Shown here piece by piece: positions 1 through 64,000 of a stretch of DNA of 64,000 nt. Source of the stretch: Isurus oxyrinchus (lineage: Eukaryota); the NCBI GenBank assembly GCA_026770705.1, contig JANJGN010000049.1, forward strand, positions 2,418,001-2,482,000, read 5' to 3'. Both the position numbers and the translations under genes were made by a program. Position 1 is the stretch's first letter. The number at the start of each line of letters is the position of its first letter. Under the pieces are notes generated by a model that was not told the DNA's origin, ran no database searches, and saw only the letters and a program-made list of their open reading frames with translations.

Positions 1-3000
1 AACGGAGACAGTGTGTATTACAGTGAATACTGAAACGGGTTATGGGTTATTATAAACGGAGACAGTGTGTATTACAGTGAATACTGAAACAGGTTATGGG
101 TTATTATAAACTGAGGCAGTGTGTAATACAGTGAATACTGAAACAGGTTATGGGTTATTATAAACTGAGACAGTGTGCATTACAATGAATACTGAAGCAG
201 GTTATGGGTTATTATAAACGGAGACAGTGTGTATTACATTGAACACTGAAACAGGTTATGGGTTATTATAAACGGAGACAGTGTGTATTACAGTGAATAC
301 TGAAACAGGTTATGGGTTATTATAAACTGAGGCAGTGTGTAATACAGTGAATACTGAAACAGGTTATGGGTTATTATAAAATGAGACAGTGTGCATTACA
401 ATGAATACTGAAGCAGGTTATGGGTTATTATAAACTGAGACAGTGTGTATTACAGTGAATACTGAAACACGTTATTGGTTAATATAAACTGAGACAGCGT
501 GTATTACAGTGAATACTGAAACAGGTTATGGGTTAATATAAACTGAGACAGTGTGTATTACAGTGAATACTGAAACAGTCTATGGGTTATTATAAACTGA
601 GACAGTGTGTATTACAGTGAATACTGAAACAGGTTATGTGTTATTATAAACTGAGACAGTGTGTATTACAGTGAATACTGAAACAAGTTATGGGTATTAT
701 GAACTGAGACAGTGTGTATTACAGTGAATACTGAAACAGTTTATGGGTTATTATAAACGGAGACAATGTGTATTACAGTTAATACCGAAACATGTTATGG
801 ATTATTATAAACTGACACAGTGTGTATTACAGTGAATACTGAAACAGGTTATGGGTTAATATAAACTGAGACAGAGTGTAGGACAGTGAATACTGAAACA
901 GGTTATGGGTTATTATAAACTGAGACAGTCTGTATTACAGTGAATACTGAAACAGGTTATGGGTTCTTATAAACTGAGACAGTGTGTATTACAGTGAATA
1001 CTGAAACAGGTTATGGATTATTATAAACTGAGACAGTGTGTATTACAGTGAATACTAAAACAGGTTATGGATTATTAAGAACTGAGACAGTGTGTATTAC
1101 AGTGAATACTGAAACAGGTTATTGATTATTATAAACTGAGACAGTGTGTAATACAGTGAATACTGAAACACGTTATGGATTATTATAAACTGAGACAGTG
1201 TGTATTACAGTGAATACTGAAGCATTTATGGATTGTTATAAACTGAGACTGTGTGTATTACAGTGAATACTGAAACAGGTTATGGGTTATTATAAACTGA
1301 GACAGTGTGGAGTAGAGTGAATACTGAAACAGGTTATGGATTATTATAAAGTGAGACAGTGGGTATTACAGTGAATACTGAAACAGGTTATGGGTTATTA
1401 TAAACAGAGACAGTGTGTATTACAGTGAATACTGAAACAGGTTAAGCGTTATTGTAAACGGAGACAGTGTGTATTACAGTGAATATTGAAACAAGTTATG
1501 AGTTATTATAAACTGAGACAGTGTGTATTACAGTGAATATTGAAACAAGTTATGAGTTATTATAAACTGAGACAGTGCGTATTACAGTGAATACGGAAAC
1601 AGGTTATGGGTTATTATAAACTGAGACAGTGTGTATTACAGTGAATACTGAAACAGATTATGGATTATTATAAACTTAGACAGTGTGCATTACAGTGAAT
1701 ACTGAAACAGGTTATGGTTTATTATAAACTGAGACAGTGTGCATTACAGTGAATACTGAAACAGGTTATGGATTATTATGAAGTGAGACAGTGGGTATTA
1801 CAGTGAATACTGAAACAGGTTATGGGTTATTATAAACGGAGACAGTGTGTATTACAGTGAATACTGAAACAGGTTATGGGTTATTATAAACTGTGACAGT
1901 GTGTATTACAGTGAATACTGAAGCAGGTTATGGGTTATTATAAACGGAGACAGTGTGTATTACAGTGAATACTGAAACGGGTTATGGGTTATTATAAACG
2001 GAGACAGTGTGTATTACAGTGAATACTGAAACAGGTTATGGGTTATTATAAACTGAGGCAGTGTGTAATACAGTGAATACTGAAACAGGTTATGGGTTAT
2101 TATAAACTGAGACAGTGTGCATTACAATGAATACTGAAGCAGGTTATGGGTTATTATTAACTGAGACAGTGTGTATTACAGTGAATACTGAAACACGTTA
2201 TGGGTTAATATAAACTGAGACAGCGTGTATTACAGTGAATACTGAAACAGGTTATGGGTAATATAAACTGAGACAGTGTGTATTACAGTGAATACTGAAA
2301 CAGGTTATGTGTTATTATAAACTGAGACAGTGTGTATTACAGTGAATACTGAAACAAGTTATGGGTATTATGAACTGAGACAGTGTGTATTACAGTGAAT
2401 ACTGAAACAGTTTATGGGTTATCATAAACGGAGACAATGTGTATTACAGTGAATACTGAAACAGGTTATGGATTATTATAAAATGAGACAGTGTGTATTA
2501 CAGTTAATACTGAAACATTTTATGGATTATTATAAACTGAGACAGTGTGTATTACAGTGAATACTGAAACAGGTTATGGGTTAATATAAACTGAGACAGA
2601 GTGTATGACAGTGAATACTGAAACAGGTTATGGGTTATTATAAACTGACACAGTCTGTATTACAGTGAATACTGAAACAGGTTATGGGTTCTTTTAAACT
2701 GAGACAGTGTGTATTACAGTGAATACTGAAACAGGTTATGGATTATTATAAACTGAGACAGTGTGTATTACAGTGAATACTAAAACAGGTTATGGATTAT
2801 TATGAACTGAGACAGTGTGTATTACAGTGAATAGTGAAACAGGTTATGGGTTATTATAAACTGAGACAGTGTGCATTACAATGAATACTGAAGCAGGTTA
2901 TGGGTTATTATAAACTGAGACAGTGTGTATTACAGTGAATACTGAAACACGTTATGGGTTAATATAAACTGAGACAGCGTGTATTACAGTGAATACTGAA

Positions 3001-6000
3001 ATAGGTTATGGGTTAATATAAACTGAGACAGTGTGTATTACAGTGAATACTGAAACAGTCTATGGGTTATTATAAACTGAGACAGTGTGTATTACAGTGA
3101 ATACTGAAACAAGTCATGGGTATTATAAACTGAGACAGTGTGTATTACAGTGAATGCTGAAACAGTTTATGGGTTATTATAAACGGAGACACTGTGTATT
3201 ACAGTGAATACTGAAACAGGTTATGGATTATTATAAAATGAGACATTGTGTATTACAGTTAATACTGAAACAGGTTATGGATTATTATAAACTGAGACAG
3301 TGTGTATTACAGTGAATACTGAAACAGGTAATGCGTTAATATAAACTGAGACAGAGTGTATTACAGTGAATACTGAAACAGGTTATGGGTTATTATAAAC
3401 TGAGACATTCTGTATTACAGAGAATACTGAAACAGGTTATGGGTTCTTATAAACTGAGACAGTGTGTATTACAGTGAATACTGAAACAGGTTATGGATTA
3501 TTATAAACTGAGACAGTGTGTATTACAGTGAATACTAAAACAGGTTATGGATTATTATAAACTGAGACAGTGTGTATTACAGTGAATACTGAAACAGGTT
3601 ATAAATTATTATAAACTGAGACAGTGTGTATTAAAGTGAATACTGAAACAGGTTATGGGTTATTATAAACTGCGACAGTGTGCATTACAGTGAATACTGA
3701 AACAGGTTATGGATTATTATAAAGTGAGACAGTGGGTATTACAGTGAATACTGAAACAGGTTATGGGTTATTATAAACGGAAACAGTGTGTATTACAGTG
3801 AATACTGAAACAGGTTATGGGTTATTATAAACTGAGACAGTGTGTATTACAGTGAATACTGAAACAGGTTATGGGTTATTATAAACTGAGACAGTGTGTA
3901 TTACAGTGAAGACTGAAACAGGTGATGGGTTATTATAAACTGAGACAATGTGTATTACAGTGAATACTGAAACAGGTTATGGGTTATTATAAACTGAGAC
4001 AGTGTGTATTACAATGAATACTGAAACAGGTTATGGGTTATTATAAACTGAGACAGTGTGTATTAAGGTGAATACTGAAACACGTTATGGGTTAATATAA
4101 ACTGAGACAGCGTGTATTACAGTGAATACTGAAACAGTTATGGGTTAATATAAACTGAGACAGTGTGTATTACAGTGAATACTGAAACTGGTTATGGGTT
4201 ATTATAAACTGTGACAGTGTGTAGTACAGTGAATACTGAAACAGGTTATGGGTATTATAAACTGAGACAGTGTGTATTACAGTGAATACTGAAACAGTTT
4301 ATGGGTTATTATAAACTGAGACAGTGTGTATTACAGTGAATACTGAAACAGGTTATGGATAATTATAAAATGAGACAGTGTGTATTACAGTTAATACTGA
4401 AACAGGTTATGGATTATTATAAACTGAGACAGTGTGTATTACAGTGAATACTGAAACAAGTTATGGGTTATTATAAACTGAGACAGTGTGTATTACAGTG
4501 AATACTGAAACAGGTTATGGGTTATTATAAACTGAGACAGTGTGTATTACAATGAATACTGAAACAGGTTATGGGTTATTATAAACTGAGACAGTGTGTA
4601 TTACAGTGAATACTGAAACAGGTTATGGATTATTATAAACTGAGACAGTGTGTATTACAGTTAATACTGAAACAGGTTATGGATTAATATAAACTGAGAC
4701 AGTTTGTATTTCAGTGAATACTGAAACGGTTTATGTGTTATTATAAACTGAGACAGTGTGTATTACAGTGAATACTGAAACAGGTTATGTGTTAATATAA
4801 ACTGAGACAGTGTGCATTACAGTGAATACTGAAACAGGTTATGTTTTAATATAAACTGAGACAGTGTGCATTACAGTGAATACTGAAACAGGTTATGGGT
4901 TATTATAAACTGAGACAGTGTGTATTACAGTGAATATTGAAACACGTTATGGGTTATTATAAACTGACACAGTGTGTATTACAGTGAATACTGAAACAGG
5001 TTATGGGTTATTATAAACTGAGACAGTGTGTATTACAGTGAATACTGAAACAGCTTATGGGTTATTATAAACTGAGACAGTGTGTATTACAATGAATACT
5101 GAAACAGGTTATGGGTTATTATAAACTGAGACAGTGTGTATTACAGTGATTACTGAAACAGGTTATGGGTTAATATAAACTGAGACAGTGTGTATTACAG
5201 TGAATACTGAAACACGTTATGGGTTAATATAAACTGAGACAGCGTGTATTACAGTGAATACTGAAACAGGTTATGGGTAAAATAAACTGAGACAGTGTGT
5301 ATTACAGTGAATACTGAAACAGGTTATGTGTTATTATAAACTGAGACAGTGTGTATTACAGTGAATACTGAAACAGTTTATGGGTTATTATAAACGGAGA
5401 CAATGTGTATTACAGTGAATACTGAAACAGGTTATGGATTATTATAAAATGAGACAGTGTGTATTACAGTTAATACTGAAACATTTTATGGATTATTATA
5501 AACTGAGACAGTGTGTATTACAGTGAATACTGAAACAGGTTATGGGTTAATATAAACTGAGACAGAGTGTATGACAGTGAATACTGAAACAGGTTATGGG
5601 TTATTATAAACTGACACAGTCTGTATTACAGTGAATACTGAAACAGGTTATGGGTTCTTTTAAACTGAGACAGTGTGTATTACAGTGAATACTGAAAAAG
5701 GTTATGGATTATTATAAACTGAGACAGTGTGTATTACAGTGAATACTAAAACAGGTTATGGATTATTATGAACTGAGACAGTGTGTATTACAGTGAATAG
5801 TGAAACAGGTTATGGGTTATTATAAACTGAGACAGTGTGCATTACAATGAATACTGAAGCAGGTTATGGGTTATTATAAACTGAGACAGTGTGTATTACA
5901 GTGAATACTGAAACACGTTATGGGTTAATATAAACTGAGACAGCGTGTATTACAGTGAATACTGAAATAGGTTATGGGTTAATATAAACTGAGACAGTGT

Positions 6001-9000
6001 GTATTGCAGTGAATACTGAAACAGTCTATGGGTTATTATAAACTGAGACAGTGTGTATTACAGTGAATACTGAAACAGGTTATGTGTTATTATAAACAGA
6101 GACAGTGTGTATTACAGTGAATACTGAAACAAGACATGGGTATTATAAACTGAGACAGTGTGTATTACAGTGAATGCTGAAACAGTTTATGGGTTATTAT
6201 AAACGGAGACACTGTGTATTACAGTGAATACTGAAACAGGTTATGGATTATAATAAAATGAGACATTGTGTATTACAGTTAATACTGAAACAGGTTATGG
6301 ATTATTATAAACTGAGACAGTGTGTATTACAGTGAATACTGAAACAGGTAATGCGTTAATATAAACTGAGACAGAGTGTATTACAGTGAATACTGAAACA
6401 GGTTATGGGTTATTATAAACTGAGACATTCTGTATTACAGTGAATACTGAAACAGGTTATGGGTTCTTATAAACTGAGACAGTGTGTATTACAGTGAATA
6501 CTGAAACAGGTTATGGATTATTATAAACTGAGACAGTGTGTATTACAGTGAATACTAAAACAGGTTATGGATTATTATAAACTGAGACAGTGTGTATTAC
6601 AGTGAATACTGAAACAGGTTATACATTATTATAAACTGAGACAGTGTGTATTAAAGTGAATACTGAAACAGGTTATGGGTTATTATAAACTGCGACAGTG
6701 TGCATTACAGTGAATACTGAAACAGGTTATGGATTATTATAAAGTGAGACAGTGGTTATTACAGTGAATACTGAAACAGGTTATGGGTTATTATAAACGG
6801 AAACAGTGTGTATTACAGTGAATACTGAAACAGGTTATGCGTTATTATAAACTGAGACAGTGTGTATTACAGTGAATACTGAAACAGGTTATGGGTTATT
6901 ATAAACTGAGACAGTGTGTATTACAGTGAAGACTGAAACAGGTTATGGGTTATTATAAACTGAGACAATGTGTATTACAGTGAATACTGAAACAGGTTAT
7001 GGGTTATTATAAACTGAGACAGTGTGTATTACAGTGAATACTGAAACACGTTATGGGTTAATATAAACTGAGACAGCGTGTATTACAGTGAATACTGAAA
7101 TAGGTTATGGGTTAATATAAACTGAGACAGTGTGTATTACAGTGAATACTGAAACAGTCTATGGGTTATTATAAACTGAGACAGTGTGTATTACAGTGAA
7201 TACTGAAACAAGTCATGGGTATTATAAACTGAGACAGTGTGTATTACAGTGAATGCTGAAACAGTTTATGGGTTATTATAAACGGAGACACTGTGTATTA
7301 CAGTGAATACTGAAACAGGTTATGGATTATTATAAAATGAGACATTGTGTATTACAGTTAATACTGAAACAGGTTATGGATTATTATAAACTGAGACAGT
7401 GTGTATTACAGTGAATACTGAAACAGGTAATGCGTTAATATAAACTGAGACAGAGTGTATTACAGTGAATACTGAAACAGGTTATGGGTTATTATAAACT
7501 GAGACATTCTGTATTACAGAGAATACTGAAACAGGTTATGGGTTCTTATAAACTGAGACAGTGTGTATTACAGTGAATACTGAAACAGGTTATGGATTAT
7601 TATAAACTGAGACAGTGTGTATTACAGTGAATACTAAAACAGGTTATGGATTATTATAAACTGAGACATTGTGTATTACAGTGAATACTGAAACAGGTTA
7701 TAAATTATTATAAACTGAGACAGTGTGTATTAAAGTGAATACTGAAACAGGTTATGGGTTATTATAAACTGCGACAGTGTGCATTACAGTGAATACTGAA
7801 ACAGGTTATGGATTATTATAAAGTGAGACAGTGGGTATTACAGTGAATACTGAAACAGGTTATGGGTTATTATAAACGGAAACAGTGTGTATTACAGTGA
7901 ATACTGAAACAGGTTATGGGTTATTATAAACTGAGACAGTGTGTATTACAGTGAATACTGAAACAGGTTATGGGTTATTATAAACTGAGACAGTGTGTAT
8001 TACAGTGAAGACTGAAACAGGTGATGGGTTATTATAAACTGAGACAATGTGTATTACAGTGAATACTGAAACAGGTTATGGGTTATTATAAACTGAGACA
8101 GTGTGTATTACAATGAATACTGAAACAGGTTATGGGTTATTATAAACTGAGACAGTGTGTGTTAAGGTGAATACTGAAACACGTTATGGGTTAATATAAA
8201 CTGAGACAGCGTGTATTACAGTGAATACTGAAACAGTTATGGGTTAATATAAACTGAGACAGTGTGTATTACAGTGAATACTGAAACTGGTTATGGGTTA
8301 TTATAAACTGTGACAGTGTGTAGTACAGTGAATACTGAAACAGGTTATGGGTATTATAAACTGAGACAGTGTGTATTACAGTGAATACTGAAACAGTTTA
8401 TGGGTTATTATAAACTGAGACAGTGTGTATTACAGTGAATACTGAAACAGGTTATGGATAATTATAAAATGAGACAGTGTGTATTACAGTTAATACTGAA
8501 ACAGGTTATGGATTATTATAAACTGAGACAGTGTGTATTACAGTGAATACTGAAACAAGTTATGGGTTATTATAAACTGAGACAGTGTGTATTACAGTGA
8601 ATACTGAAACAGGTTATGGGTTATTATAAACTGAGACAGTGTGTATTACAATGAATACTGAAACAGGCTATGGGTTATTATAAACTGAGACAGTGTGTAT
8701 TACAGTGAATACTGAAACAGGTTATGGATTATTATAAACTGAGACAGTGTGTATTACAGTTAATACTGAAACAGGTTATGGATTAATATAAACTGAGACA
8801 GTTTGTATTTCAGTGAATACTGAAACGGTTTATGTGTTATTATAAACTGAGACAGTGTGTATTACAGTGAATACTGAAACAGGTTATGTGTTAATATAAA
8901 CTGAGACAGTGTGCATTACAGTGAATACTGAAACAGGTTATGTTTTAATATAAACTGAGACAGTGTGCATTACAGTGAATACTGAAACAGGTTATGGGTT

Positions 9001-12000
9001 ATTATAAACTGAGACAGTGTGTATTACAGTGAATATTGAAACACGTTATGGGTTATTATAAACTGACACAGTGTGTATTACAGTGAATACTGAAACAGGT
9101 TATGGGTTATTATAAACTGAGACAGTGTGTATTACAGTGAATACTGAAACAGCTTATGGGTTATTATAAACTGAGACAGTGTGTATTACAATGAATACTG
9201 AAACAGGTTATGGGTTATTATAAACTGAGACAGTGTGTATTACAGTGATTACTGAAACAGGTTATGGGTTAATATAAACTGAGACAGTGTGTATTACAGT
9301 GAATACTGAAACACGTTATGGGTTAATATAAACTGAGACAGCGTGTATTACAGTGAATACTGAAACAGGTTATGGGTAAAATAAACTGAGACAGTGTGTA
9401 TTACAGTGAATACTGAAACAGGTTATGTGTTATTATAAACTGAGACAGTGTGTATTACAGTGAATACTGAAACAGTTTATGGGTTATTATAAACGGAGAC
9501 AATGTGTATTACAGTGAATACTGAAACAGGTTATGGATTATTATAAAATGAGACAGTGTGTATTACAGTTAATACTGAAACATTTTATGGATTATTATAA
9601 ACTGAGACAGTGTGTATTACAGTGAATACTGAAACAGGTTATGGGTTAATATAAACTGAGACAGAGTGTATGACAGTGAATACTGAAACAGGTTATGGGT
9701 TATTATAAACTGACACAGTCTGTATTACAGTGAATACTGAAACAGGTTATGGGTTCTTTTAAACTGAGACAGTGTGTATTACAGTGAATACTGAAAAAGG
9801 TTATGGATTATTATAAACTGAGACAGTGTGTATTACAGTGAATACTAAAACAGGTTATGGATTATTATGAACTGAGACAGTGTGTATTACAGTGAATAGT
9901 GAAACAGGTTATGGGTTATTATAAACTGAGACAGTGTGCATTACAATGAATACTGAAGCAGGTTATGGGTTATTATAAACTGAGACAGTGTGTATTACAG
10001 TGAATACTGAAACACGTTATGGGTTAATATAAACTGAGACAGCGTGTATTACAGTGAATACTGAAATAGGTTATGGGTTAATATAAACTGAGACAGTGTG
10101 TATTGCAGTGAATACTGAAACAGTCTATGGGTTATTATAAACTGAGACAGTGTGTATTACAGTGAATACTGAAACAGGTTATGTGTTATTATAAACAGAG
10201 ACAGTGTGTATTACAGTGAATACTGAAACAAGTCATGGGTATTATAAACTGAGACAGTGTGTATTACAGTGAATGCTGAAACAGTTTATGGGTTATTATA
10301 AACGGAGACACTGTGTATTACAGTGAATACTGAAACAGGTTATGGATTATTATAAAATGAGACATTGTGTATTACAGTTAATACTGAAACAGGTTATGGA
10401 TTATTATAAACTGAGACAGTGTGTATTACAGTGAATACTGAAACAGGTAATGCGTTAATATAAACTGAGACAGAGTGTATTACAGTGAATACTGAAACAG
10501 GTTATGGGTTATTATAAACTGAGACATTCTGTATTACAGTGAATACTGAAACAGGTTATGGGTTCTTATAAACTGAGACAGTGTGTATTACAGTGAATAC
10601 TGAAACAGGTTATGGATTATTATAAACTGAGACAGTGTGTATTACAGTGAATACTAAAACAGGTTATGGATTATTATAAACTGAGACAGTGTGTATTACA
10701 GTGAATACTGAAACAGGTTATACATTATTATAAACTGAGACAGTGTGTATTAAAGTGAATACTGAAACAGGTTATGGGTTATTATAAACTGCGACAGTGT
10801 GCATTACAGTGAATACTGAAACAGGTTATGGATTATTATAAAGTGAGACAGTGGTTATTACAGTGAATACTGAAACAGGTTATGGGTTATTATAAACGGA
10901 AACAGTGTGTATTACAGTGAATACTGAAACAGGTTATGCGTTATTATAAACTGAGACAGTGTGTATTACAGTGAATACTGAAACAGGTTATGGGTTATTA
11001 TAAACTGAGACAGTGTGTATTACAGTGAAGACTGAAACAGGTTATGGGTTATTATAAACTGAGACAATGTGTATTACAGTGAATACTGAAACAGGTTATG
11101 GGTTATTATAAACTGAGACAGTGTGTATTACAATGAATACTGAAACAGGTTATGGGTTATTATAAACTGAGACAGTGTGTATTAAGGTGAATACTGAAAC
11201 ACGTTATGGGTTAATATAAACTGAGACAGCGTGTATTACAGTGAATACTGAAACAGGTTATGGGTTAATATAAACTGAGACAGTGTGTATTACAGTGAAT
11301 ACTGAAACAGGTTATGGGTTATTATAAACTGTGACAGTGTGTAGTACAGTGAATACTGAAACAGGTTATGGGTATTATAAACTGAGACAGTGTGTATTAC
11401 AGTTAATACTGAAACAGTTTATGGGTTATTATAAACTGAGACAGTGTGTATTACAGTGAATACTGAAACAGGTTATGGATAATTATAAAATGAGACAGTG
11501 TGTATTACAGTTAATACTGAAACAGGTTATGGATTATTATAAACTGAGACAGTGTGTATTACAGTGAATACTGAAACAAGTTATGGGTTATTATAAACTG
11601 AGACAGTGTGTATTACAGTGAATACTGAAACAGGTTATGGGTTATTATAAACTGAGACAGTGTGTATTACAATGAATACTGAAACAGGTTATGGGTTATT
11701 ATAAACTGAGACAGTGTGTATTACAGTGAATACTGAAACAGGTTATGGATTAATATAAACTGAGACAGTTTGTATTACAGTGAATACTGAAACGGTTTAT
11801 GTGTTATTATAAACTGAGACAGTGTGTATTACAGTGAATACTGAAACAGGTTATGTGTTAATATAAACTGAGACAGTGTGCATTACAGTGAATACTGAAA
11901 CAGGTTATGTTTTAATATAAACTGAGACAGTGTGCATTACAGTGAATACTGAAACAGGTTATGGGTTATTATAAACTGAGACAGTGTGTATTACAGTGAA

Positions 12001-15000
12001 TACTGAAACAGGTTATGGGTTATTATAAACTGAGACAGTGTGTATTACAGTGAATACTGAAACAGGTTATGGGTTAATATAAACTGAGGCAGTGTGTATT
12101 ACAGTGAATACTGAAACAGGCTGTGGGTTATTATAAACTGAGACTGTGTGTATTACAGTGAATACTGAGACAGGTTATGCGTTATTATAAACTGAGACAG
12201 TGTGTAGTACAGTGAATACTGAAACAGGTTATGGGTTATTATAAACTGAGACATTCTGTATTACAGTGAATACTGAAACAGGTTATGGGTTCTTATAAAC
12301 TGAGACAGTGTGTATTACAGTGAATACTGAAACAGGTTATGGATTATTATAAACTGAGACAGTGTGTATTACAGTGAATACTAAAACAGGTTATGGATTA
12401 TTATAAACTGAGACAGTGTGTATTACAGTGAATACTGAAACAGGTTATACATTATTATAAACTGAGACAGTGTGTATTAAAGTGAATACTGAAACAGGTT
12501 ATGGGTTATTATAAACTGCGACAGTGTGCATTACAGTGAATACTGAAACAGGTTATGGATTATTATAAAGTGAGACAGTGGGTATTACAGTGAATACTGA
12601 AACAGGTTATGGGTTATTATAAACGGAAACAGTGTGTATTACAGTGAATACTGAAACAGGTTATGCGTTATTATAAACTGAGACAGTGTGTATTACAGTG
12701 AATACTGAAACAGGTTATGGGTTATTATAAACTGAGACAGTGTGTATTGCAGTGAAGACTGAAACAGGTTATGGGTTATTATAAACTGAGACAATGTGTA
12801 TTACAGTGAATACTGAAACAGGTTATGGGTTATTATAAACTGAGACAGTGTGTATTACAATGAATACTGAAACAGGTTATGGGTTATTATAAACTGAGAC
12901 AGTGTGTATTAAGGTGAATACTGAAACACGTTATGGGTTAATATAAACTGAGACAGCGTGTATTACAGTGAATACTGAAACAGGTTATGGGTTAATATAA
13001 ACTGAGACAGTGTGTATTACAGTGAATACTGAAACAGGTTATGGGTTATTATAAACTGTGACAGTGTGTAGTACAGTGAATACTGAAACAGGTTATGGGT
13101 ATTATAAACTGAGACAGTGTGTATTACAGTGAATACTGAAACAGTTTATGGGTTATTATAAACTGAGACAGTGTGTATTACAGTGAATACTGAAACAGGT
13201 TATGGATAATTATAAAATGAGACAGTGTGTATTACAGTTAATACTGAAACAGGTTATGGATTATTATAAACTGAGACAGTGTGTATTACAGTGAATACTG
13301 AAACAAGTTATGGGTTATTATAAACTGAGACAGTGTGTATTACAGTGAATACTGAAACAGGTTATGGGTTATTATAAACTGAGACAGTGTGTATTACAAT
13401 GAATACTGAAACAGGTTATGGGTTATTATAAACTGAGACAGTGTGTATTACAGTGAATACTGAAACAGGTTATGGATTAATATAAACTGAGACAGTTTGT
13501 ATTACAGTGAATACTGAAACGGTTTATGTGTTATTATAAACTGAGACAGTGTGTATTACAGTGAATACTGAAACAGGTTATGTGTTAATATAAACTGAGA
13601 CAGTGTGCATTACAGTGAATACTGAAACAGGTTATGTTTTAATATAAACTGAGACAGTGTGCATTACAGTGAATACTGAAACAGGTTATGGGTTATTATA
13701 AACTGAGACAGTGTGTATTACAGTGAATACTGAAACAGGTTATGGGTTATTATAAACTGAGACAGTGTGTATTACAGTGAATACTGAAACAGGTTATGGG
13801 TTAATATAAACTGAGGCAGTGTGTATTACAGTGAATACTGAAACAGGCTGTGGGTTATTATAAACTGAGACTGTGTGTATTACAGTGAATACTGAGACAG
13901 GTTATGCGTTATTATAAACTGAGACAGTGTGTAGTACAGTGAATACTGAAACAGGTTATGGGTTATTATAAACTGAGACATTCTGTATTACAGTGAATAC
14001 TGAAACAGGTTATGGGTTCTTATAAACTGAGACAGTGTGTATTACAGTGAATACTGAAACAGGTTATGGATTATTATAAACTGAGACAGTGTGTATTACA
14101 GTGAATACTAAAACAGGTTATGGATTATTATAAACTGAGACAGTGTGTATTACAGTGAATACTGAAACAGGTTATACATTATTATAAACTGAGACAGTGT
14201 GTATTAAAGTGAATACTGAAACAGGTTATGGGTTATTATAAACTGCGACAGTGTGCATTACAGTGAATACTGAAACAGGTTATGGATTATTATAAAGTGA
14301 GACAGTGGGTATTACAGTGAATACTGAAACAGGTTATGGGTTATTATAAACGGAAACAGTGTGTATTACAGTGAATACTGAAACAGGTTATGCGTTATTA
14401 TAAACTGAGACAGTGTGTATTACAGTGAATACTGAAACAGGTTATGGGTTATTATAAACTGAGACAGTGTGTATTGCAGTGAAGACTGAAACAGGTTATG
14501 GGTTATTATAAACTGAGACAATGTGTATTACAGTGAATACTGAAACAGGTTATGGGTTATTATAAACTGAGACAGTGTGTATTACAATGAATACTGAAAC
14601 AGGTTATGGGTTATTATAAACTGAGACAGTGTGTATTAAGGTGAATACTGAAACACGTTATGGGTTAATATAAACTGAGACAGCGTGTATTACAGTGAAT
14701 ACTGAAACAGGTTATGGGTTAATATAAACTGAGACAGTGTGTATTACAGTGAATACTGAAACAGGTTATGGGTTATTATAAACTGTGACAGTGTGTAGTA
14801 CAGTGAATACTGAAACAGGTTATGGGTATTATAAACTGAGACAGTGTGTATTACAGTGAATACTGAAACAGTTTATGGGTTATTATAAACTGAGACAGTG
14901 TGTATTACAGTGAATACTGAAACAGGTTATGGATAATTATAAAATGAGACAGTGTGTATTACAGTTAATACTGAAACAGGTTATGGATTATTATAAACTG

Positions 15001-18000
15001 AGACAGTGTGTATTACAGTGAATACTGAAACAAGTTATGGGTTATTATAAACTGAGACAGTGTGTATTACAGTGAATACTGAAACAGGTTATGGGTTATT
15101 ATAAACTGAGACAGTGTGTATTACAATGAATACTGAAACAGGTTATGGGTTATTATAAACTGAGACAGTGTGTATTACAGTGAATACTGAAACAGGTTAT
15201 GGATTATTATAAACTGAGACAGTGTGTATTACAGTTAATACTGAAACAGGTTATGGATTAATATAAACTGAGACAGTTTGTATTACAGTGAATACTGAAA
15301 CGGTTTATGTGTTATTATAAACTGAGACAGTGTGTATTACAGTGAATACTGAAACAGGTTATGTGTTAATATAAACTGAGACAGTGTGCATTACAGTGAA
15401 TACTGAAACAGGTTATGTTTTAATATAAACTGAGACAGTGTGCATTACAGTGAATACTGAAACAGGTTATGGGTTATTATAAACTGAGACAGTGTGTATT
15501 ACAGTGAATATTGAAACACGTTATGGGTTATTATAAACTGACACAGTGTGTATTACAGTGAATACTGAAACAGGTTATGGGTTATTATAAACTGAGACAG
15601 TGTGTATTACAGTGAATACTGAAACAGCTTATGGGTTATTATAAACTGAGACAGTATGTATTACAATGAATACTGAAACAGGTTATGGGTTATTATAAAC
15701 TGAGACAGTGTGTATTACAGTGATTTCTGAAACAGGTTATGGGTTAATATAAACTGAGACAGTGTGTATTACAGTGAATACTGAAACACGTTATGGGTTA
15801 ATATAAACTGAGACAGCGTGCATTACAGTGAATACTGAAACAGGTTATGGGTTAATATAAACTGAGGCAGTGTGTATTACAGTGAATACTGAAACAGGCT
15901 GTGGGTTATTATAAACTGAGACAGTGTGTATTACAGTGAATACTGAGACAGGTTATGCGTTATTATAAACTGAGACAGTGTGTAGTACAGTGAATACTGA
16001 AACAGGTTATGGATTAATATAAACTGAGACAGTGTGTATTACAGTGAATACTGAAACTGGTTATGGGTATTATAAACTGAGACAGTGTGTATTACAGTGA
16101 ATACTGAAACAGTTTATGGGTTATTATAAACGCAGACAGTGTGTATTACGGTGAATACTGAAACACGTTATGGGTTATTATAAACTGAGACAGTGTGTAT
16201 TACAGTGAATACTGAAACAGGTTAAGGGTTAATACAACTGGAGTCAGTGTGTATTACAGTGAATACTGAAACAGGTTTGGGTTATTATAAACTGTGACAG
16301 TGTGTATTACAGTGAATACTGAAACAGGTTATGGGTTATTATAAACGCAGACAGTGTGTATTACAGTGAAGACTGAAACAGGTTATGGGTTATTATAAAC
16401 TGAGACAGTGTGTATTACAGTGAATACTGAAACAGGTTATGGGTTAATATAAACTGAGACAGTGTGTATTACAGTGAATACTGAGACAGGTTATGCGTTA
16501 TTTTAAACTGAGACAGTGTGTAGTACAGTGAATACTGAAACAGGTTATGTATTAATATAAACTGAGACAGTGTGTATTACAGTGAATACTGAGACAGGTT
16601 ATGGGTATTATAAACTGAGACATTGTGTATTACAGTGAATACTGAAACATTTTATGGATTATTATAAACGAGACAGTGTGTATTACGGTGAATACTGAAA
16701 CACGTTATGGGTTATTATCAACTGAGACAGTGTGTATTACAGTGAATACTGGAACAGTTTATTGGTTATTATAAACGGAGACAGTGTGTATTACACTGAA
16801 TACTGAAACAGGTTATGGGTTATTATAAAATGAGACAGTGTGTATTACAGTTAATACTGAAACAGGTTATGGATTATTATAAACTGAGACAGTGTGTATT
16901 ACAGTGAATACTGAAACAGGTTATGGGTTAATATAAACTGAGACAGTGTGTATTACAGTGAATACTGAAACAGGTTATGGGTTATTATAAACTGAGACAG
17001 TGTGTATTACAGTGAATACTAAAACACGTTATGGATTATTATAAACTGAGACAGTGTTTATTACAGTGAATACTGAAACAGATTATACATTATTATGATC
17101 TGAGACAGTGTGGATTACAGTGAATACTGAAACAGGTTATGGGTTATTATAAACTGCGACAGTGTGCATTACAGTGAATACTGAAACAGGTTATGGATTA
17201 TTATAAAGTGAGACAGTGGGTATTACAGTGAATACGGAAACAGGTTATGGGTTATTATAAACGGAGACAGTGTGTATTACAGTGAATACTGAAACAAGTT
17301 ATGGGTTATTATAAACTGAGACAGTGTGTATTACAGTGAATACTGAAACAGGTTATGGGTTATTATAAACTGAGACAGTGTGTATTACAGTGAAGACTGA
17401 AACAGGTTATGGGTTATTATAAACTGAGACAATGTGTATTAATGTGAATACTGAAACAGGTTATGGGTTATTATAAACTGAGACAGTGTGTATTACAATG
17501 AATACTGAAACAGGTTATGGGTTATTATAAACTGAGACAGTGTGTATTACAGTGAATACTGAAACATGTTATGGGTTAATTTAAACTGAGACAGCGTATA
17601 TTACAGTGAATACTGAAACAGGTTATGGCTTAATTTAAACTGAGACAGTGTGTATTACAGTGAATACTGAAACAGGCTATGAGTTATTATAAACTGAGAC
17701 AGTGTGTATTACAGTGAATACTGAAACAGGTTATGGGTTATTATAAAATGAGACATTGTGTATTACTGTTAATACTGAAACAGGTTATGGATTATTATAA
17801 ACTGAGACAGTTTGTATTACAGTGAATACTGAAACAAGTTATGGGTTATTATAAACTGAGACAGTGTGTATTACAGTGAATACTGAAACAGGTTATGGGT
17901 TATTATAAACTGAGACAGTGTGTATTACAATGAATACTGAAACAGGTTATGGGTTATTATAAACTGAGACAGTGTGTATTACAGTGAATACTGAAACAGG

Positions 18001-21000
18001 TTATGGATTATTATAAACTGAGACAGTGTGTATTACAGTTAATACTGAAACAGGTTATGGATTAATATAAACTGAGACAGTTTGTATTACAGTGAATACT
18101 GAAACGGTTTATGTGTTATTATAAACTGAGACAGTGTGTATTACAGTGAATACTGAAACAGGTTATGTGTTAATATAAACTGAGACAGTGTGCATTACAG
18201 TGAATACTGAAACAGGTTATGTTTTAATATAAACTGAGACAGTGTGCATTACAGTGAATACTGAAACAGGTTATGGGTTATTATAAACTGAGACAGTGTG
18301 TATTACAGTGAATATTGAATCACGTTATGGGTTATTATAAACTGACACAGTGTGTATTACAGTGAATACTGAAACAGGTTATGGGTTATTATAAACTGAG
18401 ACAGTGTGTATTACAGTGAATACTGAAACAGCTTATGGGTTATTATAAACTGAGACAGTGTGTATTACAATGAATACTGAAACAGGTTATGGGTTATTAT
18501 AAACTGAGACAGTGTGTATTACAGTGATTACTGAAACAGGTTATGGGTTAATATAAACTGAGACAGTGTGTATTACAGTGAATACTGAAACACGTTATGG
18601 GTTAATATAAACTGAGACAGCGTGCATTACAGTGAATACTGAAACAGGTTATGGGTTAATATAAACTGAGGCAGTGTGTATTACATTGAATACTGAAACA
18701 GGCTGTGGGTTATTATAAACTGAGACAGTGTGTATTACAGTGAATACTGAGACAGGTTATGCGTTATTATAAACTGAGACAGTGTGTAGTACAGTGAATA
18801 CTGAAACAGGTTATGTATTAATATAAACTGAGACAGTGTGTATTACAGTGAATACTGAAACTGGTTATGGGTATTATAAACTGAGACAGTGTGTATTACA
18901 GTGAATACTGAAACAGTTTATGGGTTATTATAAACGCAGACAGTGTGTATTACGGTGAATACTGAAACACGTTATGGGTTATTATAAACTGAGACAGTGT
19001 GTATTACAGTGAATACTGAAACAGGTTAAGGGTTAATACAAATGGAGTCAGTGTGTATTACAGTGAATACTGAAACAGGTTTGGGTTATTATAAACTGTG
19101 ACAGTGTGTATTACAGTGAATACTGAAACAGGTTATGGGTTATTATAAACGCAGACAGTGTGTATTACAGTGAAGACTGAAACAGGTTATGGGTTATTAT
19201 AAACTGAGACAGTGTGTATTACAGTGAATACTGAAACAGGTTATGGGTTAATATAAACTGAGACAGTGTGTATTACAGTGAATACTGAAACAGGTTATGC
19301 GTTATTTTAAACTGAGACAGTGTGTAGTACAGTGAATACTGAAACAGGTTATGTATTAATATAAACTGAGACAGTGTGTATTACAGTGAATACTGAAACA
19401 GGTTATGGGTATTATAAACTGAGACAGTGTGTATTACAGTGAATACTGAAACATTTTATGGGTTATTATAAACGAGACAGTGTGTATTACGGTGAATACT
19501 GAAACACGTTATGGGTTATTATCAACTGAGACAGTGTGTATTACAGTGAATACTGGAACAGTTTATTGGTTATTATAAACGGAGACAGTGTGTATTACAC
19601 TGAATACTGAAACAGGTTATGGGTTATTATAAAATGAGACAGTGTGTATTACAGTTAATACTGAAACAGGTTATGGATTATTATAAACTGAGACAGTGTG
19701 TATTACAGTGAATACTGAAACAGGTTATGGGTTAATATAAACTGAGACAGTGTGTATTACAGTGAATACTGAAACATGTTATGGGTTATTATAAACTGAG
19801 ACAGTGTGTATTACAGTGAATACTAAAACACGTTATGGATTATTATAAACTGAGACAGTGTTTATTACAGTGAATACTGAAACAGATTATACATTATTAT
19901 GATCTGAGACAGTGTGGATTACAGTGAATACTGAAACACGTTATGGGTTATTATAAACTGCGACAGTGTGCATTACAGTGAATACTGAAACAGGTTATGG
20001 ATTATTATAAAGTGAGACAGTGGGTATTACAGTGAATACGGAAACAGGTTATGGGTTATTATAAACGGAGACAGTGTGTATTACAGTGAATACTGAAACA
20101 AGTTATGGGTTATTATAAACTGAGACAGTGTGTATTACAGTGAATACTGAAACAGGCTATGGGTTATTATAAACTGAGACAGTGTGTATTACAGTGAAGA
20201 CTGAAACAGGTTATGGGTTATTATAAACTGAGACAATGTGTATTAATGTGAATACTGAAACAGGTTATGGGTTATTATAAACTGAGACAGTGTGTATTAC
20301 AATGAATACTGAAACAGGTTATGGGTTATTATAAACTGAGACAGTGTGTATTACAGTGAATACTGAAACATGTTATGGGTTAATATAAACTGAGACAGCG
20401 TATATTACAGTGAATACTGAAATAGGTTATGGCTTAATTTAAACTGAGACAGTGTGTATTACAGTGAATACTGAAACAGGCTATGAGTTATTATAAACTG
20501 AGACAGTGTGTATTACAGTGAATACTGAAACAGGTTATGGGTTATTATAAAATGAGACATTGTGTATTACTGTTAATACTGAAACAGGTTATGGATTATT
20601 ATAAACTGCGACAGTTTGTATTACAGTGAATACTGAAACAATTTATGGGTTATTATAAACTGAGACAGTGTGTATTACAGTGAGCACTGAAACAGTTTAT
20701 GGGTTATTATAAACTGAGACAGTGTGTATTACAGTGAATACTGAAACAGGTTATGGATAATTATAAAATGAGACAGTGTGTATTACAGTTAATACTGAAA
20801 CAGGTTATGGATTATTATAAACTGAGACAGTGTGTATTACAGTGAATACTGTAACAAGTTATGGGTTATTATAAACTGTGACAGTGTGTATTACAGTGAA
20901 TACTGAAACACGTTTTGGGTTATTATAAACTGAGACAGTGTGTATTACAGTGAATACTGAAACAGGTTATGGATTATTATAAACTGAGACAGTGTGTATT

Positions 21001-22390
21001 ACAGTGAATACTGAAACACGTTATGGGTTAATATAAACTTAGACAGCGTGTATTACAGTGAATACTGAAACAGGTTATGGGTTAATATAAACTGAGGCAT
21101 TGTGTATTACAGTGAATACTGAAACAGGCTATGGGTTAATTTAAACTGAGACAGTGTGTATTACAGTGAATAATGAGACAGGTTATGCGTTATTATAAAC
21201 TGAGACAGTGTGTAGTACAGTGAATACTGAAACAGGTTATGGATTACTATAAACTGAGACAGTGTGTATTACAGTGAATACTGAAACAGGTTATGGGTAT
21301 TATAAACTGAGACAGTGTGTGTTACAGTGAATGCTGAAACAGTTTATGGGTTATTATAAACGGAGACAGTGTCTATTACGGTGAATACTGAAACACGTTA
21401 TGGGTTATTATAAACTGAGACAGTGTGTATTACAGTGAATACTGAAACAGGTTAAGGGTTAATACAAACGGAGTCAGTGTGTATTACAGTGAATACTGAA
21501 ACAGGTTTGGGTTATTATAAACTGAGACAGTGTGTATTACAGTGAATACTGAATCAGGTTATGTGTTATTATAAACTGAGACAGCGTGTATTGCAGTGAA
21601 TACTGAAACAGGTTATGGGTTAATATAAACTGAGACAGTGTGTATTACAGTGAATACTGAAACAGGTTATGGGTATTATAAACTGAGACAGTGTGTATTA
21701 CAGTGAATACTGAAACAGTTTATGGGTTATTATAAACGGAGACAGTGTGTATTACAGTGAATACTGAAACACGTTATGGGTTATTATAAACTGAGACAGT
21801 GTGTATTACAGTGAATACTGAAACAGGTTAAGTGTTAATACAAACGGAGTCAGTGTGTATTACAGTGAATACTGAAACAGGTTTGGGTTATTATTAACTG
21901 AGACAGTGTGTATTACAGTGAATACTGAAACAGGTTATGGGTTATTATAAACGGAGACTGTGTGTATTACAGTGAATACTGAAACAGGTTATGTGTTATT
22001 ATAAACGGAGACAGTGTGTATTACAGTGAATACTGAAACAGGTTATGGGTTATTATAAACTGAGACAGCGTGTATTACAGTGAATACTGAAACAGGTTAT
22101 GGGTTATTATAAACTGAGACAGTATTTATTACACTGAATACTGAATCAGTTTAGGGGTTATTATAAACTGAGACAGTGTGTATTACAGTGAATACTGAAA
22201 CAGGTTATGGGTTATTATAAACTGAGACAGTGTGTATTACAGTGAATACTGAAACAGGTTATGGGTTATTATAAACTGGGACAGTGTCTATTACAGTGCA
22301 TACTGAAACAGTTATGGGTTATTATAAACTGAGACAGGCTGTATTACAGTGAATACTGAAACAGGTTATGGGTTATTATATGCTGAGACA
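1..22390. repeat. 54-bp tandem satellite (consensus AAACTGAGACAGTGTGTATTACAGTGAATACTGAAACAGGTTATGGGTTATTAT), ~414 copies, runs off the left edge
   Basis: The unit recurs every 54 nt (e.g. AACGGAGAC at 1 and 55). CTGAGACAG and CTGAAACAG are 27 nt apart, giving a 27+27 substructure. Copies differ mostly by scattered point variants, and no ORF is called in this region. Confidence 0.98.
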
Positions 22391-22567
22391 GCCGCTTTTA
22401 CAGAAACTACCAATACATATCTGTATTTATATAAACTGGGAAAGGTTATTTTGCAGTGATTATTGATACAAGGCATGGATTAATATAAACTGGGACTGGT
22501 CTATGACAGAGATTACTGATACATGCTATTGATTAACATTAACTAGGACAGGGTCCATTACAGTGAT
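22391..22567. repeat. Degenerate edge of the satellite (diverged 27-bp units)
   Basis: Units such as TATAAACTGGGAAAGG..., CAGTGATTATTGATACAAGG... and TAATATAAACTGGGACTGG keep the 27-bp phase but are heavily diverged. Confidence 0.8.
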
Positions 22568-23476
22568 AAAAACAACAACAGAATTACCTGGAATAACACA
22601 GCAGGTCTGGCAGCATCGGCGGAGAAGAAAAGAGTTGACGTTTTGAGTCCTCATGACCCTTCGACAGAACTTGATTTCGAGTCCAAGAAAGTGTTGAAAT
22701 ATAAGCTGGTTTAAGGTGTGTGTGTGGGAGGTGGAGAGATAGAGAGAGAGAGAAGTGGTTGTGTGGACAAACAAGCAGTGATAGAATCAGATCATCAAAA
22801 GATGTCAGCGACAATGGTACAATAGAACACATAGGTGTTAAAGTTAAAGTTGGTGATATTATCTAAACGAATGTGCTAATTAAGAATGGATGGTAGGCCA
22901 CTCAAGTTTCAGATCTAGTGGGGGTGGGGGGAGCATAAGAGATTTTAAAATATTTAAAAATAATGGAAATAGGTGGGAAAAGAAAAAACTATATAATCTA
23001 TAGGGAAAAAAGAGGGGGAAACAGAAAGGGGGTGAGGATGGGGGAGGGAGCTCACGACCTAAAGTTGTTGAATTCAATATTCAGACCGGAAGGCTGTAAG
23101 GTGCCTAGTCGGAAGATGAGGTGTTGTTCCTCCAGTTTGCGTTGGGCTTCACTGGAACAATGCAGAAAGCCAAGGACAGACATGTGGGCAAGAGAGCAGG
23201 GTGGAGTGTTAAAATGGCAAGTGACAGGGAGGTTTGGGTCATTCTTGTGGACAGACCGCAGGTGTTCTGCAAAGCGGTCGCCCAGTTTACGTTTGGTCTT
23301 TCCAATTATATAGATTTTATAAATTATATAGATTTTTCTTTTCCCACCTATTTCCATTATTTTTAAATATTTTAAAATCTTTTATGCTCCCCCCACCCCC
23401 ACTAGAGCTGTACCTTGAGTGCCCTACCATCCATTCTTAATTAGCACATTCGTTTAGATAATATCACCAACTTTAA
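22568..23476 (-). mobile_element. Truncated Penelope-like retroelement (3' part of GIY-YIG endonuclease plus pLTR/tail, with inverted partial pLTR)
   Basis: Minus ORF 23052-23357 contains IGKTKRKLGDRFAEHLRSV...HFN...RKLEEQHLIFRLGTLQPSGLNIEF, the typical C-terminal GIY-YIG domain of Penelope-like elements. 22844-23002 is repeated in inverted orientation at ~23320-23476. Confidence 0.88.
22634..22668 (-). ncRNA. Degenerate minimal hammerhead ribozyme motif of the Penelope pLTR (probably inactive)
   Basis: The minus strand reads CTGTCGA-A-GGGTC-ATGAG-GACTC-AAAAC-GTC. The canonical minimal HHR is CTGANGA-stemII-GAAAC-GTH. Two core positions are changed. Confidence 0.55.
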
Positions 23477-24149
23477 TCTCTGACACAGCACGGAGTGTAA
23501 GTCAACCAGGGATAAATCTGGTGTGGAAACAATTGATGCAGGGCTTTGCGGCATATTGAGAGGGACAGAGAGTAAAGCAGTTATAATTAATGCATAACCT
23601 AGTTTAATATACAGAGAGATAGGTTTTAGTGTTACATCATTAGAAACATCTTACTGTGCAATATAATAAGTGTATTAATTTCGAATTAACATAAGCCCCA
23701 GCATCACTGATCCATTTGCCAGTGGTACAGCTTCTCCCTAAATATTCAAAAACATCCCTCAAACATTGGACCATTTCTGATAAACCTATCTTAAGATTCT
23801 CGTTGATGAGGAGAGTAATCCCAGTTTCTTGTTGTGCAGAGAGTGAGGGGCAGTGCAAACTTAAGTTCCAGGAAATCTTCTGTGTTGTTACTTCGAAATG
23901 AGCATTTAACAATCGTTGACACTGCTTTATGGGGCCAATGGAAATAAAGTGCACTGTTACAACAGGCTCAGGCTAAGACACCAGGCTACAAGGCAACGGA
24001 TCCCTTACAACTAAATTGATGTGTGTAAGATTGGAGCCTGCTCCTGAACTTTATATACATAGAACCAAATGCTATAATTTCAAAATAGCAATTGCAACAT
24101 GTCCCGTGCCTTGCATTAGTGGCTCACATACATGGACAGTAACAACTAC

Positions 24150-24260
24150 TGAACTAAAAACAGAAAGTGCTGTAAAGACTCAGCAGGCCTGGCAGGGTCT
24201 GAGGAGAGAGAAACAGAGTTAACGTTTAGATTCCATGTGAGTTTATTCAGAGCCAGAACT
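24150..24260. mobile_element. Penelope-like terminal fragment
   Basis: AAAAACAGAAAGTGCTG...ACTCAGCAGGCCTGGCAG...GAGAGAGAAACAGAGTTAACGTTT resembles 22570-22670 and 43320-43500. Confidence 0.6.
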
Positions 24261-24289
24261 GCAGGTTTGCAGCATGGTCAGTGGAGTGA

Positions 24290-24790
24290 TCATTCAGATG
24301 TGGCGATGGTAATGTCATCTCAGTCTTAGGGAATAGCAGCATCGAGGTAAATTAACTGGGTTGGTAATACAGAGAAGATCAGAAATGCTCCAGAGACATG
24401 ATCTAAACGCCACGACGGCAGCTGGCGGGATTTCCATTCAGTTAATTCATTAAAACCGAAACTGGAATAAAATTACTCATTGAATTAATAATCGAACAAC
24501 GTAAATGTCATGAAGTTGCAACTGGCTCACTAATGTCATTCGGGGCGGAAATCTTACCCTTACCAGCCTGGCCCACGTGAGGCTGCAGCCCCACAACAAC
24601 TTGGTTGAATCTTAACGGCCCTTGGAATGGTCCAGAAGGCCATTTAGTTGGGTCAAAGCACTTCTTGGAAAGTCAAATAAGAGGCGCATGGCACAAACTG
24701 CAGCTGTTCAAGATGTCGGCTCCCCGCCACCTTCTCAAGGGTACTTTTGAATGGACAGTTAAGGCTGGCCTTGCTTTCGACGTTCACAAC
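24290..24790 (+). mobile_element. Decayed shark SINE with CR1-like 3' tail
   Basis: CTGGCTCACTAATGTCATTCGGGGCGGAAATCT...TGGTTGAATCTTAAC core. The tail CACCTTCTCAAGGG...GCTGGCCTTGC is shared with the LINE 3' end at 61390-61460. Confidence 0.55.
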
Positions 24791-24949
24791 TAAAGAGCAA
24801 ATAAAACCAACGGTCAAGGCTTTGTAAACTATTGCGGATTTTCTCAATGTAAAATAAGGCCACAAAATCTGGAAATACTCAGCATCATTCTCCGCTGACA
24901 TTATTTTACAGCGCAGGGGTAACCTAGACCAATATTTAATGCGCAACTA

Positions 24950-25140
24950 ATATCACTAATAAACAGGTGATCAGGGCTTTTATTACATCTCTGTTGGTGG
25001 GAGCTTCCTGTGCACAAGTTGCCTCCTGCAGTTCTACCATGACACAAGAGATTATAATTCGAAATAAGGTGCATCAATGAGGTTAATGCGATATGAGATT
25101 TGGGACCTCCTGAGATGGTGAAATGTGCTGTATAAACACC
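24950..25140 (+). mobile_element. Deu-domain-like SINE fragment (AmnSINE/SacSINE-type)
   Basis: TGTTGGTGGGAGCTTCCTGTGCACAAGTTGCCTCCTGCAG...TTGGGACCTCCTGAGATGGTGAAATGTGCTGTATAAA resembles the recalled Deu-SINE core and L2-like tail. Related pieces lie at ~39000-39260 (-), ~49340-49480 (-) and ~52040-52200 (+). Confidence 0.5.
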
Positions 25141-26009
25141 GAGTTTTTACTAAAAGTGAACATGTCAAAACATACGTGGTGATGTGTTAGAAGGTCTGAG
25201 AAGAATGTGATTAACGGTCATTTCTCTGTTCATTATTTAAACATGTTTATGTGAAAGGGGTTCATCCTTTCACCACTCGATATTCAGCGGAATGTTAGGC
25301 TGCTCAGAAATGTTTAATTGATTTAAGCCACAGAACTTTCAGAAACATGTTTTCTTAAATTTAATGGCTTCTTTTGTTTAAAATAAATAACATCTGTACC
25401 AATTGGTTTTCTAGAAATTGTGTTCAATTCTTATACCATTTGTGAATATTCTTAAAATAAACTTGTTTTGCGCTGAACATAATCAATAAGTGACTGTTGA
25501 GCTGATTCTGCTGCCATGAACACCACTTTGAAACTAGTGAGGCGTTTATGTAAATAACCACAAAAATAGACGCCTCAGAATAGAATATTGAGCAACAGAA
25601 ATACAATAGATGTTTCCCCACCAACAGAACATAGAAATAACAACAGAGAGAAATGCAAATCACACAAAGGTTTGCAGGAATGATTAATATTTAGAACATT
25701 TCTCTAAGTTATGGGACAACTATGTAAAGATGATATCTGTGTTCAAAACTGGCGAAGCGTCCTTTGATCCGGTATATAGTAGCATTGAAAATGTGTTCGC
25801 GGAGTTTCCTGCATTCTATCCCGCTCAGTCTCCCTTTCTCCCCTATCCCGGCCGTGTCTGGCCTCTCATTAATGTGTCAGCGTCTGTAACTCATAACGTG
25901 AAGTCAGTATCTGACCAAAGTTTAATCTCAGCTCTATTCATTGACTTTTAACCAAAAAGATCGCTGTTCGCAGATAGACCTTAACTATAAAATGTATCTG
26001 GTTCACTCA

Positions 26010-26335
26010 ACAACATGGGAGTATTGAATGGGACAGTCTAAAGGGAGCACTCCTCTGCAAATTAGCATTCCTATGCCTTCCTGTGAATGGTATATGGGAC
26101 ATTGTACAGGGATCTTTTTTTTCTGCATTTGATACTGCTGTACCATTCTTGGGAGCATTCGATCGAATCAGGTAGAGGGACCTGTGTCTATCCCGCACTA
26201 TACATGTCCTGAGAATGTTTGGTGGGATAGTTTAGAAAGATCTTTACTCTGCCTCACCCCGGAATTTACCAATGTAGAAGCAGCTTTACTCTGCGTCTGA
26301 ACTGTCCCGTGTCTATCCTTAGGAGTGTCTAATGG
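26010..26335 (+). repeat. Degenerate ~65-bp tandem repeat (GGGACAG..AGAGGGAGCTTTACTCTG...GGAGTGTTTGAT type)
   Basis: GGGACA/GGGATA...CTTTACTCTG...GGAG(T/C)(A/G)TT motifs recur with ~65-bp spacing. Confidence 0.5.
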
Positions 26336-26849
26336 TGTTTCGGACTCAGTGCATGAAATGGTGTTCTAGAACGAATCCCTCACTAAATGTCAAAATCAAT
26401 TTGGATGTTCACTTGAAGTACTGTAGCCCCAAGGGCCCTGGCACAAAAGCTAGGAAGTGGGATTAGACTTGATAGATCATTTCAGGCCATTATGGGCAAG
26501 GTGTGCGCAATGGCCTATTTCTGTGCTGCACAAATCAAAGATTTTCAGATGCTATAAAGTGTGTTGAGGTCTGAGAAAGTATACAAAGGAAGGTAACCAG
26601 TTTGTTAACAAGGATCAGGGTCTTCAGTAACAACAATAAATTGGACAAATTGGCAACATTCTGCTAGTGATAAAGAAGATTAAGCAGAAACCTAATGGTT
26701 ATTTCCAAGATGATGAGAGGTTTTGAGAGAATTAGCAGAGAACAGCAATTCCTTCTGCTCATTGTGTCAATATCCAGAGATCATAGCTTCAAAAACAATG
26801 TATATATTGGCAGATTTGTAAACGGACAATGAGGAGAAATATTTCGCTA

Positions 26850-27360
26850 GCAACTGGTTCCCTTTATATTACACCAGATCCTGCCTCAATTATTACTCTT
26901 TGAGATCAAGTCACAGTTTTAGTTTTGCTGAAACCTGTGAAATTTATGGATGCATAATCTGGTATTTGTATTTTTATTACACTCGGCTCTGGCACAGTTA
27001 TTTCTGTGCTAATCAAGCCTCTGTTTCAGGCCGGCCCCCGAATCGGTTATTACTATATTAGAGCATTTCTCTATTTATATTATATAACGCTTTGCTTCAG
27101 TTATTAGTGAACCATACCCCGTGTTTCTAAATGTTGCACTCGACCACGTCTCAGTTATTACTATACTAGAACATGTATGTGTTAATATTACCCTGTCTTT
27201 GTTGTTATTGCACTGGAACCTGTCTCCATTTATAATGTTTTATATTATTGTTTCTGTTAAAATTGCACTGGAAAATATATCTCTTTATATTTTACAGTGG
27301 GCCCTTTCTCAGTTATTACTGCCCTATACCATGTTTCTGTTAAGCTAACACTTTACCCGC
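26850..27360 (-). repeat. Decayed 27-bp minisatellite, opposite orientation to the main satellite
   Basis: Recurrent (T)CTCAGTTATTACT / TCTCTATTTATATT, the reverse complement of AGTAATAACTGAGA / AATATAAA.AGAGA units. Confidence 0.55.
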
Positions 27361-28339
27361 GCCAGTAAACATTGAATTATATCATGGCAAACGTATTGCA
27401 AACTGGTGAGGAAATAATGAAGTTAACATGCAGCACAAAACAATGGAAACAGAAACAAATTATTTTTTATTGAATTTCATTGAGAGTGGAAAGTGTTACA
27501 TTCCATTCCAAGTGAGAGAATTACAGATTTAGTATGCACACGTCAGGTATAGGTACAGTTACATTTTCACCGTCTCTTGTACAGATCCAGTGATGCACAA
27601 GTAATCACTTGTTAACAAACAGAGAGAATGGTGGGTAGATGTCCTTTATTCTCCATGTGATTTAATTCACTTTCAAATTGAATTCTGAGGGCAGCTAAAT
27701 TCACTTTGGAATCTGAATAGGCATTTTCCACACAAGAACTCAAAAAAGATGTCAGCATCAAGAAATGTTAACGATAATAGATGATCTGAAATTACTGGAT
27801 GGATGTTTCGGAATATAGATAGATAGACTGACAAACAGACAGGTACGCAGCTAGATGGGTTGACAGATAGAGACACTGAGATACACAGTATCTAGTGTAA
27901 TATAGACAGTTTAATGCTAAATAATCTTTTCGGTGATACAAACATTGTCTAATGTGAAGAGATGTATGCATCAGTGCACTTACTCCAACAGGGCCTAGTG
28001 TAAAACACCAATTGAGACTAGGTCTTTTGCACTACTATCTGAGGCAGAGTCCTGTGTAATTAAAAGGAAGGCATGACCCAGTCATTACGTATCAACACCC
28101 TTCATGGTCTTAAATACCTCGATCAAAGCCCCTCTTAACACCGTCTATTCTAAGGAAAACGATTCAAAATCTCCAAAGTCTTGTAACATTCGGATCAATC
28201 TCCTCTTCATCCTCTCTGCGACCTCCAGGTGCTTTATAAAACATAGTTCCCGGAATAATTATGTGCAATACTCATGGAAACACAGTAGGGAGTACTTTAA
28301 CAAATGTTGTTTTTAATCTTTCACAAGGCTGAAGTATTT

Positions 28340-29030
28340 ATTTCTCTCTATTCATCCAGGAGATGTGAGCGTCTCTGACACGGCCAGCATTTCCCCCCAT
28401 GCTCCGCTGTCATGGAACTGAATAGCTTGATAGACATTTTCAGAGTCGGAGGATAGTTAAGAGTCAACCACGTGCTGTGGGCCTGGAGTCACATTTAGGC
28501 CAGACTGGGGAAGGAAGCAGCTTTACTTCACCGAATGTTCGGTAGTGAACCAGATGCGTTTACAGCAATGAAAATTGTAACGATCCAGTTCCCTTTCCAT
28601 TTTTTTATTCATTCATGTGATTTGTGCGTTTCCAGCTGAATCAACATTCAACAGCCAAACACAATTGCCCTTGAGAAGGTGTTAGTGAGCAAACCTCTTG
28701 TACTGCTGCAGTCCACGTGCTGTAGGGACACCCACAGTGCTTCTCGGAAGGGAGTTGTATGATTTGGACCCAAGAATAGGGAAGAAACAGGGACCTTCCA
28801 GTTGATGTTTTTCCTGTGCTTTTGCTGCCCTTGTTGCCAGAGAATTGGGGAATATTCCACCACACTCCTGACATGTGCCTTTTAGTTTGTGGACAGATAT
28901 TTACAGAACTCCCAGCTTCTGATCGGCTCTTGTCTCAGTCGAATTTAAATTCCACCAGCTGCTGTGGTGGGATTTGAATTCATGTCACCAGAGGATAGGC
29001 CTGACCTCTGGGTGGCTGGGCTAGTGATGA
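28340..29030 (-). mobile_element. SINE and CR1-tail fragments, minus strand
   Basis: AGTTAAGAGTCAACCAC...GGAGTCACAT..AGGCCAGACTGGG...TAGTGAACCAG is the reverse complement of the SINE core at ~24520-24620. AATTGCCCTTGAGAAGGTG is the reverse complement of the LINE tail. Confidence 0.55.
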
Positions 29031-29769
29031 GCACTTGGCACGTCATAACATTCAAGGCTATGGGGCAAGTGCTGCTAAATGGGATTAGGTAGGTAGGTCA
29101 GGTGTTTCTAAGGTGCCACTACAGACTCGATGGGCTGACGGGCCTGTTCTGCATTGTGAATCTGAGTTAGAGTCCAGTGTAATGTAACCAGAGATAGGGC
29201 TTGGTATAATTTAAATGGTAAGCTGCATGAGTACTTTAATAACTGAAACAGGGCCTGGTTTAAAATAATCTTAAACATGGCCCATTACATTAAAAACTGA
29301 GAAAAGTCCTATGAAATATAAACATAAACAGTTTAGTGCAGCAATAACTGAGAAAGGGCCTTATGTAACACATACAGATATTACATGAGTTCGACTTTCA
29401 ACAAAGCTTTTGGGAATTTAAATTTAGTTAATTTTATACACCTAAACTAGTAAAAATACATCCAAAATTAGAAATGGGAAACGTGCATCTCTCAGACTTA
29501 TTAAAACACGCCTGATATATAAATGTCTGTTACGGAAATACATTCCCCCCATTACATGTTTTTTTTTCCTGATGGAATTCCAGATAAACTTTTAATTTCC
29601 CTCTAAAACTTCTCAATGTGCAGTCATTTTTATTAAATGACTATGAGAATCAACAACATGAGTACAGTCATAAAAGCCAAATGGCATCAACCGAGGCACA
29701 GGCAAAGATATAGGCAGTCTTTTAGCTCTATAAAATTCTCCACATGAGGACATCTACCACAACTGGGAA

Positions 29770-31900
29770 ACACTGAATGCAGATTAGTGGAACACCCGCC
29801 TGACATAGTCCTGCTCAATCTTAATACCTTTCAACCAATATCCCCCTGCCTGATTGACCCACAAGTGATGGCGGGACATTAGTCGGGAAGGAGCGCCCCT
29901 GGCGGGACTTCAAGATTGACTCCAGAAGTAATGAATACTACTGGGAGCAGAGCAGGCGACGGGGGAACATTTCCTTTCTAATTCGAGTTATTTTCCTACC
30001 ACAACTAATGAATCAGCGAGTCTCCATGTTGAAAACAATTCTGTTGAAACACTGAGAGCAGTAAAGGAAATGGAACTTCCATGCCCATCACCAAGAATGG
30101 CTCGATACCAATACTGACAGAGCTGGCCAAGCCATGAAGGACATATCTATCAGACCGGCCCCCCGGAAGGTGTTGAGAGAACACAAGGGGTAAACTTACT
30201 TGAGACGGCGCTCATTATTCAACCTCGCACAGATAGATCTCTCCACGTCAGCATTGGTGGGAGTGTTCACCTCACTTTCCTTTTGGATACAAAGACCCAT
30301 CTTCAGACTGAGAGCTCCATCCATCGCGCTGTGTGGCATAATCATCGTGCTAAATGCGATATATTTGGAGAATATTTGGGCAATTTAAAACTGTGCATCA
30401 GTGAGGCCATTAGCTTGAGCAACATTCTTATCCCACCACAATATGCACGTCATGGGATGTATAACCCTCACTCTACCATTAGGATGAAGCCAGGGGATCA
30501 ACGATTGTTCAATGATGAATTCAGAGGAGTAGGCCAGGTGCAGCAACAAGAACATCTAAAAATGGCGCATCAGCCTGATCAAGCTGTAACATGGTGAAAA
30601 ATTGCTGAACAAACCCAATGCGGCCAATTGACCCTCAATCATACTACTCTCAGCCACCAGCAACCTGATGGAAGGTGTCACTGACGGAGCAATCAAACAG
30701 CAGCTCATCACCAACAAGCTGCTCAACAATGCCCAGTTTAGGTTTCACAAGGGCCTTTCAGTTCCTGACCACATCACGTTGTTGATTTGAACAAAGGTAA
30801 ACAGCTGAACTCCTAATATGAGAGTGAATGCCCTTGACATCAAGGTGGCAGTTGACAGATTGTGGAACCAAAGATCATTAGCAACATTGAAGTCAATGGC
30901 AATCAGGGGGAAAACTCATTGGAGTCATACCTAGCACAAATGAGAATGATTGCTGTTGCTGGAGGCCAAAAACCCCACACCAGAGCATCGCTCTAGGAGT
31001 TCCTCAGGAAAGTGTCCTAGGCCCAGCCATCCTCAGTTGCTTCATCAATGACCTTATATCCATAATCTTGTCAGAAGTCGTGATGTTCACGAATGTTGGC
31101 ACAATTTTCAGCTTCATTCACTATTCCTCAGATACTGAAGCCGTTCATGCCTCCATGCAGAAAAAAAAAAAACATTTGGACAATACTAAACCTTTGGCTG
31201 ATGAGTGGAAAGTGACATAACGTGTTACAAGTGCCAGGCAGTGACGATCTCCATCAAGAGAGAATCTAACCATCTCCCCTTGTCATTCATTGACATTACC
31301 ATCGCAGAATCCAACACCAGCAACAGTGGGGGCCACAGCAGTAAATTAAGTTAACTGAACCAGCAACATATATGAAGAATCTAGAAAAGGTCAGAGGCAG
31401 CACATTGTATGGCGAGCGACGCAGCTCATGTTTCTCCACAATCTGTCCACAATGTCCATGCAATTTTTAGGAAAGTAATTGAACATCTCAGCTTGCCTGG
31501 ATCAGGGAAGTTCCAACAAAACAGTTCCCGAGCAGGCCCAAGGAACCACATTGTCTTCTCCTAATACTATTTCTTACATTCGGAAGAAGGAAGACACCAT
31601 GTAGGAAAAATCATCGCGCCTGATTGGTAATCCCATCCGCCGTTTATAAATCCGTTCCCTCCAGTACCACTGCACAAATACAGCAGTGTGCACCATCTAC
31701 GAAATGCACTGTGGCAACTCGCCAACTGCCCTATGAAAGCGCCGTGCAAGCCCCTGACTGTTAGCACCTAGAGGAAGAAGTGTAACAGACCCATGGAAAG
31801 ACCTATAAATTCCCCTCAAGGCCAAATAACACATTGGCTTGGAAATATGTTGTTATTTCTTCAATGTCGCTGGGTCAAAACCCTGAAACCCCTATTTTAC
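29770..31900 (+). mobile_element. Decayed CR1/L2-clade LINE (RT domain and 3' end, frameshifted)
   Basis: GCCCTTGACATCAAGGTGGCAGTTGACAGATTGTGG (ALDIKxAxDRxW) at ~30830 and GGAGTTCCTCAGGAAAGTGTCCTAGGCCCA...TTCATCAATGACCTT (GVPQxSVLGP...FINDL) at ~31000-31055. The 3' part matches 61040-61470. Confidence 0.8.
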
Positions 31901-32099
31901 AGCAATGAATCATAGGGTCATAGAAATCTACAATACGGAAGAGAGACATTTATCCCAGCGAACAAACAGTTATCAGCCTTGTCAACTTTCCATCTCTTGG
32001 TCTATAACCTTTTAGGTTGTTTCACTTCAGGTTTTTACAACCCTTTCACACCATGAGTTTTAGATTCCCATCATCCTTTGGGTGAAAACATTTGCCATG

Positions 32100-33020
32100 A
32101 CCTATTTACTCTTGGATGAAGGAGTCGACAGTACTTTAGCCAGATTTGCTGATGATACCAAGCTGGAAAAGGAACCAGGTTCTGAGGAGGACACTAAGAG
32201 GCCACAATGACATATTGGTAAGCTAACTGATTGTGCTGAAATTTGGCACATAGAATATAAGGTTGGAAAAATATGAGTTTGCCTAATTTTGCCGGATAAG
32301 TCGAAAGGCAACATGTTATTCACTGTAGAATCCTTCGGTGCAGAGAGATCTGCGTGTGTTTGTACACGGATCACACAAAGCATGCAGGCACAGCAAGGAG
32401 TTAGAGAGGCAAAGAGAATAATCCCTTTTCTGCAGCACTGTGTTACCTCAGTTTCCTTTGTTCAAAAGTCAACAAACCTAACCTATCCTCCCAAATAGCA
32501 ATCCTCCTGCAGTCGAGGCAATGTCGTCGTAAATCTCCACTGTAACGTTTCTAGTCCAATCAAATATTTCATATAGTTCCTGGCCCAGGGCTGCACCGAA
32601 CACTCTAATTCAGGCCTAATAGTGTTTTACACAGTTCCAGCAGGACGTCTCAACTCGTATTTAACTCGTATTTTCTATGCCTCAGAGAATAAAGGCAAGC
32701 ATCCCATCTGTTTCTTGATCAATTTATCTACCTGTCCAGCCACCATTACGAATATCTACATTCTATAGTCCCACTTTACTTCTCAGTGTCGTAGCATTCG
32801 TGAATCAGTGGTAGTCACTATCTCAGAATGCACTGGATGCCGGGATGCTGAATAAATTTAAGGAGGAGGTGATAGATTTTTAATTAGTAATGGGTTGATA
32901 GGTTATGGGGAGAGGGTGGGAAATTGGAGTTGAGGCCGAAATGAGATCAGCCATGATCGTAATGAATAGTGGAGCAGGCTCGAGGGGTTGAATTGCCAAC
33001 TCTTGCTCCTAGTTCTTATG
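32100..33020 (+). mobile_element. CR1 LINE fragments (RT C-terminus and 3' UTR), nested with opposite-strand pieces
   Basis: AGATTTGCTGATGATACCAAGCTG (FADDTKL) at ~32140. CR1-type 3' end GGTTATGGGGAGAGGG...TCAGCCATGATC...GGAGCAGGCTCGAGGGG at ~32900-33000. Confidence 0.65.
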
Positions 33021-33029
33021 TTTTGTTTA

Positions 33030-33830
33030 CTGTTTATTACTTTATCTTGTTAGCTTTCCTTAAATGCACTACCTCGCAAACATCTCTAAGCCATTCTTAT
33101 GTCTATCTGACTGGTCGATTTCCTGCAGTATACAGCTTTCTGCACAATTCTTAATCACACAGCCAATTTGTGTATCATCTAAAGCCTTCTTAATCATGCT
33201 CTTTTCAGTCATGTGCAAGTAATTGATATATGCAAGAAAAGGCAAGTGTCCTATTACTAAGGCCTGGGGGATACCACACCCATTTACAGAAACACCCCGC
33301 GTCATTTACCGTATGCTTCCTGGCATTGAACCAATTTTGGATTTACCTCGCCGCTTTGCCTAGGATCACATTGGCTTTTAATTTCGGAACCGTTCTGCCA
33401 TGTAGAACCTGGTTATTTGAAAATCCACATAGACTACATCGAATGCACTGTATCCATCGGCACTTCTTATTATTCCTTCAAAACATTTCTGCATAATAGT
33501 CAGACTCGCCCTTCCTTCAACAAATTCTTGCTGTCCAGCTTTGCTTAGTCAGTGTCATTCTAAATGTAGATGCACCCTGTCTCTTAGAATGTTCTCTTTC
33601 CAATACTATTCCCTGCTCCAAGGTTATATTCACTGTCCTGTAATTACTCAGTCTTATATCTTTTTGCGTTTTGAACAAGGGCACAACGTTAGCTGCCTTC
33701 TCGCCCTGTCTTAGTGCCTGAAGTTTCAAAGGATTATAAAGTGATGGTGATTCCTTCCCTTAACAGCCGAGGATACAATTCGGCCGGGCCTTGGCATTTA
33801 TGCATTCTGAAAGGTATTAAACCGCTTGAT
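33030..33830 (-). mobile_element. Decayed CR1 LINE RT fragment
   Basis: Minus ORFs give ANVVPLFK...NYRTVNIT and GIPQALVIGHLPFLAYINYL (degenerate GVPQGSVLGPLLFLIYINDL). Confidence 0.7.
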
Positions 33831-35641
33831 ACTTTCAAGATGGTGGCAATTCGCCATTTCGCAAGGGGAATTGGGAGTCGGTAGAGATGTTTGATTTAAC
33901 AACTATTCCAAATCAGTCGATAATTAATAAGTAAAACATTAGAGACTGTAATGTACTATAAACCATCCATGCCCATCCCTACATTACACTAGGCCCTTTC
34001 TCAGTTATTGCCGCCTGAGGTAGTGCTGGTTTGGTATAATTTAGGCAAACCAACTTACACAGTCACCTGCTGGCTAATCATTGCCATTACTGCTATCGTG
34101 AAAATGTCGACGTTCGTACAGTTGTTGTTAGAAACGTATCAACAAACAAATTTGCACTTATATTCCACTCAACGTATTTTTAATGAAAGGGAATTAAATG
34201 CTGTGAAAATAACTGGTGAAGCCAATCCACCTTTGTGGATGTAACTTGCAAACATTAGGAATAATGTGTTTTGTATGGACAACTCACAAACACAAATAGA
34301 CGCAAATACATATGTTCAGGCTCGGTCTCACAACCAGTAGCCACGGAAAACGGGAATGCAAAGGCCCTCAGGAGAAACATTCCTTAACATCAAAACTCGG
34401 TGTACAATAGCAATAACAGAGATTTCCACTAACCAGTATAAACTGCACTGCACTCTGGCTCACCTTGACTTCAGTACCTCAATCCAGTTCAAATTTCCGA
34501 GATTGTCATAAGATTCGACCAGTACTTTCAAGAAAACTGTTACATAACACCAGAGCAATGGGAAATTGTACACAGCTCCTGATGGCTGTGACAAAGACTA
34601 AACGTATTTTACAACAAACAAAAATCCATCTTCCCACCCAGTCAAATATATGTTCTTTAATTATTATGAGACATACTTCTCCCTTCATCCATCTGTCTAT
34701 TTAGCTATCACAGAAAAATGCTGTACCACAATAACTGACACTGGCAATAAATTAATATAAACAGAGTGTCCAGTGCTGTCATTACAGAAAAGGGGCCTTA
34801 TTTATCATAAACAGCGATAAGGACTCCTACACTCTGAGCAGTTTAGTCCATGAATAACTATGGCTGACCGCGTCGAATATAAACAGGGAGATGGCCTCAT
34901 GCAATTTAAGTGCAGAAATAAAGGAGAAAGGGTCTAGTGTAATATAAATAAGGACATGGATGAGTGCAATATAACCAGACACATGCTTCAGTGCAGCAAT
35001 AATTGAAAAAGTGCCCAGCGTAAAGGATGGATGGGCACAGAGTTTATTGCACTAATGTCCGTGACTGGACCCAGTAGAATATGGACGGAGACATGGTCAG
35101 GTTATGGCCTTGCAAACCCCTTCAGTAACTTGAACACTTCTTTTAAAACATCTCTTAACTTTATCTGCTCTAGGATGCTATTTCTATCGTTTTTCCACAT
35201 AACGGAAGCCCCTCACCCCGTTCTGATAAATCCTTCGACAGCATCTTCAGAACCCGAGAGCTCTGCGACATAGAAGGACAAGGAAAGCAGGTGAATGGAA
35301 GCACCAACACCTGCTAGTGCCGCTCCAAGTCACACATAATATTCTGATTTGGAAATATAGATTTTTTTCCTTCGTTGTTATTGAGTCAAAATCCCAGAGC
35401 TCCCTTCCCACCAGCATTGTTTTTGGATTTGAAACACACACAAGGTGACTCACCAACACATTCTCCAGGGCAATTAGTTATGGCTAGTAAATGTCGGCCT
35501 TGACAGAAATGTCAAAATCTGAGAACGAAGTAGAACTAGCAATAATTGAGTGAAGGTGTGCTGTGATATAAACATAGACATGCTAAGAAGCAGTAATAAT
35601 TGAGGCAATGTATGTATGTTTTCATGGAAGCAATCGCGCTA

Positions 35642-35660
35642 GCACTGCCACCTGGTGGCG
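35642..35660 (-). promoter_or_regulatory. Predicted CTCF-binding site
   Basis: The minus strand reads CGCCACCAGGTGGCAGTGC, essentially the CTCF core consensus. Confidence 0.6.
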
Positions 35661-35929
35661 AAAGATTGCCATTGTTGTTACTGTAAAATGCCTTCATCAG
35701 TTATTGTCTCTTATATTAACGTATCTAAAACAAGCTACAATGATATACAAGATCATTGCATTCTACAGGGGGTGGCAAAGGATAACAATGCAAAGGATTC
35801 CATCTGAGTGAAGCTTTGTTGCGCAAAGAAACATTAGCAAAAGGACAATGTGGTTCAAATCCTGTTAATTTATATTAATGTACATTTATTGGCGTTAATT
35901 GAAGGGAGGACTTTTGATCAGGGAACATT

Positions 35930-35930
<1 letters not shown>

Positions 35931-35969
<39 letters not shown>

Positions 35970-36085
35970 TCTGTGTGTGTGCGTGTGTGTGTGAGTGTGT
36001 ATGTGCGTGTGTGTGTGTACGTCTCTGTTTGTCTGCCTGTATCGCTGTGTGTCTGCTTGTTTACTTATGTGCCTGTGCGTGTTTG
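35931..36085. repeat. (GT)n microsatellite, degenerate 3' part
   Basis: Direct reading. Confidence 0.95.
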
Positions 36086-36509
36086 TCTAAACACATCATT
36101 CTTAATGTTTCTATGTGAATTCTGCAAAGGTAAATGATTACGTTTTCCAGTTATGTTTCTATATTTTATTCCCTTTGATTAAAAATATAATTTTAGGTGC
36201 TGTAATATCCTTAATGTGCATTGATTATCCATTTATTTTGTTCTCATATTTAGATCGCATTGTCCCAACGATCCGTTACCAAGGCAATGTCTGTATGTCC
36301 TCAGAAATCATTTGTAAAAAGTGATTAAATCGGAGCATGCATAACGTGTATGAACACAATGTTCTTTGTGACAGATTGTTAGTTGATCATCAACGCATCT
36401 CACGGGACCTTGTATTGATTTCGGCATGTTGCAGTAACAGTAAGAATCTCACTATCCGTGACCTGAGATTAATAAAACATTTCCTTCAGTCAGAAAGAAA
36501 ACGAATTAT

Positions 36510-37075
36510 ATCCAACAACCATTTGCAACTATATAGCTCTTTTAATGTCGTAAATCGCTGCACGTTGATTCACCAGACCACTAACAGGCCAAGTTTGACA
36601 CCGAGTCACGTAAGGAGACACAAGGGCGGATACATTAGGTCAACGATCTAACTTTTAGTGAGGATAGTAAAGGAGGAGAGAGGGAGAAGGGGTTTAAGGC
36701 AGTTGGCAACAAGTGATAAAATTCACGGATGCAAAAGATGTGAGAATTCGAGGAGGGCAGAAATCTCGGAGAATTGTGAGGCTGAAGGAGCTGACGGGAT
36801 GGAGGTGGTGGTGCTGAGGTCGGGGGAGAGGTGGTGGAGGCCATGGAGGGAGTTTAACAACTGTGATAATTTTATTACTGATGCATTCCTTAATCGAGAG
36901 CCACCGTGGATCAGGGAGAACAGGACTGATGGCCCAACGGATCTTGTGTGCATTAAGGTACGGGCAAGAGCATTTAGATTCAGCTCCTATTTATGGAAGG
37001 TGGACTCTGGGAGGATAGTCAGGAAACCATTGGAATATTCAGGTCTAGAGGTGACAAAGGGATGGATGGGAGTTT
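36510..37075 (-). mobile_element. L2-like LINE 3' fragment
   Basis: Begins with AACAACCATTTGCAACTATATAGCTCTTTTAATGT (reverse complement of an L2-type tail ...GCTATATA..TGCAA.TG.TTGTT), followed by purine-rich antisense LINE sequence. Confidence 0.5.
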
Positions 37076-37079
37076 TAGT

Positions 37080-37660
37080 CCACTGCCTGTGTCATGTAGA
37101 CCCAGAAACAGGGAATAGTTAATTGGATTTCTGCTCCCATATCTGTCGGTGTTATATAGGACCAGTAACAAATAATCATTCCTAGGGTTTGTGCTCGCAT
37201 GACTGCCTGTATCAAATAGGCCCAACATCTGGAGATAATGCCCAGGGCTTGTGATTCAATGTGTGTCTGTGTGACTTGGGACCAGCACCTGGGAATCATT
37301 GATATGACCTGTGATTCAAGGGCACTTCGTATCAGATAATCTCTGCACCTATTAGCAATTCCCAGGTTTTGAACAACTAAACCGTCATACATCAGAAAAT
37401 CCAGGTTCTGGGGACAATTCCCAGCGGTTATGTTCCCTGCTGAGTCTGCTGGGCCCAGGTGCTTGATACTAACCCCAGGATCTATGCTCCCTGATGCTTC
37501 TAATATCCCCCAGTCTCTAGGAATCACATTCAGGATTTGTGATCCCTGGAGCGTCAGATGGTTTCTGTCACAATTGCCTCATGATCTGAGAATCTTTCCT
37601 AGGATTCACACCCTGGTACTTCAGAGAGGATACAGGTTCTGGGAAACAATCTCAAGTTAT
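37080..37660. repeat. Degenerate ~60-bp minisatellite
   Basis: CCAG...GGGAATCATT-like motifs near 37101, 37161, 37221 and 37281. The minus-strand translation shows a 20-aa period (MIPRCW / IISRCW / MIICYW / TIPCFW). Confidence 0.6.
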
Positions 37661-39429
37661 GAATTCATTCGAAATGAACGTCCATATACCCAATGGAGAT
37701 GAACCTGGACTGTTTGGGCACATTGTTGCTGGGCAGATCTGTTTATAAATAGGTTCCTTTGCTAACTGCTGGGTTCTTGTTGCCTTGCTATATTTGATCA
37801 GCGGGCAGGAAACTGATTGTTGAAGTTTCTGCACAGCAGCCACAGATGTTTCCTGCAAATTGAAATGTGAATATTCCCTTCTCCCTGATGGTGGAAAGCT
37901 GGATTTCTGTCACTGCCTGTTGGGCAGAGATATGGGATGAACGTGTTGTTCAACAAACTGGGAATAAATTCATCAGCAAATGAATTGTTAGGCAATATTA
38001 ATCTAAATTGCATTTCTTATGAGATGATACTAAGGAAACTGAGTTTTGTGTATGGCAGATGCAGAACCGACTAAATGCGACAACAACAATGCAATGAGTT
38101 TGCGATTTTCATTATTTAAGGCCAATTTGATTCTGATAATTGCGAAGTTCTTTTACAATCCTGTAGAAGGGAATGCCAGCTGAGCTGGTATCACACAGAT
38201 ATAAAGAACACATTAACTACTCTGATACTAATGTCTGATTCATTTAATAATTTTGTAATTTACCCAATGGTCTGCAGACGGCGGAGTTACAATCCCAATC
38301 TGGAGACTGACTGGGAACTCAAATTATTCACTGAAATGTTAGTATAATTGTAATGGCAGGCTTTATATTTTCATATGTAACCCGTTGGCACATTTGGTCT
38401 TGGCACCTGAAAAGCTGAGGACGACTGGCTTGATATCACCATAAATTCAATGATTTCTCATCCTTGGTGCAAATTAACAACATCAAAAAAAAAAATCAAA
38501 CTCGTGATGCCCCAAATCTCTGAATATAATTTATGGTTTAGTGGGGTCACTCAGATCGATATTGTTTTATCTGCATTGCTAAATATTTCCCAAAGGTTTG
38601 TGGGATAAATCTGTCACATCAGTTAGAATGGTAGACATGGTGATTTAATTCTTAACTAAACAGGGTTCGGCTGGACTGTGCAGCCTCATCACACACACAC
38701 ATTCCTCGGTGCAAATCTCAACTTCTCCCATTTAGAATCATTCACTGTGAAATGAAAGAACAATATTCACACTGGTGACCTGAAATCCAGTGGCAAATTG
38801 ATTCAGGGAAGATTGTTTTAAAGTGAAGCTTCACATTTCACGATGGATTATATCTGAAATTAAGTGACATTATTCCGAAACTGTCGATGTCCTGGGACAA
38901 ATATAATGGCTTTCTCTGGACAAATATCAGTAACATTTGTATCTTTTATCACACAGATAGTGGAACATGGAAATAAAGAAGACATACAGTTAAACAGTGC
39001 ATTTCACAACCACAGGTCAACTTAAAGCGCTTTATAGGCAATGAATATTTGTTTGTTTATTTATAAACCTATAATCACCATTGTATTGCAAGGAAAGACG
39101 ACCGTGAAGTTACGTATAGGAAGATCCAACAAACTGAGCTGTGATAAATCACCAGATAAGCTGATTTTAGGATGTTGGTTGAACAAGAAATATTGGCCCC
39201 AGGGGATCTCTCCCTTCATCTTCGGAATAATTCCATGAGTGTGTTTAGGTCCTTCTGAGAGCAATTGGACACTGAGTACATCTGAGGTGTTTATTGGAAT
39301 GTAAAGATTCGCACTGAATCAATTTAAACCTGCTTTGGAGAGAGAGTATCACATTCCAAAGGATAAACAGACAATCTAAAAATATACGTTTGTGGAACAC
39401 AGAATATTAATTGTTAATAATTGTTTATA

Positions 39430-39642
39430 CAGCTGGACCCAGACAGGAAAAGAGAGGAGGAGCCAGGCTGTTAACTGGGGGAGGAGAATGACACCCATTA
39501 TCCAGCTCTGTCTCTCTCTCTCTCTCTTATTTGACTCTAGCCGGTATAAATAGCGAGATGGTTCAGCGCCAGGTTCACAATCCGCAGGTGTCGCTGCGAC
39601 GGACAGTAACGCTCCCAAGTCAGTTATACCCAGAGACTGAGG
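39430..39642 (+). promoter_or_regulatory. VH promoter region: TATA box TATAAATA at 39545-39552, E-boxes CAGCTG (39430) and CAGGTG (39585), no octamer
   Basis: The TATA box lies ~98 bp upstream of the leader ATG. No ATGCAAAT/ATTTGCAT was seen nearby, consistent with shark IgH promoters lacking the mammalian octamer. Confidence 0.6.
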
Positions 39643-39688
39643 ATGGGATTTGCGCTGTGCCTTTGCTTCTTCTTGGCTTACTTCACCT
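39643..39688 (+). CDS. IGHV: Ig heavy-chain leader exon (MGFALCLCFFLAYFT)
   Basis: ATG at 39643, hydrophobic signal peptide, phase-1 donor T|GTGAGT, and a 127-bp intron ending CTAACAG. Confidence 0.9.
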
Positions 39689-39815
39689 GTGAGTATCCCT
39701 GACTGTATAAGTGATACAACAGAAGTCTGCTTCTTTTCTGATATCGCGTTATTTTTCAATTCACTGCTTTGATTGTTTTTTTTAATGTAATTACATTTTT
39801 TCCATTCGCTAACAG

Positions 39816-40117
39816 ATGTCCAATCTGCCATCGTGCTCACCCAGCCGGCTTCAGAGACCGCTAAGCCCAGACAATCTCGCAAACTGTCCTGTTCGGTGAG
39901 CGGGTTCAGTCTGGACAGTTACTATGTGAGCTGGGTTAAACAAGTTCCTGGGAAAGGGCTGGAGTGGCTCCTTGCTTTCTACAAACCCTCGTCAACCACG
40001 TATTACGTGCCTGGGGTCGAAGGTCGAATCATCCCATCAAGAACTTCGTCCACAACTTACACTGAGATCAAAAATCTGAGACCCAAAGACACCACGAGGT
40101 ATTACTGTGCAAGAGAC
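39816..40117 (+). CDS. IGHV: Germline VH exon (IgW-like V): (Y)VQS-AIVLTQPASETAKPRQSRKLSCSVSGFSLDSYYVSWVKQVPGKGLEWLLAFYKPSSTTYYVPGVEGRIIPSRTSSTTYTEIKNLRPKDTTRYYCARD
   Basis: In frame with the leader. Conserved first Cys, WVKQxPGKGLEW and YYCAR. Followed directly by an RSS. Confidence 0.95.
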
Positions 40118-40156
40118 CACAGCGACCTGAACAAGCCCAGAGCTCGTACAGAAACC
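40118..40156 (+). other. VH 3' recombination signal sequence, 23-bp spacer
   Basis: CACAGCG (40118-40124), 23 nt, ACAGAAACC (40148-40156). Confidence 0.92.
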
Positions 40157-40510
40157 GCAGAGGAATAATTACAGCGAATCATTCGTCAGTATTAGCTCAA
40201 AGTAGGTTAAGAGATGTGTTTGAACCTCGATTGAAAAGTTACATTTTCCAAAGCAATAAATTGGCGAAGAATAAAAGCAAAATGTTGACTAACTCTGTAT
40301 ATTAAAGAGCATAGTTACCGCTTAGAATGTGCACAACTGATGACTAGGAGCCAAATAGAAATATTGACAAATTATTACGTGAATGGGGATAATTTTAGCC
40401 CAAGGTTCTGCTCCTGATTAAAACTCTTGAATGAATTGTAATCAAAATCTGCAAATCTTCTGCTGACTGAAAGGTTTTATTTCTGATAGCAACAATCAGT
40501 GAGTGAGAGC

Positions 40511-40590
40511 AGTATCTGTGCTGGTTCCTGTCACTGTGGTACTACAGTGGGTCACAGTGCTGTGTATAGTGAACTCCTCATACAAATAGC
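40511..40590 (+). other. IGHD: DH1 segment GTACTACAGTGGGT (40539-40552) with 12-RSS (5') and 22-RSS (3')
   Basis: AGTATCTGT-12-CACTGTG | D | CACAGTG-22-ACAAATAGC. All three reading frames are open (VLQW, YYSG, TTVG). Confidence 0.92.
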
Positions 40591-40905
40591 CCAGAGAGGG
40601 ACTTTGATCAAATCTGCGATCAGTATCACAGCAGGAAAGTCAAAGAAAATAAAATGACCAACAATAAGGGTTTTGAGGAACATTAATTTACGAAAAAATG
40701 TATAAAAGGCTCCGAATTTACTAATTTTGATTGCCTTGATAAATAGGGGCACACTTGTTAAAGGCGTATTTCGATCCGCTTTGTAAACATAATGAAGAGT
40801 TCTAACTGAAATATCAGAGTGATGTATTCCTAGAGTATTCAGAATCAGGTTTCTCAGACCGCTGTGGATTTGAATCTCTGTATTTCACATTTAACAGTCC
40901 GTCGC

Positions 40906-40972
40906 AGTTTCTGACATGGTGCGTCTCACATTGATACTGGATGGCACAGTCGTTACTGTTAATGCAAAAACC
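40906..40972 (+). other. IGHD: DH2 segment ATACTGGATGG (40934-40944) with 12/12 RSSs; 5' heptamer aberrant
   Basis: AGTTTCTGA-12-CACATTG | D | CACAGTC-12-GCAAAAACC. Confidence 0.88.
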
Positions 40973-41298
40973 TCATCGGGGCTAATTGATTGCATTTCGG
41001 TCAAAGCATTTTTTTCTTACAATACAACTATATTAAACAGACTCCTATCTGTGCCTGGAGCTCCCCAACTGACAGGTTTCAAGAGGTGCTAAAGTGTTAA
41101 TTATTAAATCAGTGGTTGCTGATTTCAATGCATGATCATCAGATACTCCGTGAAATACAAATAAAACAGTGTAATTTATAAAGTTTTAAAAATATTTCGC
41201 AATTTTACATTTTTGATAAAGTCGATCATGATTTTACTTTGCCTCTCGGTTCGTAACATTTAAATTAATATTGAATTTCTCCCCTTGTGTGCAGAACT

Positions 41299-41337
41299 GG
41301 TCATTGTGTGACCCAGATCAGCGAATGTAACACTGTG
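41299..41337 (+). other. JH 5' RSS, 23-bp spacer
   Basis: GGTCATTGT (41299-41307), 23 nt, CACTGTG (41331-41337). Confidence 0.88.
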
Positions 41338-41385
41338 ACTATATGGAATACTGGGGACAAGGAACCATGGTGACGGTGACTGCAG
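41338..41385 (+). CDS. IGHJ: JH segment (YMEYWGQGTMVTVTA)
   Basis: WGxG motif, preceded by an RSS, phase-1 donor G|GTAAG. Confidence 0.95.
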
Positions 41386-43314
41386 GTAAGAAACATGCCT
41401 TCATTCTGCGCTGTTGGATTTGCTTCATTGTTTCACATTTCTGTTTATTTTAGTCATTAATTTGTTAACCGAAACTTTGCATTCTGTGTTTACAATGTTT
41501 CATTTAATTATGCTGCAAAGGGATTGAACAATTCTCCTGCTTCTCGGCAAAAAAATAGCTATGGGAATTTTAAGGACTTGTTTGTGTGATTTGCCTTTTA
41601 TCTGCTGATGAGGCTTTGTGCCTGGTTTACTTTAAATATATGAGTTTTGTTAAACAGTTTGGTGTTTCTAACATGTTTAATCTCGGTGACATCTGATTGC
41701 TGCAGGTTTTCTAATCGACTGATTACATTGTGTTTAAAAGTGTTGGAAATAAGATTATAGACAGGAAACCGAGTGCTATCAAGGTCAAAAATGTCATTTT
41801 ATACTTTGGGTTTTAAAATAAATGTTTGCCATTTTTATTTGTGTTTAACTGCGCTGTAAAATATCAATATAATGCTGACCAACGTTCATCTTAAATAAGT
41901 GAAATGCTACGATAACTAAGAGCAACAGGGTTAACAAATTTACTGCCTGGGTCAGGATTAAATTAAAACAACTTGAAACATTAAAATGCAGTAATGTCGC
42001 CAGATATTACTAAAGTATACAGTGAAAATCAACACAATGCATTAAACATGATGCATCGAAGTACAATTCTCCCATTGTTTCATATTTCTGTTTATTTTAA
42101 TAAATGACTTGTTCAATGAAAGGCGATTTCTGTGCGATGTATTGAGGTTGATTTGAAATGTTGCATCTGATTCTGCTGAAAGGACTTAGGTAATTAAGCA
42201 GTTGTTGGATTCAGTCTCTCGGTGTTGTGATTTGGTGTTAAGTGCTGAGGAGAGTATGTGCCTGGGTTACTTTGAACAGTTAAAGCTCGTGGAACTGTTT
42301 GGTGATTCTACAACGCGTATTTTCGATCACATCTACCGCGTGTTGATGATGTGCTTAAACCATTGTGAAGGAAGGTTATAGTTATAAAGCAGGCAGGCTT
42401 TTTAATCAATTGTGATAGATATATTGATGCATTTTTATTTCAGTGCTAATTGCAGATTCAAAAATTAATATTTTGTTTCCGATATTCCTATTTAATACTT
42501 AAGGTAATAATGCAATGTTAAAGGACATAACCAGCGAATTTCAACTGTGATGGGGAGTTAAATGAATATAACTCAAATGGTTATAACGCGGTAATATTTC
42601 CCAAGATTACAACAATAAAAAATATTATTGTTAGACATTTAGCAGATAATCTGTGCTATCCACAACTATGCTGCAAACACAGCACAATTAATATCAGCCG
42701 GACAAATGCAGAGGTTCCAGCAATTTCCATTGTGTTTTTTTTTAAATTATAATACACACTGATCGCACTGCAGTGTTTAGTTTGAACAAGGATTTTAAAT
42801 TATTTGGTTCCTCCCTGGTTAACGCAGGTTGAAAGGTGCTAATTAATTATCAATATTAAATGCATTTTGTAAATTGCAGCAAGCTAATTTAATATATCTG
42901 CCGAGTTGCTGAAGCTTTGCTGTGCAGCCAAACAGCGCTGTTCCTTCAATTTTGGTGTAGCCCATTATCACTAAACTAATCTTAAACAGTTTGCCTTTAA
43001 GGAATTGCTCAATAATTCAATTCAAATTCAGAGAAAGTTCAGAACGCATATGGCTGGAGATGGACAAACATTGCTATTGAAGCAGGTTGTCTTAATTATA
43101 AATGTAACTTTTGAATTGAAGAACAACAACCAATCTTGCAAAACTGTGAGATATACGGGTTGAGTTAAATGGGAACTACCTTTAATTCTCATTAAAATCG
43201 TTGTTCTTTTTGCTCGTTGAGTTTCAGTGTCTCAGGTGATGCAGAGGAATTGTTATCTCTCAGTTCTGCATTGGTGATTGTGGATCTTAATTTCAATAAG
43301 TAGCATTACATATT

Positions 43315-43510
43315 TAAACAAAAAAATGCTGAAAAAATACTCAGCAGGACTGGCAGCATCTGTCCGTGGAAAAGCAGAGATCTAAAGAAGAGTCATATGG
43401 ATTCGAAATGTTAACTCTGTTTCTCTCTCCACTGATGCTTCCAGACGTGCTGAGTTTTGCCAGCATTTTCCGTTTTTATATCAGATTTCCAGCATCCGCA
43501 GCATTTTATC
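43315..43510. mobile_element. Two Penelope-like terminal fragments in inverted arrangement in the J-C intron
   Basis: AAAATGCTG...ACTCAGCAGGACTGGCAGCATC is followed by its approximate reverse complement GATGCTTCCAGACGTGCTGAGTTTTGCCAGCATTTT. Confidence 0.65.
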
Positions 43511-45714
43511 TTCATTATATATTTGAAACACATTTACGTGCATTGTGTGGATTACGGGAATGGTACATCGAAGTTTGGCTGTATTATTATCAAGCGGAGG
43601 CTCCGAAAATGGCGACAAACTGCCAGGGCTACATTAATTATTAAAAATAAAACTGCTGTTGAAATGTGGGATGATATTTAAACTCCGGACTCCTGCTTTA
43701 GTGACTAGAGGATGTTGCACTCCATGTTTTATTACCGATATGAGTACCCGGATAGTGCTTGAACAATTTTAAGCTGCCCACTTATAAATATATCATGTGA
43801 AATACACGTTTAGAACAGAAGAGCTTTTACGTCGTGCAAACATAATCACAAACATGAAAATCTTACACTGGTGTAGATATAAGAACACATTCTTATAAAT
43901 TGTTGATCATCTTAATTTATTAAAAGTAATATAATGTATTTGTCCGAAAGTGTATGGAATTATTTGATTAATTTAAGAAGTATCACCTTAATTTAATTAA
44001 GCCTATTATTAACAAGAGACAAATCAGAAGAAGAATAAAATTATTTACAAATTTGGCATAATGGAGTTAAATAGCACCAATATGAAAATAGAGTCTAAGA
44101 TCAGTACGAATTAATTACAAAAAAAATCTCTCAAATGTGCTGCACTGAGTCCAGGATTAAAGTTAAAACTCATTGTTGGAGAATTTTTAAAATTATTTTC
44201 AATTAACTTGGAAAGCAACATGTTTCTCACTCAACTACCTTTAGCTCCATTGGATGTTGCTCTACAATTTAATTAATTATCTTCGTGTTTTGCCTCAGCA
44301 GTTTCAATGATTATATATTATTCTGAAATTATGTCAGTGAATAATAGGAGTTCAGTGTAAATATCTCCCAATTTGTTAAATTCTTGCTCTGTTACAATGT
44401 CCCTGTTATAGACATAAATTACCATGAATGTAAATTATTTTGATGCACCTGTTCTCAGCCAAACTAACTCTAAGGCTGTTGTGAAAGCTGTACACAGACA
44501 GGGAGAAATTGAGTCTCGTCAAATGGAGTTTTTCCATTTAGAATCAAAATAATTTCACAGAAGTGACATGGTTATAAATTTACAAACGTTTTAATCTATT
44601 CAAACGGATTAATGGATGCTGGAGAAATCTATCTTTAATAGACTGATTTTTGCATTGTTTATGTCTGTTCTGCTTCTTTGTGCGTGGTCACTGTGCGAGA
44701 ATCAGGAGCCTTTTGGCTGTTTGTGATCTTCTTGGTTCATTCTCCTGTAATTCAGGGAATTAATTTCAGACCATTTATTTAAGAAGTTTGTATATCCGAA
44801 AAAGGTGCAAGTCTGTTCTTAAGTTTGGGAATGTGTCTCAGAAATAAGATCAGTATCCCAGTTTGTGGAATTCAGAAGGAATGCAAAGTGTAGAAAGATA
44901 TTTTTCCTGTTCAGTGTTTGCTGTATCAGAGCCTGTGGTTTGTTGATGGTCCAGTCTAATCGCAAGTTTTAACTAACAATGCGGAATAGAGGGCGTTTTA
45001 GAATGCATCCCACCATTAATATTCCTGAAATACAGCGCTTCACAGGACTGTGCAAAGAGAGTTTTAGTATAATTCACCTGTTCTGTATCTGACATGAGAG
45101 TGTTGGCACTCTCAATATTCAAGGAACTTTAATCAGTATCAAACGCATTGGGCAAGAGTAGTCCGAATTAGATATGTAAAAGTAAATGATTCAATTCCTC
45201 GAATGAAGTAGCAGATCGTTAATTTAACGTACATTTCATTCTAAAAAAAGCCAAGATAATGATTAAGGGATGATTATTAAACATTTTCAATAGCAGATAA
45301 TATTTGAATCAGATTGGCCTGATCTAAAGTTCAATTTCAGGACAGCTACAGGAAGTCACTGTAATGTTACCTTCTGAGATATGATCGAATCTGAAAATAA
45401 ACTGTGCAACTTAAATAGACAGTATGGTGTCTTACTCCTTGTCTAACGGAAACTACAGTGGGAATGAGAGCTGGAAAAATATGAATTTAACTTAACTCAA
45501 TGCACAACCTGATTCCAACTGCCCGAAGTACATTTGATGAACTATCAGAGAGGCAATTTTACTCTTGTTCCAAGGCCTTACTAGGGCTGTGGGTTTTATG
45601 TGGAACTTCAATGTTCTTCTCTCTTGTATCTAATCAGTACAGTCTGTGAACTGTGAACGTTTGATTGTGCAGTGTAGATGGAACGCCTTTTTCTGAACAT
45701 TTATGTATTCATGC

Positions 45715-46465
45715 ATCCATTTTCCATCCATCGATGCAAAGATGGNNNNNNNNNNNNNNNNNNNNNNNNNNNNNNNNNNNNNNNNNNNNNNNNNNNNNNN
45801 NNNNNNNNNNNNNNNNNNNNNNNNNNNNNNNNNNNNNNNNNNNNNNNNNNNNNNNNNNNNNNNNNNNNNNNNNNNNNNNNNNNNNNNNNNNNNNNNNNNN
45901 NNNNNNNNNNNNNNNNNNNNNNNNNNNNNNNNNNNNNNNNNNNNNNNNNNNNNNNNNNNNNNNNNNNNNNNNNNNNNNNNNNNNNNNNNNNNNNNNNNNN
46001 NNNNNNNNNNNNNNNNNNNNNNNNNNNNNNNNNNNNNNNNNNNNNNNNNNNNNNNNNNNNNNNNNNNNNNNNNNNNNNNNNNNNNNNNNNNNNNNNNNNN
46101 NNNNNNNNNNNNNNNNNNNNNNNNNNNNNNNNNNNNNNNNNNNNNNNNNNNNNNTCTATCANNNNNNNNNNNNNNNNNNNNNNNNNNNNNNNNNNNNNNN
46201 NNNNNNNNNNNNNNNNNNNNNNNNNNNNNNNNNNNNNNNNNNNNNNNNNNNNNNNNNNNNNNNNNNNNNNNNNNNNNNNNNNNNNNNNNNNNNNNNNNNN
46301 NNNNNATCTATATATCTGTCGACCTGCTTATCTTGTCTATCTGTCTTTCTGTCTGTCTCTATCTTCTATCACTCTCTATCGCTCTTTCTCTATTGCTGTC
46401 TCTCTCTATCTATCCATCCATCTGTTTATCCGCCTGTCTCTCTCTCTCTTTCTCTATCGCTATCG

Positions 46466-46543
<78 letters not shown>

Positions 46544-46850
46544 AGATCTGTCTATCTATGTATCTGTTCACCTGCCTATCTTGTCTATCTGTCTGTCTCT
46601 ATCTTCTATCACTCTCTATCGCTCTGTTTCTATCGCTCTCTCTCTCTATCCATCCATCCGTTTATCTGCCTGTCNNNNNNNNNNNNNNNNNNNNNNNNNN
46701 NNNNNNNNNNNNNNNNNNNNNNNNNNNNNNNNNNNNNNNNNNNNNNNNNNNNNNNNNNNNNNNNNNNNNNNNNNNNNNNNNNNNNNNNNNNNNNNNNNNN
46801 NNNNNNNNNNNNNNNNNNNNNNNNNNNNNNNNNNNNNNNNNNNNNNNNNN
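45715..46850. repeat. (TCTA)n/(TCTG)n simple repeat with N runs (45746-46154, 46162-46305, 46675-46850)
   Basis: Direct reading. Confidence 0.9.
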
Positions 46851-47625
46851 TAATAATTGATTATTTGTAAACATCATTGAGAATTGGCAAATTTGGAGAG
46901 CTAATTCAGAATTGTGATTGGCCGAAAGCCAACTGTCCATGCCATCAAATAGTCTCATTGATCAACTCTGGGTCATGCTTTATAAAAGTGCTAAAAAATT
47001 GTCTGTAAGAAAATGAAGCTAGTCCATCCACCGGTTGGAGTTACATAATCTTTAGAGCAAATGTTGCCAAGCATCATCCACGTTTATCCTCTGAAAATGA
47101 CAACATGTTGATCATGAAACTATAATAAATTAGCATAAAAACCCCTCTGGCCCACTGATGTCCTTCATGGAAGATAATCGGCCATCCTGGCCCAGAGATA
47201 GGTAAATGTTACTGCATTAAATTAGTCATTTGCTGGTGAGAAGAGGTTGATAGTAAAATACTTTAAGCGAGAGCTCAGTGGAAATATTGTGGAAGGGTCT
47301 AAAGTGAAAGTATTTGAGGAATGATTGATGTTTTCCTCCACAGAGGAACAAGGGCTGGAGGAAGCCCAGGTTACAATATCCCTTATTTAACAGGCAATTA
47401 TGTGGCCTCGTGGGCAATATTTCCCTTTTCCGACTTGTGCCTCATCTTGTGTACAAGACTGGCCATCATGGCGGCGTGTCCCGTCGGGCATATCAACTCC
47501 TAAATGCAATTTATGACAAGGATATTTTGGAAATTAATTATCCCAATATTAAACTTCGAACAATTTGCTTATTTTATACTCACGAATCACATTTTTAACT
47601 TGTTCAATTGACTTTTCGTTCGCAG

Positions 47626-47925
47626 ACACACCGTCTCCCTCCACCCTCTACGCTCTGCTCTCCTCCTATGAACAAGCAAACACTGCTGGCTCCGTCACCT
47701 ACGGCTGTTTGGCTGCGGACTACTCCCCCGAAATCACCAGCGTTTCCTGGAAGAAAGATCAAGAGACGATCACAGCTGGATTGAAGACTTACCCATCAGT
47801 GCTGAACAAGAAGGGAACCTACACCCTGAGCAGCCAGTTAACCATCACCGAATCTGAGGTGGGAAGCAGCACAATCTACTGCGAGGTTCGACGGAGTGGA
47901 TCGGTCTGGCTGAAGGAAATGCCAG
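47626..47925 (+). CDS. IGHM: IgM constant exon Cmu1
   Basis: CGCAG acceptor, G|GTTCG donor. (D)[16 protein letters not shown]...[19 protein letters not shown]...[33 protein letters not shown] is a C1-set domain typical of shark mu CH1. Confidence 0.95.
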
Positions 47926-48059
47926 GTTCGTGTTGTGGGATGCACATGGCGGCAGTGGTGGGGCTGGGTGAAGGGGGAACGTGGTCAGCAAATGAGTTAT
48001 GTTCAAATTCTGCATCACATGGGTTAGAATGGAGTTAGAGTTTTGTGTATAGTTCAGGT

Positions 48060-48790
48060 GCTCATATGACACTTAGTGTGGATACCTGTATTCTCCACAG
48101 CACACTTAATGGTTTGTGTAGAGTTCTGGCCTCTATATCACACTTTGTGTGATATGTACAGCTCTGGTCTCCACATCATAGTTATTGTACTGTCGATAGC
48201 TTTGTTCTCCACATCACAAAGTAGTGTACTGTGTATAATTAAGGCCTCCACATCACAATAGATGTACTGTGTGCAGTTATCCCCCTCCAAATCACATCGA
48301 GTACACTGTATGTAGTTCTGGTTTCCACGTAAGAAGAATGCTACAGGGGCGTTGCAATAGGAGCTAAACTACGTACAAGGACAATACCAGAGCTGATAGA
48401 TTACTTCTGTTAAGTAACAGCGGGTTGGTGGTCTATTCTCTACAAAATAAAAAGTTGTGTTGTGACCGAATAAAGGTCCTCAGACTTCTGAAATAATTTG
48501 ATAGATTAGACAAGAATTAGAGCTCATGTTAACAACAGAATGTAAAAAAAAAACAATTTGCAAATCTGAATCTTCTTTACACAAAGAGTAAGCACAAGAT
48601 GGGAATTTCTGGAGGTGAGACGTTACCGAGACCCTATTGAGGGGAATCTAAATAGGTACATGAGGGAGATTGTAATGGAGGTGGTTTTTAAACTGCGAGG
48701 TGAAATAGGGCGAGGATGTTCGTGTGGATCCTAAACTCCAGCATTGAACTATGGGGCCGCCTGGCCTCGTTCTGTCCTGTGGATTTTATG
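48060..48790 (+). mobile_element. CR1 3' fragment with a ~38-bp tandem amplification at ~48090-48330
   Basis: Repeated GTACTGTGT..AG(T/C)TCTGGTCTCCACATCAC-like units, then a CR1-like 3' end (TGGGGCCGCCTGGCCTCGTTCTGTCCTGT). Confidence 0.55.
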
Positions 48791-48863
48791 TAAATTGTTT
48801 TAGAGTTTTTAATTGTTTGGTTTGAAGCAAAATTAATTCCTAATAATATGCATTTTCTTGCAG

Positions 48864-49175
48864 ATATTGTGGTGCATCATCCGACTGTTCTCCTCACCGT
48901 GAGCCCCAGTGAAGAAATCACAAGCAGCAGATTTGCAACCATCGTCTGTTCAATCGTTGATTTCCGTCCAAATTCAATCAAGGTGAAATGGCTGAAGAAT
49001 GGACAGGCCATGGCCTCGGGCTTCGTCACCTCTCCCAGCTTTGAAGTGAACGGGAACTTCTCGGCGACCAGTCGCTTGACAGTCCCCGCTGGGGACTGGT
49101 TCAGTCACATGCTCTATACCTGCCTGGTCACTCATAAAGGGGTCACTCAAAGCCGAAACATCACTAAACCTGAGG
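48864..49175 (+). CDS. IGHM: IgM constant exon Cmu2
   Basis: TTGCAG acceptor, G|GTAAG donor. [31 protein letters not shown]...WLKNG...[15 protein letters not shown]...YTCLVTH. Confidence 0.95.
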
Positions 49176-49699
49176 GTAAGAGACACAACCCGAGAAAGCT
49201 CAAGGCTTTTCTTGGTGCCAATCTCTGTCCAAGCCAAGAAATAGTTTGGAATGATTAAAAGTCAGAGAATGTGTCCCATTTGCCAATTTTCCCGTTTGGG
49301 TTTCCTGCCAAAGGAAACAAAAACACACTGAAGAAATCCTTTCATTTATACAGCGTCTTCCCCAGCATCAGATTCTCCCAAAACACTTAGCAGCCAATGA
49401 ATGACCGTGGAAATGTGCTCATTGTGGTAAAGTAGAATATTCAGCAGCGATTTGCTGCACAACAGTCACCAAGACCCTGGGACATGATGCTGACAGGAGT
49501 TATTTATTTATTTATTGATTTCATTCTGTTTGTTCAGGGACACATGTCCAGGAAACACACACACTTCAGCTAAGCATTTCGAACTTTTTCTTTTCATTTT
49601 TATTTCAAGTTTCCAGCAATATTTGGCTTTTAGAACTAAAGAACATTATTGGTTTTGCTGTTGGGGAGAGTTAAACTAACTCAGGAGGAGCGTGGGAGC

Positions 49700-51715
49700 A
49701 ACGAGAGAATTTCACCATGTAATAGCATGGATTCTGGGAGAGGCAGCTAACTCTGAAAGAGGGAATATTCAGTTAATAGATGGAGTCAGGATAACGGAGC
49801 AAGCAATGAATTCTAAATCAGCATTGCAATGCATGTATATGCATGCATGGAAAATAGTTAATAAAATTTGGGAGTTACAGGCACAGATTGCCTTTTGGGA
49901 TTATTATGATGGGGCGATAACGGAGACCTAATTGAAGGAATGACAGAATTGACTGTTAATTATTCCTAGCTACAAGATGTTCATAAAAGACAGGAAATGA
50001 CACAAACTGGGGGCGAGGCCGTGGTGGCGTTTTTGTTTAAGGAGAGTATTGCAGTACTGGCGAAAAATAATGTGTCAGGCGATTCAAGGACAGAACCAAT
50101 TTGGCTGGAGCAAAGGAATAAGAAGGGTGCAATTACATTGTTGGTGTAATGTATAGACCACAATAGTTAGTGGGGAGATAGAGAGGAGCAAGGAAATAAC
50201 AGAGGTGTAAACATCATCGAGTAGTTATAATGGAGGGAGGAGGGGTTCATTATCTGATTATATACTGGGATAGTGGGACCATAAGGGACAGTGAGGGAGC
50301 AGCATTCCAGGATTATACCCTGGAGAATTTGCTACAGCAGTGTGTGTCCATTGCAAGATGAAAGGAGGCACTGCTAGGCCTGGTTCTTGGAATGAGGTGG
50401 GCCAAGTAAACAAACTGATAGGAGGGAAGCATTTAGGGCACAGTGATCATTGTATCATAAGGTTTAGGATGACGGTGGAAAATGACATTGATCAATCCAG
50501 GGTAAGAATAGCCAAATGGCAGATAGCGGACTTCAATGGGGCAATAATGGGGCTGGGCCTGATAGACTGGAACCAAAGGTTGGTGGGAAAAACATTAGCT
50601 GAACAATGAGCTCCTTCAAAGAGGAGATGGTTTCGGCACAGTGAAAGTATGTTCCCTCAAAAAGGAAGGCCAGGCGAAACAGGTCCGGAGCTCCCTGGAT
50701 GGCAAAGGAGGTAGAAATTAAGTTAAGGAAGAAAAAATGTGCTTACAACACGTGTCAGGTAGCAAATACATTTGAGAATCCAAGCTGAATACAGCAGGTT
50801 TAGAAAGGATGTGTAAAAGCAAATACAAGAAGCAAAGAGAGATTATAAAAAAAGACGGACAGCTAACAAGAAAGGAAATCCCAAAGTATTCTATAAGCAT
50901 ATCAATCGTAAAAAGGTTGTAAAAGGAGGAATAGGCCGATTAAGGATCGAAAATGGGATTTACACATATAGGCAAGAGGCATGGCTGAAGTGTTAAATTA
51001 ATATTTTGCATCAGTTTTTACCTTTAGGTAGATGCTGCCCAGGCCATGGTGACAGAATAGGAAACTCAGTCACCATAAAGGGTTTGAAATTGCTAAGGAT
51101 GAGGTATTGCATCAACTGTTGGCTCTTAAAGTTGATAAGGCAAGGGACAGGGTGAGATGCGTCCAAGAGTATTGAAGGGAGTGAGAGTGGAAATTGCAGA
51201 AACACTGACAATAATCTTTCAGCATTCCCTGCATTTGGGGGAGGTGCTGGAGGACTGGAGAATTGCAAATATTACGCCCTTATTAAAAACAAGTTTGAAA
51301 AGTGATCCCTGCAAATACAGACGAGTTAGTTTAACTTCGGGGGTGGGGAAACTTCTAGAAACAATTATTCCAGATGGAATTAATATCATGTGGGATAATG
51401 TAGATTGTTTAGGAAGAGTCATCATGGATTTATTAAAGGAAAATCCTGTATAATTAGCTTGCTAGAGTTTTTTCAAGAGGTAACAGAGATGGTTAATGAG
51501 GGCAAGGCCGTTGATACGGGCTATATGGACTTCCAAAAGATGTTCGATACAGTTCCACACAACAGACCTGTGAGGAAAGTTATAGATCATGGAATTAAAG
51601 GGACAATAGCTAAGTGGATAAATATTTATATATATATAAATGATCTAGATCTTGGTTTGCAGGGGACAGTTTAAAGGTTTGTGGACGACCCAAAACTTGG
51701 GAGAATTTGGGGAAA
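49700..51715 (+). mobile_element. Decayed CR1 LINE ORF2 (APE endonuclease plus RT) in the Cmu2-Cmu3 intron, internally deleted
   Basis: CMYMHAWKIVNKIWELQAQI...AITET, LGHSDHCIIRF, EDWRIANITPL...YRRVSLTSGVGKLLETII and HGFIKGKSC...YMDFQKMFDTVPH. The RT jumps to IYINDLD at ~51630. Confidence 0.88.
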
Positions 51716-52780
51716 TTTGACGTCACGCTGACAAAGCAGGTATTCACGGGCCTTAATAGTTGATGTTGAAGTCGGTGCCTCCCACAATACAATACTCACC
51801 CAGTAATACATTGCTGGTATCAGCTACACTTGTGTTCAAACATCTGGAGTGGGGATTGAACCCATGTTCGTTCTGAATCAGAATCACCCGGTGTCCAGAA
51901 TTCCATCAACTCACAAAACACGGTGACATTTTGTTCAAAGGTTGGACAGTGAGTGATGGTTTTAGTTTTATCCGAAATTGATTGATCATATTATGAGTAG
52001 GATCGGTGTGTGCAGGCCTTTACTGGTAATTGCCCACGACCTCAATCCTGACAAAGATGTGCACATTATTTCTGCTGCTGTTTTCAGATTGAGCAGCGCT
52101 GATTGGAGTTTGCATAATCTCGGCTGCCTCCCTTTGAGTACAAAAGTCTACTGAGTGATCGAATTGCGGTGTTTCGGTTAATTAATAAAACTGGAAGTAG
52201 GGAGAAAATGTTTAGTCCTCCAAATTAGAGATAGGAAAATTCTAAGGAAAGTGATTTTGGCAACATTTGCCTCACACTGTGAAATATTATCACTTTCATT
52301 TTCCCCAAGAATTTCTGAGGCTGCGACTCAATTGATATCTCAAAAAAAGAGATTAACATTTTTTTTTGAAAATGTTATCGCACGTGACAGAACGGGGAGG
52401 ATAAATGGGGTTAAGGCACACATTATTCTTACAGAGAGACATAGAGAACTGAATGGTCTCCTCCTGTGCTGTTAGCATTCTATCATTCTCTGATTCCTTG
52501 ATATCGGGACGAGTGATATTCTGTCTGTAAGACGATTGTACCTGAATTTATTCACATTGTTGGACCGGCATTTGGTTTAGTCATTCCCAGTGGTGCTGGC
52601 TGGAAAAACCCAGGGAATGTTATGGAGTCTCCCGGAATTATTGCAAGTCACTGACCTTCAAATAATGAAGGCGTTAACACGGCAGGGGCAGGTCAAATAA
52701 ATATTCCCTTCGTGAGAATGAAAGCTGTATACCGGGTTTCTGATTCTGAAGATGGTGTTTTGGTTGACATTAATTCACAG

Positions 52781-53092
52781 TTCCCGACTGCAACGACGCC
52801 GTAATTACTCTACAGCCGCCGCCAATAGCACAGGTCTTACTGGAGGCGACAGTGACCTTAACCTGTATCGTGAGTAACGCCCCTTATGGAGTCCTCGTGT
52901 CCTGGACACAAGAACAGAAGCCTTTGAAATCAGAGATTGCTGTCCAGCCGGGAGAGGATCCTAACAGCGTGGTTAGCCACCTGAACATTTCAACACAAGC
53001 CTGGCTGAGTGGGGCTGAGTTCTACTGCGTGGTGAGCCATCAGGATCTGCCGACTCCTTTAAGAAATTCCATCCACAAGGAAGAACGTGATG
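52781..53092 (+). CDS. IGHM: IgM constant exon Cmu3
   Basis: TCACAG acceptor, G|GTGAGA donor (an alternative same-phase GT lies at 53087). (V)[41 protein letters not shown]...[20 protein letters not shown]. Confidence 0.93.

Positions 53093-64000: not shown

Follow-up and report, generated by a model that had tools for sequence, protein, structure and literature searches.

The closest described counterpart of the locus analyzed here is the nurse shark IgM minilocus, VH-D1-D2-JH-Cμ, in which one V, two D and one J segment lie about 400 bases apart, carry recombination signal sequences (RSSs) in a 23/12-22/12-12/23 arrangement, and are followed by four constant exons, a secretory tail and two transmembrane (TM) exons, the whole belonging to a large, dispersed family (PMC2435157, PMC5192425). 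Some members of that family are dead. Three IgM pseudogenes are counted in the nurse shark (PMC5192425), and the pseudogenes described as G2C and groups 6-8 stand as non-functional genes among functional clusters, keep the germline layout and show no rearrangement on Southern blots (PMC2435157). A second point of reference is the IMGT 'ORF' class of germline gene segments (PMC7555362, PMC13113880). What the locus shares with this class is a coding region that is open although its recombination signal is altered and conserved residues have changed.

We analyzed a stretch of 64,000 nucleotides of Isurus oxyrinchus DNA, referred to below as the window, which contains one heavy-chain minicluster of the cartilaginous-fish type (V-D1-D2-J-CH1-4-TM) with the following features, in window coordinates; RSSs are given as heptamer, spacer length and nonamer.

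39643..39688, plus strand: leader exon, ATG and GT donor intact
39816..40117, plus strand: VH exon, open
40118..40156, plus strand: V 3' RSS, CACAGCG, 23, ACAGAAACC
40511..40538, minus strand: D1 5' RSS, CACAGTG, 12, ACAGATACT
40539..40552, plus strand: D1 segment
40553..40590, plus strand: D1 3' RSS, CACAGTG, 22, ACAAATAGC
40906..40933, minus strand: D2 5' RSS with broken heptamer, CAATGTG, 12, TCAGAAACT; T at 40931, G in paralogs
40934..40944, plus strand: D2 segment, ATACTGGATGG
40945..40972, plus strand: D2 3' RSS, CACAGTC, 12, GCAAAAACC
41299..41337, minus strand: J RSS, CACAGTG, 23, ACAATGACC
41338..41385, plus strand: JH segment, WGQG motif, donor intact
47626..47925, plus strand: CH1 exon, open, private Cys>Tyr at 47668
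48864..49175, plus strand: CH2 exon, open, own-branch T>M and Q>L
52766..53092, plus strand: CH3 acceptor and exon, private 7-base loss in the pyrimidine tract, AG kept
53582..53973, plus strand: CH4 and secretory tail, ending NSCQ-stop, own-branch Y>D and P>Q
59207..59334, plus strand: TM1 exon, open, own-branch T>A
59475..59483, plus strand: TM2 exon, Ile-Lys-stop

Judged by this layout, the cluster is an elasmobranch IgM minicluster: a single V, D1, D2 and J stand in one orientation within about 2 kb, all four segments separate rather than germline-joined, and are followed by four CH exons, a tail with a penultimate cysteine, TM1 and TM2. The IgM label is drawn from the number and layout of the exons, the tail and the match of CH4 to immunoglobulin constant domains, with mu among the best matches; CH1 is of the C1-set. 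The 22-bp spacer of the D1 3' RSS is common to 30 of 30 loci compared. Where the window copy departs from the nurse shark minilocus is in lacking the CAC of the D2 5' heptamer and the CH1 cysteine, and in a shortened CH3 acceptor tract. As a side observation, a nonamer-like GGTTCCTGT directly abuts the D1 5' heptamer (window 40523-40559), so that the D1 3' heptamer read backwards resembles a signal with a 21-base spacer.

The D2 5' RSS consists of the nonamer AGTTTCTGA (40906-40914), a 12-bp spacer (40915-40926) and the heptamer CACATTG (40927-40933), which on the RSS strand reads CAATGTG, with A in place of C at the third base. In a functional IgM cluster all six heptamers would begin CAC; here the other five do (V, CACAGCG; D1 5', D1 3' and J, CACAGTG; D2 3', CACAGTC). 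Both observations had been made in an earlier sequence-only reading of this DNA, and both hold. That reading had also proposed aligning the D2 5' signals of paralogous clusters, and we did so by a genome search with the D region, which returned 101 candidates, of which 40 were scored and 30 loci fetched (29 besides the window copy), supplemented by 18 further stretches. The position corresponding to 40931 is G in 29 of 29 other fetched loci and in 12 of 12 of the further stretches with a separate D2, four of the remainder having a fused D1-D2 and two not reaching into the V-D region, so that CACAGTG is found in all 41 other clusters with a separate D2. The family is larger (101-116 candidates genome-wide), and the paralog counts given here rest on the 30 loci and 18 stretches. 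When the whole genome was scanned with a pattern matching D2 segments of 11 nt, CACAGTG came up 30 times and CACATTG once. By these alignments, the C>A heptamer change (G>T at 40931) is private to the window copy among the clusters examined.

Two other accounts of CACATTG were considered and set aside. As a normal D2 heptamer variant of the species it would have to recur, and it is seen in 0 of 41 paralogs. As a signal pointing rightward it would need a nonamer at 12 or 23 spacing, and the RSS scan finds none. An exact 16-mer containing the mutant heptamer occurs genome-wide in the window and at one further place (on C39), which was rejected as a chance match, since the DNA there is unrelated and does not resemble the window.

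The T itself was seen once, in a single assembly, and an assembly or consensus error would account for it. Under strict matching of four public runs, three contigs starting at 40908 carry one mismatch each, and no contig spanning 40931 matches fully. The same, however, is true of the private bases flanking it (40902 T, 41005 A), which likewise lack a fully matching contig, indicating that the public contigs do not resolve the window copy. None of the public runs shared half of the sought words (best share 0.39), no RNA run was among the 24 listed, and the seven of these that were matched against the copy all gave collapsed contigs without its private bases, which therefore say nothing on 40931 or on expression. 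Within 3 kb the window copy has 16 private substitutions, the T among them, and along its own branch it has changed at a rate of 0.5%. The usual long-read consensus error is far below this figure. Given these two numbers, a real change at 40931 is far likelier than a consensus error, which we regard as extremely improbable, and the lesions in CH1 and CH3 described below would stand even if the T were an error.

We next turn to what a real change would do. Mammalian RAG cleaves hardly at all once any one of the first three bases of the heptamer is altered (PMC2875030), which bears out the statement of the sequence-only reading that these bases are essential, and a high-throughput assay treats CAC as required (PMC9723617); a literature search found no report of shark RAG acting on a CAA heptamer. 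By extension from mammalian RAG, the D2 5' signal would remain uncut. We enumerated the routes allowed by the 12/23 rule, taking the 22-bp spacer as long and limiting standard routes to five steps and those with hybrid joints to three. With the D2 5' signal alive, standard routes lead to six complete V-to-J products; with the signal dead they lead to none, and allowing for inversions or for signal joints being cut again does not change this. The earlier claims that complete assembly is blocked and that inversional routes end in the same block are thus supported. The stronger wording, that the cluster 'cannot complete rearrangement', stands for deletional, inversional and recutting routes, but does not extend to hybrid joints, which had been omitted and which would bypass the dead signal to give three products (VJ, VD1J and V-inverted-D1-J).

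These three routes, which complete V-to-J joining without the dead signal, raise the question of a leaky block, whereby hybrid joints, weak cutting of CAA by shark RAG, or a nearby CACCATG would supply a few mu chains from reading frames that are, after all, open. CACCATG (40915-40921, minus strand) is a CAC heptamer 12 bases upstream of the broken one, and this motif is usable as a heptamer in a cell assay when combined with a good nonamer (PMC9723617). Such a nonamer is what the locus lacks: the interval from D1 to D2 has three CAC sites on the minus strand, each with a nonamer mismatched at 6-8 of 9 positions, and a cryptic replacement RSS in this interval was rejected on that ground. Hybrid joints are rare, making up roughly one join in 850 in pre-B lines from wild-type mice (PMC11290492), and any chain arising from a leaky block would lack the CH1 cysteine. 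Leakage of this kind is, in our estimate, quite unlikely. The reading we prefer is that the private G>T at 40931 would block RAG cutting 5' of D2 and that this IgM minicluster is, with high probability, a young pseudogene whose frames are still open. With the signal uncut, B and T precursors would reach at most the VD1-D2J state, and no mu chain would be made.

Support for the pseudogene reading comes from the rest of the cluster. The sequence-only reading had described the exons as open, which is correct for the reading frames: all exons are open, with no stop codon or frameshift, every AG and all GT donors except that of CH3 are present, and five RSSs are intact, all of which speaks against a pseudogene. 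The sequence-only reading had missed two lesions. Position 47668 in CH1 encodes Tyr, where 29 of 29 paralogs have Cys; the lost residue is presumably the cysteine that bonds the light chain. At the CH3 acceptor most of the pyrimidine tract is gone through a private loss of 7 bases, the tract being kept in 23 of 23 other loci. At the CH3 donor, after 53086, GTGAGT has become GTGATG, a change also present in the sister copy introduced below, with the donor base kept in 22 of 22 non-sister loci and an in-frame GT 6 bases further on. The effects of these CH3 splice changes are predictions from sequence. The VH exon carries five own-branch replacements (G>R at 39869, A>V at 40008, I>T at 40062, E>K at 40085 and A>T at 40094) and one synonymous change, and three of the replaced positions are invariant across the 28 paralogs other than the sister. 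Upstream, a private G>A at 39488 (G in 29 of 29 paralogs) alters a GTGAC motif with a putative promoter role, about 57 bases before a TATA-like box (39545-39551). The CH1 cysteine and the splice signals that a functional IgM cluster would retain are thus changed, and since this further private damage sits in the copy with the broken heptamer, an ordinary pseudogene of recent origin is the most likely reading. A disulphide joining CH1 to the light chain is described in PMC5192425.

Two features seen in other clusters concern CH3. Many paralogs (L076-L096) have CTGAGA at the second GT after CH3, which is no lesion since the true CH3 donor is the upstream GTGAGT; two clusters (L084 and L085) have the CH3 acceptor CAG changed to CAC, together with a stop in CH3.

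The contig has a sister copy 1.92 Mb upstream of the window copy, at 98.1-98.5% identity over 50 kb. The two belong to a colinear block, 190 kb or more in length, and its copies are 1.92-1.95 Mb apart, range from about 98 to 99.9% identity and hold two IgM clusters each (G000 C49 ~516,700-709,000 versus C49 ~2,441,000-2,660,000; L002, L044, L074); the block may be a recent duplication or the other haplotype placed in tandem. In the sister the D2 signal is intact and the CH1 acceptor is AA instead of AG, so that, going by these lesions, both copies look disabled, by different means.

Using the sister for comparison, we assigned exon changes to each branch; one CH4 codon of tied polarity (Phe/Ile, 11 versus 11 among paralogs) was assigned to the sister branch. 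The window copy's own branch carries 12 nonsynonymous and 4 synonymous changes (dN 0.0086, dS 0.0094), and the resulting dN/dS of 0.92, from small counts, is what loss of purifying selection on this branch would give. The non-coding rate on the same branch is 79/15,465 sites, or 0.0051, estimated with one outgroup and uncorrected for transitions or CpG, at which rate 7 replacements would be expected (12 observed); were dN/dS 0.3, 12 replacements would have P ~3e-6. On the sister branch we counted 11 nonsynonymous and 11 synonymous changes (dN/dS 0.31), with an unexplained synonymous excess (dS 0.026 versus 0.004 non-coding), and the difference between the branches is not significant (Fisher P = 0.18). 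Since a sister with a broken CH1 acceptor shows 0.31, dN/dS does not track function cleanly in this IgM family. At the own-branch rate, drift would be expected to change one or more of the 18 CAC bases of the six heptamers in about 9% of copies this diverged, so a hit of this kind should turn up occasionally.

The sequence-only reading had gone further and proposed that the cluster persists for a use: half-rearranged VD1 and D2J-Cμ products, a role as V donor, or Cμ as an acceptor in switch-like events. Its C exons are open, switching of isotype between shark clusters is reported in a review (PMC5192425), and in the nurse shark genes that have rearranged in part undergo transcription and mutation (PMC2435157). 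Against a retained role, the C and TM exons have changed at 6 nonsynonymous to 2 synonymous sites, including the conserved Cys, and V at 5 to 1; the heptamer lesion is found in no paralog; and 97 partial rearrangements stayed within their own cluster, with one possible exception (PMC2435157). The V-donor and acceptor ideas are accordingly not borne out by the neutral exon rate, the further private lesions and the in-cluster course of rearrangement, and a literature search on linkage to the TCR-delta locus, which bore on the V-donor idea, found nothing relevant. Nor do half-rearranged products fare better as a retained role, half-rearranged IgH being in any case a common state in nurse shark thymocytes (PMC2435157). 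Retention of the cluster for any of these uses is very unlikely. Because switching between clusters has been reported (PMC5192425), occasional use of the window copy's Cμ as an acceptor is conceivable and may occur; the 6:2 changes give no sign that it is kept for this, and occasional acceptor use would not require a broken RSS. A regular contribution, either through hybrid joints at the D2 3' RSS that give D2-less VD1J chains without the light-chain cysteine or with Cμ as a regular acceptor for VDJ switched from other clusters, seems improbable to us; if it were true, a recombination-dead cluster would still add to the antibody repertoire.

Together, these data favor a pseudogene by signal loss, corresponding in IMGT terms to an 'ORF', the class whose criterion is RSS and splice defects. 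The sequence-only reading was right as far as the block, and the case is an ordinary one. With some 100 clusters in the genome, losing one would presumably cost little and the copy would be left to drift. The likeness to the 'ORF' class has a limit: an 'ORF' segment in a translocon is simply skipped, whereas a dead D signal in a minicluster disables the entire unit. The window copy also resembles the nurse shark IgM pseudogenes G2C and groups 6-8 (PMC2435157) in being a probably non-functional cluster among functional ones with its germline layout kept; it has itself no stop or frameshift. Loss of an RSS may already be described in the nurse shark, and we make no claim that this type of lesion is unreported: a literature search did not find an RSS-defective shark IgM cluster by title, and the likeliest sources on shark IgM clusters were outside its reach.

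As a pseudogene the window copy matters little in itself, being one dying copy in a birth-and-death family. What it illustrates is the death of a minicluster, in which a single base of a single D signal is enough although the exons all still appear whole. Third-base heptamer loss is found in 3 of 42 clusters in all, the other two being L106 (G000 C49:4289000-4292500), which has an open V and the D1 3' heptamer CAGGGTG, and L113 (G000 C42:2637000-2643000), with an open V and the D2 3' heptamer CATAGCC; V is broken in 9 of 41 paralogs. As many clusters are near-identical duplicates, these counts are not of independent events. Annotation based on exons would class the window copy as functional, along with L106 and L113, and give too high a number of working shark IgM genes. 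The window copy could also serve as a natural control, since its private bases make its junctions traceable: thymocyte DNA could show both the need of shark RAG for CAC and the native frequency of hybrid joints.

The search also brought up clusters in which the D segments are joined in the germline. Four IgM clusters (L115-L118, also L108-L111; G000 C20:76722182, C38:9523817, C38:11193788 and C126:337389) share an identical germline 22-base D1-D2 fusion (V-DD-J) between two intact RSSs with 12-bp spacers. Since the junction is the same at all four places, which lie on three contigs, a single inherited join, later duplicated, is the likely source. In the C38 pair V, CH1 and CH2 are open and the signals intact, and with their fused D these clusters would need two rearrangement steps, as a tetrapod V-D-J does; V is broken in the remaining two. 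A germline D1-D2 fusion is known in nurse shark IgNAR type III (PMC4622739). Elsewhere in the window, positions 1-23000, upstream of the cluster, contain a G-skewed satellite built of subunits of 22-27 bases, with a higher-order period near 4.1 kb, and a tRNA-Ser (TGA) gene lies at 63646-63729 on the minus strand.
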